Origin: Gemmatimonadales bacterium
GTDB lineage: Bacteria > Gemmatimonadota > Gemmatimonadetes > Gemmatimonadales > GWC2-71-9
Direction: 5' to 3'
DNA length: 50,033 nt
Assembly: GCA_038326215.1 (NCBI GenBank)
Contig: JBBQJU010000001.1
Coordinates: 1-50,033 of the forward strand
Position numbers and translations under genes: made by a program. The notes beneath the pieces were generated by a model. The model had not been told where the DNA came from and did no database searches. It saw only the letters and a list, made by a program, of their open reading frames with translations. Positions 1 to 50,033 of the stretch are shown here, one piece after another. The number at the start of each line of letters is the position of its first letter. Within the stretch, counting starts at the first letter, position 1.

Positions 1-948
1 CCCATTGGTCACTTTGGTGGCCATCTCGGCGAGCCGCTCCTGTTGCAGCTGGGTCCCGGCGATCGGCTTGCCGAACATCTCCCGCTGCAAGGCGTACTGC
101 AGCGCCTCGTCGAAGCAGGCGAGTGCGGCGCCGAGGGTACCCCAGACGATGCCGTAGCGCGCCTGCGTGAGGCACATCAACGGGCTCTTCACGCCGCCCG
201 ACCCAGGCAGGAGCGCGTCCTTCGGCAACTTGACCTGATCGAAGGTCATTGCGCTCGACTCGGACACCCGCAGCGAATGCTTGTCGGTGAGATGATGCAC
301 CGTCACGCCGGGCGTGTCCGTCGGCACCAGGAAGCCGCGGATGCTCTTCTGGTCTGCGGAGCCGTTGGTCTTGGCCCACACCACCGCGACGTGCGCCGAC
401 GGGCCGTTGGAGAGCCACTTCTTGGTGCCATGCAGGGTCCAGCCGTCGGCGGTTTCGTCAGCGTTGACGATCATCCCGGCGGGATCGCTGCCGAACTCCG
501 GCTCGCTGAGGCCGAAGCAGCCAATGACCTCGCCACGCGCCATCCGTGGCAGCCACGACTGCTTTTGCTCCTCCGACCCGAACGCCCAGATCGGGTACAT
601 CACCAGGGAACTCTGCACCGAGGCAAAGGAGCGGATGCCCGAGTCACAGCGCTCAAGCTCCTGCATGATCAGCCCATACGCCACGCCCGAGCGACCCGGT
701 CCGCCATACTCGGCTGGGATGGTCGGGCCGAGGAGCCCGAGCTCCGCCATCTCGCCGACCAGATGATGCGGGAAGACGCCGTCGAAGTACCACGTGGAAA
801 TGTTGGGCATCAGCGCGCGATCGACCCAGGCGCGGACCCGGTCGCGCAGCGCGCGCTCGTCCTCGGAAAGGAGGGAGTCGGTGTTCATCAGGTCCACCTG
901 CCGGAAGGGGGGCAGGGGCGCAGGGTGGAGCGGGGCGAGCGGCTTCAT
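1..948 (-). CDS. gcdH: Glutaryl-CoA / acyl-CoA dehydrogenase, N-terminal ~315 codons (C-terminus runs off the left edge)
   Basis: Absent from the ORF track because there is no stop inside the window. My reverse translation from ATG 948-946 reads MKPLAPLHPAPLPPFRQVDLMNTDSLLSEDERALRDRVRAWVDRALMPNISTWYFDGVFPHHLVGEMAELGLLGPTIPAEYGG...CFGLSEPEFGSDPAGM...KKWLSNGP...ARYGIVWGTLGAA. These are typical acyl-CoA DH signatures, closest in wording to glutaryl-CoA DH. The 43..963 + ORF is its antisense shadow. ATGA overlap with the upstream stop (945-948). Confidence 0.8.
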   Translation of the reverse strand, partial: MKPLAPLHPAPLPPFRQVDLMNTDSLLSEDERALRDRVRAWVDRALMPNISTWYFDGVFPHHLVGEMAELGLLGPTIPAEYGGPGRSGVAYGLIMQELERCDSGIRSFASVQSSLVMYPIWAFGSEEQKQSWLPRMARGEVIGCFGLSEPEFGSDPAGMIVNADETADGWTLHGTKKWLSNGPSAHVAVVWAKTNGSADQKSIRGFLVPTDTPGVTVHHLTDKHSLRVSESSAMTFDQVKLPKDALLPGSGGVKSPLMCLTQARYGIVWGTLGAALACFDEALQYALQREMFGKPIAGTQLQQERLAEMATKVTNG

Positions 949-1667
949 GCGATGGTTCCGTAGAGATCGAGATGCGAGGGATACCCCGCAGGAGCCGTCG
1001 CGTTCGGCCGGATCCCGACTTCCTTCGCCTTGCGACGAAAGGAGGCGCCATGATCGAGGGGGTGGCCGGTCTCGCACTGCCATTGGTGCACCATCTCGTG
1101 GAGCAGCGTCTCGGTGGCGGCAGGCCAGCCGTCGCGGCGGACGTGGCGCCGGGAGAGGGTGATCTCGACCGGGCGACTGTCGTGGTCGGCGCGAAATTCG
1201 CCGAGGCGGGTCGACATCCGGTCTGACAGCCGGATCGGGATGGTGCCCAGCGCGCCCTGGAAGTGCCGGGCATTGAGGATCTCGTGCAACCGCATGAGGC
1301 GGCCGATGATCACCTCGTGTTCGGGCGCCACGGGCCGCGGCCCGCGGTGCGGCGTGGTGCGGGACGGCGCGTGCCGATCGACGGGGAAGGCGAGGAAGCG
1401 TCGCCGCGCCACGAGCCGCTCCGGCTTCGGCACCCGTGGGCGCAGGAAGGTGAGGATCGCCGAGAGGACCTCATCCGGCGCCCAGGCGTAGCCGGCATGG
1501 AGCCGGAGGCCATAGCGCGGGTGATGGCTCACCAGGACGGTGCGGTTCCGCGTGAGGGTCACCATCGTGCCGGGGGCGAGCCCGAGGCGAAAGAGCCGGT
1601 CGGGCAGCGCACGTTCGGGATCGACATCGAGCCCCAGGGAGAGCTGCGGCTCGGCGACCTCAGCCAC
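945..1667 (-). CDS. SprT-like zinc metalloprotease domain protein
   Basis: C-terminal part of ORF 945..1892(-). It has an HExxH motif (LLHEMVHQWQ) in an SprT-like context (RLGEFRADHDSRPVEITLSRRHV). The Arg/Pro-rich N-terminal 75 codons overlap the upstream gene. GTG at 1667-1665 gives a GTGGCTGA overlap with the upstream stop (1660). The start is uncertain. Confidence 0.6.
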   Translation of the reverse strand: MAEVAEPQLSLGLDVDPERALPDRLFRLGLAPGTMVTLTRNRTVLVSHHPRYGLRLHAGYAWAPDEVLSAILTFLRPRVPKPERLVARRRFLAFPVDRHAPSRTTPHRGPRPVAPEHEVIIGRLMRLHEILNARHFQGALGTIPIRLSDRMSTRLGEFRADHDSRPVEITLSRRHVRRDGWPAATETLLHEMVHQWQCETGHPLDHGASFRRKAKEVGIRPNATAPAGYPSHLDLYGTIA

Positions 1668-2511
1668 GGGCGGCCGCGGCGTCGGCCACGCGGGGACGCG
1701 CGAAGGTGGCTGCCGGACCTGGCTGGAAGAGGCCGAGGGCCGCTTCCCAGATGTAGTGGCGCACGGTGATCGACTCGTCGTCCGCGGTAATGACGTTGCA
1801 GGCCGATGGGCGGTGGCCACGGGTGCGTGAGGTGTGGGTGCTCGACGTGGCGACGACGGCGCCGTTGGGTAGCGTCCCCGCGGCCTCCTCATGATCGTGG
1901 CCGCAGAGCACCAGATCGGTCCCGGCGGCCATCACCTGGCGCCACGCCGCGCGCCAGCGTGCCAGTCCCATGCGCTGCGAGATCCGGCCCCGTAACAGAT
2001 TCTGATGCATCACCATCACGCGAAGCAGCTCGGGGCCTTCCTCGGCGAAGCGGGTGCCCGCGCGTTCGGTTTCGCGCGCGGGCAAGTGCCCCTTCACCGC
2101 CATGTCATTCAGGTTGTAGGTCATCGACCCGGCGGCGACGCCGTAGGACGTCAACACCCCAGAGAGCACCGCGCCGTCGATGACGAGCGTCGGGGTGAGC
2201 TCGGTGCCGAAGTAGCGGGTGTATTTCTCGTACTTCGCCGCGGCGCCGATGACATCGAACGGCGTGGTCCACCACTCGACGTCATGGTTGCCGGGCACCA
2301 CCAAGGTTGGCGAGATCCGCCGCATCGCCTGCACAAAATCGAGGGCGCGCTGGAACTCGCCATGACGGGCACGCTGCGTCAGGTCGCCGGCGACGACGAC
2401 CGCCGACGGCGCCAGCGCGGTGGCGAGGGCTTCGAGCCCGGCCACCTGCGCCAGATCGGCGTCGCGACCGAAGTGCAGGTCGGAGCACTGCAGCAGCGTG
2501 ATGGGGCTCAC
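1660..2511 (-). CDS. Calcineurin-like metallophosphoesterase
   Basis: ORF 1660..2631(-). Motifs: CSDLHFG, VVAGDLT, VPGNHD, MVMHQN, LCGHDHE. GTG at 2511-2509 forms a GTGA overlap with the upstream stop at 2508. Confidence 0.8.
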   Translation of the reverse strand: MSPITLLQCSDLHFGRDADLAQVAGLEALATALAPSAVVVAGDLTQRARHGEFQRALDFVQAMRRISPTLVVPGNHDVEWWTTPFDVIGAAAKYEKYTRYFGTELTPTLVIDGAVLSGVLTSYGVAAGSMTYNLNDMAVKGHLPARETERAGTRFAEEGPELLRVMVMHQNLLRGRISQRMGLARWRAAWRQVMAAGTDLVLCGHDHEEAAGTLPNGAVVATSSTHTSRTRGHRPSACNVITADDESITVRHYIWEAALGLFQPGPAATFARPRVADAAAARG

Positions 2512-3887
2512 CAGACCAGTCGCACGCGGTAGGTCAGTGTCGCCTTCCCCTTCGCCGGAACAGTCACCGCGAACACCGTGCGCGTGGCGGAGCGCTTCTG
2601 CGCCGCCACCGAGCTCTCGACCACGCTCCACTCGCCGCCGCGATCTTCGCGCACCTCGACCACCACGGCCGAGTCCTTGGCGTTCTGGAGATCGACACGA
2701 TACGACGCCATCGCGATCGTGCGGCTGGTGTTCGGCGCGGTACCACGCGTCGTGGAGAAGGCGGTCTGGGTCCGCTTCGCCGTCACGTCGAAGGCGGTAC
2801 CGGTCGCGACATTGAGTTCCTGTCCCGGCGCGGTGTGCCCGATGCTCCCCATCCCGATCAACTGCAGCCGCCCTGCCTTGTCGGTATCGAAGACCTGCAC
2901 GCTGCCGGCCGGGAGCGGCAGATCGCCGAATACGGTCGTCAACTTCCGCTCGAGGCGATACGTGACCGCGACCGGCACCTCGCGCTCATCCTCCTCCTGC
3001 CCAATCCCGCCATAGAACGGGATCCCGCCCGACACCGTGAAGCGCCGTTCGGCGCGCGCCGGCGTCGGATCGAAGAGTGGCGTGACCAGCTGCGTCCCAG
3101 GCGTGAAGGTGATCCGCCCGGGCAGCGTGTACAAGCGTGCCTCGCCGACGGCTTCCTGTGACGGGAGCCCCTCCGCGTATGCGCCGTCGGCGGCCGACTT
3201 GGCTGCCATCGCGTACGCCCGCGGTGAGGGGCTCTGGGCCTGCACGCCGATGTCACCGGCGAGCAACTGCACTTCGGCGTTCTCCAGATTGAGCGTGCCA
3301 CTCATGATCGACGCCGAGCCTTCGATCCGACCTGCCGTGCCGAGGATGAGCGAATAACTCACGCCCCACGACGCGCCGCTGGTGGCGTAGAGCACTTTGA
3401 GTCCGCTGCGAGCCCGGTCGCTGCTCACACTGACATCCGTCACCGGCGTGGTCGGCACGCGTGCCAGATCCCAGCGAATCTGCCCAGGGCGACTGAACAG
3501 CACCGCCTCGCCGACCTGCCATCGCTCCGGCTGCAACGCCAGCAGCTTTGCGCTGATGGGCGTGCGCGTCGAGCCAACGTACTGCTCGAGCTGGAACTGC
3601 TGCCCGATGTATCGGCGCAGCAGCGCGTCCTCCGTCGAGGCACCATCGAAGTTCACGAGGCCCAGCTTCACGCCTGGCTCGAGCAGCATCAGCGAGGCCG
3701 GCTCGAAGAGGCCGAGGGGGAGCGAAATGGTGGAGGTGCCAGCAGCAATGGCCGCCGGGAGCGTACGTCGCACCAGCACGCGTCCGGAATTGAAGAGTGT
3801 GACCGACGGCGCGTCGGTGGGCTGTTGGGCAATCACCGCTGCCGGTGCCGTGAGTGCGAGCATGGCCAATCGAAGGGTTCGCGTCAT
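2508..3887 (-). CDS. Secreted DUF4139-family protein (function unknown)
   Basis: ORF 2508..3968(-). The internal ATG at 3887 gives a signal peptide MTRTLRLAMLALTAPAAVIA|QQ. The N-terminal (VTLFNSGRVLVRRTL...) and C-terminal (YRVDLQNAKDSAVVVEVRED...TLTYRVRLVW) wording is DUF4140/DUF4139-like. ATGA overlap with the upstream stop (3884-3887). Confidence 0.7.
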   Translation of the reverse strand: MTRTLRLAMLALTAPAAVIAQQPTDAPSVTLFNSGRVLVRRTLPAAIAAGTSTISLPLGLFEPASLMLLEPGVKLGLVNFDGASTEDALLRRYIGQQFQLEQYVGSTRTPISAKLLALQPERWQVGEAVLFSRPGQIRWDLARVPTTPVTDVSVSSDRARSGLKVLYATSGASWGVSYSLILGTAGRIEGSASIMSGTLNLENAEVQLLAGDIGVQAQSPSPRAYAMAAKSAADGAYAEGLPSQEAVGEARLYTLPGRITFTPGTQLVTPLFDPTPARAERRFTVSGGIPFYGGIGQEEDEREVPVAVTYRLERKLTTVFGDLPLPAGSVQVFDTDKAGRLQLIGMGSIGHTAPGQELNVATGTAFDVTAKRTQTAFSTTRGTAPNTSRTIAMASYRVDLQNAKDSAVVVEVREDRGGEWSVVESSVAAQKRSATRTVFAVTVPAKGKATLTYRVRLVW

Positions 3888-4174
3888 CGCAGCATCTCCT
3901 CGGCCACACGGCCGGCAATCTTGTAGACCAAGGCGGCGACCACCGGAACGGCGATCACGGCATACCACTGGCCCTCAGGAGACGTTGCTGGACGGCTCCA
4001 GCTCCACGCCGCCGTCATCGCTCCCGCCAGCAGTGCCGCCCGGCGCGCCACCACGGTGACCCGGCGCTGCCAGCGCTTCTGGCAGTCCGGGCACCGTTCG
4101 TTGAAATCGATGTCGGGCACCCGGCGCCCGCAATCGCCACAGGGGACCTCAGGCCACCCGAGCGGCGACGGCAC
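3884..4174 (-). CDS. Small zinc-ribbon membrane protein
   Basis: ORF 3884..4228(-). It has CGDCGRRV...CPDCQKRW (CxxC-x14-CxxC) followed by two hydrophobic segments. Third-position GC is 18/20 in 4021-4080 for this frame. The start is either GTG 4174 or ATG 4228; both overlap the icd 3' end. Confidence 0.45.
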   Translation of the reverse strand: MPSPLGWPEVPCGDCGRRVPDIDFNERCPDCQKRWQRRVTVVARRAALLAGAMTAAWSWSRPATSPEGQWYAVIAVPVVAALVYKIAGRVAEEMLR

Positions 4175-5165
4175 GACCGAACTCCTCGGTGGAGGCGCTC
4201 CCGCCAAGGTCGCGGGTGCGGACGCCATCGGCGACGATGGTGGCCACCAGGCCCCGGCGGACCCGATCGGCCGCCGCGTCCTCGCCGAGGTGATCGAGCA
4301 TCATCGCCGCCGCGAGGATCAGCGCCGACGGGTTGGCAAGCCCCTGCCCCGCAATGTCGGGCGCCGAGCCGTGTACTGCCTCGAAGATCGCCGCCGTCTC
4401 GCCAATATTGCCGCCCGGTGCCAGACCGAGGCCGCCGACCAGTCCGCTGATCTCGTCGGAGAGGATGTCGCCGAAGAGATTGGTCGTGACGATCACGTCG
4501 AACTGCTCCGGCTTGAGCACCAGCTGCATGGCGGCGTTGTCGACGATCAGGTCGTTGAAAGCGACGCGCCCCGCGTACTCCGCCGCAATCTCGCGACCGA
4601 TCTCGAGGAAGAGCCCGGTGGTGAACTTGAGGATGTTCGCCTTGTGAATCAACGACACTTTCTTCCGGCCATGCCGCACCGCGTACTCGAAGGCGTAGCG
4701 GATCACCCGTTCGGAGTTGGCGCGCGTGACGACGGCCACTGACTCGGCCTGCCCGTGCGGGTCGCCATTGACCTCGACGTAGCGCTCCTGCCCGATGTAG
4801 AGCCCCTCGAGATTCTCGCGTACCAGCACGATGTCGATGCCGTCGAAGCGACCACCGGGGACGATCGTCTTGGCCGGGCGAACATTGGCGTAGAGCGCGA
4901 ACTCCTTCCGGAGGGCGACGTTCACCGAGCGGAAGCCACCGCCGACCGGCGTCGTCAGCGGACCCTTCAGGGCGAGGTTGGTCCGGCGGATCGACTCGAG
5001 CGTGGCCTCCGGCATCGGGTCGCCCGTTGCCTCGACGGCGGCCATGCCACCGAGCTGACGGTCCCATGCGAAGGCGAGGCCAGTGGCCGCGAGCACCTGC
5101 AGCGTTGCCTCGGTGATCTCTGGACCGATGCCGTCGCCGGGGATGAGCGTGATGGTGTGCGTCAT
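4149..5165 (-). CDS. icd: NAD-dependent isocitrate dehydrogenase (isocitrate/isopropylmalate DH family)
   Basis: ORF 4149..5315(-), start placed at ATG 5165 ([17 protein letters not shown]...). Motifs: [53 protein letters not shown]. The length (338 aa) and wording fit the IDH3-like NAD-IDH subgroup better than LeuB. Confidence 0.8.
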
Positions 5166-5169
5166 GGAC

Positions 5170-5817
5170 TCAGTTGAAATCGGGGAGGATCCTGGCGACG
5201 GCCGCGGCGAGCGCTGCGGCTGGTGTCGCGGCGATCGCAAAGGGCGTGCTGCGCCAGAGCAGGGCGCCGCTGCGCGCATCGGCGAGCACCAGCACCACTT
5301 CGGCGCGGATCCCACCGGGCACGGCTTGAAAGCGCACGGCCGCCGGCACCATCACTTGGCGGCCATTGGTGAGCGCAGCGAGCATGCGGAGTTGCGAGAA
5401 GAGCGGATCGGGAATCCGCTTGAGGCCGTCGGCCCGGAGCATCGCCTGACCCATCTTGTCGGGGTCGTTGACGGTGCCCGGCGCACGGCGCGCGATACGG
5501 CGCAGTTCGTCGCCCAGAAGCCACGTCACCTCGGGGCCACGCATCTGCAGGTTCTCGCCGATCAGCGAGTCGGCCCAGCGCAGCCGAGCATGCAGGTCGG
5601 TCGGCATGCCGGCGCCGGCCGCCGAATCTGCCACGAAATACGTCAGCGGCAGCACCGGAATCGACTGCCCAGCGAGCGGCGAGAGGAGCAGTGCCGGGGC
5701 CGGGGGTGTCTTCGGTTCCTTCCCCTCCTTCGTCGCTTGCGCACAGGCAGGCGCTGCCACGACCGACAGTGTGGCAGCGAGACGAACGGCGCGAAGGAGG
5801 GAGGCGGGGAATTTCAC
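5170..5817 (-). CDS. Hypothetical secreted protein / lipoprotein
   Basis: ORF 5170..5817(-). N-terminal signal MKFPASLLRAVRLAATLSVVAAPACA|QA. I recognise no family. It sits 5 nt upstream of icd. Confidence 0.55.
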   Translation of the reverse strand: MKFPASLLRAVRLAATLSVVAAPACAQATKEGKEPKTPPAPALLLSPLAGQSIPVLPLTYFVADSAAGAGMPTDLHARLRWADSLIGENLQMRGPEVTWLLGDELRRIARRAPGTVNDPDKMGQAMLRADGLKRIPDPLFSQLRMLAALTNGRQVMVPAAVRFQAVPGGIRAEVVLVLADARSGALLWRSTPFAIAATPAAALAAAVARILPDFN

Positions 5818-5826
5818 CGCGGAAAG

Positions 5827-6693
5827 CTATTCCAGCGAGAGCCCGCCGTCTACGGCGATGACCTGCCCGGTCACGTGGCGTGCCGCATCGGAACAGAGAA
5901 AAGTGATCACGGCGGCGACATCCTCAGGCTCGGCCAAGCGGCCCAGCACGGCCCGCTTCTGGGCGCGCACGATGACGTCGGTGGGGAGTTCGTCGAGCCG
6001 CTCGGTGTGGACGAAGCCTGGGGCGACGGCATTGACGTTCACATTCGAGGGGCCGAGTTCGACGGCGGCGGCCCGGGTGAAACCTTCGAGCGCGGCCTTG
6101 CTCGCGGCGTAGTTGGCGACCCCGAAGCCTGGGCGCGCCGCCTGATGTGCCGAAATGTTCACCACCTTACCCCAGTGCTGGCGGCGGAAGTGGGGCGCGC
6201 AGGCGGCCACGCAATGAAACGCGCCCGCCACATTGGTCGCGAAGACGGTGGACCACGCCTCTTCCGTCATCCGCCAGAGCGCGCCATCACGGGCGATGCC
6301 GGCATTGTTGACGAGGCAGTCGACGGTGCCGAAGCGGCGGACCACCTCGGCGATGAAGGCATCGACCTGGGCACGGTCGCGCACATCACAGCGGGCGGCA
6401 TAGACCTCGGCGCCCATCGTGGTGAGGGTGGCCTCGGTCATGAGGGCGGTGGCTTCGACGTCGCGCCCCTCCATCTCGAACCAGCAGAAGGCGACCCGGT
6501 ACCCGAGACGGCCGAACTCCAGGGCGATGGTCCGGCCCAGCCCGGTGGCGCCGCCGGTGACGACGGCGACCCGACCCGGCGTGACGGCCTCACGGGCCGC
6601 GGCGCGGGGTTCGGTCTCGGGGATCGGTTCAGCCACCGACGCGGCCGCGGTGGACGACCAAGGATCGGGGGTGGCGCCAGGATAGGGGGGCAT
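5827..6693 (-). CDS. SDR-family oxidoreductase (FabG-like)
   Basis: ORF 5827..6903(-), start placed at ATG 6693. Motifs: VVTGGATGLGR (TGxxxGxG), NNAG, YAASKAALEG (YxxxK), VNAVAPGFV. Confidence 0.85.
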   Translation of the reverse strand: MPPYPGATPDPWSSTAAASVAEPIPETEPRAAAREAVTPGRVAVVTGGATGLGRTIALEFGRLGYRVAFCWFEMEGRDVEATALMTEATLTTMGAEVYAARCDVRDRAQVDAFIAEVVRRFGTVDCLVNNAGIARDGALWRMTEEAWSTVFATNVAGAFHCVAACAPHFRRQHWGKVVNISAHQAARPGFGVANYAASKAALEGFTRAAAVELGPSNVNVNAVAPGFVHTERLDELPTDVIVRAQKRAVLGRLAEPEDVAAVITFLCSDAARHVTGQVIAVDGGLSLE

Positions 6694-6820
6694 ATCCAGC
6701 GAAGCTACGGGCCGAAGCGGCGGGGTGCAACGGCGAGGGATGCGGAGGGGGGCTGGGAAATGCGTCCTGACCCGGCGGTGCCGGCGGCGAAGTGATCCGC
6801 CACGCGCTACCTTCCGCGCC

Positions 6821-8829
<2,009 letters not shown>

Positions 8830-8833
<4 letters not shown>

Positions 8834-9015
8834 GCCGGGATCAGCTCGCGGCGTGGATCGCAGGAGTCCGGAAGGTGCTGGGGATGCCCGACTACGCGGC
8901 GTACTGCGCGCACGTGCGGCAGGCGCACCCGGGCACACCGATGCCCAGCGAGCGCGAGTATTTCGAGCTCTATCTCAAGGCGCGATATGAGGGTGGCCCG
9001 AACCGCTGCTGCTGA
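8830..9015 (+). CDS. ybdD: YbdD/YjiX-family small protein (DUF466), CstA partner
   Basis: The last 61 codons of the shadow ORF 7063..9015 read MSRDQLAAWIAGVRKVLGMPDYAAYCAHVRQAHPGTPMPSEREYFELYLKARYEGGPNRCC. This shows the conserved YbdD pattern (GxPDYxxY...H...P...mS..eFf..r...RY......RCC). ATGA overlap with the cstA stop. Confidence 0.85.
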
Positions 9016-9020
9016 CAGCG

Positions 9021-9093
9021 GCGAATCGCGAATAGCGAACGGCGAACAGCGAATGCAGATCTCGCTGTTCGCCGTTCGCTGTTCGCTGTTCGC
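9021..9093. terminator. Long heptamer-built hairpin between convergent ybdD and glnN (bidirectional terminator candidate)
   Basis: Five GCGAAYN units (9021-9055), a spacer CAGATC, then five complementary TCGCNGT units (9062-9096). There is a perfect 18-bp stem (9035-9052 with 9062-9079) and a 9-nt loop. The stem extends to about 32 bp (9021-9052 / 9062-9093) with one mismatch and two G-T positions. Confidence 0.7.
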
Positions 9094-9096
9094 CGG

Positions 9097-11229
<2,133 letters not shown>

Positions 11230-11412
11230 GGGAAGATCCTGGCGCGAAAGGGTGAAGCTGGGTGGCACCGTCGGCCACCACGAATGGGGCCAAGCTAACC
11301 GCTGGGCGCCTCGGTGCAACTACTGTTAGCCGTCTTACGAAATGCCTGCACATCAGCACCAACGCGGCATTGCACGGCATGTGGCGCTTCACAGTCTATT
11401 TCGTTGTACGGC

Positions 11413-12561
11413 TTACTTCTTTCGTGGCCGTGTGACCAGCCACCAGGCCACCGTCGCCGCCACACCAGCCACCGCCGAGAGCCAGAGGGCCGCGCCCGTC
11501 CCGCGCCGATCGACCACCATGCCGAAGAGGAGTGCCGCGATCAGGGAGGTCACACCGGTCACCGCCTGGGCCTGTCCGAAGGCACTGCCCGCCCCACGCG
11601 GTGCCAGTCGGGCGACGGTGCTCTTCTCCGCGGGCTCGCCGATCCCGGTCACGAGTCCGAAGGCGAGGAAGATGGCCATCATGGCCATCGGGGTCGTGGC
11701 CTCGCCCAGTGCCCAGGCGCCGAGCGCGGCGAGGGTGCCGGAGAGCACGACCACGCCGCGCTCGCCGACCCGGTCGACCAACCACCCTGCCGGATAGGCC
11801 GAGGCACTGCGGACGACGTGCAGGCCGGCCCAGGCGAGCGGGATCAGCGCGAGGGCGACGCCATGCTGCTGCAGGTGCAACAGCAACAGCGTTTCCGGGA
11901 GACGGCTCACCACCAGGAGCGTGAGCGCAAGGATCGGTGGCCAGAAGGCCGCGGCGGCGGCGCGCTCGGCGGACGGCGTATCGCGCGGAGCCGGTGGCAC
12001 CTCGACCGGCGCCAGCTCGCGGTCGCGCAAGGTCCACCACAGCATCGCAACCGCCAACAACGCCGGGACGATACTCCACCCGATCACGGCCCGCGGCGTC
12101 AGTCCGGCGTACTGGAGCAGCGCCCACCCGACGAGCGATCCGACGACCGCGCCGCCATGGTCGAATGCGCGATGAAAGCCGAAGGCACGCCCGCGCTGGG
12201 ACGCCGGGACCGCCTCGGCGAGCATGGCATCACGGCCCGGTGACCGGAGGCCCTTCCCGACGCGGTCGGTCATCCGAAGGCCGATCACCATCCCGACCGA
12301 GCTGGCGATGGCGATGAGGGCGCGCGCGACCGCCGCGATCCCATAGCCGCCCATCACCAGCAGCGGCCGACGCTCCCGGGTATCGGCAAGCCGCCCCGCC
12401 GGAAGGCGGAGCAGCGCGGCCGTCAGATCGGCGAGACCATCGAGTGCGGCGAGCGAGGTCGCCGACCCACCCAGCGTGGTGACGATGAGGGCGGGGAGGA
12501 GGGGATAGACCATTTCGCTCGAGGCATCGTTCAGCCCCGAGACCAGCGAGAGCCCGCGCAC
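11413..12561 (-). CDS. MFS transporter
   Basis: ORF 11413..12882(-). It has twelve hydrophobic segments and the MFS loop motif GRLADTRERRPLL. GTG at 12561 lies 20 nt after the upstream stop (12581). The first ~107 codons of the track ORF are Arg-rich and overlap the upstream gene. Confidence 0.8.
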   Translation of the reverse strand: MRGLSLVSGLNDASSEMVYPLLPALIVTTLGGSATSLAALDGLADLTAALLRLPAGRLADTRERRPLLVMGGYGIAAVARALIAIASSVGMVIGLRMTDRVGKGLRSPGRDAMLAEAVPASQRGRAFGFHRAFDHGGAVVGSLVGWALLQYAGLTPRAVIGWSIVPALLAVAMLWWTLRDRELAPVEVPPAPRDTPSAERAAAAAFWPPILALTLLVVSRLPETLLLLHLQQHGVALALIPLAWAGLHVVRSASAYPAGWLVDRVGERGVVVLSGTLAALGAWALGEATTPMAMMAIFLAFGLVTGIGEPAEKSTVARLAPRGAGSAFGQAQAVTGVTSLIAALLFGMVVDRRGTGAALWLSAVAGVAATVAWWLVTRPRKK

Positions 12562-12580
12562 GCGGCGCGGGAGGGGCGCG

Positions 12581-13999
12581 TCAGTCCTGGCCAAGCGCCC
12601 AGCGGGCAAGCCGTACCGGGAGGCCGCCGCCCTGCAGTGCTCGCCGGATGAAGGCGGCCGGATCGCCCCCCTGTTCGGCGTACCACGACTGCCATGCCTC
12701 GTGCGAGAGCGCGGCGGCCAGCGCCTCGAGGGGCTGCGACGCCACCTCCTGGACCACGAAGCGCGATTCGATCTCCGACAGCCCGGTGACCTCGCGCACG
12801 AACGCGGCGGCGGTCTCGCGGTCCATCCGCCGCGCCTGCAGGTGCAGATCGACCTCGGCCGCAGCGCTCTCGACCAGCGCACGATGGCACATCATCAACT
12901 GCTGCTCCTCGCTGCCGCCGACGATGGTGGTGCGGACCAGCGCCGAGACCGTGCGCCCCCACCCCATCGTGAGGCCGGGCGCGACCAGCACCCGGCGGAT
13001 GACGCTCGGCAACTCGCCGCGGGCCGCGTCCTGCATCAGCTCCGCATGCGCGCGAATCGCCTCGCCGCCGAGCGCATGGCGGTCGAAGCCATCGACAGGG
13101 TCCTCGGTGCACGGGGCGTCGGTCGCCGGAAGCCCGAGGGTGACCAGCTCCCCGCGGACCCGCTCCCAGGTCTCGGTCCACTCGGTCGGGAGTTCCTCGA
13201 AATCGATCTCGCCATGCTCCTGCAGTTCACGGACCAGAGCAAGCGGGTCGTCCGCGCCGAGCACCAACGCGACTGCATGCAGCGTCCGTTCGACGCCGGC
13301 GCGGCGCAGATCAAGAATGCGCAGGGTCCCGCGAATCCCGACCGGCTCGTGCGTGAGCATCGCGAGGCGGCGCTCAAGCGCTTCCTCGCCCAGACCAGGC
13401 TCACCACCGCGTGGTGCCTCGGACTCGAGCCAGCGGCGATGTTCGGCCAGCGCGACCAGCGCCGGCTGGACCGTCACATCATCGAGGTATTCGGACGCCT
13501 CGTCGAGCAGATCGCCGAGCTGACCGACGAGCGCGAGCGCATCGCTGGCCGTCTGGTCGGGGATGGGGCGCGGATCGGCCTGCACCCCGCCGAGGAATTC
13601 CGGCAACGCCCCAATGCGGCCGCGCAGGGCGGCCTCGGCTTCCGCGTCGAAACTCTCGTCCATGAACACGGCGAGCGCGTCGACCGCGTGACGCAGCGGC
13701 AGCGTCGGGTCGGCGGCCTCGGCCTGCGTCACCGCCTCGAGGGCGAGGATGTCGTCGCGAATGGTATCGAGCAAGGCGGTGCGATCGACTTCGTCGTCGA
13801 GCGCCTCGACATCCTCGAGGTCCTCGATCGCGTGGGCGATGCTGCGGAGTGCCGCGGCCTGTGCCACCAGCCACGGCGCATCGAAGCGGCCCAGGCGCTG
13901 CTGCGTCTCGGCGGGGGCGCCATCGGGATGCCGCATCGGGTCCAGGTGGCGCGCCAGATCGAGATAGGACGCCAGCAGTGCGGTCAGATCAGCGGTCAT
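12581..13999 (-). CDS. Acidic conserved hypothetical protein (weak DUF885-like resemblance)
   Basis: ORF 12581..13999(-), 472 aa, ATG start, ATGA overlap with the upstream stop (13996). Asp/Glu/Leu-rich helical protein. I could not find the HExxH-type motif expected of DUF885, so the family call is weak. Confidence 0.6.
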   Translation of the reverse strand: MTADLTALLASYLDLARHLDPMRHPDGAPAETQQRLGRFDAPWLVAQAAALRSIAHAIEDLEDVEALDDEVDRTALLDTIRDDILALEAVTQAEAADPTLPLRHAVDALAVFMDESFDAEAEAALRGRIGALPEFLGGVQADPRPIPDQTASDALALVGQLGDLLDEASEYLDDVTVQPALVALAEHRRWLESEAPRGGEPGLGEEALERRLAMLTHEPVGIRGTLRILDLRRAGVERTLHAVALVLGADDPLALVRELQEHGEIDFEELPTEWTETWERVRGELVTLGLPATDAPCTEDPVDGFDRHALGGEAIRAHAELMQDAARGELPSVIRRVLVAPGLTMGWGRTVSALVRTTIVGGSEEQQLMMCHRALVESAAAEVDLHLQARRMDRETAAAFVREVTGLSEIESRFVVQEVASQPLEALAAALSHEAWQSWYAEQGGDPAAFIRRALQGGGLPVRLARWALGQD

Positions 14000-14976
14000 G
14001 CGCCGTGTACCTCGGTGTGTGCGCCGAAGCTGCCGGAGCCGGTGAAGCCGTTGACCTTCACCTTCTCGCCGAGCATGACGTCGTTGAGCGTACTGCGATC
14101 GATGGTGCAGCCGGGGCCGATGATCGCATTGGCAATGGTGGAGTCGCGCACCGTTGTCCCGGCCTCGATCGTCACGTTCGGGCCGATGGTGCAGCGCGCC
14201 AGCGTACAGCCGGCCTCGATCAGCACCGGCTCGACGAGGTGAACATCGGCGCCGACGGGACCATGCGTCGCCGCGCCCTGCCCAAGGAGGATACCGTTGG
14301 TCTCGATGGTCGTCTCGAGCTGGCCACAGTCATACCAGCCACCCACCTCGGCGGTGCGAATTTTCTTGCCATGCTCGATCATGTGCTGGAAGGCGTCGGT
14401 GAGATAGTACTCGCCCTTGTTCGCCGGCATGGCCAGCACATGATCGATGCCAGCCCAGAGGGCCGCCACATCGCGAATGAAGTAGAGGCCGATGTTGGCC
14501 AGCTTCGAGATCGGCTCGGTCGGCTTCTCCACGATCTTCGTCATGTAGCCATCGGCGTCGGTCACCACCACGCCGAAGCGCTGATAGTCCTCGACCTCCT
14601 TGGCCCAGATGATCCCGTCGGCGTCGGTGGTCTGCGCCAGCGAGAGGTCGGCCTCGAAGATGGTATCGACGAAGATGATCATCACCGGTCCGTGGATGAA
14701 CGGCCGGGCGAGGTTGATCGCACCCGCGGTGCCGTCCTGGACCTTCTGCTCGATGAACCGCGAGGGGATGGCGTAGCTGCTCCGCGCGTGCGCCTCGACC
14801 TGCCCCTTCAGGTGGCCCGTGATGAAGATCAGCTCTTCGACGTCGAGGCCGACGAGCTTGTCCATCACCCAGTCCATCACCGGGCGGCCGGCGACTTTGA
14901 GTATCGGCTTCGGGATCAGGTGAGTGTGCGGCCGGAGCCGCGTGCCCTTCCCTGCCGTCGGAATGATCACCTGCAT
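13996..14976 (-). CDS. Sugar-1-phosphate nucleotidyltransferase with C-terminal left-handed beta-helix
   Basis: ORF 13996..15060(-), start at ATG 14976 (MQVIIPTAGKGTRLRPHT, matching GxGxRLxP). EKP motif (IVEKPTEP). Hexapeptide-like C-terminus (IGPNVTIEAGTTVRDSTIANAIIGPGCTI). Confidence 0.85.
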   Translation of the reverse strand: MQVIIPTAGKGTRLRPHTHLIPKPILKVAGRPVMDWVMDKLVGLDVEELIFITGHLKGQVEAHARSSYAIPSRFIEQKVQDGTAGAINLARPFIHGPVMIIFVDTIFEADLSLAQTTDADGIIWAKEVEDYQRFGVVVTDADGYMTKIVEKPTEPISKLANIGLYFIRDVAALWAGIDHVLAMPANKGEYYLTDAFQHMIEHGKKIRTAEVGGWYDCGQLETTIETNGILLGQGAATHGPVGADVHLVEPVLIEAGCTLARCTIGPNVTIEAGTTVRDSTIANAIIGPGCTIDRSTLNDVMLGEKVKVNGFTGSGSFGAHTEVHGA

Positions 14977-14980
14977 CGGG

Positions 14981-15337
14981 TCACCCTCGTCCGTAGCGGT
15001 CGTTGATGCGCACCAGGTCGTCGAGCTCCGGCGTGGAGGCCTCGAGCACGTCACTGTCAACGACGGCCTCGATCTGATGAATGGTCAGCGCCGGGATGTG
15101 CACCGAGTCGCCGGCCCGAAAGGCGCGTGCCACCGGCTCGGCGCCCTCGTGCGGCCAGGTGCGGAGAATCAGTTCTCCCGAAAAGACATGCATTGTCTCG
15201 TCCTTGTGGTGATGGTACTGACAGGAGAGGATGTGCCCCGCCTTCACGTGCAGCACCTTGCCCACATACCGGTCGGTATGGGCCCAGATCAGCTCATGGC
15301 CCCACGGCTTCTCGACGCGTCTCGGCACTTCGGACAT
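14981..15337 (-). CDS. Cupin-domain protein (type II phosphomannose-isomerase-like)
   Basis: ORF 14981..15502(-), start at ATG 15337. KPWGHELIWAHTDRYVGKVLHVKAGHILSCQYHHHKDETMHVFSGE matches the ManC C-terminal cupin pattern. TGATG junction with the upstream stop. Confidence 0.8.
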   Translation of the reverse strand: MSEVPRRVEKPWGHELIWAHTDRYVGKVLHVKAGHILSCQYHHHKDETMHVFSGELILRTWPHEGAEPVARAFRAGDSVHIPALTIHQIEAVVDSDVLEASTPELDDLVRINDRYGRG

Positions 15338-15909
15338 CACGACCCCGGCATGTGGAAGGTGAACGATGATGGCACGGTGATGCAGTCTCTGACACAGACG
15401 CCGCAGGCGACGCAGCCCTCGACCTTGAGCACCGGTCGGCCATCCTCGTCGAGGGCGAGCGCGGCCTCGCCGACGGGACAACTCCGGACGCACACCCCGC
15501 ACTCCCTGCCCTCAAACGTAATGCAGCGATCGGGATGAAACTCGATCCAGCCGAGCCGTTGCCCCAGCCAGCCATTGGCGGGGACGGTGAGGGCATCGGT
15601 GGGGCAGGCGACGGCGCAGGGCATCTCGGTGCAGGCGATGCAGGGGATCCGCGCGGGCTCGAGGTAGGGCGTAGCCGCCGCCAATCCGCCGCTCGAGGGC
15701 ACGTGCAGGATTGCTCCGGCCGGGCAGGCCGCCGCGCAGGCGCCGCAGCGGGTGCACGCCGTGAGGAAGCCCACTTCGGAGAGCGCCCCCGGCGGCCGGA
15801 CATAGCGCTTCTGGACGATCCGTTCTTCGGTCGCCTTGGCGACCTGCTCCATCGCGTTGCCGAGGGCACGACGGAAGAAGCTCCGGCGATCGCCACCGAA
15901 ATCGGTCAT
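15337..15909 (-). CDS. Tat-signal ferredoxin-type protein with four Cys clusters (NapG/MauM-like)
   Basis: ORF 15337..15939(-), start at ATG 15909. Twin-arginine signal (DRRSFFRRAL). Cluster motifs: CTRCGACAAACP, CIAC...CAVACP, C...CGVCVRSCP, CVACGVCVRDC. ATGA overlap with the upstream stop. Confidence 0.75.
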   Translation of the reverse strand: MTDFGGDRRSFFRRALGNAMEQVAKATEERIVQKRYVRPPGALSEVGFLTACTRCGACAAACPAGAILHVPSSGGLAAATPYLEPARIPCIACTEMPCAVACPTDALTVPANGWLGQRLGWIEFHPDRCITFEGRECGVCVRSCPVGEAALALDEDGRPVLKVEGCVACGVCVRDCITVPSSFTFHMPGS

Positions 15910-17090
15910 CGGATCACCGGCGCGATGCCGAGCAGCCAACGCGTCGCCGAGACGCGGTCGCTCCGCTCCGAGGCGGCCCAGGGCGAGTCGTTGACGTAGA
16001 ACGGCAGCTCGAGGCGGCTGGTGAAGTCGACGCCGAAGATCCGGTGCGTCATCCGGACGCCGGCACCGGCATCGATCAGCATCCGGCGCACCGGCAGCAA
16101 CAGCGCGAGCGAATTCGGATCGCTCCCGACGCCGCGCTCGCCACCGAGGCGCGCCGCATCACCGAAGGCGACGAGCGCAACACGCGAGAGGAGTGGCGTC
16201 CTCGGGCGCAGGACCGTGGCGACCACTTCGAGATTCACCGACGTGAGGTGATTGGTCGAGAGCGCCTGATCGAAGCCGCGGAGGTTGCCGCCGCCTGCCT
16301 CGTGCCAGTGCCCCGCCATCTCGCCACGTACGAGTGGCGCGCCGTCGGCGCGGAGGAAGGGATTCCGAAGCTGTTCGTACGGGTCGGCCCCGGCGACGAA
16401 GAGCCGCCGCTGCGGCAGGAGCGGATCGGCGCTGCTGATCGAGGCGTGCGCGGCGCGCACGGCGAGCGCGATGCGGCTCGTGAGGGCGCGATGCCCAGTC
16501 GCCTCCAGCGCCAGCTTGGCCCATGGCTGGATGTCGTAGCGCTTGGCGGTCGAGATGCCGTCGCCGGGGCGGCGATACTCGACTCCACCGGTGAGTGTGC
16601 CGCGGCCGCGCAGTTGCCATGCACCCATGCTACCATGCCGTTCGATCCAGACCGGCAATTCGACGGTGCCGCCGACTTCCCACAGCGGCAGGGTGACGAA
16701 GCGGTCGTCATGCACAGCAACCCAGCGGAGCGAGGCGCCGAACTGTTCGCGGCGACCGATGCTGGCCGACACCCCACTGCGTCCGTCGAGACGGAAGAGG
16801 TCGATGCGTTGCTCGACATCCTCACCGCGGAGCTGGAAGGGGTTCTCGAGCGTCAGCGACGCCTGAAGGGTCTTGACGGTTTCGGTGCGGGGCGAGAAGA
16901 CACCGGTCGACCAGCCGAGGCGGAGGGTGTGCCGGTTCCCCGTTTCGGTCGCTGCCGTGCGCAGCCGCACGCCGAGCGTGAGGCCCCCGGCATCGTTGTA
17001 CCAGGCATCGGGAAAGGGCCGCTGCGCCGCGAGGGTCACGGGCGCGGCGAGCGCGATCAGAGCGAGGAGGCGCGTGTGCGGTGTGGTCAT
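15906..17090 (-). CDS. Outer-membrane beta-barrel protein (Omp85/surface-antigen-like C-terminus), function unknown
   Basis: ORF 15906..17168(-), start at ATG 17090 giving the signal MTTPHTRLLALIALAAPVTLAA|QR. Alternating hydrophobic beta-strand pattern. C-terminal ...RLELPFYV...WLLGIAPVIR. Confidence 0.55.
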   Translation of the reverse strand: MTTPHTRLLALIALAAPVTLAAQRPFPDAWYNDAGGLTLGVRLRTAATETGNRHTLRLGWSTGVFSPRTETVKTLQASLTLENPFQLRGEDVEQRIDLFRLDGRSGVSASIGRREQFGASLRWVAVHDDRFVTLPLWEVGGTVELPVWIERHGSMGAWQLRGRGTLTGGVEYRRPGDGISTAKRYDIQPWAKLALEATGHRALTSRIALAVRAAHASISSADPLLPQRRLFVAGADPYEQLRNPFLRADGAPLVRGEMAGHWHEAGGGNLRGFDQALSTNHLTSVNLEVVATVLRPRTPLLSRVALVAFGDAARLGGERGVGSDPNSLALLLPVRRMLIDAGAGVRMTHRIFGVDFTSRLELPFYVNDSPWAASERSDRVSATRWLLGIAPVIR

Positions 17091-17121
17091 GGAATGGCTC
17101 GAAGGATACCCGGAAACGAGC

Positions 17122-17150
17122 GACGCCGCACCGATGTTCGGTGCGGCGTC
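17122..17150 (-). terminator. Stem-loop 24 nt downstream of atpH (terminator candidate)
   Basis: gacgccgcacc / gatgttc / ggtgcggcgtc is a perfect 11-bp GC-rich stem with a 7-nt loop. On the mRNA strand it is followed by GCUCGUUUCC, only a short U run. Confidence 0.55.
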
Positions 17151-17173
17151 GCGGGTCCGTCCAGCCACCAGAT

Positions 17174-17707
17174 TCAGCGGCTGATCAGCTTGTTCCGCAG
17201 CTGGGCCAGGCGCTTCCGCACCGAGCCGTCATAGACGCGGTCGCCGATCTTCACGACCACGCCACCGAGCAGCGACGGATCGACCGCGAAGCCGGCGATC
17301 ACGTCCTTGCCAATCGCCGTCTTCAGCCGCTCCACCAGCACCTGCCTGGTGAGGGCATCGACGTCGCGCGCCAAGGTGACCCCGGCCCGCACACGATTGA
17401 GCTGCACGTCCACCAGCACCCGGTACTCGTCAGCGATCTGGGGAAGCAACATCTGCCGGCCACGCTTGACCACCGCAGCCAGGAAGAGGATGAACGTCGT
17501 GGGCGCGCCCTGGAGGGCATGCCGGATGATCTCGACCTTCTTCTCCTTGGTGACGCGCGGCGACATCATCACCGCCTCGATCGACGGGGTGCCCAATGCG
17601 GCGGTCGCCTCGTCCATCAGGGTGCCCCACGCCTCCGGAGCCCCCGCATGCTTCGCCAGCGACAGGAGCGTCTCGGCGTAGTTGCGGGCGATGGTGATTT
17701 CCCTCAC
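17174..17707 (-). CDS. atpH: F-type ATP synthase subunit delta (OSCP)
   Basis: ORF 17174..17707(-). IARNYAETLLSLA at the N-terminus and LLGGVVVKIGDRVYDGSVRKRL at the C-terminus are classic delta/OSCP wording. GTGA overlap with the atpF stop. Confidence 0.85.
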   Translation of the reverse strand: MREITIARNYAETLLSLAKHAGAPEAWGTLMDEATAALGTPSIEAVMMSPRVTKEKKVEIIRHALQGAPTTFILFLAAVVKRGRQMLLPQIADEYRVLVDVQLNRVRAGVTLARDVDALTRQVLVERLKTAIGKDVIAGFAVDPSLLGGVVVKIGDRVYDGSVRKRLAQLRNKLISR

Positions 17708-18252
17708 GCCGACTTCCCGATCGACCCGAGGTAATCCTCAACCAGCTTTCGATCGGCGGCACCATCGAGTGACTGCCCGACCACCTTGCCAGCCGCGGCA
17801 ATCGCCAGATCCACCGCCTCTCGACGCAGATCCGCCACCGCACGAAGCTTCTCGGCTTCGATCTCGCGACGCGCACGCGCCAGCATCTCGTCCTGCTCGG
17901 CGCGGGTCTTCTCCACGGCGAGCGTCCGCTCCCGCTCGGCCGCCTGGCGCGCTTCGGCCAACATCGCCGTCGCCTCGCCACGCGACCCGGCCAGTAACTG
18001 CCGCTGCTCCTCGAGCGCTGCCTGGGCATCGGCATGCATCTGCTTCGCCTCGGCGAGCTGCACCCGGATGGTCTCCTCCCGATCGGCCGTCGCGCGGACG
18101 ATCACCGGGAAGAGCTGCTTCGCGAGGATGAACAACACCACCGCGAAGACCACCACCGTCCAGACCGCAAGCGCCGGGGTCGGCTGGAAGGGGCCCGGCA
18201 GGCCCCCTTCGGCGCCTTCCGTGCTGAGGAGGAGGAGCGTCCGCATGATCAC
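17704..18252 (-). CDS. atpF: F-type ATP synthase subunit b
   Basis: ORF 17704..18252(-). One N-terminal TM segment, then a long charged coiled coil ([21 protein letters not shown]...[11 protein letters not shown]). Operon position is between c and delta. The start is GTG 18252 or ATG 18246. Confidence 0.85.
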
Positions 18253-18533
18253 TTAATGACCTTGAAGAGCAGGGCGAAGACCAGCGCGATGATCGTGGCG
18301 CCTTCGAGCAGGACGGCGATTAGCAGGCCCGCGCCGCGGATCTCGCCCGCCGCTTCCGGCTGCCGCGCGATCCCTTCCGCCACCTGGCCACCAATCCGGC
18401 CAAGGCCGATGCCCGCGCCGAGAATGGCGAGGCCGATCGCGATGCCGGCACCGAGCTGGCCATAGCCGGCCCCGATCAACTTCGCGGCCGCTTCCGACAT
18501 CTCCGCAGTCTGCATCAGCATGTTCATCATCAT
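18249..18533 (-). CDS. atpE: F-type ATP synthase subunit c
   Basis: ORF 18249..18578(-), start at ATG 18533. Two-TM hairpin with [16 protein letters not shown]...ARQPE...[16 protein letters not shown] (ion-binding Glu). Confidence 0.85.
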
Positions 18534-18715
18534 TGTCGTAGTCCGTAGTTCCAGGGAAGATGATTCAAGAGTCTGCATCGCTCGCCGGCCATCTCGTCTC
18601 TTCCGGAACGAGGGGCCATACGGTGGAGGTCGCCGGGCCGAAGCCCAACCTCCTGGGCGGTGAGGATCACCGCCTCAAGTCCGGCGCCACAGGATGCGTG
18701 GGGCGACGGGGTACT

Positions 18716-18802
18716 GCGAACAGCGAACCGCGAACTGCGAACTGCGAACTGCGAACTGCGAACTGCGAGGTGAGCGTAGGATCGCTGTTCGCTGTTCGCC
18801 GT
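18716..18802. repeat. Heptamer array in the atpB-atpE spacer: 8 x GCGAACN (five perfect GCGAACT), then 3 complementary TCGCYGT units
   Basis: Read directly. Forward units: gcgaaca gcgaacc gcgaact x5 gcgaggt (18716-18771). Spacer: 18772-18781. Complementary units: tcgctgt tcgctgt tcgccgt (18782-18802), abutting the atpB stop codon. A second 8-bp hairpin, ggcggtga-gga-tcaccgcc, lies at 18656-18674. Confidence 0.85.
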
Positions 18803-19668
18803 CAATGCTCGTGCTGCATCATCCCGATAAAGACCGCACTCAACAGCGCAAAGACATACGCCTGCAGTAGTGCCACAATCATCTCCAGGAACATGATGCC
18901 GACCACGACGGCGCCGGTGATCAGGGCGATGCCGCCGCTGCCGATCATCCCCATGCCGCTGAACATGAACACGATGCCGAAGAGCGAGAGCAAGACGAAG
19001 TGGCCCGCCAGCATATTGCCGAAGAGTCGGACCGCCAGCGCGAACGGCTTCACCAGCTTCGAGAGGACTTCGATCGGCGCCATGCCGATCGACATCGCGA
19101 CGGCGCCGATGCCGTGCAGCCCGTCGACGTGCGGGAAGATCGTCCCCATGTAGCCCTTGAAGCCGAGCTTGAACATTCCGCCGATCTCGATCGCCAGCAG
19201 CACGATGAACGCCAGCGCGCCAGTCATCGCGAGGTTGCCGGTCGGCGACGAGCCGAAGGGAATCAGGCCGAGGAAGTTCGAGACGAGGATCAGGAAGAAG
19301 AGCGTCATGATGAAGGGGGCCCACCGCGCGCCCTCTTCCTCGCCGATATTGGCGATGGCGATGTCATTGCGCACGTAGAGGACGACCATTTCCATCAGCC
19401 CGGCGAAGCCCTTCGGCGGGACGCCGGCCTTGCGCGCCTTCTCGACGCCGCGCGCGGTGATCGTCATGAGCAGGACGGTGATGATCGCGGCCAGCAGGAG
19501 GAAGACGACGTGGCGCGTCGGCGAGAGATCAATCGCGAAGTTGCCGATGTGCACCGGCTCCCAGCGCGGGAGTTCAATGATGTACCCGCCGAAGTCCAGT
19601 TCATGGGCGTCGGCCGTGTGGTGGAACATCATGTCAGCAATGCTGAACCCTTCGCTCTCGCCACTCAT
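18802..19668 (-). CDS. atpB: F-type ATP synthase subunit a
   Basis: ORF 18802..19668(-), ATG start. LSKLVKPFALAVRLFGNMLAGH (essential Arg) and IVALLQAYVFALLSAVFIG are classic subunit-a motifs. Confidence 0.9.
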   Translation of the reverse strand: MSGESEGFSIADMMFHHTADAHELDFGGYIIELPRWEPVHIGNFAIDLSPTRHVVFLLLAAIITVLLMTITARGVEKARKAGVPPKGFAGLMEMVVLYVRNDIAIANIGEEEGARWAPFIMTLFFLILVSNFLGLIPFGSSPTGNLAMTGALAFIVLLAIEIGGMFKLGFKGYMGTIFPHVDGLHGIGAVAMSIGMAPIEVLSKLVKPFALAVRLFGNMLAGHFVLLSLFGIVFMFSGMGMIGSGGIALITGAVVVGIMFLEMIVALLQAYVFALLSAVFIGMMQHEH

Positions 19669-19994
19669 GATCGCTGCCGTGTCTCCAGATATAGAAAGGG
19701 GAGGATCACTCCCAGGTATCCCAGTGCGGTGGGCAACGGCGGAAAGCGTTCCGGGCTGCGCAGCACCAGCACTGCAATGATCAATACACCCAGCATCCGC
19801 AGCACCACGCCGATGCCGTACACCATCAGTTGGTCAATCGTCGGCTCGCGACCGGTGCGTCCGACCAACCGCACCGCGAGGAGTGACAGGGCAATCGCCA
19901 CGAGTCCTGCCGTCGCCGCGCCGGTCGCGCCGGCTGCGCCACTTGTCAGCCAGGCCACCGCGGCCATCACCGCCGTCGCGACCACCCCGACCAC
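19665..19994 (-). CDS. atpI: AtpI-like small membrane protein
   Basis: C-terminal part of ORF 19665..20096(-). It has 3-4 TM segments and sits immediately upstream of atpB with an ATGA overlap. GTG at 19994 follows the upstream stop (20002). Assigned mainly by position and topology. Confidence 0.5.
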   Translation of the reverse strand: MVGVVATAVMAAVAWLTSGAAGATGAATAGLVAIALSLLAVRLVGRTGREPTIDQLMVYGIGVVLRMLGVLIIAVLVLRSPERFPPLPTALGYLGVILPFLYLETRQRS

Positions 19995-20001
19995 GATCCG
20001 C

Positions 20002-20214
20002 CTATTCAGCTGGCGGCTCGGTTGGACCCTTCCCGCCGCGCAACTTGGCGAAGAGCCAGATCCCGACCCACGCCGTGCCTCCGAGCGCCCCGACAAGGGT
20101 CATCAGCGGCATCGTACCGAGGCGTCCATCGAGCCAGACGCCACCCAGGGCGGAGAGGGTCACGACCACCGCGAAGGTGATCCCGTGGGACACATAGACC
20201 CACCCCTCTCCCAT
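20002..20214 (-). CDS. atpZ: AtpZ/AtpR-type putative F0F1-ATPase subunit
   Basis: ORF 20002..20244(-). GITFAVVVTLSALGGVWLDGRLGTMPLMTLVGALGGTAWVGIWLF matches the AtpZ pattern (G..LD...GT.P....G...G). ATG at 20214 is preferred over GTG at 20244. Confidence 0.6.
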   Translation of the reverse strand: MGEGWVYVSHGITFAVVVTLSALGGVWLDGRLGTMPLMTLVGALGGTAWVGIWLFAKLRGGKGPTEPPAE

Positions 20215-20325
20215 GGCTCGATTGCCCGAATCACGGGGTTTCACGGGCGGGAAGCTACGGGCTTGTGAAATATTACGCCAGCGAACACGGGGGGGCGAAA
20301 CTCGGCCGGGGAGGGGGGCGTAACA

Positions 20326-20464
20326 GGTGAACGGTGAACGGTGAACGGTGAACGGGAGGAAGCCGGTAAGGGGTGAGGGGCCGGGCCAGCCTTACCCCCG
20401 CAGTCCTCACCCAGCGCGGCCGCTGGCCGCGCCCCCGTTCACCGTTCACCGTTCACCCTTCACC
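20326..20464. repeat. Nested palindromic element: 4 x GGTGAAC ... 4 x (G/C)TTCACC enclosing inner hairpins
   Basis: ggtgaac x4 (20326-20353) and gttcacc x3 + cttcacc (20437-20464) can form a perfect 23-bp stem in two registers. Inside: ggtaagg/ccttacc (20365/20390), ggtgagg/cctcacc (20372/20405), and gcgcggcc-gct-ggccgcgc (20414-20432). It lies between the divergent atpZ and moxR starts. Confidence 0.85.
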
Positions 20465-20512
20465 CGCCCTCCCCTATCTTACCCCACCACCAAAACCCAC
20501 ACCCGACACCAC

Positions 20513-21523
20513 ATGACCGCTCCGACCGCCCCAGACGACCTGACCCAGCTCCGCCGCCTCGCCGAGGGGGTGACTGCCCTCCGGACCCAGGTCGCCGAGC
20601 GGGTGGTGGGGCAGACGGCGGCGGTCGATGGGGTGCTGACGGCCATTCTGGGCGGCGGGCATGCCCTGCTGGTGGGGGTCCCGGGGCTGGCGAAGACGCT
20701 GCTGGTCTCGACGGTGGCCGAGGCGCTGAACCTCTCCGTCAACCGGGTCCAGTTCACCCCGGACCTGATGCCGGGCGACATCACCGGCACCGAGCTGGTC
20801 GAGGAGGATCCGGCCACCGGGAAGCGGCACTTCCGCTTCGTCCCGGGGCCGATCTTCGCCCAGGTGGTCCTGGCCGACGAGATCAACCGGACGCCGCCCA
20901 AGACCCAGGCCGCCCTCCTCCAGGCGATGCAGGAGCGGACGGTGACCGTGGCGGGGCAGACCTATCCGCTCCCCGCGCCCTTCTTTGTATTGGCCACGCA
21001 GAATCCGATCGAGCAGGAGGGGACCTATCCGCTCCCCGAGGCGCAGCTCGACCGCTTCATGCTCGAGCTTCGGCTGGGCTATCCATCGCGCTCGGAAGAG
21101 GAAACGATTGTGGCGCAGACGACCGGCTCACGGATGCCGACGGTCCGGCCGGTCTTCGACGGCGCCGAGCTCTCGGCGATGCAGGCGTTGGTGCGGCGGA
21201 TTCCGGTGAGCGAGTCATTGATTGCGGCGGCGGTGCTGCTCGCGCGGATGACGCGGCCGAACGAGGCCGAGGCGCCGCCGCTGATTCGCGAGTATGTGGA
21301 GTGGGGTGCCGGGCCGCGTGCGTCGCAGTACTTGGTGCTGGGTGCCAAGGCCCGCGCGGCGATGGATGGTCGGCCGCAGGCGGATCTGGACGATGTGAAG
21401 AGCGTCGCCCTGGCGGTGCTCAGACACCGGGTGATGACCAACTTCGCGGCCGAGGCGTCGGACCGGACCAGCGAGGATGTGGTGGCGGAACTGGTGGGGA
21501 GTGGGGGGTGGTTGCCGCGGTAG
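20513..21523 (+). CDS. moxR: MoxR-family AAA+ ATPase
   Basis: ORF 20348..21523(+), start at ATG 20513. Motifs: GVPGLAKT (Walker A), VLADEINRTPPKTQAALLQAMQE (Walker B / sensor), ATQNPIEQEGTYPLPEAQLDRF. Confidence 0.9.
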   Translation: MTAPTAPDDLTQLRRLAEGVTALRTQVAERVVGQTAAVDGVLTAILGGGHALLVGVPGLAKTLLVSTVAEALNLSVNRVQFTPDLMPGDITGTELVEEDPATGKRHFRFVPGPIFAQVVLADEINRTPPKTQAALLQAMQERTVTVAGQTYPLPAPFFVLATQNPIEQEGTYPLPEAQLDRFMLELRLGYPSRSEEETIVAQTTGSRMPTVRPVFDGAELSAMQALVRRIPVSESLIAAAVLLARMTRPNEAEAPPLIREYVEWGAGPRASQYLVLGAKARAAMDGRPQADLDDVKSVALAVLRHRVMTNFAAEASDRTSEDVVAELVGSGGWLPR

Positions 21524-21544
21524 CCCTACGTCGACACTGGCGGG

Positions 21545-22193
21545 TCGGTGAGCACTCAGCCGTCGAACATCAACTCCATCCGCACGACGACATCCGGATC
21601 CATCTTAAGCATGCCGAACGCCTTGCTGAGTCCGCCGATGCCGAAATCGGTGAGGCGCAACGGGGTGTATCCATGAAAACGGATGCCCGCCGCCTCGGCG
21701 CGGATCCAGCCACGCACCGCGGACTCGCGCACCACGCCGTGGATGGTGAAGCGACCACGCAGGGTCACCGCCACCGAATCGTGATCGACCGCACCCGGGG
21801 CGACGGCATCAAGGTCGAATCGTATCGTCGGGAAGCGCTCCACCTCCAACGACTTCCACATGTCGCGATCGCGTCGACCATTGCCGGTGACCAGCGTCTT
21901 GGCATCACTCTCGATCCAGCCGCGCACCTCATCCATGGTGGGCGCACCGATCAGCGCACCACGCAGCTGCGACGTGCGCCCCACAAAGGCGCCGAGCGAG
22001 CCGCGACCCTCGAAGCGAAGTTCGCCATGCACGGCCCCGTGACTGGCAATGGACTGCGCCGCCACCGCCGGCGGCATCATCGCGCAGACGAGGGCCAGCA
22101 TGCGCAGCGTTGTTCGGATCTGCATTGCGACTCCTTGGCGGGCGGAACGCCCTGTGTCATCACCGTACGCCGCGAGACGTCGAACAGATTGGA
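21545..22193. repeat. Segmental duplication, copy 1 (yceI gene plus 5' leader)
   Basis: It aligns base-for-base, at equal length (649 nt) and without gaps that I can see, with 33050-33698. The encoded proteins differ at 6 of 189 residues. Confidence 0.85.
21556..22125 (-). CDS. yceI: YceI-family periplasmic protein (copy 1)
   Basis: ORF 21556..22125(-). Signal ...AVAA|QS. KTLVTGNGRRDRDMWKSLEVERFPTIRF is YceI wording (Tg...RD.hl.......fP.i.F). Confidence 0.85.
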   Translation of the reverse strand: MQIRTTLRMLALVCAMMPPAVAAQSIASHGAVHGELRFEGRGSLGAFVGRTSQLRGALIGAPTMDEVRGWIESDAKTLVTGNGRRDRDMWKSLEVERFPTIRFDLDAVAPGAVDHDSVAVTLRGRFTIHGVVRESAVRGWIRAEAAGIRFHGYTPLRLTDFGIGGLSKAFGMLKMDPDVVVRMELMFDG

Positions 22194-22263
22194 TCCCGAC
22201 CGCCCTGCTGCGTGGTGCAGTGGCAAGGATACCGGTGAGTGGCCCCGCGGCGCGGTGTGCCGC

Positions 22264-22809
22264 CTACATCGCCATCCAATCGAGGCTCAGTTCCGTCGTG
22301 CCCCAGAGGATCCGCAGCTCGCCGCGGAGTCCTGCGCTGGCGGGAACCAGCCACATGGTGAGCCCCTCGACCGGCGTCGTCATCGTGCGCAGGCGCAGCG
22401 GGATACGGGCGACATCGTTCTTCGCATCATAGGCATCGGCCCCCTGCCCCACATCCTTCTGCAGGATGAGCTGCCACCCTTCAGCCGTCGGCATGGTGAA
22501 GAGCGCGTAGCGGCCTTTCGCGAGGTGGACCGTGCCAAGCATCAGATCGAGATCGGTGTCGAGGGTGGAAGTGGCGTTCGCCCCGGTGCGCCAGACCTTG
22601 CCATAGGGTACCAGCGTCTCGGTGTGCAGCGCTCGGCCGCGCAGGTGCGGCTGACCGAAATCGAGCCGAATCTTTGGCACGACCGTGGTGCCCTCGGGCA
22701 CCGTCAGCTCGATGACGCTGGTGCCTCGCCCGCTCGGCTGGAAGCGCGGGGCATCCTGCGCGGCGAGCGGCGCGGCAAGCATGGTGAGCAGCAACGCGTT
22801 GCGAATCAT
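22264..22809 (-). CDS. DUF2911-family secreted protein
   Basis: ORF 22264..22959(-), start at ATG 22809 (MIRNALLLTMLAAPLAA|QD). LVPYGKVWRTGANATSTL...GRYALFTMPTAEGWQLILQKD is the DUF2911 signature. Confidence 0.75.
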   Translation of the reverse strand: MIRNALLLTMLAAPLAAQDAPRFQPSGRGTSVIELTVPEGTTVVPKIRLDFGQPHLRGRALHTETLVPYGKVWRTGANATSTLDTDLDLMLGTVHLAKGRYALFTMPTAEGWQLILQKDVGQGADAYDAKNDVARIPLRLRTMTTPVEGLTMWLVPASAGLRGELRILWGTTELSLDWMAM

Positions 22810-22889
22810 GGGGCTGGCTCCATAAGGAAGTGAAGGATCTGGTGCGGTGACGTTGTTCCGGAGACGATTCCCACAAAGATAGCGCCGGG

Positions 22890-24158
22890 TCACCCCGCCG
22901 CCCCCCGCAGCGCCGCGTACAACTCCACCTCCGCCCGCAGCCGATCGTGGTCGAGCCAACCTGGCTCCACCCGCGCGCCAGCCTCCACGAGTGTACGAAC
23001 TATCCTGATATAGGGCGCCGCATCAGCCCTCCCCTCCTTGAGCCAAGCGTGGAACGCCCACACCAGCGGCGACGTGCCGAAGACCGCGTCCACCACATCG
23101 AGCGGAGCCGCTCGCGCGATCAGCAGATCCACCAGCTCGGCGTGCCCGCAGTATGCCGCCATATGCAGTGCGGTCTGGCCTTCCTTCGGCCTGCGGGCTG
23201 CAGGGTCCGCCCCATGATCGAGCAAACAGGCCACCGCCTCACGCTCGCCATACCACCCCGCCATCGCCATCGCGGCACCCTGATCCGCCAGCGAGGGACG
23301 GCCCCCTCCAGCGAATGCTGCGGTGATCGCATCTACCCGACCAATCCCTGCGGCTCCGACCAGATCCAACTTGGCACCACGCGTCGCGAGGTGTGCCGCT
23401 GCCTCGGGACAGCCATTCATCAGGCAGTAGTGCACGATCCCCGCAGGCATGCGCGCACCACGCGCGAGGAGGAGATCCGCCAACGTGTTCTGCACCCCGG
23501 CAGCACGCGGGTGACTACTCGTAACCACCAGCGCGAATGTCGTTGCCCCACCGCCATATACATCGGCCTCGGCATCGACCTCCGCTCCTGCATCGAGCAA
23601 GAGCGTCGTGACCGCTTCGATGTTCCGAGGAGTGCGCTGGCGGTAGTTCTCGACGCCATTCGCCGCCACATAGTGGAGGAGGGTGGCGCGGTGATCACGG
23701 TCGGAGCGAGCGCGCACGAGTGATGGGTCGGCGCGCAGCAACTCGGCAAGCGTGGTCACATCGCCATCGACGACGGCATCGGCGGCACGCTCAACGGCGG
23801 AGATGCTTGACGTTGCCTGCGTGAGCTCCTCGATGTGTTGGACCATGCGCGGCCAGCTCGCGAAGCCGTGGGCACGGGCGAGCACGAACTGCGCTTTGTT
23901 GAGGGCGGGGTGCGCAGGTGGAAGTTGCGTCCGAGCGAAGTGGACCAGCTGGTGCGCGCGACGCTCCATCTCAGTTGGCGCAGTACGGGAGACCTCGGGT
24001 TGCAACCGGTCGAGCGCAGCAATCCATTCGCTGGCCCAGTGCAGCAGCGCGGTGTCACCGGCCGTGGCGGCCACCACCAGTTCCTTGGCACGCGTGCGAT
24101 ACTGGCCGAGGTCTGGGCGCGGCGGAAGGGGGAGGACATCCTGCGGATTGGGATACAT
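22890..24158 (-). CDS. Ankyrin-repeat protein
   Basis: ORF 22890..24158(-). Repeated ankyrin units: ATLLHYVAANG...TTLLLDAGAEVD; GQTALHMAAYCGHAELVDLLIARAAPLD; AVACLLDHGADP. Confidence 0.7.
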   Translation of the reverse strand: MYPNPQDVLPLPPRPDLGQYRTRAKELVVAATAGDTALLHWASEWIAALDRLQPEVSRTAPTEMERRAHQLVHFARTQLPPAHPALNKAQFVLARAHGFASWPRMVQHIEELTQATSSISAVERAADAVVDGDVTTLAELLRADPSLVRARSDRDHRATLLHYVAANGVENYRQRTPRNIEAVTTLLLDAGAEVDAEADVYGGGATTFALVVTSSHPRAAGVQNTLADLLLARGARMPAGIVHYCLMNGCPEAAAHLATRGAKLDLVGAAGIGRVDAITAAFAGGGRPSLADQGAAMAMAGWYGEREAVACLLDHGADPAARRPKEGQTALHMAAYCGHAELVDLLIARAAPLDVVDAVFGTSPLVWAFHAWLKEGRADAAPYIRIVRTLVEAGARVEPGWLDHDRLRAEVELYAALRGAAG

Positions 24159-24302
24159 ACGAATCTCCTTTCGGGGCGCCTGGAGTCCGCACCGATCAGG
24201 CTGAAAGAAGGTTCGCGAATTGTGGACTGCGGTGGGTGGGCACGGCCCTTTACGCGGACTGAAGGCGCCCCTGAGCGCCCGCGCAGTTTACCACGGGGAG
24301 GC

Positions 24303-24312
24303 GGGGGGGGGG
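24303..24312. repeat. G10 homopolymer tract (C10 on the minus strand)
   Basis: Read directly: gcgg ggggggggg within ggggaggcgggggggggggcaat. It lies 20 nt downstream of the 24332 gene stop and about 145 nt upstream of the ankyrin gene start. Confidence 0.9.
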
Positions 24313-24331
24313 CAATGTTGGGGTCAGCGGT

Positions 24332-24778
24332 CTATCTGGGACCAGCCGTCATCGTGTAGGAATACCAGGAGTCGAGGGCACATCCCTGATAGACCGCAGG
24401 GCGGAAGTCTCCTTCGGCAAAGAAGGACTCAATATTTTTGATGAAGCGTGCACGATACTTGGCGTCGTCGATCCCTTCGACCTGAATGCTGTCGAGGGTG
24501 CCTCGCGCTGTCTGCAGGTACCGGACACCAATCGGCTTTCCGCGGAGTTCCTTGGGGACCTTCCCCGGGAGCATCGCGATAAAGCACTCGGCCGCACGAT
24601 AGTCCGCAGGAGGGTTCTTGAGATCCGCCGGGGCAACCACCCCAGCGCACTCTTCCGGGGTACGCGTGGCAAGCGGAGTTCGGTCGCGTGGCCGCACCGT
24701 GAATGGCTCCTGCGAGACGCCTCGCGTGGTACCCCCGCACAGCAGCGCAATCGACAGCACGACGGTGTTCATCCGCAT
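24332..24778 (-). CDS. Hypothetical secreted protein
   Basis: ORF 24332..24805(-), start at MRMNTVVLSIALLCGG...VS|QE. Third-position GC is only 14/20 in 24481-24540 (neighbours are 17-19/20). It is plausibly coding but compositionally atypical. I recognise no family. Confidence 0.5.
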   Translation of the reverse strand: MRMNTVVLSIALLCGGTTRGVSQEPFTVRPRDRTPLATRTPEECAGVVAPADLKNPPADYRAAECFIAMLPGKVPKELRGKPIGVRYLQTARGTLDSIQVEGIDDAKYRARFIKNIESFFAEGDFRPAVYQGCALDSWYSYTMTAGPR

Positions 24779-24969
24779 CGACAACTCCATCACGGGGGTA
24801 CGCAACGGCCCTCACCTCAACACAAGCCTGTCACCAAGTGGTGGGCAAGGGGCTTCCACTCCACATCCCACCCCGCGGGTCAGGGCCGCATGTCGACCCC
24901 ATTGGACCGTGCGGCCAGAAACCACGCCGCCACGCCGAGAGGACTGGCAATCGCACGCCGGCCCTCGTA

Positions 24970-25641
24970 TCAGGAGGGCGGGCGCCGTGAACCTTGCACC
25001 GCCATCCACCCGGCGATCCCCATCTCGCCCAATCCTGCCGGCATCCGGATCCATCGCACAATCGCCATGTCCGGATAGCCCGGGAGCAGCAGCGTGGCCA
25101 CGAAGTGGGTGACATACCCGAGACCACCAACTATCAGCACCACGCCGAGCAGCTTCGGAAGAAAGCCGGAGCGATACACCAGGTAGCCAAAGGGCCAGAG
25201 CCAGAGTCCCCAGAAGATCTGGGCCATCAGTTGGCCGTTCCGATACGTGGAAAGGTGCGCCGACACACCCGCCTCCATCAGCTCTGGCGTGAGCGCCGAA
25301 TTGCCAATGAGGCTGAGAACATCGAGCAGGTGCACTTGGTTCAAGAAGGCAATCGGTGCACTGACCGCTGCCAGCGCCACCATGACAACGGCGGCGCGTG
25401 GCTGGATGTGGCCGAGCACGCGGTAGAGCTCCAACGGAAGCAACAGGAAGGCGATGTAACAGAGATACCCCGACACGATCGCCAGACGCCACAGATACTC
25501 GTTCGCCACGAGGTTGTGCACTGTCCGCGCCGGATCACCGTCGACGAGCAGCCGCGAGGGAACGACACCGAGGGTGAAGAGCCCGGTCACGACGACGACC
25601 AGATAGATCAGCCCGGCAGTGCGCGTGGAGGTGCCGCTCAT
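24970..25641 (-). CDS. DUF4386-family membrane protein
   Basis: ORF 24970..25641(-). Six TM segments. GLIYLVVVVTG at the N-terminus and WPFGYLVYRSGFLPKLLGVVLIVGGLGY are DUF4386-like. Confidence 0.7.
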   Translation of the reverse strand: MSGTSTRTAGLIYLVVVVTGLFTLGVVPSRLLVDGDPARTVHNLVANEYLWRLAIVSGYLCYIAFLLLPLELYRVLGHIQPRAAVVMVALAAVSAPIAFLNQVHLLDVLSLIGNSALTPELMEAGVSAHLSTYRNGQLMAQIFWGLWLWPFGYLVYRSGFLPKLLGVVLIVGGLGYVTHFVATLLLPGYPDMAIVRWIRMPAGLGEMGIAGWMAVQGSRRPPS

Positions 25642-25742
25642 GCCGCACGCCTCGGCCGCGGCATATGCTCCAGCGAGTGGACGTGCTCAGCGTCGTGCAT
25701 GGTGGTGCTCCCGTCAAGAGTGCTGGTGCATGGAACGCATCA

Positions 25743-26402
25743 CTAGAAGCCGAACCCCAGCCCGAGCGTCAGGTACGCCGGCACCGTGAGCGCCTCGCCA
25801 CCCTGCGTCCGCGCGATCCCGGCACGCAGCAAGAGCTCCGCCCCACCAACGGATCTCCCGGTCATGACGCCGAGTCGGCCGGTGCCACCGTTGTTCAGGT
25901 ACCAACCGTCTTTGGCATCAGGGTAGTACTGGTCGCGGTACTCCTGCGTGTGCTGTACGTGCGTGATGATCGCTTTGTCGAAGCCGACCTCCCCCGCGAC
26001 GAACCACGTACGTCGGTACATGCCGGCCGTGGCGCCGAAGTCCGAGCCGAAATTGACCGCGCGGAACACCCAATTGCTCGTTCCTCGGGTCATGAAGGCG
26101 GCACTCGCCGCGACGCGAAAAGCACCACGCTGCACCAATTGCACATCGGCGCTGAGACGCACGCGATAATCGCCCAGCTCGGCGTCGCCTGCGACCACAC
26201 CCGTCTCGAGCCCGAGCCGCGTGATGGTGCCGAACATCGAAGTGAACCGCCCATAGCCGATCGACGTGACCACGGCCGGATCGACGGCCATGCTCAGGTG
26301 CAGTTGCGCGTCGCCCGGCTGCATGCGCGCGAGGTTCCATTGCGCGGCCAGATCCCGCTGCCCGACGAGGAGCAGGGCGGCCAGCAAGCACGCCCGCTTC
26401 AC
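25743..26402 (-). CDS. Small outer-membrane beta-barrel protein (hypothetical)
   Basis: ORF 25743..26402(-). Signal MKRACLLAALLLVGQRDLAA|QW. Alternating beta-strand pattern with a terminal aromatic residue (LTLGLGFGF). GTGA overlap with the upstream stop (26399). Confidence 0.55.
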   Translation of the reverse strand: MKRACLLAALLLVGQRDLAAQWNLARMQPGDAQLHLSMAVDPAVVTSIGYGRFTSMFGTITRLGLETGVVAGDAELGDYRVRLSADVQLVQRGAFRVAASAAFMTRGTSNWVFRAVNFGSDFGATAGMYRRTWFVAGEVGFDKAIITHVQHTQEYRDQYYPDAKDGWYLNNGGTGRLGVMTGRSVGGAELLLRAGIARTQGGEALTVPAYLTLGLGFGF

Positions 26403-27406
26403 CGGGCACCTGCCGCAACTGGCGCCGCGAGGAAGGTGCGAATCTCTGCCATCACCTCAGCCGTGTGCGTCCAGTGCACGTCGTGGCCACCACCCGGCAC
26501 GATCTTCAGCACGGCATTCCGGTACAGGGGGCGCTGCTCCTCCTGCAATGGCACGCCCAGGACTTCACTGCGGGCGCCGGCGACCAGCAGCACTCTTCCC
26601 GTGAATGCCTGCAGGTTGGTGGTGAAGTCGTAGTTGAACTTCCCCGCCGCGTCCTGACCATCCTCCTGGAGGTAGCGTGCCGCCTTCGCGCCGTTGCGCC
26701 AGGCGGGCTCGGCGCCGGCACCCTTCCGGGCGTTGTTGCGCGGCTGGTGATCCCGAGCACCGATCGTCAGCTGGTAGTCGAGCCGGATGTGATCGTCGGT
26801 CGAGAAGAACTGCGCGCTCCAGGCAAAGTCGTTCAGCCATTCACGCAGGAAGTTGAGGTCGAAGAGATCCCCCTTGATCCGTTCGTACGTGCTCCCCCGC
26901 AACGGGCCACTCTCGATGAAGATCGCCTCCCGCACCCGCGCGGGATGGCGATTGATGAAGGAGGTGCCGTACATGCCACCCCATGACTGGCCAAGGAGCG
27001 TGACCTGCTGACCAGGGGCAAAACGATCGACCAGCGCCAGCAGGTCGGCGTCGTACTGGTCGATCGTCAGGACGTCCTTGTCGTGACGCTCCGAGAGCCC
27101 CGCCCCGCGCTGGTCCCAGAAGAGGATATGGTAGTGGTCAGCCAGCGAATAGCCGGCATACCGCTCGGCAAGCGGCAGGAGGCTGCGATAGTCCGCGCCT
27201 GGGCCGCCGTGCAGCACAATGAGCAACGGCTTCGCCGGATCGCCACGAAACTCGGCGTGGAGGCGCGTGCCGTTGACCGTGATCGCCGGCAGCGAGGCAT
27301 CTTCCATCACGGTGCGGGGGACCAGATTCCCCGGCTCCGACATTGTCAACGTTTCACAGGCGGTCAGCGTCACCGCGCTCGCCATGACGATCCATCGTGC
27401 TCCCAT
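26399..27406 (-). CDS. Alpha/beta hydrolase, proline-iminopeptidase-like (S33), lipoprotein
   Basis: ORF 26399..27514(-), start at ATG 27406 (MGARWIVMASAVTLTAC). HGGPGADY oxyanion motif and the GQSWGG nucleophile elbow. Confidence 0.8.
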   Translation of the reverse strand: MGARWIVMASAVTLTACETLTMSEPGNLVPRTVMEDASLPAITVNGTRLHAEFRGDPAKPLLIVLHGGPGADYRSLLPLAERYAGYSLADHYHILFWDQRGAGLSERHDKDVLTIDQYDADLLALVDRFAPGQQVTLLGQSWGGMYGTSFINRHPARVREAIFIESGPLRGSTYERIKGDLFDLNFLREWLNDFAWSAQFFSTDDHIRLDYQLTIGARDHQPRNNARKGAGAEPAWRNGAKAARYLQEDGQDAAGKFNYDFTTNLQAFTGRVLLVAGARSEVLGVPLQEEQRPLYRNAVLKIVPGGGHDVHWTHTAEVMAEIRTFLAAPVAAGAR

Positions 27407-27541
27407 CGCATTCTCCCAGACAGGGTCAAGGACCGGATCGAACGATTCGACCCGCATCGTGGGAGCAACATCGATTGTGTGGGTGACGGGGAGCGACCGG
27501 ACCGAGCGAACCACACGTCCGATCCGATCGGCTGGGACGTC

Positions 27542-28723
27542 CTACGCGCCGGACGCGCGCCGATATTCGGAGGGAGTGACCCCTGTAAGCTTCTTGAAGG
27601 CCGCGTTGAAGGTGGATTTCGACGCGAACCCCGCCTCAAGGGCCAGTGCGAGGTAGGTGTAGCGCGCACCATCCGGACCGACCAGGCGCTCCTGCACCTC
27701 GCGGACCCGGTAACCATTGATGAAGTCATAGAACGAGAGTGCGAGCTGCGCGTTGAGCACCTCCGACAGCCGATGCGGTGTGGTCTCCAGCCGCTCGGCG
27801 AGGTCGCCGAGGGTGAGTTCGGGCTGCCGATAGGGGCGCTCACGTTCCATCAGTGCAACGAGTCGCGTCTTCAGCGCATCGGCCTCGCGAGGTGCAAGCC
27901 CGGAGCGCTCATAGCGCGGCGTGGCGAGGAGCCGAGCCGCGACTTCCGTCGAGGGGACTGGAGCGGGAACGGCGTACTCCGCGGTCGCGAACCGGAAGAT
28001 CTCGGGTTGTCGCAATCCCGAGTACCCGATGCCGTAGACCATGATGGTCATCGAGAGCGCGATCAACTGCTCCCCCTGGAGCGGTGACCCCATGCCAACA
28101 CCTTCCGCCAACGTGAATCCGACCGCGAGCAGCCAGATAACAGCACCACCGACCGCCAGCCACTGGAGCCACACCAAGTTGACGCGCTCGAGGGATGAAT
28201 AATTCTCGGCAATCACCCGACGATGACGACGGAGCAGCAGGAGGGTGGCCACCGCGTAGCACATGCCCGATACCAGCTTGAGCTGGTCGATCACGAGGGC
28301 GACCGCAGGCACCTCGCCCTGCTGAATGCCGGCATAGAGTGCGATCTTGGCCTCGGCGCTCAGGCGAAAGATTGGAATCCCCGCGACGGTGGCCGCGACG
28401 AAGGGGAGGGAATGCAGGAGCTCGACCCGGCTGAGGCGGCGATGGCGATCGCTCGCCGTGGCCGCATAGAGGTAGAGGAGCGGCCCAAAGAGCAGCGGCA
28501 GCGCGTTGGTGACTCCGAGACAATGGGGCCAGCGGGTGACCCACCCTGCTGAGTAGTAGGTCACCGAGACAAGGTGGAGCGAGAAGCAGCAGAGTGCTGC
28601 AGCAAGGAGGAGGTTCGGCGTGCGGCGCGGGCGCTTGGTGGCGAGCGCCATCGCCACGATCACGCCCTGCACGGCACCGAGCAGGGCGATGAGCTGCCAC
28701 CAGTTGAGGGTTCCTGCGCTCAC
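27542..28723 (-). CDS. AraC-family transcriptional regulator with N-terminal multi-pass membrane domain
   Basis: ORF 27542..28723(-). About 230 aa with 6-7 TM segments, then a C-terminal AraC HTH (LTLGDLAERLETTPHRLSEVL...LALEAGFASKSTFNAAFKKLTGVTPSEYRR). Confidence 0.85.
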   Translation of the reverse strand: MSAGTLNWWQLIALLGAVQGVIVAMALATKRPRRTPNLLLAAALCCFSLHLVSVTYYSAGWVTRWPHCLGVTNALPLLFGPLLYLYAATASDRHRRLSRVELLHSLPFVAATVAGIPIFRLSAEAKIALYAGIQQGEVPAVALVIDQLKLVSGMCYAVATLLLLRRHRRVIAENYSSLERVNLVWLQWLAVGGAVIWLLAVGFTLAEGVGMGSPLQGEQLIALSMTIMVYGIGYSGLRQPEIFRFATAEYAVPAPVPSTEVAARLLATPRYERSGLAPREADALKTRLVALMERERPYRQPELTLGDLAERLETTPHRLSEVLNAQLALSFYDFINGYRVREVQERLVGPDGARYTYLALALEAGFASKSTFNAAFKKLTGVTPSEYRRASGA

Positions 28724-28943
28724 GGGTCGTGCGCCTCCAGGGATCGGGCGACGGGAATCTACATGATCCGCGTGTTCCCATCGCAGTCGGCCAGACCGTA
28801 CCGGCCCACACGAACGTCCCGTGGGTGCACCAGACGTGCCGCGCGGGGGCCGACGGGTATCTTACCACTGGTTATATTGGCATGCCCGGGCGCCGTGCCA
28901 GCACGGTGCCTCCTTACCTCGCCAACGGATACCGAGGCCTTCG

Positions 28944-30536
28944 ATGTCGCTTGTCCGCACGCCACCCGCGCCAGCGCTGCACGCGCTGGGCCCGACTGCT
29001 CGCGACCTTGCCTGCATCGTCGCCATCGTCGGCCTGACGCTCGTCGGATGCGGAGTCGAGGCCCCGCCGACGGCGACGGTGATCGGTCCGACGCCCGGTG
29101 GCCTCTCAATGCGGCCGTGCATGCACCGCGACACCATACCGGCCGAGTGCGGCACGCTGACGGTTCCTGAGCGGCGGGATGTCGCAGGCTCGCGGCTGAT
29201 TGCCATTCCCGTGATCCGCATCCCCGCGCTCGGTGCCACACCCGGCCTGCCGATTTTCTTTCTCAACGGCGGCCCAGGAGGTACCAATCAGCGGACGCGT
29301 CCGCCTGTGTGGAGCCGCCAGAACCATGACTTCGTCCTGGTCGGGTTCCGTGGGGTCGACGGCAGCGAACGCCTCGCGTGCCCTGAGTTTGAGCAGTCGC
29401 TGGCCACCTCGATCCGCGACCTGTTGAGCGCGCGGGCGATCGCCGACCGGCGCGCGGCCACCGATCGCTGCGCACGTCGGCTCGCGGCCAATGGCATCGA
29501 CCTCGCCGGCTATACCATGCACGAGGTGGTGGATGACGTCGATGCCGCGCGCACGGCACTTGGGGTCGATCGACTCCTGCTGTACAGCGAGAGCTACGGC
29601 ACCCGACTCGCGCAGATTTACGCGCATCGGCACCGCAAGCATGTGGAGCGTTCCGTGATGGTCGGCGTCAATCCACCCGGCAGGTTCATCTGGGAGGCCG
29701 CGCAACTGGACACGGTACTGCTCGCCTACGGCCGGCTCTGTAGACAGGACACCGCGTGCCGCGCAAGGACCCCGGATCTTGCCGCCGCCGTGTCGCGCGT
29801 GGTGCACGACATGCCGACGCGCTGGGGGCCGTTTCCGATCCATCGCGGCGTGGTGCTGCTGGCCGCCTTCCAACTGCTCTTCAGCCAGCAGAGCGCGGCG
29901 CTCGCCCTCGACGCATTCATCGACGCGGATCACGGGGATGCCAGTGGATTGGCTGCGCTGTCACTGGTCGCGGGCTATCAGCTCACCCGGTTCGACCTGG
30001 TCTTTGGTGACATGTTCGCCAAGGGCAGTGCGGACTTTGACAGTGTGCGGGGGACCCCCGATGCTTTCGATCCGCCAGGCTCCATCATGGGATCGCCCAT
30101 GTCCTCCGTCTTCTGGACTGCGGTCACCGCTTCCGGCGGATGGCCGATCGTGCGCCCGGCGGACCATGCCCTGGTGACACCCCCCTCGGACGTCGAAACA
30201 CTGCTGATCGGCGGCACACTCGACGTCTCCACACCGGCGGTGTACGCCAGGCAGGAGCTGCTGCCACAGCTCTCGCGCGGGCACCAGGTCATCTTTCGCA
30301 ACGCCGGCCATAACGACTTGTGGGAATTTCAAGGGAACGCGTACGCACAGCTGGTGGGCGGGTTCTTTGACGTCGGTGCAATAGACACCACCGGCTTCTC
30401 GACGCGGCCCATCACGTTGCATGGCACCTGGACCCTCGCCCTGCTCGCCAGGCTTTTCGTCGCCGGGATCATGCTCGCGCTGGCGACCCTGTGCTTCGCC
30501 GGTCGAAAGGTGGTCCGTCGTCTGCGTCGGTCATAG
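28944..30536 (+). CDS. Alpha/beta hydrolase (tripeptidyl-aminopeptidase-like S33), lipoprotein with C-terminal TM anchor
   Basis: ORF 28821..30536(+), start at ATG 28944 (MSLVRT...IVGLTLVGC). LNGGPGGT motif and the YSESYGT nucleophile elbow. C-terminal hydrophobic LALLARLFVAGIMLALATLCFA. Confidence 0.75.
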   Translation: MSLVRTPPAPALHALGPTARDLACIVAIVGLTLVGCGVEAPPTATVIGPTPGGLSMRPCMHRDTIPAECGTLTVPERRDVAGSRLIAIPVIRIPALGATPGLPIFFLNGGPGGTNQRTRPPVWSRQNHDFVLVGFRGVDGSERLACPEFEQSLATSIRDLLSARAIADRRAATDRCARRLAANGIDLAGYTMHEVVDDVDAARTALGVDRLLLYSESYGTRLAQIYAHRHRKHVERSVMVGVNPPGRFIWEAAQLDTVLLAYGRLCRQDTACRARTPDLAAAVSRVVHDMPTRWGPFPIHRGVVLLAAFQLLFSQQSAALALDAFIDADHGDASGLAALSLVAGYQLTRFDLVFGDMFAKGSADFDSVRGTPDAFDPPGSIMGSPMSSVFWTAVTASGGWPIVRPADHALVTPPSDVETLLIGGTLDVSTPAVYARQELLPQLSRGHQVIFRNAGHNDLWEFQGNAYAQLVGGFFDVGAIDTTGFSTRPITLHGTWTLALLARLFVAGIMLALATLCFAGRKVVRRLRRS

Positions 30537-30554
30537 CCGCCGCGACTGAGCTGC

Positions 30555-31178
30555 TTATGGCGCTCTGGTGCCGTAGAGCAAGCGCACCGAGTCCGCGAGC
30601 ACGCGTTGGAGCGCCGCGAGCCCGACGCCGGACACCGACAGCTTGCCCTCGGTCAGCCGGCCGTCGATGGCCAGGAGCGTGAAGCCATGCACAAGCGCCC
30701 ACTGGGCTAAGGCTCGCGGGTGAATCTCACCATGCGGCAACAGCCCATCATTGGCCGCGCGTGTCACCGCTTCGATCACCGGCGCCTCAGCCGCATCAGC
30801 CGCGGCGCGAAGTGCTGGAAAGCCGGGCGAGCGCGCAAACTCGGGCGCGAAGGCCAGCCGGAGGCGGCCGGGATCCGAGACACCAAAGCGGAAGTAGGCC
30901 GCCCCAAGGCGGACGATCCCGTCCATCGGCGTGCTCGACTTCGCGAGCGCCGCCCGCTGCGATCGACCAAGTGCCAGCAACGCCTCGGTACTCAGCTCCG
31001 CCAGCAGCGCCTCGCGATCGGCGAAGTGATTGTAGAGGGCGGGATGCGACACTCCCACCTCCCGCGCCAGCGCCCGCAAGCTCAGGCCTGCCGTGCCTTC
31101 CCTCGACACCGTGGTGCGTGCGGCCTCAAGCACCACGTCGCGCAGGTTGCCATGATGGTATGGGCGTTGGACGGTCAT
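30555..31178 (-). CDS. TetR-family transcriptional regulator
   Basis: ORF 30555..31340(-), start at ATG 31178 (MTVQRPYHHGNLRDVVLEAARTTVSREGTAGLSLRALAREVGVSHPALYNHF). Third-position GC of this frame collapses upstream of 31178 (8/20 in 31321-31380). Confidence 0.85.
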   Translation of the reverse strand: MTVQRPYHHGNLRDVVLEAARTTVSREGTAGLSLRALAREVGVSHPALYNHFADREALLAELSTEALLALGRSQRAALAKSSTPMDGIVRLGAAYFRFGVSDPGRLRLAFAPEFARSPGFPALRAAADAAEAPVIEAVTRAANDGLLPHGEIHPRALAQWALVHGFTLLAIDGRLTEGKLSVSGVGLAALQRVLADSVRLLYGTRAP

Positions 31179-31347
31179 TGGCCTGAGTGTAACCTGCGGA
31201 TCGATGGTCGCCAACAGCTGCCGGGCCAGTTGGCTCGGTCGAGGCCCGCCGTGCGGCCCTCCCTCTCGAAACGCGCCGCCACCATCCACCTCATGGTCAC
31301 CACGTTCTCGCATCGAAGATCTCGGAGTGGCTCCCTGCACTTCCGCT

Positions 31348-32673
31348 TCAAGAGCTGCTCTTCCTGCAGGGATGTGTCACACAAGTAGCTGTTCTGGAAG
31401 GCCATAGCCGATCTCGACACGCAGACGATCGACTCTGTCGCCCGCGACACCACCCGATGGACAGCCGCCCCGGACGCCGCGCGGACGGAGGCGATCGGGG
31501 GGGCGTTTCGGAGGTTCGGGTAGGGGAAGACTTCTTCGTTGGCCGCGGCGCCTGTTCTAGCGGAACCCAGTTGCAGGACTTTGGCAGCAGCGGATAGTAG
31601 GTCGCCACGAGCCTGACGCGCTCGGCGGCGTCGAGTTCCTGCGTGAGCAGGACAAGGGTGTCGGCCTTGATCGCGAATCGCGGGATGGCGACACCACGAT
31701 GCGGCACGATCCGGTCGACGCATGCCCGATGGTTTCGGATGTCTAGGAGCGTGCTCATCACGGTGCCGTTGAGCGTCTTGCCCTCTATGACTGCGTCTAC
31801 CGTGCCGAGGGCCAAGGTCCCGTCGCTGAGCAGCGCCAGGGATCGATCAAGACTGAAGATGCGCTCCCCCCAGAAATCCTGAGCAAACCGCGGATCCATC
31901 CAGTTGGTGGGGTCGAGCGCGTAGTCGATCATCTCCCGAGGAACGCCGTGACGAATGGAGCGCGGAACCTCCCAGCGATTGAGAATCTCGCCGCTGCGCG
32001 TCCGCTGCTCGAGGAGATCGCGCGTGCCAAACTTGGAGTAGACCAGGGAATCCTGAAGCACAACCACCTGGCTCGCGAGGAGTCCGAGCGGAGACAGTCT
32101 GTTGCCGGACAAGAGATCCGCGGCTGGGCCGGGCCACACGGCGACGGCCGAAGACTCGGCAATCACCCACCTCACCAAACTCCCCACACCTATCGTATAA
32201 CCGAGCTGAGCGCCACGCACTGGCGCGAGAGTCCCGAACCAGACGGTATCGTGGACGATCGTGTTCCCGTCGGCAACGGCTCCTGGAAATCGGACGATCC
32301 GCACCTCCCTCCCCGAAGGAACTCGAAGAATTTTCAGCTGGGCGGTACGGCGGTCCTCCACGGCGATGGTCGAGTCGTCGACCACGACAACTGCCCCCGG
32401 CGCCCTGAACTCCCCTGGTCCGGACCCCAGACGCCCGACCGCCCATTCCAGGGTGCCCGTGGGGCCAAACTGGAGGACACGGGCGCTCCCGTCGTCCGTC
32501 ACGATGTGCTGTCCTTTCGCCGTGACATAGAACCGAAACGGGCGGCCGACGAAGAGACTCTCGGATTCCTGCAGGACGACGCGGCGCGCCGGAGTCAGCG
32601 AATCAACCGTGCCCGCCGTCTGCACGGTCGGCGTGCCACAGGCGATGACCGCCGCGAGCAGCGCCAGGGCCAT
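31348..32673 (-). CDS. Six-bladed beta-propeller lipoprotein (TolB/NHL-like); last ~65 codons doubtful
   Basis: ORF 31348..32673(-). Lipoprotein signal MALALLAAVIAC. Repetitive beta-rich body. Third-position GC is 17/20 in 31561-31680 but 6/20 in 31381-31440, so the Arg/Ser/Pro tail (APRPTKKSSPTRTSETPPRS...) looks like read-through of non-coding DNA or a frame problem. Confidence 0.6.
   Translation of the reverse strand: MALALLAAVIACGTPTVQTAGTVDSLTPARRVVLQESESLFVGRPFRFYVTAKGQHIVTDDGSARVLQFGPTGTLEWAVGRLGSGPGEFRAPGAVVVVDDSTIAVEDRRTAQLKILRVPSGREVRIVRFPGAVADGNTIVHDTVWFGTLAPVRGAQLGYTIGVGSLVRWVIAESSAVAVWPGPAADLLSGNRLSPLGLLASQVVVLQDSLVYSKFGTRDLLEQRTRSGEILNRWEVPRSIRHGVPREMIDYALDPTNWMDPRFAQDFWGERIFSLDRSLALLSDGTLALGTVDAVIEGKTLNGTVMSTLLDIRNHRACVDRIVPHRGVAIPRFAIKADTLVLLTQELDAAERVRLVATYYPLLPKSCNWVPLEQAPRPTKKSSPTRTSETPPRSPPSARRPGRLSIGWCRGRQSRSSACRDRLWPSRTATCVTHPCRKSSS
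31389..31523 (+). pseudogene. Possible startless coding remnant (44 codons) preceded by in-frame TAG
   Basis: My translation reads LFWKAIADLDTQTIDSVARDTTRWTAAPDAARTEAIGGAFRRFG*. For 31381-31440 the codon-position GC in this frame is about 50/30/85% (positions 1/2/3), which is coding-like. There is no ATG/GTG/TTG in frame after the TAG at 31386. Low confidence. Confidence 0.25.
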
Positions 32674-33049
32674 CCAGGTGGCAAGCGCTCTGGCTGCCCT
32701 GCGAGCCGTCTCAGGTCCGTTGAGGATGGTCGCTTCTCCGGGTTGAAGGAGGCCGGCCAGTGAGGGACGCCGGGAGCGATGACCGGCTGCTTCGCCACGA
32801 AGCCGGGATGCCTCAGTCTACCACACCCTGTGCCAAAACCATCCACCATCCCCAGCGACCAACTCCCGGGCACCGGTTTCTGGTCATCGAATGTCTCGGC
32901 GCCGCGCACTAGTCTTCCACCATGACCACCGCGTTCGACTGCGCGTCACCCGATCCGCTGGCTGAGCACCGCGTCTTCGAGCTGGGAGCGCTTCGTCACA
33001 ATGCCGAGTGCGGGGTGGTTGCCGAGGCAACCCTGTGTCGACGCGCCGG

Positions 33050-33698
33050 GCGGTGTGCACTCACCCGTCGAACAACAACTCCATCCGCACGACGACATCC
33101 GGATCCATCTTGAGCATGCCGAACGCCTTGCTGAGTCCGCCGATGCCGAAATCGGTCAAGCGCAACGGGGTGTATCCATGAAAACGGATGCCCGCCGCCT
33201 CGACCCGGATCCAGCCACGCACCGCGGACTCGCGCACTACGCCGTGGATGGTGAAGCGACCACGGAGGGTCACGGCCACGGAATCGTGATCGACCGCACC
33301 CGGGGCGACAGCATCAAGGTCGAATCGTATCGTCGGGAAGCGCTCCACCTCCAACGACTTCCACATGTCGCGATCGCGTCGACCATTGCCGGTGACCAGC
33401 GTCTTGGCATCGCTCTCGATCCAGCCGCGCACCTCATCCATGGTGGCCGCACCGATGAGCGCACCACGCAGCTGCGACGTGCGCCCCACAAAGGCGCCGA
33501 GCGAGCCGCGACCCTCGAAGCGAAGTTCGCCATGCACTGCCCCATGACTGGCGATAGTCTGCGCCGCCACCGCCTGCGGCATCATCGCGCAGACGAGGGA
33601 CAGCATGCGCAGCGTTGTTCGGATCTGCATTGCGACTCCTTGGCGGGCGGAACGCCCTGTGTCATCACCATACGCCGTGAGATGTCGAACAGATTGGA
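33050..33698. repeat. Segmental duplication, copy 2 (yceI gene plus 5' leader)
   Basis: Collinear with 21545-22193 in the same orientation, 11.5 kb away. Confidence 0.85.
33061..33630 (-). CDS. yceI: YceI-family periplasmic protein (copy 2)
   Basis: ORF 33061..33630(-). It differs from copy 1 at 6 positions only (A11S, P19Q, S25T, P62A, A->V near residue 154, M186L). Confidence 0.85.
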   Translation of the reverse strand: MQIRTTLRMLSLVCAMMPQAVAAQTIASHGAVHGELRFEGRGSLGAFVGRTSQLRGALIGAATMDEVRGWIESDAKTLVTGNGRRDRDMWKSLEVERFPTIRFDLDAVAPGAVDHDSVAVTLRGRFTIHGVVRESAVRGWIRVEAAGIRFHGYTPLRLTDFGIGGLSKAFGMLKMDPDVVVRMELLFDG

Positions 33699-33705
33699 AC
33701 GGGCC

Positions 33706-33732
33706 GCTCGCCGCGGAGTCCTGCGCTGGCGG
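33706..33732. other. 27-nt relic of the DUF2911 gene 3' coding region
   Basis: gctcgccgcggagtcctgcgctggcgg is identical to 22317-22343, which lies inside the DUF2911 CDS (encoding PASAGLRGEL). Here it is orphaned upstream of yceI copy 2. Confidence 0.8.
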
Positions 33733-33843
33733 AGCTGGACTGAACGCGTACCACCTCCTGACAGGATCGGGAAAACAACTGGGGCGACTAGCCGTAGATT
33801 TCGGTTACCTACTTCCGTGTCTGCCGCTCCCCAGAGGTCCTCG

Positions 33844-34761
33844 ATGACCGTTCGCGCCACCACTGCCTTGCTGCTCACCTGCGTCTCGGCCCCACTCCCC
33901 GCCCAGCAGCCCGCCCAGCAGCCCGCCCCCGAAGCGCTCGTAAAAGCCTTGATCACCGCCGACCGCGGCTTCTCCTCCATCGGCACCGCGCGTGGCTGCC
34001 GCGCGGCCCTCACGGAGATGCTCACGGCGGAGGTCACCATCCCCGCCCCCGGACGCGGCTTGATGCAGGGTCGCGACAGCGTCCTCGAACTCTACGCATC
34101 ACAACCTGGCTTCCCGACGGCAAGGTGCAGTTGGATTCCGATCCGCGGTGGTGTCTCCGCCGATGGCACGCAGGGCTTCACGTACGGCGTGATGACCCAG
34201 ACCAACGCCGACCGCACCACGCTGCCGTTCCGCTACCTCGCGTACTGGAGGAAGGGAGCGACGGGGTGGCGGGTCGCGGTCTACAAGCGGCTGCGTTCCC
34301 CCGCGCCGGCAGCCTCGACCACGATGCGCAGGGCCGCCATCCCGACCGCGTACATCGCCCCGCGCACCGACGCCGCGATGCAGCGCGTGATCGACGCCTC
34401 GCTCGTCGAAGCCGAGCGCGCCTTCTCGCGTGAAGCGCAGACGATGGGCCTCGGCCCCGCCTTCGTCAAACACGGCAGCGCCGATGCCATGAATCTGGGT
34501 TCGCAGGCCGACAGCACATTCACTTTTGGAGCCGAGGCGATTGGCCGGAAGATCGGTGATGGCGACACCACCAGGACGTCGCCGGTGTCCTGGGGTCCCG
34601 AGCGCGTGCTCGCCGCATCCAGTGGCGACCTCGGCGTCACCATGGGGATGATCTACCCGAACGCCCCCACCGCCGATGGCAGCACACCGCGCGGCTTCCC
34701 GTTCTTCACGGTGTGGCGGCGCGCCGGGCCGGGGCAACCGTGGCGGTATGTGGCGGAGTAG
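33844..34761 (+). CDS. Hypothetical secreted protein (possibly two NTF2/DUF4440-like halves)
   Basis: Only the last 305 codons of ORF 33001..34761(+) are real; the upstream part is antisense to yceI. ATG at 33844 gives the signal MTVRATTALLLTCVSAPLPA|QQ. The family call is tentative. Confidence 0.55.
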   Translation: MTVRATTALLLTCVSAPLPAQQPAQQPAPEALVKALITADRGFSSIGTARGCRAALTEMLTAEVTIPAPGRGLMQGRDSVLELYASQPGFPTARCSWIPIRGGVSADGTQGFTYGVMTQTNADRTTLPFRYLAYWRKGATGWRVAVYKRLRSPAPAASTTMRRAAIPTAYIAPRTDAAMQRVIDASLVEAERAFSREAQTMGLGPAFVKHGSADAMNLGSQADSTFTFGAEAIGRKIGDGDTTRTSPVSWGPERVLAASSGDLGVTMGMIYPNAPTADGSTPRGFPFFTVWRRAGPGQPWRYVAE

Positions 34762-34764
34762 GGG

Positions 34765-34980
34765 TCAGGCCGCGACGTCGACCATGACGGCGTAGGAGTG
34801 CGGTGCCGGCGCGTCGAGCCCAGCCTCGCGCATTCCTTCGAGATGGAACGCCATCGCGTCCCGCATCGCGCTCTCGACCTCGACACGCGTCGCGCCAGTT
34901 GCTACACAACCGGGGAGGTCCGGGGAGAAGGCGGAGTATCCCGTCGGCGTTTCCTCGACCACGATCAGAAGTCGCGTCAT
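34765..34980 (-). CDS. hicB: HicB-family antitoxin (short form)
   Basis: End of ORF 34765..35196(-): MTRLLIVVEETPTGYSAFSPDLPGCVATGATRVEVESAMRDAMAFHLEGMREAG. This is the HicB/UPF0150 RNase-H-like fold wording. ATGA overlap with the hicA stop. Confidence 0.8.
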   Translation of the reverse strand: MTRLLIVVEETPTGYSAFSPDLPGCVATGATRVEVESAMRDAMAFHLEGMREAGLDAPAPHSYAVMVDVAA

Positions 34981-35162
34981 TTCAGTCCCGCCTGTTTGAG
35001 AATGCTGTTCAGGGTGCCGGGAGCCAGATCGTCGTTCGGATGACCCGAGACGGTGACGAGTCCTGGCTCGGTCGGATGCATGAATTGTCGATGGCTGCCA
35101 CGGATTCTGGCAAGTCGCCAGCCGTGGTCGGCAAGCAGCCGCAGCACTGCCCTGACCTTCAT
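34977..35162 (-). CDS. hicA: HicA-family mRNA interferase toxin
   Basis: End of ORF 34977..35450(-): MKVRAVLRLLADHGWRLARIRGSHRQFMHP...VTVSGHPNDDLAPGTLNSILKQAGLK. Classic HicA (GSH..F.H; G.l..IlkqaGl). Confidence 0.85.
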   Translation of the reverse strand: MKVRAVLRLLADHGWRLARIRGSHRQFMHPTEPGLVTVSGHPNDDLAPGTLNSILKQAGLK

Positions 35163-35284
35163 CGGAACCGCCGGGGAGAGTGGCCAAAGCGGCCATTCTC
35201 CTTGGTCGGCCGTTAGACCCGGTACCGCGCCAACGCGGCTCGGTACCGGTTCACGCCAGGCGGCAGCTCCGTCGACCCCCAGCC

Positions 35285-36271
35285 TCAGGGCGCGCGCGGC
35301 CGCAGGAACGACACCCCTTCCATCTCGCGGGCCACCGCCGCCGGGATGGTGATGCGCAGGTACTGGAGGATCGACGGCGCAATGTCCACGATCGCCAGCG
35401 CTCCGCTGGTGAAGCGCGGCCCGAGCGCTGACTGATTGGTCGCGATCCACGTCGTCCGTTCACGAGCCGACTGACCGCCGTGACCCTTCCCCGTGGTGGG
35501 GTCGCGCCCGTGATCGGTGGTCACGACGATCATCCACTCCTCGCCCATCGCCTGCCGCTTTTTGACCGCCGCCCAGATCCGCCCAACCTGCGCATCGGCC
35601 TGCCGCACCGCGGCGGCTGACGCCTCGCTGTCGCCGTTGGCGTGGGCCGCGTCGTCAGTGTGCTGGAGATAGACCCAGGAGAGGTCCGGTCCCTTCGCCG
35701 CGATGTACGCCGCCGCGTCGGTGGCGACGCGTTCATCGATCGCCAGGATGTAGTGCGACGCCGGGTCATGCGGGAAGGCGAGGGTATCCCGTTCGAAGCC
35801 GTCCGCCGCGTGATCGAGCCGAAGATTGCCCGCGTCGGGGCGGCCTTCGCCGAGGAGCACCGTACGGTTGTCGAGCCAGGTGGAGAAGATCGCGGTCTGC
35901 CGGGCCGGATCGACCGACTCGACGATGCGGAAGATGTTCCAGTAGTTGTAGTTGGGCGACAGGTTGCTGTTCCCGCGGACGTTGTGCTTGTTGGCCCACG
36001 TCGCGGTCAGGAGGCTCATGTAGCCAGGTGCCGAAATGGTGGGCGTCTCGGTCGGCCCGCCCAACTCGCCACCCACATGGGCGCGGGCATAGCCGCCAGC
36101 CGCGGCGATCTCGTCGATGGCAGGCGTGGCCACCCGTTCAATCACATCGGCGGGAATGCCGTCGAGGATGATGAAGACGGCCTTGCGGGGTGCTGTCGCG
36201 CTCCGGCTGAACGGCAGACTGCAGGCCGAGACCAGGGAGAGGCCGAGGAAGACGGGAAGGAGTCTGCGCAT
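35285..36271 (-). CDS. Alkaline-phosphatase-superfamily type I phosphodiesterase / nucleotide pyrophosphatase, lipoprotein
   Basis: ORF 35285..36643(-), start at ATG 36271 (MRRLLPVFLGLSLVSAC). Metal and nucleophile motifs: FIILDGIP, TISAPGY, HTDDAAHANG, VVTTDHGRD, GHGG. Confidence 0.8.
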   Translation of the reverse strand: MRRLLPVFLGLSLVSACSLPFSRSATAPRKAVFIILDGIPADVIERVATPAIDEIAAAGGYARAHVGGELGGPTETPTISAPGYMSLLTATWANKHNVRGNSNLSPNYNYWNIFRIVESVDPARQTAIFSTWLDNRTVLLGEGRPDAGNLRLDHAADGFERDTLAFPHDPASHYILAIDERVATDAAAYIAAKGPDLSWVYLQHTDDAAHANGDSEASAAAVRQADAQVGRIWAAVKKRQAMGEEWMIVVTTDHGRDPTTGKGHGGQSARERTTWIATNQSALGPRFTSGALAIVDIAPSILQYLRITIPAAVAREMEGVSFLRPRAP

Positions 36272-36398
36272 AGGTGGTTGAGAGATAATGCCACTCGGCC
36301 CGACTGGCGACGACTCGACAGGGAACTTTCGGCGTGACCAGACAGTCCCACGTGAGGAAATGCGTCGAGACCCCACGGCAGGCATGCGAGAGCGACCA

Positions 36399-37616
36399 AT
36401 GACCAAGGGCAGGGAAGCGATGAAGTGGACCCCGACCCGAGCGGCAGGGCTGGCACGGTTGCAGGCGTTTCTTCCTTCGGCGGGGTACGCGTACACGCGA
36501 GGTCGCAATGTCGACCGCGGCCCCGAGGATCGGTCGAACGTCTCGGCGCTGTCGCCCTGGATTCGTCGGCGGATGATCACCGAGCACGAGGTAGTTGCCG
36601 CCGTGCTCGCGCAGCATGGACTGGTCGCGGCCGAGAAGTTCATCCAGGAGGTGTACTGGCGGACGTACTGGAAGGGCTGGCTTGAGCTGCGGCCCGGCGT
36701 CTGGCGGCGCTTCGAGGACGATCACGCCGCCTTGTCGGCGTCGTGGCAGGGCAACCGGACGCTCGAGGCGGCGAGACGTGGCGAGACGGGGATCGAGGCG
36801 TTCGATCAATGGACCCACGAGTTGCTCGAGACCGGATGGATGCACAACCACGCACGGATGTGGTACGCATCGATCTGGATCTTCACCTTGCGCCTCCCCT
36901 GGCAGCTGGGGGCGGGCCTCTTCTACGACCACCTGCTCGACGCCGATCCGGCCGCGAACACGCTCTCCTGGCGGTGGGTGGCCGGGCTGCAGACGCGCGG
37001 CAAGCACTATCTCGCGCGCGCCGCCAACATCCGCGACAACACGCTGGGCCGGTTCAACCCCAGCGGCCAGGTGGACGAAGACGCCGACCCGATCGTTGAG
37101 GATGCGGCGCTTCCCGCTCCGACCCCGGCGCCGCGTGGGGAGACACCGAGCACCGGGCGTGTGGCCCTGCTCCTGACCGAGGAGGATCTGCATCCGGAGA
37201 GTTGGCCTATGGAGGCCGCCATCACGGACTGCGCGGCGCTGGCCATGCCGCCACACGGCGCCCCCGAGAGCCCCGCCGCAGCATTCAGCCGGGGTGCCCT
37301 CGCCGATGCGCTTGGGCGCACGAAGGATGCGTTCGGTCCTGAGGGATTACTTCTGTCGCCTGCAGAAATTGCGGACTGGGCCAGCCGCACCGGCGTGACC
37401 GAAGTCGTGACCGGCTTTGCCGCGGTGGGTCCGATCGCCTGCTGCCTCGATGAGGTGGAACACCGCCTGCAGGCGCAGGGCCAGCGGCTGGTCCGGCTGC
37501 AACGGACCTGGGACACCAACGCCTGGCCACACGCCACGGCGGGATTCTTCAAGGTGAAGGAGCAGATTCCCCGGCTGGTCATGGCGGCGATGGCGGCGGA
37601 GCAGCATCGGCGCTGA
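36399..37616 (+). CDS. Photolyase/cryptochrome FAD-binding-domain protein lacking the N-terminal alpha/beta domain, with ~190-aa C-terminal extension
   Basis: ORF 36288..37616(+). The start is ATG 36399 or 36420. NVSALSPWIRRRMIT, QEVYWRTYW, GWMHNHARMWYASIW and YDHLLDADPAANTLSWRWVAGL are photolyase FAD_binding_7 signatures, and they begin within ~15 residues of the N-terminus. Confidence 0.75.
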   Translation: MTKGREAMKWTPTRAAGLARLQAFLPSAGYAYTRGRNVDRGPEDRSNVSALSPWIRRRMITEHEVVAAVLAQHGLVAAEKFIQEVYWRTYWKGWLELRPGVWRRFEDDHAALSASWQGNRTLEAARRGETGIEAFDQWTHELLETGWMHNHARMWYASIWIFTLRLPWQLGAGLFYDHLLDADPAANTLSWRWVAGLQTRGKHYLARAANIRDNTLGRFNPSGQVDEDADPIVEDAALPAPTPAPRGETPSTGRVALLLTEEDLHPESWPMEAAITDCAALAMPPHGAPESPAAAFSRGALADALGRTKDAFGPEGLLLSPAEIADWASRTGVTEVVTGFAAVGPIACCLDEVEHRLQAQGQRLVRLQRTWDTNAWPHATAGFFKVKEQIPRLVMAAMAAEQHRR

Positions 37617-37734
37617 CCGGGCGCTCCGAGCGGATGACGGCCCGCCATCACCGGCCGGCCCCCCTCGATTTGACGATTGGTTGATTTGGTGGGACTATCA
37701 TGAAAGCGTCCCCCCTCGCGGAGTGTCCCCCCGG

Positions 37735-40700
37735 ATGGCCCCCTTCCGACTCAGCTGCCTCGGTCCGCCGATCCTCTATGGCCCGGACGGCGACCCGATC
37801 CGTTTCCGGACCCGGAAGCACTTCGCCCTGCTCCTCTATCTCGCGGTGGAGCCCGGCATCCCGCTCCGCCGGGACCGACTCGCCACCCTGCTCTGGTCCG
37901 GCGCCGACGTCGACGAGGCGCGCCACTCGCTGGCCACCGCCCTCTCCATGATCCGCGGCCGCCTCGGCGCCGAACTGCTGGATACTGACCGCGACACCGT
38001 GCGCCTGATGCCCGGGCGGGTGGTGACCGACCTCCAGAGCCTCGACCACCACGATCCGGAAGAAATCGACGAGGGCCCGCTCGGCCCGTTCCTCGAGGAA
38101 TTCGACATTCCCGATGCGGTCGATTTCCAGCAGTGGAAGGATGGCCAGCACGCCCGGCTCCTCCCCGCGATCCATACCGCGATGGCGTCGCGCATCGAGC
38201 AGAGCCGGCGCCGTGGCGACTCGCGCCGGATGGAAATTCTCGGCCATCGACTCCAGCGCATCGACGAACTCTCCGAAGAGGCGGCACGCGCCGTCCTCGA
38301 AGCCCGGGCGATGGCGGGCGATCGCATTGGCGCCCTGCGCTCCTTCGACCGCTGGCGTGCGCGGCTCGCCGATGAACTCGGTGCGCATCCCTCGGCCCAA
38401 CTCGAACGGATGGCGGAGCGGCTGCGGCGCGGCGGGTGGCAGCGACCCACGATCGCGTTGCTGGCGCCGGTGCCGACCGAGCAGTGGAAGGAACGGAGCT
38501 TTGTCGGTCGTGGCGCCGAGTTCCGGACGTGCTACGATCGCTGGGAGCGCGTGCAGCGCGGCGAACCGCAACATCTGCTGGTCCGCGGCGAGAGTGGCAT
38601 CGGCAAGACGACGCTGGTGGAGCGGCTCACGACCTCGATGGCGCTCGAGGGCGCCAGCGTGGCGCGCGTCCAGTGCTATGAGCTCGAGCGTGAACTCCCG
38701 TTCGGTGTGACGGGCTCGGTGGTGAATCATCTGCTCGATCTGCCGGGCGCCGGGGCGACGCCTCCCGGGCAGTTGGCCGAGCTCGGCCGACTCTCGGCGA
38801 AGGTGCGCCAGCGCTATCCCTCGCTGCCCGCACCGATCGAGACCACCGGCGAGAGCGCACGGATCCTCTACACCGAAGCGGTGATGGCGCTCATCTCGGC
38901 AGTGGCCGAGGAGCATCCGGTCGTCCTCGTGATCGACGACATCCACTTGGCCGATGCAACGTCACTCACCGTGCTGCACCTCATGCTGCGCCGACTGGAG
39001 GCGTTGCCGTTGATGGTGATGCTGACGGCGTCGAGTGCGCCGGAGGCGGAGACGCCGAGCACGCGCCGTTTCCAGGAGAATGCGGTCTCGCTGAATCTGG
39101 CGCCGCTGGTACTCGGGCCGCTGACCGATGGCGAGTCGGCGGAGTTGCTTGAGCATCTCGTCGCCGCGACCGGCGACCCAGGCCCATCCATTCGCCGGGC
39201 GATTCTGGCCGGCGGCCGGGGCAACCCGATGGTGCTGGAACTGCTGGTGGGCGATTGGCGGCGGCGGGGCGATGGTTGCCTGGCGCTCTCGGTCAGCGCG
39301 ATGACGGCGCGGGCCGAGCGGCCGCCGAAGGAGACCTTTCAGCGGCTGGTCGAGGGGACGCTGGCGGCACTCACTGGCGAGGAGCGCTCGGTGGTCGAGC
39401 TCGCGGCGATCCTCGGGCAGCGGCTCAACGATCTCACGATGTACACGATGGTCGACCTGCCGGTGACGCGAACGATGCGCGCGATGGCGTCGCTCACCGG
39501 GCACCGGATCCTCCGCGACGCGGGCAGCCATCTGGAGTTCGCGAACGAGTTCATGCGCGGGCAGTGCTACGTGGGGACGGCGGCCCCGCTCCGGCGGATG
39601 CTGCACGGGCTGGTCGCGGAGCGGCTGTTGCTGGCCGATGGCGGCGACGAGGCGATCCCCGGGCTGGAGATTGCGTGGCATCTGGTGCGGGCGGACCGGT
39701 TGCACGAGGCCATCCCTTTCCTGTTGGCTGGTGGCAAGGAATCAATCCGGCGTGGCGCGCCACATGAGGCCGACCTGGCGCTCTCGACCGGTCTGCCGGC
39801 ACTCACTGGGCAACCGCGGCGCACCGCGATCCTGCTCTTGGCGGAGGCGCAGCAGGAACTGGGGCGGTGGGGCGATTCGCTGCGCCTGCTGGACGAGGCG
39901 GTGGAGCCGTTCTCGGAATCGGAGGAGTGCTGTCGGGAGGTGTTGCGGATTGTAGCGAGAAGGTGGCTGGGATACCTAACGCCGACTTCAATCCCTTTCG
40001 AGACCGACACGCTACTCGGAATTGCCGAGGGCTCGAGCGAGATGGAAGTTCGGGTGAAGGCCATGGCAGCTTGTGTCCGTGTGCTTGGTATCACAAGAGA
40101 ACCGGATCGTATTGCCCGCCTGACCACAATCGCCGCGTCGCTCGCCCCTATGGAAATGGACGGCTTCGAGCGGCTCCATGTGAGTTTCGTAGAGGCATGG
40201 CTCGCAGGGCATCGTCGCGAGATCGAGCACGCGTTGGCCTTGCTCGACGATGCAATTTGCCTTGCAAGTCGACTGAATGTTGCAAGCTCAATCAAGGTGC
40301 GATTGCTTATCGGCAAGGGCAACCTACTCTCAATTTTGGGACGGTATGGGGAAGCAGCAGCCCCGCTCTTTGAGGCGCACATCGGTGCCACCAGACTCGA
40401 CAATCGCACGCTCATAGGGGAATGTGCTGCCCAACTTGCCTTGGTGGAAGGAAGACTAGGACAACATATCGCGCAGGTTGATTGGGCGCGGAAAGCCATC
40501 GCGGCGTTCCCTGTTGGGGAGTGCAGCGCTTCGGTGGTTGGGGCCAACTACGAGCTTGGGCTAGGGCTTGCGAGTCAGGAGCGATTCGGAGAAGCGGCTG
40601 CAAGCGTCCTGGAGCGTAAGAGCCGAGTGACAACCCAAGTCCCGGCTTGGTTGAGGCAAGCCTCACTCCTGAGCGATGCGGATATTCTGGCGTTGGCCGG

Positions 40701-41052
40701 GCATGATCGACGCGCTAAACACCTCGCTAGGCAGGCTACAACAGGCACACTCGCAAATCTTCAAGACAAAGCGCACGCAGGATTGTACGCCCGATGGATC
40801 GCGCTTCTGAATCGAGAGAGCGTTGATCAGTCAGAGCCTGTGAGGTTGGTCGCAGAGTTAGTTGCGGACATCAATTCATTCGACCCGAAGGACCAGGCAG
40901 AGATCCTTGCTGCCCATGCACTCTTAGTCGATTGGGGGGCTGATCAAGCATCGGATCGATGGGGTGCAGTGCGAGAGCAGCTAAAACGGCTCCCAGCAAG
41001 CGTTGAGACGCTAATGCGGCGGCTTGGGACAATGCCGAAGAACGGAGCCTAG
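37735..41052 (+). CDS. SARP/AfsR-like STAND regulator: winged-helix + BTAD + P-loop NTPase + helical-repeat C-terminus (1105 aa)
   Basis: ORF 37681..41052(+), ATG at 37735. N-terminus: FRLSCLGPPILYGPDG...RTRKHFALLLYLAVEPG...RDRLATLLW (OmpR/SARP wHTH). BTAD wording: AVLEARAMAGDRIGALRSFDRWRARLADELGAHPS. Walker A: VRGESGIGKTT. Walker B: VVLVIDDIHLAD. Long alpha-helical C-terminus. Confidence 0.8.
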   Translation: MAPFRLSCLGPPILYGPDGDPIRFRTRKHFALLLYLAVEPGIPLRRDRLATLLWSGADVDEARHSLATALSMIRGRLGAELLDTDRDTVRLMPGRVVTDLQSLDHHDPEEIDEGPLGPFLEEFDIPDAVDFQQWKDGQHARLLPAIHTAMASRIEQSRRRGDSRRMEILGHRLQRIDELSEEAARAVLEARAMAGDRIGALRSFDRWRARLADELGAHPSAQLERMAERLRRGGWQRPTIALLAPVPTEQWKERSFVGRGAEFRTCYDRWERVQRGEPQHLLVRGESGIGKTTLVERLTTSMALEGASVARVQCYELERELPFGVTGSVVNHLLDLPGAGATPPGQLAELGRLSAKVRQRYPSLPAPIETTGESARILYTEAVMALISAVAEEHPVVLVIDDIHLADATSLTVLHLMLRRLEALPLMVMLTASSAPEAETPSTRRFQENAVSLNLAPLVLGPLTDGESAELLEHLVAATGDPGPSIRRAILAGGRGNPMVLELLVGDWRRRGDGCLALSVSAMTARAERPPKETFQRLVEGTLAALTGEERSVVELAAILGQRLNDLTMYTMVDLPVTRTMRAMASLTGHRILRDAGSHLEFANEFMRGQCYVGTAAPLRRMLHGLVAERLLLADGGDEAIPGLEIAWHLVRADRLHEAIPFLLAGGKESIRRGAPHEADLALSTGLPALTGQPRRTAILLLAEAQQELGRWGDSLRLLDEAVEPFSESEECCREVLRIVARRWLGYLTPTSIPFETDTLLGIAEGSSEMEVRVKAMAACVRVLGITREPDRIARLTTIAASLAPMEMDGFERLHVSFVEAWLAGHRREIEHALALLDDAICLASRLNVASSIKVRLLIGKGNLLSILGRYGEAAAPLFEAHIGATRLDNRTLIGECAAQLALVEGRLGQHIAQVDWARKAIAAFPVGECSASVVGANYELGLGLASQERFGEAAASVLERKSRVTTQVPAWLRQASLLSDADILALAGHDRRAKHLARQATTGTLANLQDKAHAGLYARWIALLNRESVDQSEPVRLVAELVADINSFDPKDQAEILAAHALLVDWGADQASDRWGAVREQLKRLPASVETLMRRLGTMPKNGA

Positions 41053-42515
41053 CCCCCGCCCTTCCCTTGGCCCATTTCGCCCCCTCCCGTCCGGTGCGCT
41101 GCCAACCGCGTAGCGCGCGTGCGCACCCTCGGCTTCGCTAGCGCTTCGGGGATAGTAGTCGGATCGGAGATCAGTCGGCGCACAGTTACCGAGTTCACGG
41201 TAAGCTCAACCAATTCGCTGTCGAACTGAGTCCCGCTGCACTTATGAAGCTCCGACACGACCGCCTCTAGACTAAGTGCGTTACGGTAAGGCCGGTTTGT
41301 GGTCATCGCATCAATCGTATCTGCGATTGTGATAATCCGAGCTCCAAGCGGAATCTCACGGGCTGCAATACCGTCAGGGTACCCACGGCCATCCCACCGT
41401 TCGTGGTGGTGCCGAACGCACGAAACGACGTAGCCTTGGAATCTCGAGAAGAGCGACACCAGGTCGGCGCTCCTGGCCGAGTGGGTCTTCATGACTTCCC
41501 ACTCCTCATCCGTAAGCTTCCCTTCCTTCTGAAGGAGGGGAGCGAATTCGGCGTGAATTTTCCCTACGTCATGCAACAATGCCGCGTTTTCGATGTCCTC
41601 AATCTCGTCCAGCGACAGCCCTAGATCGACAGCGATGGCACGGGAAAGACCAGACACACGCCGAGAGTGACCGGAGGTGTATGGGTCACGGGCTTCGATC
41701 GCCTTCACCATCATCGCCAGCTGCTCTCGAACATTCAGTTCAAGCTGCTCGTAGGCGCTATCAAGTTCGCTATATAACCCTTCAACTTCGTTCAACTTGT
41801 TATAGATGTGACGCACACCGATGAGCGGAAGAACGAGCACAAGAAATCCGAATCTCTCAAGCCCACTCCCGGTGTTGCTCTTGACGAACACGAAGGCAAC
41901 GACCAAGGAAAGTAGGCTCGCGGCCATATCATACCCGAGCACCCAGACCGTGTTCGCCCGCCATGTAGACCATAGCGGCCGCTTCGATGCGAGCGCGACG
42001 ACAGTGTTGACCGCGATCGAATTCACAATGAAATAGACCACAGCCGAGGCGAGGTACACCGCGATTTCTCGAAGCGCAAACTCAAAACTGACTGGACCAG
42101 CGGGCGTAGGAGGTGAGAGAAACAATGGCGGATTCTGCCCACCAAGCCAATGGTACACCGAAAATGTTAGTGTGACGCTAAGTACGCGCTCCGATGTATT
42201 GAAGATCGCCTTGATGACGTTCGTTCGCTGATATGCTTGTGAGAGTGCTTTGACAACGCCAGCGGCGAGGCCTCCCCACATGCCCCCAAGAACGAGTCCA
42301 ATCGCAAGGTGGAATACGAACACCAACGACCCACCGACCCCTCCCTGAACACTGCGCGTACCTGATATCTCCAACAGGAAACCGACGAGCACCAATGAAA
42401 ACAGCGCCCACGCGGTGATTGGCGGCGGCCCGAGAGTGCTCGTGTATCCGAGCATCGCGACCGCTGCAATGACCATGAAGGCGATGTAGGTGCTAACCGA
42501 CCGATTGAAAGACAT
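41049..42515 (-). CDS. Membrane-anchored HD-GYP domain c-di-GMP phosphodiesterase
   Basis: ORF 41049..42515(-), ATG start. About 230-aa multi-pass membrane N-terminus, then HD-GYP: GHSRRV, LLHDVGKI, HHERWDGRGYPDG, DTIDAMT. Its stop codon overlaps the convergent regulator stop (CTAG at 41049-41052). Confidence 0.9.
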   Translation of the reverse strand: MSFNRSVSTYIAFMVIAAVAMLGYTSTLGPPPITAWALFSLVLVGFLLEISGTRSVQGGVGGSLVFVFHLAIGLVLGGMWGGLAAGVVKALSQAYQRTNVIKAIFNTSERVLSVTLTFSVYHWLGGQNPPLFLSPPTPAGPVSFEFALREIAVYLASAVVYFIVNSIAVNTVVALASKRPLWSTWRANTVWVLGYDMAASLLSLVVAFVFVKSNTGSGLERFGFLVLVLPLIGVRHIYNKLNEVEGLYSELDSAYEQLELNVREQLAMMVKAIEARDPYTSGHSRRVSGLSRAIAVDLGLSLDEIEDIENAALLHDVGKIHAEFAPLLQKEGKLTDEEWEVMKTHSARSADLVSLFSRFQGYVVSCVRHHHERWDGRGYPDGIAAREIPLGARIITIADTIDAMTTNRPYRNALSLEAVVSELHKCSGTQFDSELVELTVNSVTVRRLISDPTTIPEALAKPRVRTRATRLAAHRTGGGEMGQGKGGG

Positions 42516-42796
42516 AAGACAAGGAAAGAAGAACCGTTAGTTACCGATTTAGACCCAGGTTTGCGTCTCCGCGAGGAAAATACTCGCGATGAAGTCGACG
42601 GCCGCAGCCAACCACTCCAGCATATGCGTCACCTCCTCTCCGGTCAATCAGTTACTTCTGGAGGTGGCAGACCCCGCTATGGTCCACCAGACGCTTCGCT
42701 TTGTCGACCGCTCGGCTCCGCTCTTGGTATCGGATCCCTATCGATTCTTCTCCCCGTACTCCTTCTGGTGCGCCCTGGTGCACCGGTTACTGGTTA

Positions 42797-42821
42797 CTGG
42801 TCACGGCTTCCGTGTGACCAG
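42797..42821 (-). terminator. Stem-loop 21 nt downstream of the 42842 gene
   Basis: ctggtcac / ggcttccgt / gtgaccag is an 8-bp perfect stem. No clear U-tract follows on the minus strand (followed by UAACCAGUAACC). Confidence 0.4.
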
Positions 42822-42841
42822 GCATTTCCAACAGTTCTGCG

Positions 42842-43603
42842 CTACCGTCCCCGCCGCGTCCCGAACCACCGGTTCGTCGCGTCGAGGACCGCATACACTG
42901 CCGCGTGCTCGGCACTCTCAATCACTTCGGCGGTCCCCACGAGCAACTTCGCTTCGCGTCCGCCCACCGTGTGCACGCCCACCATCACATAGGTCCGGCC
43001 GAAGGCGTCCTGAATCGTCGCCCCCTCCAGTACCAGCGAATACTTGTCCGCCAGCCGTTCCAGCACCGCGACCGCGGCACGCGCCGCCGTCTCGACCTTG
43101 TTCCGCGCGGTGTCCGGTCCTTCCTCGGTGGCCGACTCGAGCCGACCCTCGCAGGAGAGTGTCACTGTCGCCGAGACTTTCCGCTTCCCCGACGCCTGGG
43201 CCATCACCAGGTCATCGAACAACACCATCCGCTTCACCAAGCCGTCCTGCGCCGGCACAGCCACCATCGTCGGCTGCGACGCATCGATCGGGCGGACATC
43301 GGCGGTCTGCGCGACCGAGATCTTCCGGTGATCAACCCGCAACCCGAGGTGGGCCAGCAACGCCGACTCGACGTTCCGGACCACCTGCTTCGGGGCCTGC
43401 CCCGCCTGTGCCAGGATGTGGATCTCGCTCACCTCGCCGAGCGGCGTCGTCACCACGCGCGCGGAGAGGACGCCCTCGAGCGACGTCAGGAGATTCTCGG
43501 CCCGGCGCACGCCCCAGGGATCGGTCGCCGGATCGATCGGCGAGCCACCCGGCCGGGAAGCCGAAGCATCGAAGAACTGCGAGGGTGAAGCGGTCACGGG
43601 CAT
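42842..43603 (-). CDS. Hypothetical two-domain protein (unknown function), co-oriented 27 nt downstream of the diguanylate cyclase
   Basis: ORF 42842..43627(-). The track start is TTG; the first ATG is at 43603 (MPVTASPSQ...). Third-position GC is 19/20 in 43081-43140 for this frame, which is strongly coding. I recognise no family. Confidence 0.65.
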   Translation of the reverse strand: MPVTASPSQFFDASASRPGGSPIDPATDPWGVRRAENLLTSLEGVLSARVVTTPLGEVSEIHILAQAGQAPKQVVRNVESALLAHLGLRVDHRKISVAQTADVRPIDASQPTMVAVPAQDGLVKRMVLFDDLVMAQASGKRKVSATVTLSCEGRLESATEEGPDTARNKVETAARAAVAVLERLADKYSLVLEGATIQDAFGRTYVMVGVHTVGGREAKLLVGTAEVIESAEHAAVYAVLDATNRWFGTRRGR

Positions 43604-43630
43604 GCCTCGTGGTGAACGGTCGTGCAAACG

Positions 43631-45367
43631 CTAGGCGACGGTATTCCGGCCGGCCGACTTGGCCAGATACAGCGCGCGATCAGCCTGTTCCAACAGCGGT
43701 CCTTCATTCGGATGCGCCGGATCGTACTCGGCGACGCCCACGCTGGCAGTGATCTGCCCGGCGAGGAAGCCCAGCCGCCGACCCGACTGCTCGATCCGGT
43801 CCCGCAACGCATCAGCGACTCGCAGCGCCCCCGCCCGTTCGGTCCGCGTCAGCAGCACCACGAACTCATCGCCGCCATACCGCGCCGCCAGATCGGTCGC
43901 CCGGATCGTCTTCCGGATCTCGTCCGCCACACTCCGGAGCACCGTGTTGCCGCGCTCGTGTCCGAAGCGATCGTTCAGCTCCTTGAGTCGATCGAGATCG
44001 ATGAAGAGCACCGCGAAGGAATCGCCACTCCGCTTGCTCCGCTCCATCTCGTGCGACAACCGCTGCTGCAACGAGCGATAGCTCGCCAATCCCGTCAGGG
44101 CATCCGTGCTCGCGTCGCGCGACGCATCCTCGGCCCGCTTCGACAACCACGGCACACACTGCCGCAGCGAGGCGCGGCCCAATGCCGCCGCCTGGGCGAA
44201 GCGATGACAGGAGGGATATCCACAGGCCCGGCAATCCCACGCCTTCCCGTTCGGTCCCGTCCCGATCGCCTCGAGAATCGTCAACACCGCCGCCGGCTCG
44301 GCTTGCTCCCGCCGATGCCCGAAGGCGAAGGCCGCCCCCACCTGCACATCCGGCTGGTCCGGCACCACCGGCTGCCGACTCCGCGGCGGCTCGTACTGCT
44401 GGACCAGCATCCGCCGCCGGAACAGTTCGTCCTTCGGGCCCGCCGCCGGATGCCCAAGCGCCCCGGGATGCGACAGAAAATCGACGAAGCCGAGGTCGAT
44501 CCGATCGTGCCCCACCGCCCGCGACAACGCCGGCAGATTCTCCAGCCCCCGGACCGCCAGCAGCCGTCGCCCACGCGACGAGCCACTCACCACCATCTCC
44601 AGCGGAAGACCCCCGGCCACCGACATGTGCCGTCGGGTCTCGGGCGGAACCCGGGAATGGGTCCGTGGAAGCGTTTCCGGTCGGACCTCCCGCAAGGCAA
44701 AGAGCTGCTCGAGGTCCGCAAAGGAGAGCAGGGCGTCGAGCTCCTGGACCGTGCCGCCAGGGGCACTCACCCCGGCATACACCACCGGGAGGGAATCCCC
44801 ATGCATCCGACGCAGGAATCGCGCCTCGGCTACGCAGGGGTAGGTCACGGGGGCCAGATAGGGAACAAGTTCGGGATAGTGGGCCGTAATCGCTGCGACG
44901 GCGACCGGATCGGTACTCCGAATGAGGGTCCCCCAGTCGGGATCCTCCCACAACTTGAGGTATTGCTGCGCCACCAGCTCGTCGCCGATCACCCCACGGG
45001 ACACCAGCCGGAATCCCGCCTCATAACAGGCGTTGACCAACTGTTCTGGCGAGGCCGGGTGAAAGTGAACCACCGCCTCGGGGGCCAGAATCAGCGCCCC
45101 ATTGCCGCCTTCGGCAATCGCAAGCGCTCGATCCACCGCTCCTGAGGCCGAGATCGCCTGATGGGGGCAGGCGGGGATGCATTCGCCGCAGGAGATGCAG
45201 TTTTCGTCGACAATTTCCACCACGCGCGCCTCGGGCGGGAGGGCAATGGCATCGGTCGGGCAGGCGCGAACGCAGGCCAGACAAGCGACGCAACGCGAGG
45301 GGTCAATGGCGAGCTGCAAGGGCGCTCTGGGGAGGAGGTGGGTCCGGCGCTCCCTGCAAGTTGGCAA
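43631..45367 (-). CDS. Diguanylate cyclase (GGDEF) fused to 2x[4Fe-4S] ferredoxin, degenerate [FeFe]-hydrogenase-like domain and 4-Cys Fe-S module
   Basis: ORF 43631..45367(-). Motifs: CVACLACVRACP, CISCGECIPACP, a hydrogenase-large-subunit-like core without H-cluster cysteines, WDCRACGYPSCHRFAQA...C, and a GGDEF domain (RYGGDEFVVL) with an RATD I-site. The track start is TTG 45367. The alternative TTG 45319 would give MQLAIDPSRCVAC. Confidence 0.85.
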   Translation of the reverse strand: MPTCRERRTHLLPRAPLQLAIDPSRCVACLACVRACPTDAIALPPEARVVEIVDENCISCGECIPACPHQAISASGAVDRALAIAEGGNGALILAPEAVVHFHPASPEQLVNACYEAGFRLVSRGVIGDELVAQQYLKLWEDPDWGTLIRSTDPVAVAAITAHYPELVPYLAPVTYPCVAEARFLRRMHGDSLPVVYAGVSAPGGTVQELDALLSFADLEQLFALREVRPETLPRTHSRVPPETRRHMSVAGGLPLEMVVSGSSRGRRLLAVRGLENLPALSRAVGHDRIDLGFVDFLSHPGALGHPAAGPKDELFRRRMLVQQYEPPRSRQPVVPDQPDVQVGAAFAFGHRREQAEPAAVLTILEAIGTGPNGKAWDCRACGYPSCHRFAQAAALGRASLRQCVPWLSKRAEDASRDASTDALTGLASYRSLQQRLSHEMERSKRSGDSFAVLFIDLDRLKELNDRFGHERGNTVLRSVADEIRKTIRATDLAARYGGDEFVVLLTRTERAGALRVADALRDRIEQSGRRLGFLAGQITASVGVAEYDPAHPNEGPLLEQADRALYLAKSAGRNTVA

Positions 45368-45422
45368 GGCCCATGAGAAGTGTCAAGAGGTGAGGGGGTC
45401 CAAAGGTTTGAAATGGCAGGAC

Positions 45423-46997
45423 TTAGACGATATCGAACTCCTTCAATTTCCGGTACAGCGTCCGCTCGCCGATCCCCAGAACCTGGGCGGCCTTCCGCCG
45501 ATTGCCTCGGAATTCTTCGAGAACCGCCAGAATCGTCGCCTTTTCCACCTCTGCCATGGTCATCCCGGGCCGGTAGAGCACCTGGCTCTCAGGCACTGGC
45601 TCGTCCACCTCAGGATCGATGGGCCCAATCGCTCCAATGGCCTCAATCCCTCCGACCGTCACCGGCGGCATGAATGGAATTGCGACAGCATGCGGTTCCG
45701 ACACCTCGATGAGCTGCACGGGAGTGTGGCGATCCTCCAGACGGCGCCGCAGCTCCTCGACCTGCATCCGCAACTCCATCAACGAGCGCAGGATGAACTC
45801 GAACTCGGCACCGCCGACCGCCAGCCCGCCGGTGTCGCGGGTGCCGACCACCGGCATTCGCATCGGGAGGACGCCCACCGCGCCGTCATTGATGTCCGAC
45901 GGAATGTCGCTGGCGCGGATTTCATTCCCCGGCGCCAGCACCACCATCGACTCGACCAGGTTCCGCAATTGTCGCACGTTACCGGGCCACGGCGCGTTCA
46001 CCAGCCGCTGCATCGCCTCGCTGCTGATCCCCGGAAAGGGGCGATCATGCTGCGCGGTGAACTCCTTCACGAAGCGCTTGACGAGCAGCGGGATGTCACT
46101 GCTCCGCTCGCGCAAGGGTGGGAGGTAGATCGAGAGGACGTTGAGTCGGTAGTAGAGATCGTCGCGGAAGGCGCCGTTGGCGACCTGATCCTTGAGCGCA
46201 CGATTCGTCGCCGCGACGACGCGCACGTCGACCTTGATCGGCGCGACACCACCCAAGCGGAAGAACGACCTGGTCTCGAGCACGCGCAGCAGCTTCACCT
46301 GCACGCTCGGCGGAATCTCGCCGATTTCATCGAGGAAGATGGTCCCCGTGTCGGCCAGTTCGAAGCGACCGAGACGACGCTCCGCCGCGCCAGTGAAGGC
46401 GCCCTTCTCGTGGCCGAACAGTTCGCTCTCGAGCAGCATCTCGGGCAGCGCCGCGCAATTGATCGCGATGAATGGCCGCCCGCGGCGCGGCGAGAGATCG
46501 TGGATCGCCTTCGCAACCAGTTCCTTGCCGGTGCCCGACTCCCCCTGAATGAGGACCGTGCTCGACACCGGGGCCATCTGCTCGATCTTGACCAGCACCT
46601 CGTGCACCGGCGGCGAGTCGCCGAAGATGCCGGTGCGGCGCTGCAAGGCGTGCCGCTCGACCATCCGGCGCACCGTCGCGACGAGATCATCACTGGCCAG
46701 CGGCTTGGTCACGATTTCGGTGGCGCCGAGGCGTTCGCCGCGCTCGCGATCGCCAGGCTCGAGCAGCAGTAGCACGGCCGTTTCATGGTCGCGTGCGTAA
46801 CTCGCCAGCGCGGCAATGCTCGGCTCGTGCACCGCGCCGGTAATCACCAGCAGGTCGGGATGTTCGCGACGGATCGCCGCGCGCGCCTCGTCAGCGGTGA
46901 CGGCCACGGCGCTCGCCATGCCCGCGTTCTCGAGCGCGCGATCGAGCGGGACGGCGATCTCGAGATCGGCGAGCGTGATGACGACCTGGGCGGCCAT
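45423..46997 (-). CDS. Sigma54-dependent transcriptional activator (bEBP) with degenerate receiver domain and Fis-type HTH
   Basis: ORF 45423..46997(-), ATG start. Motifs: GESGTGKE (Walker A), GAFTGA loop (EKGAFTGA), IFLDEIG (Walker B), WPGNVRQL, C-terminal AAQVLGIGERTLYRKLKEF. Confidence 0.9.
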   Translation of the reverse strand: MAAQVVITLADLEIAVPLDRALENAGMASAVAVTADEARAAIRREHPDLLVITGAVHEPSIAALASYARDHETAVLLLLEPGDRERGERLGATEIVTKPLASDDLVATVRRMVERHALQRRTGIFGDSPPVHEVLVKIEQMAPVSSTVLIQGESGTGKELVAKAIHDLSPRRGRPFIAINCAALPEMLLESELFGHEKGAFTGAAERRLGRFELADTGTIFLDEIGEIPPSVQVKLLRVLETRSFFRLGGVAPIKVDVRVVAATNRALKDQVANGAFRDDLYYRLNVLSIYLPPLRERSSDIPLLVKRFVKEFTAQHDRPFPGISSEAMQRLVNAPWPGNVRQLRNLVESMVVLAPGNEIRASDIPSDINDGAVGVLPMRMPVVGTRDTGGLAVGGAEFEFILRSLMELRMQVEELRRRLEDRHTPVQLIEVSEPHAVAIPFMPPVTVGGIEAIGAIGPIDPEVDEPVPESQVLYRPGMTMAEVEKATILAVLEEFRGNRRKAAQVLGIGERTLYRKLKEFDIV

Positions 46998-46999
46998 GG

Positions 47000-47482
47000 T
47001 CAGTGCGCCGTGTCGCCGTGCAGTTGACGCACGGCGTGATGAAGGATCGGCAGCAGCGCGGCGAGGCCGTCGCGCACGCCACCCGGGGACCCGGGAAGAT
47101 TGACGATCAGTGTCGCACCGCGTGCGCCAGCGACGCCACGCGAGAGGATCGACGTCGGTACCGCCGCCTGTCCTGCACGCCGCAACGCCTCGGCGATGCC
47201 CGGCGCCTCGCGATCGAGCACCGCGCGGGTGGCCTCGGGGGTCACATCACGCGGCGCGAGCCCGGTGCCCCCAGTGGTGAGGATCACATCCACGGCACCA
47301 CCATCGGACCAGGTCAGCAGTTGCGTCGAGATCTGATCGGCCTCGTCGGGCACCAGGGCGCGCGCGGCCAACGAGAGCTGATGCTCATCGATCCACTCGA
47401 CGACCACCGCGCCGGAGCGGTCCTCGCGTTCACCACGCGCTGCGGCATCGGAGATCGTCAACACGGCGACACGCATGCTCAC
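47000..47482 (-). CDS. mog: MogA/MoaB-family molybdopterin adenylyltransferase
   Basis: ORF 47000..47482(-). TISDAAARGEREDRSG, LTTGGTGLAPRDVTPEAT, DREAPGIAEALR, VPTSILSRGVAG and NLPGSPGG track E. coli MogA closely. The start is GTG 47482 or ATG 47476. Confidence 0.85.
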   Translation of the reverse strand: MSMRVAVLTISDAAARGEREDRSGAVVVEWIDEHQLSLAARALVPDEADQISTQLLTWSDGGAVDVILTTGGTGLAPRDVTPEATRAVLDREAPGIAEALRRAGQAAVPTSILSRGVAGARGATLIVNLPGSPGGVRDGLAALLPILHHAVRQLHGDTAH

Positions 47483-48480
47483 GCTTCGGGGGCCAGCGGT
47501 GGCGTGCTGCGCGACACGAACGGACGGCGCACCACGTCGGCGGTCCAGCTCTGGCCATCCGCCTCGATCACCAGCGAGGTGCCCACGGCCTCGGTCGACG
47601 TCGGCAGCGCGGTCATGCCGATGATCCCGACACGCGGTGACCGTGCGATCGAGCGGACGCGATCGACCAGATGTCCACCGACCCGCACCGCGGCGCCGAT
47701 CGGCGGCATTTCATCGCCGGCGACGGTGAAGCCGGCAATCCGCTTCATCGCACCGGTCCGGCGCCGCGCCGCGAGTGCGGTCTCGCCCGGAAAGGGGGCG
47801 CCCTTCCCCTCGGCAACGAGCGACTCGAGTCCCGCTTCCATCGGCGTATCCTCGGCGTCGATTTCCTGACCGACGCGCGCCGTGCCCCACTCGTCGCGGA
47901 AGAGCTGCCATGCCGCCTCCTCGACCGGCACGACGGCCGCGCCGAGCAGCGCCGACTCGAGCGACGCACGGTCGCGCTGGCGGCAGAAGAAGTCGAAGCC
48001 CTCGGGGCCGTCGAGCGTCGCGCGCGCCGCGAAGAGATCGACGCCGGCAAGGCGTGCGCCGACGACATCGCCGCCCTCGGTTGGCATCGGTTCCAGCAGG
48101 CGCGAGAGTCGCACGGCCGACGCGGGACCGCGCACGGTGATCACGCAGACATCATCCGAGATGTCGCGCATGCGGACGGTGCCACGCTTCCGGGCGACGA
48201 GATACTCCCAGGCGGCCTCCTTTTGCGCGGCATCGACCAGCAGCATCAACTGGTCGGGGAAGCGATAGATCGTCACGCGGCCGAGAATCGTGGCATCGTC
48301 GCGGAGCAGCAGCGCGTGCACGAAACGGCCCGGCGGGAGCTTGGTGATGTCGGCCGTGGTGAGACGGTTGACGAGGGCGTGGGCATCGGCGCCGGTCAGT
48401 TCGAACTGACCAAGGCCCGGGGCGGTCCACGAGGCGGCGCCTGCCGTGAGGGCGCGGTACTGCGTGAGGAGATCGGTCAT
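47479..48480 (-). CDS. GcvT-family (aminomethyltransferase-like) folate-binding protein
   Basis: ORF 47479..48606(-), start at ATG 48480 (MTDLLTQY...). FELTGADAHALVNRLTTADI, GPEGFDFFC and EAGLESLV...KGAPFPGE follow the GcvT/YgfZ pattern. ATGA overlap with the argF stop. Confidence 0.7.
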   Translation of the reverse strand: MTDLLTQYRALTAGAASWTAPGLGQFELTGADAHALVNRLTTADITKLPPGRFVHALLLRDDATILGRVTIYRFPDQLMLLVDAAQKEAAWEYLVARKRGTVRMRDISDDVCVITVRGPASAVRLSRLLEPMPTEGGDVVGARLAGVDLFAARATLDGPEGFDFFCRQRDRASLESALLGAAVVPVEEAAWQLFRDEWGTARVGQEIDAEDTPMEAGLESLVAEGKGAPFPGETALAARRRTGAMKRIAGFTVAGDEMPPIGAAVRVGGHLVDRVRSIARSPRVGIIGMTALPTSTEAVGTSLVIEADGQSWTADVVRRPFVSRSTPPLAPEA

Positions 48481-49376
48481 GGGAAGAGCATCGCGAGTAG
48501 GGCCTTCTGGGCGTGGAGTCGATTCTCGGCTTGATCCCAGACGCGCGACTGGGGCCCTTCGAGCACACCGTCGCTGATCTCCTCGCCGCGATGCGCGGGA
48601 AGGCAATGCAGGACAATGGCGGATGGATCGGCTTGGGCCACCAGTGCCTCATCGACGATGTAGCCCTTGAAGGCCTGCTTCCGCAGGGCCATCTCGGCTT
48701 CCTGCCCCATCGAGACCCAGACATCGGTGTTGATCACGTGGGCGCCCGCGACGGCTTCATCGGGGTCCTCGGTGATCATGATCTTCGTGCGGGTGCGGTT
48801 GGCGTCGTAGATCGCCTTGTCGGGCTCATAGCCCTCGGGGCAGGCGATCCGCAGCTCGAAGCCGAGGAGGCCGGCAGCCTCGATCCAGGAGTTGGCCATG
48901 TTGCAGCCATCGCCCACCCAGGCGACCACTTTGCCGTCGAGCGAGCCAATGGCCTCGTCGATGGTGAGCAGGTCGGCGAGGAGTTGTCAGGGGTGCAGCA
49001 GGTCGGTCAGGCCGTTGATGACGGGGACGGCCGACCAGGCGGCGAGCTCCTCGACGTCGGCATGGGCGAAGGTCCGGATCATCATCCCGTCGACGAAGCG
49101 GGAAAGGACGCGGGCCATGTCCTTCAGCGGCTCACCGCGGCCGAGCTGGATGTCGCGGGCGGAGAGGAAGATCGCGTGTCCGCCAAGCTGGCGGGTCCCG
49201 ACCTCGAAGGAGACGCGGGTGCGGGTCGAGCTCTTGGCGAAGATCAGGCCGATATGCTTGTCGGCGAGCGGCTTGTCGTGGTATTCCCCGCGCTTCATCG
49301 CGCGCGCGGTGTCGAGCAGGGTCCGGAGCTCGGCGCGGGTGATGTCGGCAAAGGAGAGGAAGTGACGAGGCGACAT
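48477..49376 (-). pseudogene. argF: Ornithine carbamoyltransferase interrupted by a single in-frame TGA (48987-48989)
   Basis: Track ORFs 48987..49376 (N-half: [23 protein letters not shown]) and 48477..48929 (C-half: VAWVGDGCNMANS, HCLPAHRGEE) are in the same frame. Direct reading across the gap gives ...[40 protein letters not shown]..., so the stop sits where the HPCQ Cys codon is expected. Confidence 0.8.
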
Positions 49377-49519
49377 GATCCACTCGTTCTGGGGAAAGCG
49401 GCCAGAATGGCAGAGTGGAGTCTACCCCCGGGGGTAGGGGTGGGGGAAGCGGTGGCGGTGTGAGCCGCGGCCGTCAGGCCAGGGGGAAATTCACTAACCC
49501 CTACCCTCGGGTATCGCGG

Positions 49520-50033
49520 TCACGGTAGTCTCGCCAGGCGAATTACCTCCGACCCTCCCCATCCGCTCGGGAGGTCGCGGATCAGGACATCCTTTCCGAC
49601 CACATCGAGCACGGTCATGCTACGGCGCGTGACGAACTCGACGATCGGTCCTCCGACCGGCGGGATGAGGACCCACCGCCGCGCGACCGAACTGACCGGC
49701 TCGACTGACTCGCCGGTCCGGCGACCTATGAGTCGGCCATCGGTCGCGAGCGTGGCATAGAGCAACGGCGGATAGGCTGGAGGGAATTGGAGTCCCTTGG
49801 TGATCGCAGCGCGCATCTCCGATGACGGAATGCCCGCCCGTTCTCCTGCCTCGTTCCATTGCTTCACGTGTCGCTCTCGCTCTCCTGGTGGAAAGGGTAT
49901 CGCAGGAAACTCGACGGTCCGGGCCGCGAAGGTCGGCCGGCCACAGGCGTCGAGGCGGGTCACCTGGAAGCGGACGCTCTGCGCAGTGATCTGAGGCTTC
50001 GAGACGATCGCGACATCGCCACGAACCACATCC
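49520..50033 (-). CDS. Hypothetical protein, C-terminal part (N-terminus off the right edge)
   Basis: ORF 49520..50029(-). The reading frame stays open to the window end, and the 'M' in the track is an internal GTG. I recognise no family. Confidence 0.4.
   Translation of the reverse strand, partial: DVVRGDVAIVSKPQITAQSVRFQVTRLDACGRPTFAARTVEFPAIPFPPGERERHVKQWNEAGERAGIPSSEMRAAITKGLQFPPAYPPLLYATLATDGRLIGRRTGESVEPVSSVARRWVLIPPVGGPIVEFVTRRSMTVLDVVGKDVLIRDLPSGWGGSEVIRLARLP

Follow-up and report, generated by a model that had tools for sequence, protein, structure and literature searches.

Hypervariable loci with a composition below that of the host genome are familiar from the O-antigen rfb clusters and other surface-polysaccharide loci, whose low GC is usually explained by import from low-GC donors. 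Among signalling loci, agr of Staphylococcus aureus is variable in the 3' end of agrB, in agrD and in the sensor part of agrC. Similarly, the comQXP polymorphism of Bacillus subtilis involves comQ, comX and the 5' sensor part of comP (PMC6334282). [quoted passage not shown] Here we analyze a 50,033-nt stretch of Gemmatimonadales DNA (the window) containing a low-GC patch, which is probably an old, long-lived hypervariable allelic cassette of stationary low GC, exchanged by homologous recombination within a core signalling locus of the genus. The cassette would comprise two specificity modules lying side by side: the TPR-like sensor at the C-terminus of an AfsR-like regulator and a convergently transcribed membrane HD-GYP phosphodiesterase.

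Composition of the patch

A first-pass annotation of the window had described a low-GC patch of ~3 kb at 39,900-42,850, with its left boundary inside the ORF of a STAND regulator. Both observations hold. In 300-nt windows, GC is 0.65-0.73 up to 39,850, 0.54-0.63 over 39,850-42,850, and 0.63-0.70 thereafter. Among 1,229 3-kb windows across the source MAG (2.56 Mb in 320 contigs, 73% complete; mean GC 0.677, sd 0.017), the patch is the lowest of all at 0.594, and it contains five of the twelve lowest 1-kb windows. The left edge proved to be sharper than described and ~45 nt further right, directly 3' of an invariant block, CGGGAGGTGTTG (39934-39945); GC over 39,946-42,850 is ~0.56, versus ~0.70 before the patch.

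GC3 is not uniform over the regulator ORF, a point that the annotation had left to a proper count, and falls from 0.85 to 0.58 at codon ~755. In the open frame (37681-41052) it is 0.77-0.97 for codons 1-750 and 0.53-0.65 for codons 751-1123, and GC1 likewise falls from ~0.75 to 0.67. The step between adjacent 250-codon halves, 0.27, ranks fifth among 399 long ORFs. The four bigger steps lie at the 5' limit of crude longest-ORF calls and resemble start mis-calls. Immediately before the junction GC3 reaches 0.95-0.97, the top 1% of the genome, and immediately after it the bottom 1%; a GC3 peak in this position fits a recombining arm adjoining a non-recombining core. The HD-GYP gene has GC3 of 0.65, at about the 1st percentile of genes (median 0.84).

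The annotation had also assigned the HD-GYP gene and its leader to the patch. Both are indeed low in GC, but hypervariability does not extend through the leader: it ends at the HD-GYP start codon (42515), and the low-GC remainder, 42516-42850, is conserved leader except for a variable spacer within it (42735-42841).

The regulator, the HD-GYP gene and the leader

The regulator gene (37735-41052, plus strand) encodes 1105 amino acids from the ATG at 37735 in the database gene call (P0003), in a frame open from 37681. Its product was assigned to the AfsR-like STAND transcription regulators by Pfam (AAA_16, 8e-24; BTAD, 2e-9; Trans_reg_C at 2e-4, under its cut-off), by a PDB profile search with the regulator family, which matched the TPR region of AfsR (8k60, E 1.6e-8) and EmbR, and by an AF2 model (pLDDT 83.6) with the STAND-TPR protein 6mfv as top Foldseek match. 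The domain layout is SARP wHTH and BTAD, P-loop NOD, helical arm, and TPR-like solenoid.

By GC3, DNA identity and phylogeny the gene divides in two. The high-GC part, 37735-39945 (plus strand), ending in the invariant block, has an overall GC3 of 0.85 and 83-93% DNA identity to the nearest species, and its tree agrees with the relationships of the flanking genes; it would act as the left homology arm in cassette exchange. In a codon-level alignment of 12 loci the alleles diverge at codons ~756-763 (39946-39970, plus strand), the candidate crossover zone. The AF2 model places this zone at the end of a helix (helix 728-745 in P0003 numbering) and the next loop, between two TPR-like helical pairs, so that the crossover site is predicted to be structurally tolerant, a loop between helical repeats. 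From 39946 to 41052 (plus strand) follow the ~367 codons of the TPR-like sensor module, with GC3 of 0.58, delimited by GC3, identity, clustering and AU tests. Its identity to same-clade orthologues is 37-75%, versus 92-94% for the N-terminus, and the sensor modules of 102 proteins fall into 70 clusters at 60% identity.

The second gene (41049-42515, minus strand) is convergent with the regulator, their stop codons overlapping in CTAG, and encodes a 488-aa membrane HD-GYP phosphodiesterase, recognized by Pfam (HD_5, 7.6e-33), by the motifs HDVGK and HHERWDGRGYP in the translation, and by PDB matches to V-cGAP3 (5z7c, 1.6e-36) and PmGH (4mcw). A hypervariable multi-pass N-terminal domain precedes the conserved HD-GYP domain: between allele classes the transmembrane part is 47-70% identical and the HD part 72-84%.

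Upstream of the HD-GYP gene lies a conserved 24-codon small ORF, MLEWLAAAVDFIASIFLAETQTWV (42549-42623, minus strand), preceded by an invariant Shine-Dalgarno sequence (42630-42636). It is present, with synonymous changes, in all 20 loci searched, and its final four residues co-vary with the HD-GYP allele. A conserved structured leader RNA (42610-42721, minus strand) is predicted by the RNAalifold consensus, in which a hairpin (42688-42681 paired with 42673-42666) contains three covarying pairs and an anti-SD (42664-42660) pairs with the SD of the small ORF (42636-42632). The predicted pairs are formed in 96.8% of cells, versus 32-51% in slid controls, and a search against Rfam returned no family match. 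From the leader to the stop of the upstream gene extends the variable spacer (42735-42841, minus strand), marked by a drop of identity to 0.29-0.76, by indels, and by a tandem repeat of the heptamer GGTTACT (42785-42801, detected by TRF). Judged by eye, the spacer of one orthologous locus (L011) has several further imperfect copies of this heptamer. The high-GC syntenic right flank opens with a conserved gene of unknown family (42842-43627, minus strand; ORF call of 261 aa), without a Pfam or PADLOC match; it has GC3 of 0.85 and identities of 65-94% across all 12 genus loci. Together with the leader, it would form the right homology arm.

Synteny and the coinciding edges

The gene pair was found in all 23 loci fetched, in the genus and in more distant relatives; most of the sequences are metagenome assemblies. 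In the 12 genus genomes it is syntenic with five right-flank genes, and the locus occurs in all genomes in which a copy was assembled, both genes being full-length orthologues everywhere. A low-GC block with a common right edge occurs in all 15 loci profiled for composition, and the left edge is common to ten of them; for the genus loci the counts are 12 of 12 and 9 of 12. A distant-clade locus (L113) has the same step, from GC3 of 0.95-0.98 to 0.5-0.7. In loci L021, L022, L024 and L112, hyperdivergence and low GC extend into the N-terminal part of the regulator as well. The left GC edge shifts between lineages together with the divergence edge, and across lineages low GC tracks the extent of divergence.

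At the nucleotide level the composition edge coincides with the similarity edge. The window is 83-95% identical to the three nearest species in the flanks and 45-75% in the block. Loci L103 and L104 share 100% identity over nearly all of the first 3.2 kb, nearly all of the high-GC regulator part included, and then only 42-50%; two contigs of the same species, L012 and L110, are 96-100% identical in the flanks and 40-78% in the block. Even when alleles of one class are compared, divergence in the block is still about double that in the flanks. Three genomes have broken copies, which may be pseudogenes or long-read errors.

Allele exchange

The decoupling of the two regulator parts was analyzed in 102 full-length orthologues. 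Two pairs have N-termini identical over 700 residues (100%) yet C-termini of 33-34% identity, and four proteins whose N-termini are linked at >=95%, that is, at least 95%, carry three C-terminal classes. The regulator of the window is 94% identical to P0004 in the N-terminus and 37% in the C-terminus, versus 72% and 50% for P0013, so its C-terminus is nearer to P0013. Set against the N-terminal part, the alleles of the C-terminal TPR sensor are polyphyletic, and the C-terminal data reject all six N-defined clades (AU p from 3e-61 to 5e-5). Alleles are replaced at the strain level, and the trees are incongruent. The cassette of L012 clusters with those of L015 and L022, apart from its sister species, and allele classes appear to cross species boundaries. 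No pair was found with a C-terminus much more alike than its N-terminus (the maximum excess is 3 points among the 102 orthologues and 9 in another comparison), hence recent cross-species cassette transfers were not caught directly.

STAND-C and HD-GYP alleles occur in differing combinations, which indicates partly independent assortment, and the sensor module and the HD-GYP gene are not an obligate unit. The sequence comparisons support exchange of the regulator sensor by recombination, usually along with the HD-GYP gene. Of the earlier proposal that the two had been swapped in together, the swap survives, given the incongruent trees and the in-ORF crossover at the GC break; the obligate pairing does not. 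The comparison with relatives that it had called for was likewise divided, synteny being congruent and the N- and C-terminal phylogenies incongruent.

We propose that many deeply diverged alleles circulate and that strains swap them by homologous recombination, with crossovers in conserved DNA, namely the ~25-nt zone after the invariant block in the regulator ORF and the leader and small ORF upstream of the HD-GYP gene, and sometimes between the two modules. The regulator would keep its one DNA-binding and NTPase chassis while the sensor is replaced. The depth of the alleles and their co-occurrence suggest that balancing or diversifying selection keeps them, and signal specificity may be the selected trait.

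Origin of the low GC

Identity at four-fold sites between alleles has a median of 0.26 in STAND-C and is 0.31 in HD-GYP, versus 0.26 expected at random. GC over 17 alleles is nearly constant (0.59 +/- 0.02 in STAND-C and 0.569 +/- 0.015 in HD-GYP), and in lineages sharing the codon-750 step GC4 is 0.5-0.7 in the block versus 0.85-0.96 in the N-terminal part. With synonymous sites saturated and alleles at constant GC, the low GC is stationary and not residual donor composition. The most probable cause is that divergent alleles escape GC-biased gene conversion. Alleles too diverged to recombine together would be shielded from this GC-raising force, or from selection coupled to recombination; AT-biased mutation would then fix their composition, and the recombining flanks would be pushed to very high GC3.

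Two observations complicate this explanation. The conserved HD domain (72-84% amino acid identity between classes) matches the most variable parts in its low GC3, so that inside the block the GC deficit is not proportional to local divergence. In the conserved leader GC is 0.56, versus 0.67 for other intergenic DNA in the window, a hint of some regional cause distinct from allele divergence. Both are AT-rich like the variable parts, as expected if selection on the DNA or RNA itself keeps GC low, hypervariability then being a separate matter. Such selection could act as rare-codon throttling of two low-abundance signalling proteins, through an AT-preferring nucleoid or silencing protein, or through effects of terminator-less convergent transcription. 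The block GC of 0.57-0.59, versus 0.67 in other intergenic DNA, and the shared stop codons, which leave no room for terminators, point in the same direction. We consider this explanation unlikely. The mid-ORF left edge moves with the divergence edge, which would not be expected if expression of whole genes were the target, overlapping stop codons are not shared by all alleles, and GC1 and GC2 shift too, as expected of mutation pressure rather than codon choice. In addition, we know of no silencing protein in this phylum.

The uniformly low GC of the regulator and the HD-GYP gene in L112, L022 and L021, and of most of this region in L024, could represent the ancestral state of a single low-GC cassette that was imported into the ancestor of the genus and is still ameliorating. 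That the low GC is such a relic seems quite improbable. Four-fold sites are saturated between alleles with the same GC in each, whereas after so much turnover a relic should have reached the genomic GC4 of ~0.9, as the adjacent N-terminal part did, and homologues outside the family were not found.

Source and mobility

The C-terminus alone and the membrane part of HD-GYP alone were compared with 5.8 billion proteins, and only this Gemmatimonadales family matched. No integrase or transposase domains were detected in 12 proteins scanned (STAND, HD-GYP and ten neighbouring ORFs), and a search for flanking repeats of the patch found none, which bears out the earlier statement that mobility genes and repeats are lacking. 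The accompanying suggestion of horizontal transfer or a chimera at an insertion junction fared worse, the block being syntenic across the genus and beyond. A one-off event, in which a foreign low-GC fragment with the sensor and HD-GYP recombined into a resident regulator, would account for the abrupt compositional break in an intact ORF and for the incongruent N- and C-terminal phylogenies. We regard it as highly improbable given the common right edge in 15 of 15 loci, the pair in 23 of 23, full-length orthologues of both genes everywhere, and no donor lineage outside the family, mobility genes or repeats.

Divergence in place, by local hypermutation or by relaxed constraint with AT-biased mutation and without allele exchange, agrees with the twofold divergence of the block within an allele class and the disrupted copies in three genomes. 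It can be given very little credence when contigs nearly substitution-free over 3.2 kb of flank differ by >50% in the block, when allele classes are common to several species and reject the species tree, and when the HD-GYP catalytic domain and the TPR module fold are preserved; no reverse transcriptase or other diversifier was found among ten neighbouring proteins scanned. Finally, a MAG contig fusing two organisms, conceivable in a 73% complete genome of 320 contigs, can practically be dismissed, as the same structure recurs in 23 loci from independent assemblies, some of them single-contig or few-contig genomes, with ORFs intact across both edges.

Comparison with known systems

As a proposed exchanged allelic cassette, the locus recalls the comQXP and agr pherotype loci. 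In all three a few-kb hypervariable segment lies inside a conserved signalling locus with one border in the receptor gene, the sensor domain being swapped and the output domain kept, and several deeply diverged alleles per species have trees incongruent with the strain trees. Unlike these systems, the variable segment here has no recognizable gene for signal synthesis or a signal precursor, and the nearby 24-aa small ORF is conserved save the final four residues. A cytoplasmic SARP-STAND-TPR transcription factor takes the place of the membrane histidine kinase as receptor, and the second variable gene encodes a c-di-GMP-type phosphodiesterase. The locus belongs to a high-GC member of Gemmatimonadales, the segment has a large stationary GC deficit, and the specificity groups are putative.

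With the rfb-type loci the locus shares many deeply diverged alleles at a fixed site between conserved flanks, exchange by homologous recombination in these flanks, and GC well under that of the genome. It differs in that its alleles are variants of one homologous gene pair, not different gene sets, one border lies in an ORF, an outside donor was not found, and synonymous saturation indicates that low GC is maintained in place. In the NLR/STAND immune receptors (bacterial Avs, fungal and plant NLRs), as here, variability is concentrated in the C-terminal repeat sensor and is far lower in the NTPase and effector, and allele lineages are older than species. The effector here is a transcription-activation domain, the regulator locus had no PADLOC match to Avs or another defence family, and the gene occupies a fixed core position in every genus genome with an assembled copy, not a variable defence island.

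AfsR and other large SARP-NOD-TPR regulators have the same order of SARP, P-loop NOD and C-terminal TPR domains. The match to AfsR, the best one, is weak and limited to the TPR region, AfsR belongs to another phylum, and neither a kinase partner nor an antibiotic cluster is nearby. To our knowledge, no allelic series of sensor domains has been reported for regulators of the AfsR type. The autoinhibition of AfsR offers a possible model of how an unchanged output could be retuned by swapping the sensor.

Composition of the low-GC patch

The sliding GC content falls from 0.65-0.73 to 0.54-0.63 between ~39,850 and 42,850 and then recovers. The MAG containing the window has 2.56 Mb in 320 contigs and is 73% complete, the window being its entire 50,033-bp contig C1; the patch ranks lowest of 1,229 3-kb windows genome-wide, ~5 sd under the mean. 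The patch reported in the first-pass annotation is thus confirmed as real and far beyond chance. So is the compositional break inside an intact STAND open reading frame: in the regulator ORF (37681-41052, plus strand; the database gene call starts from ATG 37735) GC3 is not uniform, with 0.77-0.97 through codon 750 and 0.53-0.65 beyond, and GC1 is also lower after codon 750. GC3 is 0.65 in the HD-GYP gene, which is convergent (41049-42515, minus strand), the median gene GC3 in the MAG being 0.84.

The within-ORF GC3 step of the regulator is among the top five of 399 long ORFs, in a crude ORF set where the larger steps look like start-codon mis-calls. Among 120-codon windows, GC3 directly before the junction (0.95-0.97) belongs to the top 1%, and GC3 directly after it to the bottom 1%. 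Five other low-GC patches in the MAG (on C44, C161, C13, C124, and C84) are shorter and milder, and are uninformative on the cause of the low GC.

Domain architecture of the regulator and the HD-GYP protein

The BTAD domain of the regulator scores above the cut-off (2.2e-9) and Trans_reg_C below it (2e-4), AAA_16 is matched at 8.3e-24, and the Walker A motif (P-loop) GESGIGKT can be read from the translation. A single-sequence PDB search with the regulator gave no match, and a profile was needed; when built from 38 orthologues, it matched the TPR region of Streptomyces AfsR (8k60, E 1.6e-8), the TPRs of Rap/NprR, and residues 15-89 of EmbR. The AlphaFold model (AF2, pLDDT 83.6) consists of a strand/helix wHTH at the N-terminus, a helical BTAD, a NOD, a helical arm, and a long TPR-like solenoid of ~26 helices (pLDDT 90-97), and its top Foldseek match is the STAND-TPR protein 6mfv, with Apaf-1 and ORC also found. 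The regulator combines a SARP module (OmpR-type winged helix plus BTAD), a P-loop NOD, and a C-terminal TPR region, and is accordingly predicted to be an AfsR-type SARP-NOD-TPR protein. No convincing repeat operator was identified for it, direct-repeat promoters being typical of the AfsR type.

In the HD-GYP protein, a multi-pass membrane domain is joined to a canonical HD-GYP domain (HD_5, 7.6e-33), whose motifs HDVGK and HHERWDGRGYP conform to the HD / HHExxDGxGYP signature. Its nearest solved structures are V-cGAP3 (5z7c), a cGAMP-specific enzyme, and then PmGH (4mcw), a c-di-GMP enzyme. It is a predicted cyclic-dinucleotide phosphodiesterase, which may act on c-di-GMP or 3'3'-cGAMP. The right flank continues on the same strand with a conserved gene of unknown family, an Fe-S/GGDEF cyclase, a sigma-54 activator, MoCF, and GcvT. 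In the window the convergent stop codons of the two genes overlap (CTAG, 41049-41052); such an overlap occurs in 4/10 intact loci, with gaps of 2-41 nt in the remaining 6/10, and is not a conserved feature. A mutational signature of a single transcription unit is unsupported, as the strand skews reverse where the two genes meet and track the coding strand of each.

Conservation of the block in related genomes

The regulator has full-length orthologues, 37-86% identical, in other genomes of the genus, where it also stands beside the convergent HD-GYP gene with the right-flank gene content unchanged; synteny does not extend to the left of the regulator. All 23 related loci that were fetched contain the gene pair. 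In 12 loci aligned on the regulator start, the low-GC block ends ~5.1 kb downstream in every case (12/12), and in 9/12 it starts, as in the window, ~2.1-2.4 kb into the regulator. The entire regulator is low-GC in L017, L021, and L022. Three loci of further clades show the same behaviour: in L113 GC3 is 0.95-0.98 up to codon 700-750 and 0.5-0.7 after it, L112 has low GC across both genes, and in L024 the HD-GYP gene is low-GC together with all of the regulator except its first ~180 codons. Where the block begins on the left thus differs between lineages, since the whole regulator is both low-GC and hyperdivergent in L112, L022, and L021. With L024, these loci represent a second locus state, in which the low-GC hyperdivergent block takes in the regulator (in L024 minus the initial codons) and the HD-GYP gene.

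Because the block recurs across the genus and further clades, it can be neither an event confined to this MAG nor an artefact of assembly. The one-off horizontal transfer or insertion-junction chimera put forward in the first-pass annotation is likewise contradicted, the gene pair and the block being common to related loci.

In three loci (L013, L018, and L019 of genomes G009, G013, and G019) the sensor module and/or the HD-GYP gene is broken by stops, deletions, or frameshifts with the flanks intact; these are either pseudogenes or long-read indel errors. On the left, synteny stops at the regulator start codon (the window counterpart region is ~36300-37700). Upstream of it related strains carry varied toxin-antitoxin modules (HicAB-like, PemK/MazE, and HipA in the L103-L108 regions), and four of them a 48-aa DUF5670 gene; an insertion hot spot adjoining the locus on this side is suggested.

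Borders of the variable segment

The GC border coincides with a border of sequence similarity. Comparison of the window with the three nearest species revealed 83-95% identity in the N-terminal part of the regulator and the right flank, and 45-75% inside the block; the same contrast was seen at 100-nt resolution among seven loci of the window's clade. The decisive evidence comes from two pairs of loci, recovered from activated-sludge and freshwater samples. Loci L103 and L104, single-run assemblies with neighbouring run accessions, are 100% identical over nearly all of the first 3.2 kb, and then only 42-50% in the sensor module and 50-78% in the HD-GYP gene. Similarly, for L012 and L110 identity is 96-100% on either side and drops to 40-78% from offset ~2,200 to ~4,900.

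In the codon-level alignment, an invariant block common to all alleles, CGGGAGGTGTTG (39934-39945), is followed by a divergence zone of ~8 codons (39946-39970). In the model this crossover site falls at a helix end and in the loop after it, where one helical pair of the solenoid gives way to the next, so that chimeras formed here should, judging from the modelled fold, be tolerated. On the right, the variable block ends at the HD-GYP start codon, beyond which a small ORF (sORF) and leader are conserved. As in pherotype loci, the hypervariable segment is bordered inside the receptor gene and spares the output domain.

Genealogy and source of the alleles

Using the N-terminal 720 residues as query, we recovered 102 full-length orthologues of the regulator. 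Among them, N-terminal parts (N) that are 100% identical occur with sensor modules (C) of 33-34% identity in two pairs, and of 62% in another case; the window's regulator has N 94% and C 37% in comparison with the orthologue P0004, and N 93% and C 75% with P0007. The separate phylogenies of the two parts are incongruent: with the C-terminal alignment, AU tests reject every one of the six well-supported N-terminal clades (p 3e-61 to 5e-5). The N-terminal clade of the window divides into three C-terminal allele classes, and ~70 C-terminal clusters are formed at 60% identity. Allele classes extend across species: the L012 cassette (sensor module and HD-GYP gene) clusters with those of L015 and L022 and not with the sister species, and the sister species represented by L014 and L016 share 88% identity in the N-terminus and only 37% in the C-terminus. 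Again as in pherotype loci, there are several diverged alleles per species, and the allele tree is incongruent with the strain tree. What stands of the sensor replacement suggested in the first-pass annotation is therefore a recombinational swap of modules, and not a single transfer or insertion chimera.

The sensor module and the membrane part of the HD-GYP protein (TM) are linked (partial Mantel r(C, TM given N) = 0.50, p = 2e-4). Despite this linkage clear recombinants between the modules exist, L107/L109 with C 38% and TM 94% and L012/L109 with C 70% and TM 53%, and an obligate co-evolution of the two was rejected.

When 5.8 billion proteins were searched with only the C-terminal module, 22 matched, nearly all of them full-length members of the same family, with the named ones all from Gemmatimonadales. 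The membrane part of the HD-GYP protein, used by itself, matched 81 proteins similar in length (97, 97, 88%, then <=66%), every source-named one from Gemmatimonadales. Integrase or transposase domains are absent from the 12 proteins scanned (the regulator, the HD-GYP protein, and ten neighbouring ORFs), and only short chance matches were found as flanking or bracketing repeats, which upholds the earlier remark that neither is visible. Judged by integrase/transposase domains in these proteins, flanking repeats, and presence/absence among relatives, the locus is not a mobile island. Since the module searches return the own family and neither mobility genes nor repeats were found, the cassette alleles form a lineage-internal pool and are not imports from low-GC donors.

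Maintenance of the low GC content

Four-fold-site identity was compared with that expected for unrelated sequences of the same composition. The median over all pairs at conserved codons of the sensor module was 0.26, with 0.26 expected, and in the HD-GYP gene 0.31, with 0.26 expected; between the window and its nearest species the sensor module gave 0.28, with 0.25 expected, so even the nearest species pair is near synonymous saturation. Nevertheless, GC4 is 0.5-0.7 in every allele of the block versus 0.85-0.96 N-terminally in those lineages that share the step, and total GC across 17 alleles is 0.59 +/- 0.02 in the sensor module and 0.569 +/- 0.015 in the HD-GYP gene. A relic of past import would have ameliorated after complete synonymous turnover, hence the block has its own equilibrium composition, and its low GC is stationary and not that of a fading import.

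Hyperdivergent stretches of the locus are always low-GC, and the border shifts with the extent of divergence between lineages. A probable mechanism is that the conserved arms undergo frequent homologous exchange with GC-biased conversion, whereas alleles diverged by 40-60% would be unable to convert one another and would drift to an AT-biased mutational equilibrium. The GC peak before the junction and the trough after it form the pattern expected if the arms convert and the diverged alleles do not, and in bacteria at large more recombination has been reported to go with higher GC (PMC4450053). A live alternative is a regional DNA- or RNA-level constraint keeping the block AT-rich. In its favour, the AT-richness of the conserved HD domain and of the conserved leader matches that of the variable parts, and the remaining intergenic DNA of the window has a higher GC (0.67) than the block. 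If biased conversion is the cause, the locus may be a natural demonstration within one ORF that GC-biased conversion alone holds GC4 at 0.9 beside non-recombining DNA equilibrating at 0.6.

Small ORF and structured leader upstream of the HD-GYP gene

The 326-nt interval upstream of the HD-GYP gene contains two conserved features, both on the minus strand. The first is the sORF of 24 codons, MLEWLAAAVDFIASIFLAETQTWV (42549-42623), with an invariant Shine-Dalgarno sequence at 42630-42636. It is very likely translated, being kept with synonymous changes in 20/20 loci searched; its last four residues (QTWV, VTWI, VSWT, or VSWG) follow the downstream HD-GYP allele. The second is a structured leader RNA (42610-42721) with an 8-bp hairpin and an anti-SD (CCTCC) pairing with the Shine-Dalgarno sequence of the sORF; 96.8% of cells are paired, compared to 32-51% in slid controls, and three pairs in the hairpin covary. 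A known riboswitch, e.g. of the c-di-GMP class, was rejected, as the Rfam scan of 39500-43300 gave nothing above noise. The leader is a possible translational switch upstream of the putative phosphodiesterase.

An informal check by eye, prompted by the upstream gene for a sigma-54 activator, revealed no sigma-54 promoter (GG-N10-GC in canonical context) in the leader. A heptamer tandem repeat, GGTTACT x2.4, at 42785-42801 is located in the only poorly conserved part of the interval; several more imperfect copies are seen by eye in the equivalent spacer of the nearest species (L011). This repeat could vary promoter spacing.

Functional implications and comparison with known systems

In AfsR, the SARP module is held inactive by the NOD and TPR parts until ATP binding frees it (PMC10936776). 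Given this restraint, a sensor swap should retune what releases the regulator: with the TPR solenoid mostly replaced and the chassis kept, the releasing signal would change and the regulon would not. The locus is of interest for sensor exchange in STAND regulators, as the DNA-binding and NTPase chassis of the AfsR type is constant and the sensor is exchanged among strains beside an equally polymorphic membrane HD-GYP protein. This points to strain-level differences in what a Gemmatimonadales c-di-GMP circuit senses, and the natural chimeras could be used for mapping sensor specificity.

For annotation, a sharp GC/GC3 break within an intact gene is usually taken as recent foreign DNA, whereas here it appears to mark a resident ancient allelic cassette. 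Composition-based calls of horizontal transfer would err at this locus, and protein clustering with a 90% identity threshold would break this single orthologue up into dozens of 'families'. Adjacent segments of one frame hold GC4 of ~0.9 and ~0.6 through full synonymous turnover, and their border coincides with a recombination border; with population data, the locus would be a test case for whether high bacterial GC comes from recombination-linked biased conversion or from selection.

It is conceivable, though we think it rather unlikely, that the locus is a strain-specificity system, in which the swappable TPR sensor of an NLR-like transcription factor and the swappable HD-GYP membrane domain recognise polymorphic ligands and persist as an allelic series under negative frequency-dependent selection, with recognition coupled to c-di-GMP/cGAMP turnover and transcription. 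The candidate ligands would then be kin signals, competitor molecules, or phage proteins, and the locus would be a new molecular form of the polymorphism known from pherotypes or immune receptors, in a phylum that has received little study.

PADLOC assigned no defence family: the regulator's sole match was to a P-loop at 17 bits (mad8), and the HD-GYP protein drew generic matches to Cas3/Cas10 HD domains. Membership in Avs-like or other catalogued defence systems was rejected on this result. Evolutionarily, the closest kind of analogue is the comQXP pherotype locus, where the sensor part of the receptor gene is polymorphic along with the adjacent genes (PMC6334282). However, pherotype loci (comQXP, agr) encode a co-varying signal gene; here no signal precursor or synthase was found inside the variable segment, which holds only the sensor module and the HD-GYP gene, so the locus was not classified as a pherotype system, and the adjacent sORF is conserved except for the allele-tracking residues at its end.

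Follow-up and report, generated by a model that had tools for sequence, protein, structure and literature searches.

A module of U253, a conserved leader RNA, a small ORF and an HD-GYP phosphodiesterase beside an Fe-S diguanylate cyclase in the Gemmatimonadales

Four co-oriented genes of a Gemmatimonadales bacterium (GenBank assembly GCA_038326215.1, contig JBBQJU010000001.1) encode a sigma54 activator (EBP), a diguanylate cyclase with an Fe-S sensor, a 253-residue protein (here U253) and a membrane HD-GYP phosphodiesterase, which raises the question of what joins them. An earlier note on the stretch of 50,033 nucleotides that was analysed (the window) had proposed one functional unit, in which an Fe-S redox state sets the c-di-GMP level and sigma54-dependent transcription. 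The answer favoured here, with moderate confidence, is that an ancient module of U253, an RNA, a peptide and the HD-GYP protein would be under translational control, the Gemmatimonadales having set the Fe-S cyclase and the EBP beside it.

The four ORFs lie in the minus-strand row that the earlier note described, and its gaps of 55 nt (EBP/GGDEF), 27 nt (GGDEF/U253) and 326 nt (U253/HD-GYP) are correct (Table 1). The hairpin that it placed past the U253 gene is not terminator-like, because its stability does not exceed that of shuffled sequence (z = 0.10) and a U-tract is absent. The 326-nt interval has the length given but is not the plain leader it was taken for: a structured RNA and a small ORF, each of them conserved, lie within it. 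Upstream the cassette runs on unbroken, with 2 nt between the EBP and MogA-like genes and a 4-nt overlap of the MogA-like and GcvT-like genes; these two are probably in the same operon as the EBP and are given as context only. The spacing suggests that the cyclase, U253 and HD-GYP genes are co-transcribed.

Table 1 Positions, strand and basis of assignment of the features of the cassette and its neighbours in the window.
Feature	Position	Strand	Basis
GcvT-like folate-binding protein gene	47479-48606	-	Pfam, NCBIfam
MogA/MoaB-like gene, upstream, co-oriented	47000-47482	-	Pfam, NCBIfam
bEBP: aspartate-less pseudo-receiver, AAA+ with GAFTGA, Fis-type HTH	45423..46997	-	Pfam, NCBIfam, motifs
Diguanylate cyclase with HydS-like Fe-S sensor, GGDEF and RxxD I-site	43631..45367	-	Pfam, motifs
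U253, unnamed family	42842..43603	-	Homologue search, AlphaFold2, Foldseek
Conserved structured leader RNA, ~105 nt	42621..42725	-	Alignment, covariation, MFE
RNA (G/U)AGCG repeats	42690-42722	-	
RNA helix P1	42690-42694 with 42626-42630	-	
RNA hairpin P2, loop AUAGCGG	42681-42688 with 42666-42673	-	
RNA helix P3, anti-SD with Shine-Dalgarno; start codon directly after	42660-42665 with 42631-42636	-	
Unannotated small ORF, MLEWLAAAVDFIASIFLAETQTWV (24 aa)	42549..42623	-	Conservation, SD, pN/pS
Multi-pass membrane (MASE9-like) HD-GYP c-di-GMP phosphodiesterase	41049..42515	-	Pfam, motifs, synteny
AfsR/SARP-like STAND regulator (Trans_reg_C, BTAD, AAA_16), convergent	37681..41052	+	Pfam, synteny

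The EBP has the Pfam domains Sigma54_activat (2.8e-70), AAA_lid_14 and HTH_8, and the Walker A, GAFTGA loop and Walker B motifs are all found in its sequence. Its first 120 residues are receiver-like, and the phospho-acceptor Asp, placed by reference to an NtrC sequence, is Thr or Ser in 15/15 aligned homologues, in keeping with the earlier claim that this receiver cannot be phosphorylated in the classical way. The cyclase contains two Fer4 domains, Fe_hyd_lg_C (33.9 bits), an FeS domain (PF04060) and GGDEF; the GGDEF motif is intact, as is the RxxD motif five residues upstream. Compared with the architecture of TamHydS and TmHydS (PMC13104023), its sensor is an Fe-S module of the same type, with two ferredoxin-type four-Cys motifs, a degenerate hydrogenase H-domain and a C-terminal Cx2Cx4Cx16C motif. 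Twelve Fe-S cysteines are kept in 18 homologues, and the H-domain has one conserved Cys only. Thus, the Fe-S module of the proposed hydrogenase-like cyclase stands, but its hydrogenase-like domain cannot hold an H-cluster because the H-cluster cysteines are lost; up to three [4Fe-4S] clusters and no H-cluster are predicted for the HydS-like domain. The membrane HD-GYP protein is as first described, with intact HD and HHERWDGRGYP (HHExxDGxGYP) motifs and matches to HD_5 (7.6e-33) and HD (8.4e-19). Its membrane N-terminus weakly matches MASE9 (18.4 bits, below the cut-off), a domain predicted by Galperin and Chou to bind ligand inside the membrane (bioRxiv 10.1101/2021.11.05.467447).

Gene order was scored, as far as each contig extends, in 80 species-level genome loci of a single order, the Gemmatimonadales. 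The order GcvT-like, MogA-like, EBP, Fe-S-GGDEF, U253, HD-GYP and convergent STAND regulator is kept throughout: the core around U253 that is described below is present in 80/80 loci and, among those extending far enough, the cyclase in 79/79 and the EBP in 72/72, a synteny far beyond chance. The four genes therefore co-occur in one order in the Gemmatimonadales, a positive outcome there for the neighbourhood comparison that the earlier note proposed. They are not an indivisible unit: neither the EBP nor the cyclase is found beside U253 in the six loci with upstream sequence from other Gemmatimonadota, nor in 4/4 Armatimonadota loci (L085-L088), and in both groups U253 is paired with the HD-GYP gene where the contig extends to it. 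Among the other Gemmatimonadota, L082, L084, L090 and L091 keep the order U253, HD-GYP and STAND regulator, the sequence of L083 and L089 stops before the rest, and L081 has U253, the RNA and the small ORF and is missing the HD-GYP gene. The STAND regulator adjoins the HD-GYP gene across the Gemmatimonadota and is absent in the Armatimonadota. The RNA and small ORF come after U253 in every locus examined; U253 was found directly upstream of the RNA in 55 metagenome loci, an extra gene lies between them in L145, and no genuine RNA without an upstream U253 was found among the instances extending far enough upstream. Comparison of these loci shows a core, in at least two phyla, of U253, the AGCG-repeat RNA, a predicted hydrophobic-peptide ORF and a MASE9-type HD-GYP gene. 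No other partners of U253 are as conserved as the RNA and the small ORF, both of which the earlier note missed.

These data bear on the single unit first proposed, in which cyclase activity would follow the Fe-S state, U253 would serve as a c-di-GMP effector or partner and the EBP would turn the signal into sigma54-dependent transcription. The invariant order and 55-nt and 27-nt gaps in the Gemmatimonadales, the intact cyclase and phosphodiesterase motifs and an aspartate-less receiver that requires a non-phosphoryl input are consistent with it, as is the recurrence beside U253, in diverged lineages, of the EBP alone (L093, L165) or an Fe-S-GGDEF alone (L095), a pattern that argues more strongly for a functional link than inherited synteny does. 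The unit nevertheless seems unlikely. The EBP adjoins the module only in the Gemmatimonadales and the L093/L165 lineages, both the EBP and the cyclase are lacking in the other loci described above, and in L009 two unrelated genes, about 3.6 kb, part the EBP from the cyclase. Neither the 10 kb around the cassette, compared over 26 full-length loci, nor the intergenic regions of the window contain a conserved -24/-12 element, so sigma54 control of the cassette is unsupported. U253 has no similarity in Pfam to PilZ, MshEN or other known c-di-GMP receptors, and the model leaves out the RNA and small ORF, the most constant partners of U253.

U253 has no match in Pfam, NCBIfam or PADLOC, as expected of the unknown family to which the earlier note assigned it. 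Its more than 4,200 homologues, in 2,193 clusters at 50% identity, are all annotated 'hypothetical', some carrying the JGI label 'predicted nucleic-acid-binding protein'. In the AlphaFold2 model a disordered linker joins two confidently predicted domains, and the N-terminus is disordered (pLDDT 80.5 for the whole protein, 90.5 for the N-domain). The highly conserved N-domain (residues ~28-100, alpha-beta-beta-alpha-beta) matches the PrgK/EscJ ring-building motif in Foldseek, and the C-domain (residues ~125-251, (beta-beta-beta-alpha)x2, LeuA-type allosteric) matches LeuA/CimS regulatory domains (E 1.5e-5 to 5e-4); Pfam LeuA_dimer also matches the homologue P0423 at 2e-5. On the predicted model, U253 is a ring-building-motif-like domain joined to a LeuA-type allosteric domain. 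The closest folds (ring-building motif, ANL C-terminal subdomain, LeuA regulatory domain) include none that binds nucleic acid and both domains are about charge-neutral by residue count, which weighs against RNA binding by U253.

The leader RNA is a previously undescribed folded RNA, with no Rfam family match even at E up to 10. In the alignment of 51 loci (A3) the pair counts for the helices are 89.4% paired, vs 42-50% when slid, and 0/500 shuffles reach the observed pairing score; in an independent set of 32 sequences the figure is 90.5%, with 9/9 compensatory pairs in P2. Covariation in two independent sequence sets thus supports the structure. The minimum free energy fold of the window RNA gives the identical three helices, with an unexceptional folding energy (z = -1.4), and the covariance model R1 finds one match per locus at E <= 1e-3, always 3' of U253. 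The P3 helix sequesters the strong Shine-Dalgarno sequence of the small ORF, and a short AGCG motif is present in four or five copies. In the Armatimonadota the sequence has diverged and the AGCG motifs, a (U/G)AGCG-loop hairpin and the anti-SD/SD helix are kept.

Such an RNA might act as a self-sufficient riboswitch, in which direct sensing of a small molecule (e.g. a c-di-GMP-related nucleotide or another metabolite) would govern whether the SD helix is open or closed. U253 would then be no RNA binder but a regulatory protein that binds a ligand, as a subunit or partner of the HD-GYP protein or peptide. Riboswitches are usually built in this way, with invariant single-stranded nucleotides (here AGCG) around a three-way junction and a sequestered SD; c-di-GMP enzymes are already known to be under such control, by the GEMM-I and GEMM-II classes; and the folds of U253 are those of allosteric and oligomerisation domains. 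This reading is nonetheless doubtful: Rfam offers no family, four or five copies of one short motif are more usual for the sites of a multimeric protein than for a ligand pocket, and the RNA was never found without an upstream U253, whereas the HD-GYP gene can be missing (L081).

The small ORF is missing from the public gene calls of the Gemmatimonadota and Armatimonadota loci examined. Its Shine-Dalgarno sequence, GGAGAGGAGG, is the only strong one of the cassette. An ORF of 22-35 codons runs from an aligned AUG in 50/51 loci, the 51st (L084) starting with GTG. The peptide is hydrophobic and usually Trp-ended, with the C-terminus ..[AS]E[GT]xxW[x] in most loci and the Trp replaced in a few (L063, L064, L107, L132, L169); the Armatimonadota counterparts are MKTLVKVLLALAALVLSSGAFPKYWPPP. 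Variation is greatest at codon position 3, then 1, then 2, and pN/pS is 0.29-0.59, with purifying selection acting on the entire length of the peptide and not just on its C-terminus.

A hydrophobic N-terminal segment followed by a conserved C-terminal motif at the stop codon could mark a regulatory leader or arrest peptide, akin to the monitoring substrates SecM, MifM and VemP, in place of a functional membrane protein; stalling at its Trp-stop (Gemmatimonadota) or WPP/PPP-stop (Armatimonadota) would remodel the downstream mRNA and allow HD-GYP translation. Stalling at C-terminal Pro or polyproline is established, with SecM, MifM, VemP and TnaC as precedents; the Armatimonadota peptides end in polyproline, and in the window the HD-GYP start lies 33 nt downstream of the small ORF without an SD. 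We consider this quite improbable, as the selection spans the entire peptide, L081 has no HD-GYP gene and, in the window, the stretch from the small ORF stop to the HD-GYP start showed no sign of a conserved structure. In the Armatimonadota, moreover, the spacer to the HD-GYP start is about 150 nt or more, so translational coupling of the two is not general. That independent signalling genes are chance neighbours by inherited synteny is highly improbable: all 80 genome loci come from a single order and the flanking GcvT-like and MogA-like housekeeping genes are equally conserved, but the core persists across phyla amid changing surroundings, the EBP or cyclase recurs beside U253 in varied combinations, and insertions, including a peptidase gene that parts the EBP from the MogA-like/GcvT-like genes in L044, L050, L062, L065, L068 and L079, interrupt the flanks and leave the core whole.

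In the translationally controlled module that we favour, the three-helix junction of the RNA, a structure that the covariation supports, locks the SD of the small ORF and, in the window sequence, its start codon, so its likeliest function is that of a switch of translation. It would set the timing of peptide synthesis and, via the short downstream spacer, probably also that of HD-GYP synthesis. U253 may be the trans-acting sensor, a ligand-gated oligomer reading the repeated AGCG motifs, because its gene directly precedes the RNA in almost all loci and it has oligomerisation-type and LeuA-type small-molecule-binding domains; this would parallel the action of HutP, PyrR and TRAP on intercistronic RNA within the operons that encode them. 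For the peptide, the likeliest role is that of a membrane protein with a single pass that partners the MASE9 domain. In the Gemmatimonadales the core is joined, across the 27-nt gap, to the HydS-like diguanylate cyclase, with the aspartate-less EBP alongside, so Fe-S or redox-controlled c-di-GMP synthesis is probably co-expressed with post-transcriptionally gated breakdown. In the Armatimonadota the U253 gene comes after pheST within a translation-gene cluster.

The four minus-strand open reading frames that the earlier note had placed in a row were confirmed at their coordinates, as were the intergenic gaps of 55, 27 and 326 nt. They encode a sigma54 activator (EBP), an Fe-S-GGDEF cyclase, a 253-amino acid protein of unnamed family (U253) and an HD-GYP protein; the spacer between the last two also holds a structured leader RNA with AGCG repeats and a small peptide ORF (sORF), which is not listed in public gene calls. 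An AfsR/SARP-like STAND regulator gene converges on the HD-GYP gene from its downstream side. The note had grouped the four genes into one redox, c-di-GMP and sigma54 unit. Their order is indeed kept in the Gemmatimonadales; the EBP and the cyclase, however, are dispensable, and what is shared across phyla, by the Gemmatimonadota and the Armatimonadota, is a U253/RNA/sORF/HD-GYP core.

Features of the cassette and of the two genes preceding it (window positions)
Feature	Position	Strand	Description
EBP	45423-46997	-	Sigma54_activat, AAA_lid_14, HTH_8
Fe-S-GGDEF cyclase	43631-45367	-	two Fer4, Fe_hyd_lg_C, PF04060, GGDEF
U253	42842-43603	-	no match in Pfam, NCBIfam or PADLOC
RNA element	42621-42725	-	~105 nt, four or five (G/U)AGCG(G/A) copies
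sORF	42549-42623	-	MLEWLAAAVDFIASIFLAETQTWV
HD-GYP	41049-42515	-	HD_5 behind a multi-pass membrane region
MogA/MoaB-like	47000-47482	-	2-nt gap to the EBP start
GcvT-like	47479-48606	-	overlaps the MogA/MoaB-like gene by 4 nt

The U253 family comprises more than 4,200 matches, every one labelled 'hypothetical', in 2,193 clusters at 50% identity, and relatives are encoded in at least 582 stretches of the species-representative genome collection. The order GcvT-like, MogA-like, EBP, Fe-S-GGDEF, U253, HD-GYP and convergent STAND is kept in 80 Gemmatimonadales loci, each judged as far as its contig extends, with lowest identities of ~57% for U253 and 43–50% for HD-GYP. Insertions were seen at two points: a prolyl-oligopeptidase gene lies between MogA and EBP in one locus (L062:3200-6560), with a similar gap of ~3.4 kb in five others (L044, L050, L065, L068 and L079), while genes for an M1 peptidase and an FtsX-like permease lie between EBP and the cyclase in another (L009:4650-8230). 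HD-GYP is the least conserved protein of the cassette (43–74% identity across loci), and the GC content at 40001-42000, over its gene, is 0.578 compared with 0.64–0.72 elsewhere in the window. A JGI metagenome contig (L134, Ga0138256_10077347) carries part of a U253 and an sORF that are 100% identical to those of the window; the organism sampled there is therefore the same or a near-identical one.

In the non-Gemmatimonadales Gemmatimonadota the order is U253, HD-GYP and STAND (L082, L084, L090 and L091; the contigs of L083 and L089 end before the full order), and the genes upstream of U253 are unrelated, including those for a thymidine kinase and a phosphodiesterase-family protein. In the four Armatimonadota loci U253 is followed by a MASE9/HD_5 gene, a second HD_5 gene (shorter in L085, L086 and L088) and a gene for a PMT-family glycosyltransferase, with DUF5317 between the last two in all except L087, and in three of the four U253 lies directly 3' of pheS-pheT. 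In L085, L086 and L088, U253 ends the translation cluster thrS-infC-rpmI-rplT-pheS-pheT. Among metagenome contigs in which U253 has 40–43% identity, the EBP alone is found upstream of U253 in two (L093 and L165) and the Fe-S-GGDEF alone in a third (L095). Thus, both the EBP and the cyclase recur as neighbours but are dispensable, and U253 and HD-GYP are the durable pair. The U253/RNA/sORF trio can also occur without the phosphodiesterase, since one locus (L081:8750-9123) has U253, AGCG repeats, a Shine-Dalgarno (SD) sequence and a 25-amino acid sORF (MLSAFVGFASQVFAGFFGWSGFITW) and no HD-GYP, the next gene after the sORF encoding a 346-amino acid TetR_N protein.

The spacer between U253 and HD-GYP is long in all loci (~210–510 nt). 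Its RNA element is composed of three helices: P1, in which GAGCGUC pairs with GACGCUC and which terminates at the AUG; P2, a 9-bp hairpin with the loop AUAGCGR; and P3, in which CUUCCC pairs with the SD sequence GGGAGG, such that the structure covers the SD and ends at the start codon. Across 51 loci, 89.4% of cells were paired compared with 42–50% when the partners were slid, there were 70 double-change cells compared with 20 in shuffles (none of 500 as high), and compensatory changes were found in seven of the nine P2 pairs. A second test, on 32 metagenome sequences from outside the structure derivation, gave 90.5% paired compared with 38–52% when slid, compensatory changes in all nine P2 pairs and 12 pairs changed on both sides compared with 5.7 in shuffles. 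The number of pairs changed on both sides was 10–12 over the two tests, a count reached by eight of 500 shuffles for the 51 loci and by none of 500 for the metagenome sequences; for the covariation score, the paired cells and the both-side-change cells, none of 500 shuffles reached the observed value in either test. The covariation demonstrates an RNA structure in which the SD is sequestered. The window RNA folded alone adopts the P1/P2/P3 junction, with the AUG also paired, at an unremarkable z-score of -1.4.

A covariance model of the element gives one match per locus at E ≤ 1e-3, always just 3' of U253, and also matches L083, L089, L090 and L091, which were outside the training set. In the Armatimonadota spacers the model scores poorly, with a best E of 0.13; GAGCGRAGCGG is visibly retained in them, and so are a hairpin with a (U/G)AGCG loop and a helix, AACCC/GGGGUU, that covers the SD. 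A pattern scan of metagenomes, from which ~45 of 120 matches were discarded as chance occurrences inside unrelated genes, showed U253 upstream of each genuine RNA instance with enough upstream sequence. The only locus seen in which U253 and the RNA are non-adjacent is L145 (Ga0335079_10005979), where a gene for a 250-amino acid protein with an HTH and a response-regulator receiver lies between U253 and the RNA/sORF.

Like GEMM-I and GEMM-II, the element is a structured leader of a gene for a c-di-GMP enzyme, here a phosphodiesterase, but its architecture and conserved nucleotides are different. Rfam 15 gave no match for the whole window at gathering thresholds or for 42300-43000 at E up to 10, and a c-di-GMP riboswitch or another described RNA family was rejected on this basis. 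The AGCG repeats were also weighed as DNA sites for the SARP/STAND regulator because of their ~11-nt spacing; this was rejected because the Armatimonadota keep the repeats without STAND and the P2 arms covary in an RNA-like manner. An intrinsic terminator 3' of U253 was likewise rejected, as the terminator scan found none, there is no GC-rich hairpin with a U-tract and the hairpin region has a z-score of 0.10 relative to shuffles. The sequestered SD suggests that the element acts as a translational switch.

The assertion of the earlier note that U253 belongs to no known family was borne out by searches of Pfam, NCBIfam and PADLOC, which stayed negative even when each domain was searched singly at E values up to 10. 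The AF2 model of U253 has two domains. The C-terminal (beta-beta-beta-alpha)x2 domain has the fold of the allosteric domains of LeuA and citramalate synthase (Foldseek probability 1.00 for 3hpz, 3fig, 1sr9 and 3f6g; E 1.5e-5 to 5e-4), and differs from LeuA_dimer in being free of a catalytic TIM barrel and in its identity of 13–18%. PF08502 scores 25.0 bits on the homologue P0423 (cut-off 24.9) and E = 0.02 on P0263; the window U253 itself gave no match to it. The N-terminal domain, which has the motifs PKQxVRNVES and VDHRKISVAQ, is better conserved than the rest of the protein and was modelled alone with a pLDDT of 90.5 (AF2). Its alpha-beta-beta-alpha-beta fold is similar to the ring-building motif of PrgK, EscJ and FliF (5tcp, 4oyc, 6rwx and 1yj7; Foldseek TMq 0.49–0.63, E 3e-4 to 2e-3). 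The C-terminal subdomains of ANL enzymes and the CTDs of ZnT/MamM match about equally well, so the likeness to the ring-building motif is one of fold only. As modelled, the folds of the N-terminal domain are of oligomerisation or regulatory types and are not those of classical RNA binders. A few U253 homologues carry the JGI label 'predicted nucleic-acid-binding protein'.

HutP/hut, PyrR/pyr and TRAP/trp are ligand-activated oligomeric RNA binders that read short repeats in the RNA of their own operons. By analogy, U253 may be the ligand-gated trans-factor of the RNA switch, as suggested by its constant adjacency, the repeated motifs and its mix of domains. The likeness is one of function: U253 is encoded first, an intercistronic RNA with four to five motif copies would control what follows, and the predicted domains are of small-molecule-binding and oligomerisation types. 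U253 has, however, no sequence or fold relation to these proteins, its RNA binding is putative, and its RNA probably controls access to the SD and not a terminator. A rival explanation is that the RNA is a riboswitch that works independently of a protein; a structured leader before a phosphodiesterase gene, as in GEMM, would be consistent with this, while the constant adjacency of U253 argues for the trans-factor.

A strong GGAGG precedes the short ORF in the spacer of every locus, and the aligned AUG opens an ORF of 22–35 codons in 50 of the 51 loci, L084 using GTG. The core of the peptide is hydrophobic and its C-terminus is usually ..[AS]E[GT]xxW[x]; a few have no Trp. Substitutions follow the order position 3 > position 1 ≥ position 2 and pN/pS is 0.29–0.59 in five equal-length subgroups; this codon pattern therefore indicates that the peptide sequence itself is under selection. 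The Armatimonadota counterparts resemble signal or TM peptides and have WPP or PPP ends (e.g. MKTLVKVLLALAALVLSSGAFPKYWPPP). Within the cassette only the sORF has a strong SD (GGAGAGGAGG); no clear SD was found at the starts of the GcvT-like, MogA-like, EBP, cyclase, U253 and HD-GYP genes (42516-48630), the last of which starts, in the window, 33 nt 3' of the sORF. SD sequences may be scarce throughout the genome, and the conserved, sequestered SD of the sORF would stand out from such a background.

A hydrophobic peptide of 22–35 amino acids with a conserved C-terminal motif, encoded directly upstream of a membrane sensor enzyme, is reminiscent of MgrB-PhoQ, SafA-PhoQ and SecM/MifM/VemP. The sORF peptide has no homology to MgrB, SafA, SecM, MifM or VemP, however, and a role in the membrane, as a partner or in arrest is putative. 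The rival reading of the sORF is that of an arrest peptide, for which the conserved C-terminal motif speaks.

The HD-GYP protein matches PF13487 (HD_5) at 7.6e-33, and its HD and GYP motifs are intact, as had been noted (LLHDVGK and HHERWDGRGYP). A defence-system reading of the STAND and HD genes was rejected because the matches to Cas3 models in PADLOC are to the generic HD only. Like the MASE9-HD-GYP proteins TM1467 of T. maritima and HdgA of S. venezuelae, the HD-GYP protein combines a multi-pass membrane N-terminus with an HD-GYP domain that has the catalytic motifs, but its MASE9 score is under the Pfam gathering cut-off (18.4 bits compared with 24.3). Relatives match weakly too, and the match in the Armatimonadota locus L087 is clear (E ≤ 1e-5). 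Galperin and Chou (bioRxiv 10.1101/2021.11.05.467447) predict that the MASE9 ligand is bound inside the membrane; the constant upstream U253/RNA/sORF trio, by which the present system differs, is not mentioned in the part of their survey that was consulted. The predicted intramembrane ligand makes a membrane micro-peptide plausible as a partner, and the sORF peptide may be such a partner of MASE9.

In the most far-reaching circuit that can be proposed, U253 would recognise the AGCG repeats of the leader RNA through its ring-building-motif-like domains and thereby unlock translation of the conserved membrane micro-peptide. This peptide would in turn act on the MASE9 sensor domain, as its ligand within the membrane or as its partner. 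A circuit running from protein to RNA to peptide to HD-GYP would then set c-di-GMP breakdown in the Gemmatimonadota and Armatimonadota; its Gemmatimonadales version would also be connected to an Fe-S-sensing cyclase of sensory-hydrogenase origin. The full proposal, with U253 as a new ligand-gated oligomeric RNA-binding class, the RNA/micro-peptide/MASE9 circuit and the wiring of the Fe-S cyclase in the Gemmatimonadales, is in our estimate improbable as a whole. The four-gene effector model of the earlier note, in which U253 would act between a maker and a breaker of c-di-GMP, is a further rival, with the Gemmatimonadales gene order in its favour and the dispensability of the EBP and the cyclase against it.

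To our knowledge, MASE-type membrane HD-GYP enzymes are widespread and their signals unknown, and the Gemmatimonadota are abundant soil bacteria whose signalling biology is almost unstudied. In the present case a membrane HD-GYP is associated, in two phyla, with U253, the RNA and the micro-peptide, all three of them uncharacterised. If the circuit is correct, the input of MASE9 would become accessible for the first time and c-di-GMP turnover would gain a new, RNA-based layer of control; a new fold for RNA binding could also emerge. Searches of Rfam 15, Pfam, NCBIfam and the literature gave no description of the U253 family, of the AGCG-repeat RNA or of the sORF; the literature on c-di-GMP in Gemmatimonadetes, on HydS with diguanylate cyclases and on Gemmatimonadetes RNA motifs yielded nothing on this locus.

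The GGDEF domain of the cyclase (PF00990 at 2.5e-41) has an invariant RYGGDEF in 18 homologues and an intact RxxD inhibitory site five residues upstream of GGDEF (RATDLAARYGGDEF). The Fe_hyd_lg_C match in Pfam is weak but significant, TIGR04105 scores 80.6 bits compared with a cut-off of 450, and ferredoxin modules were the sole matches in a PDB sequence search with the sensor. Twelve Fe-S cysteines are conserved across the 18 homologues, eight of the ferredoxin type (counted in homologues whose sequence spans them) and four of a Cx2Cx4Cx16C motif, and the hydrogenase-like H-domain (residues 90–370) has a single conserved Cys. The L1- and L3-like stretches, which correspond to those holding the H-cluster in true [FeFe]-hydrogenases, are RSTDP and SHPGALGHP in the cyclase.

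TmHydS and TamHydS, which are putative sensory [FeFe]-hydrogenases, consist of an F-domain, an H-domain and a C-terminal [4Fe-4S] site before the output domain (PMC13104023). The cyclase sensor shares this layout with the group C/D HydS proteins, having a 2x[4Fe-4S] F-domain, an H-domain homologue and a C-terminal four-Cys motif, and its cysteine numbering coincides with that of TamHydS at C379 and C404. In contrast to HydS, it has no H-cluster cysteines (TSCCP is replaced by RSTDP), and its output is a fused GGDEF whereas that of HydS is a PAS domain or nothing. The sensor can therefore be neither a hydrogenase nor an H2 sensor of the HydS type. By its shared layout and its lost H-cluster, the cyclase is a HydS-derived Fe-S module, unable to make or sense H2 via an H-cluster, that is fused to an active-looking GGDEF. 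The enzyme families of the locus are themselves known; a HydS-derived GGDEF sensor without the H-cluster is a new variant. As a sensory-hydrogenase scaffold from which the H-cluster has gone, in which all three accessory clusters are retained and to which a GGDEF has been added, the cyclase bears on the purpose of the C-terminal cluster in HydS proteins. In the Gemmatimonadales this cyclase, with its putative Fe-S control, is probably co-expressed with the U253/RNA/sORF/HD-GYP module. YgfZ-type folate-binding GcvT-like proteins are linked to the maintenance of Fe-S enzymes, and the GcvT-like protein could be connected to the cyclase in this way. It is a divergent paralogue, scoring 122.8 bits compared with an NCBIfam cut-off of 300.

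The EBP resembles the NtrC family in its AAA+ domain with GAFTGA, its lid and its Fis-type HTH (PF02954 at 8.8e-15); the sigma54-interaction domain matches PF00158 at 2.8e-70, and GESGTGKE, GAFTGA and FLDEIGE are all present in the translation. The N-terminal ~120 residues can be aligned to a receiver domain, and Pfam Response_reg gave no match in the EBP at E up to 0.01. At the phospho-acceptor position, as placed by alignment to an NtrC reference sequence, Asp is replaced by Thr or Ser in the window EBP and 14 homologues (15 of 15), which agrees with the earlier note in excluding classical phosphorylation. The EBP family differs from NtrC in this residue, in that no NCBIfam equivalog model matched at its cut-off and in that no sigma54 promoter was found nearby.

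The sigma54-dependent transcription envisaged for the cassette found no support. Matches to the -24/-12 element with two or fewer mismatches number 12 in the whole window compared with 18.5 expected, with none in the intergenic regions of the cassette, and no positionally conserved site was found within 10 kb in 26 full-length loci. A sequence with GG and GC at sigma54 spacing and two mismatches, TGGAACACCGCCTGCA, lies at 37456-37471 (+), ~210 nt upstream of the STAND ORF, with no counterpart at a shared position in those 26 loci. Between EBP and U253 in L093 and L165 lies a gap of ~250 nt (L093:1920-2140 and L165:1282-1530) that has no sigma54 element and contains a promoter-like TTGAC-N17-AATATT. 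In both loci this shared sequence is followed by the conserved block GCA.CC.CCTACC.CTAGCG.

Follow-up and report, generated by a model that had tools for sequence, protein, structure and literature searches.

A single in-frame TGA interrupts argF at the HPCQ cysteine codon in one metagenome-assembled Gemmatimonadales genome that carries an intact N-acetylornithine carbamoyltransferase gene

The ornithine carbamoyltransferase (OTCase) gene argF of a metagenome-assembled Gemmatimonadales genome contains one in-frame TGA at a conserved Cys codon and, as written, would count as a pseudogene or null allele within its family. The preferred reading, to which we give roughly one chance in two, is an unprogrammed single-base change from TGC to TGA that represents a real, very young nonsense allele of the sampled population, either fixed or polymorphic. 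Such a change would truncate OTCase after residue 129 and create a null allele. The lineage would make citrulline through N-acetylornithine carbamoyltransferase (argF') encoded in its main arginine cluster, with canonical OTCase as an accessory enzyme, and a null argF would be tolerated owing to argF'. Nonsense mutation, sequencing or assembly error, and UGA recoding had all been offered as explanations by a sequence-only reading of the same DNA, and only the first two are still live. Known kinds of events suffice to explain the TGA.

The window, a stretch of 50,033 nucleotides, is contig C1 of a 2.56-Mb genome (G000) in 320 contigs that is 72.8% complete, with 2.85% contamination and a G+C content of 67.7%; the names of homologous sequences put it in the Gemmatimonadota, order Gemmatimonadales. 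The argF frame (Table 1) contains a lone in-frame TGA in the context CTG CTG CAC CCC TGA CAA CTC (L-L-H-P-stop-Q-L, continuing L-A-D-L). As first described from the sequence, the two halves share one frame and the rest of the gene is intact. Read through the TGA, the translation scores 449.9 bits against NF001986 (cut-off 306) and 382.8 bits against the ornithine carbamoyltransferase model TIGR00658 (cut-off 280.85), passing the equivalog cut-off, and a PF02729 match covering 48954-49367 spans the stop. The catalytic motifs are present as S49TRTR, H128-P-(TGA)-Q131, D218VWVSMG and H257CLPAHRG, and the nearest solved structure, 7x99 (327 bits), likewise carries HPCQ. The gene does not offer the uninterrupted two-domain frame of ArgF, because codon 130 is TGA. 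Expression of the halves as separate polypeptides was considered and rejected, since a restart at GTG 48929 would lose residues 130-149, including the carbamoyl-phosphate-binding Gln131.

Table 1. Positions of argF, its parts and the genes downstream within the window
Feature	Position	Strand	Remarks
argF, canonical anabolic-type ornithine carbamoyltransferase	48477..49376	minus	ATG at 49376, terminal TGA at 48479..48477; 299 codons, one interruption; NF001986, TIGR00658
N-terminal fragment of 129 aa, sole product as written	48990..49376	minus	has most of the carbamoyl-phosphate domain; lacks Gln131 and the entire ornithine domain
In-frame TGA, codon 130, x of the carbamoyl-phosphate-binding HPxQ	48987..48989	minus	TGC or TGT in every relative
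Codon CAA (Gln131), next to the TGA	48984..48986	minus	private synonymous change from CAG
Untranslated remainder of argF, codons 131-299	48477..48986	minus	still perfectly conserved; first in-frame start is GTG at 48929
GCV_T folate-binding and GCV_T_C domain gene	47479..48480	minus	ATG overlaps the argF stop
MoaB/Mog-type molybdopterin-binding protein gene	47000..47482	minus	third in the string

The terminal stop of argF overlaps the downstream ATG (ATGA), so the arrangement for translational coupling that had been noticed earlier is real and intact. The same argF-GCV_T-MoCF_biosynth order is found in a relative (L031). Simple scans of the 143-nt argF leader (49377-49519) detected no sigma-70-like promoter and no terminator. 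Elsewhere in the window, ARAGORN called two over-long tRNAs on the minus strand, Arg-ccg (96 nt, 13067-13162) and Cys-gca (98 nt, 37440-37537), the latter inside long ORFs. Both are probably false positives, as Rfam gives no tRNA match at the gathering score for either.

The TGA is a singleton, private to one metagenome-assembled genome. In 40 related genomes, a six-frame search recovered 35 argF orthologues, none of which has an internal stop. The nearest orthologues (G014 and G009, 97% amino acid identity; G020, 94%; G005, 89%) have TGC CAG in place of the TGA CAA of the window, which bears out the suggested third-base change from TGC. The expectation that homologues carry HPCQ at this site was equally sound, as the motif occurs in all of the best 120 homologues from a collection of 5.8 billion proteins. 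The degenerate pattern T-D-x-x-H-P-TGA-Q-x-L-A-D-L had no match in 241 million metagenome records or among the genomes of 185,579 species (one genome each); the pattern gave one match in the window, and its TGY version matched 23 fetched loci. The nearest DNA to the argF of the window (L034) is just 94% identical and carries TGC. A search for an assembly of the same strain, using the exact flanks with any base at the site, gave no match in metagenome and genome contigs, from which records of the genome itself may be omitted. No protein record was found for the 129-aa N-terminal fragment.

The interrupted gene retains the signature of purifying selection. Compared with its nearest relatives (about 86 to 94% nucleotide identity), argF has a dN/dS of ~0.065 before as well as after the TGA, and the value for the C-terminal part, after the stop, lies between 0.04 and 0.07. 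The gene has eight private substitutions, every one at a third codon position; apart from the TGC-to-TGA change, the other seven are synonymous. Both the low dN/dS and the exclusively synonymous nature of the other private changes indicate that argF was under selection until very recently. An aged pseudogene would have accumulated nonsynonymous changes; the TGA is therefore either of very recent origin, or an artifact, or a translated codon. Neighboring codons hold two of the eight private changes, within 4 nt of each other, for which the probability by chance alone is ~0.2.

The assembly was searched for comparable defects. When the ORFs of two relatives (G014 and G009) were projected on the 50-kb window, argF alone among conserved genes had a stop in its interior, and the other flagged cases were upstream extensions or ORFs in shadow frames. 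A screen of the whole genome for stops with at least 70 coding-like codons on each side returned 38 candidates (13 TGA, 14 TAG and 11 TAA), with no excess of TGA. Most candidates other than argF have a start codon no more than 10 codons past the stop, as neighboring same-frame genes would, and the five without a nearby start look from their translations like gene junctions or shadow frames. The only convincing interrupted gene in this screen is argF. As neither the window nor the screen showed a further interrupted conserved gene, the assembly is not riddled with errors and does not appear to be generally faulty.

A second carbamoyltransferase gene is located on contig C147 (locus L002, 970-1986, minus strand), where an intact argF' of 338 aa lies between argD and argB. 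Its product scores 398.8 bits against NF003384 (cut-off 288), passing the family cut-off, and its best match among solved structures is the Xanthomonas AOTCase 3kzc (297 bits), compared with 158 bits for the SOTCase 2fg6 and 156 bits for an OTCase. The earlier suggestion to look for a second argF or argI thus led to an intact argF' in the arginine cluster; a second canonical OTCase was not found in G000. In a near-complete relative (G014, locus L035), the argF' cluster holds argG, argD, argB, an ArgE/DapE-type deacylase gene and argH. The main arginine route of the lineage therefore probably runs via N-acetylcitrulline, with canonical argF outside the arginine cluster. A nonsense mutation had been expected to imply either arginine auxotrophy or a second OTCase. 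With an intact argF' in the arginine cluster, truncation of argF need not cause auxotrophy, and argF' may make the loss of argF tolerable.

Both genes are retained in the genus and in most of the order, argF in the argF-GCV_T-MoaB string and argF' in a Xanthomonas-type arginine cluster, under strong purifying selection. In one relative represented by a fragmentary metagenome-assembled genome (G020, locus L036, G020:C36:1400-3300, minus strand), argF' ends early with ...AVIDHRC-stop and is shorter by about 20 residues at the C terminus, where the conserved QAENRLHAQ helix is lost; argB comes directly after it. Either a deletion or an assembly artifact accounts for the early end.

The position of the UGA at a conserved Cys codon called for a search for selenocysteine (Sec) machinery. 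None of selA, selB, selD and tRNA-Sec was found in G000 or in any of the five genomes nearest to it (G014, G009, G005, G020 and G024), which are 75 to 98% complete (94 to 98% for G014, G009, G005 and G024). The same searches placed all four genes above the curated cut-off in three members of the genus (G001, G008 and G018) and in one further member of the order (G026). The Sec trait has been lost from the subclade of G000. The trait is patchy within the genus, being present in G001, G008, G018 and G015 and absent from G000, G014, G009, G005, G020 and G024, and a SelD with an in-frame TGA occurs in many relatives of the order. The RNA around the argF stop has no SECIS-like structure: the folding energy of the 71-nt stretch around and after the UGA is -16.4 kcal/mol, compared with -17.1 +/- 2.7 kcal/mol for shuffled sequences (z = 0.25), and 113 of 200 shuffles equal or exceed it in stability. 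The hairpin downstream of the UGA had been judged weak from the sequence, and rightly so. No Rfam match to the RNA after the UGA was obtained at E <= 1.

Three explanations would make the UGA a translated codon. Programmed recoding to give a Sec-containing OTCase is favored by the alignment of the UGA with a conserved Cys and by the existence of the Sec trait within the genus, and the genome itself is just 72.8% complete, but the machinery is missing from G000, a finding that the sequence-only reading had itself named as evidence against recoding, and from its more complete closest relatives as well. The sequence downstream of the UGA is, moreover, the same as in TGC-bearing relatives, TGA occurs at the HPxQ site in no other genome or metagenome record, including the 35 orthologues, and the HPxQ Cys residue is not redox-active. 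A literature search on ornithine carbamoyltransferase, selenoprotein and UGA found no selenoprotein OTCase, and recoding to Sec is close to refuted. A reassigned genetic code in which TGA is a sense codon throughout the genome, such as code 4 or 25, has nothing in its favor beyond the single in-frame TGA itself and is refuted by stop codon usage: TGA ends 478 of 704 long coding frames (68%), argF included. The lack of a TGA excess among coding-flanked in-frame stops also stands against reassignment, no suppressor tRNA was found, and the high G+C content was counted against it. Low-level decoding of a real UGA by a near-cognate tRNA (Trp or Cys), which needs no dedicated machinery, would yield small amounts of full-length enzyme and preserve part of the coupling to the downstream genes. 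C follows the stop, and in E. coli UGA is the leakiest stop and UGA-C the weakest termination context. Across OTCases, Cys, Thr and Ile are all accepted as the x of HPxQ, and the sequence past the stop is still perfectly conserved. That conservation is, however, equally explained by a young stop, there is no stimulatory structure after the stop, the carbamoyl-phosphate pocket may not accommodate Trp, and Cys is found in all of the best 120 close homologues. Leaky decoding is accordingly improbable, and useful translation of a real UGA by any means, whether near-cognate read-through or an unrecognized recoding route, has only a slim chance. Were it to occur, OTCase would remain functional in the population, and the downstream genes would stay translationally coupled, in spite of the stop.

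The choice between a real base and an error in the consensus is closer. The organism may have TGC, with the A of the stop (T on the plus strand, 48987) arising as a miscall or as a minor-variant k-mer path fixed at low coverage. The fragmentary, incomplete bin (320 contigs, 72.8%) hints at low coverage, at which errors can enter a consensus. Apart from the stop, the gene has no flaw and is under strong purifying selection, its other seven private changes being synonymous; argF is intact in all relatives, and the operon and its ATGA coupling are intact. The privately changed adjacent codon, which places two of eight differences within 4 nt, could also mark a local miscall. The odds of an artifact are thus raised by the fragmentary bin and by the private changes in adjacent codons, and they are lowered by the lack of any other such defect in the window or the genome-wide screen. 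Consensus substitutions in short-read assemblies are rare, the neighboring change is a normal synonymous G-to-A substitution of a kind seen elsewhere in argF, and the intact argF' is a plausible reason for a real null allele to persist. A consensus error is on balance quite possible, at less than even odds. Two considerations speak against a real null allele. In every relative an intact and strongly conserved argF stands beside argF', which suggests that OTCase is not dispensable in general, and a premature stop would uncouple translation of the overlapping downstream gene. A real base, and with it a young nonsense allele, is nevertheless the likeliest reading, at about even odds.

The practical consequence for annotation is that argF should be described as interrupted by one stop (possible pseudogene or assembly error) and not as a selenoprotein gene; its importance beyond this is small. 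For metabolic reconstruction, a use that is modest, the presence of both OTCase and argF' in these Gemmatimonadales means that the loss of argF should not be taken to indicate arginine auxotrophy. The case also shows how a correspondence between Cys and UGA can be dismissed cleanly where the Sec trait is patchy in a genus and missing from exactly the subclade of the genome concerned.

Compared with known systems, the gene of the window is a full-length match to the ArgF family (TIGR00658/NF001986; solved structures 7x99, 3gd5 and 1a1s), has 97% identity to orthologues of the genus and keeps STRTR, HPxQ, DxxSMG and HCLP. It differs from the family in having TGA rather than TGC at codon 130, so that residues 1 to 129 alone are made as written. 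The paralogue on contig C147 matches the enzyme of the Xanthomonas argF' pathway (3kzc) over its full length, and its arginine cluster has the same gene types. Xanthomonas is not known to have a canonical OTCase, whereas OTCase and argF' are both kept in these Gemmatimonadales. The likeness to bacterial selenoproteins that have Cys homologues consists in a UGA aligned to the Cys of the homologues, whereas the subclade of this argF is without selA, selB, selC and selD, there is no SECIS, no relative shares the UGA, and the residue is not redox-active. Young nonsense pseudogenes and null alleles of bacterial populations are comparable in having a single stop, an otherwise intact gene, a history of low dN/dS and occurrence in one genome only, a picture that a consensus error would share.
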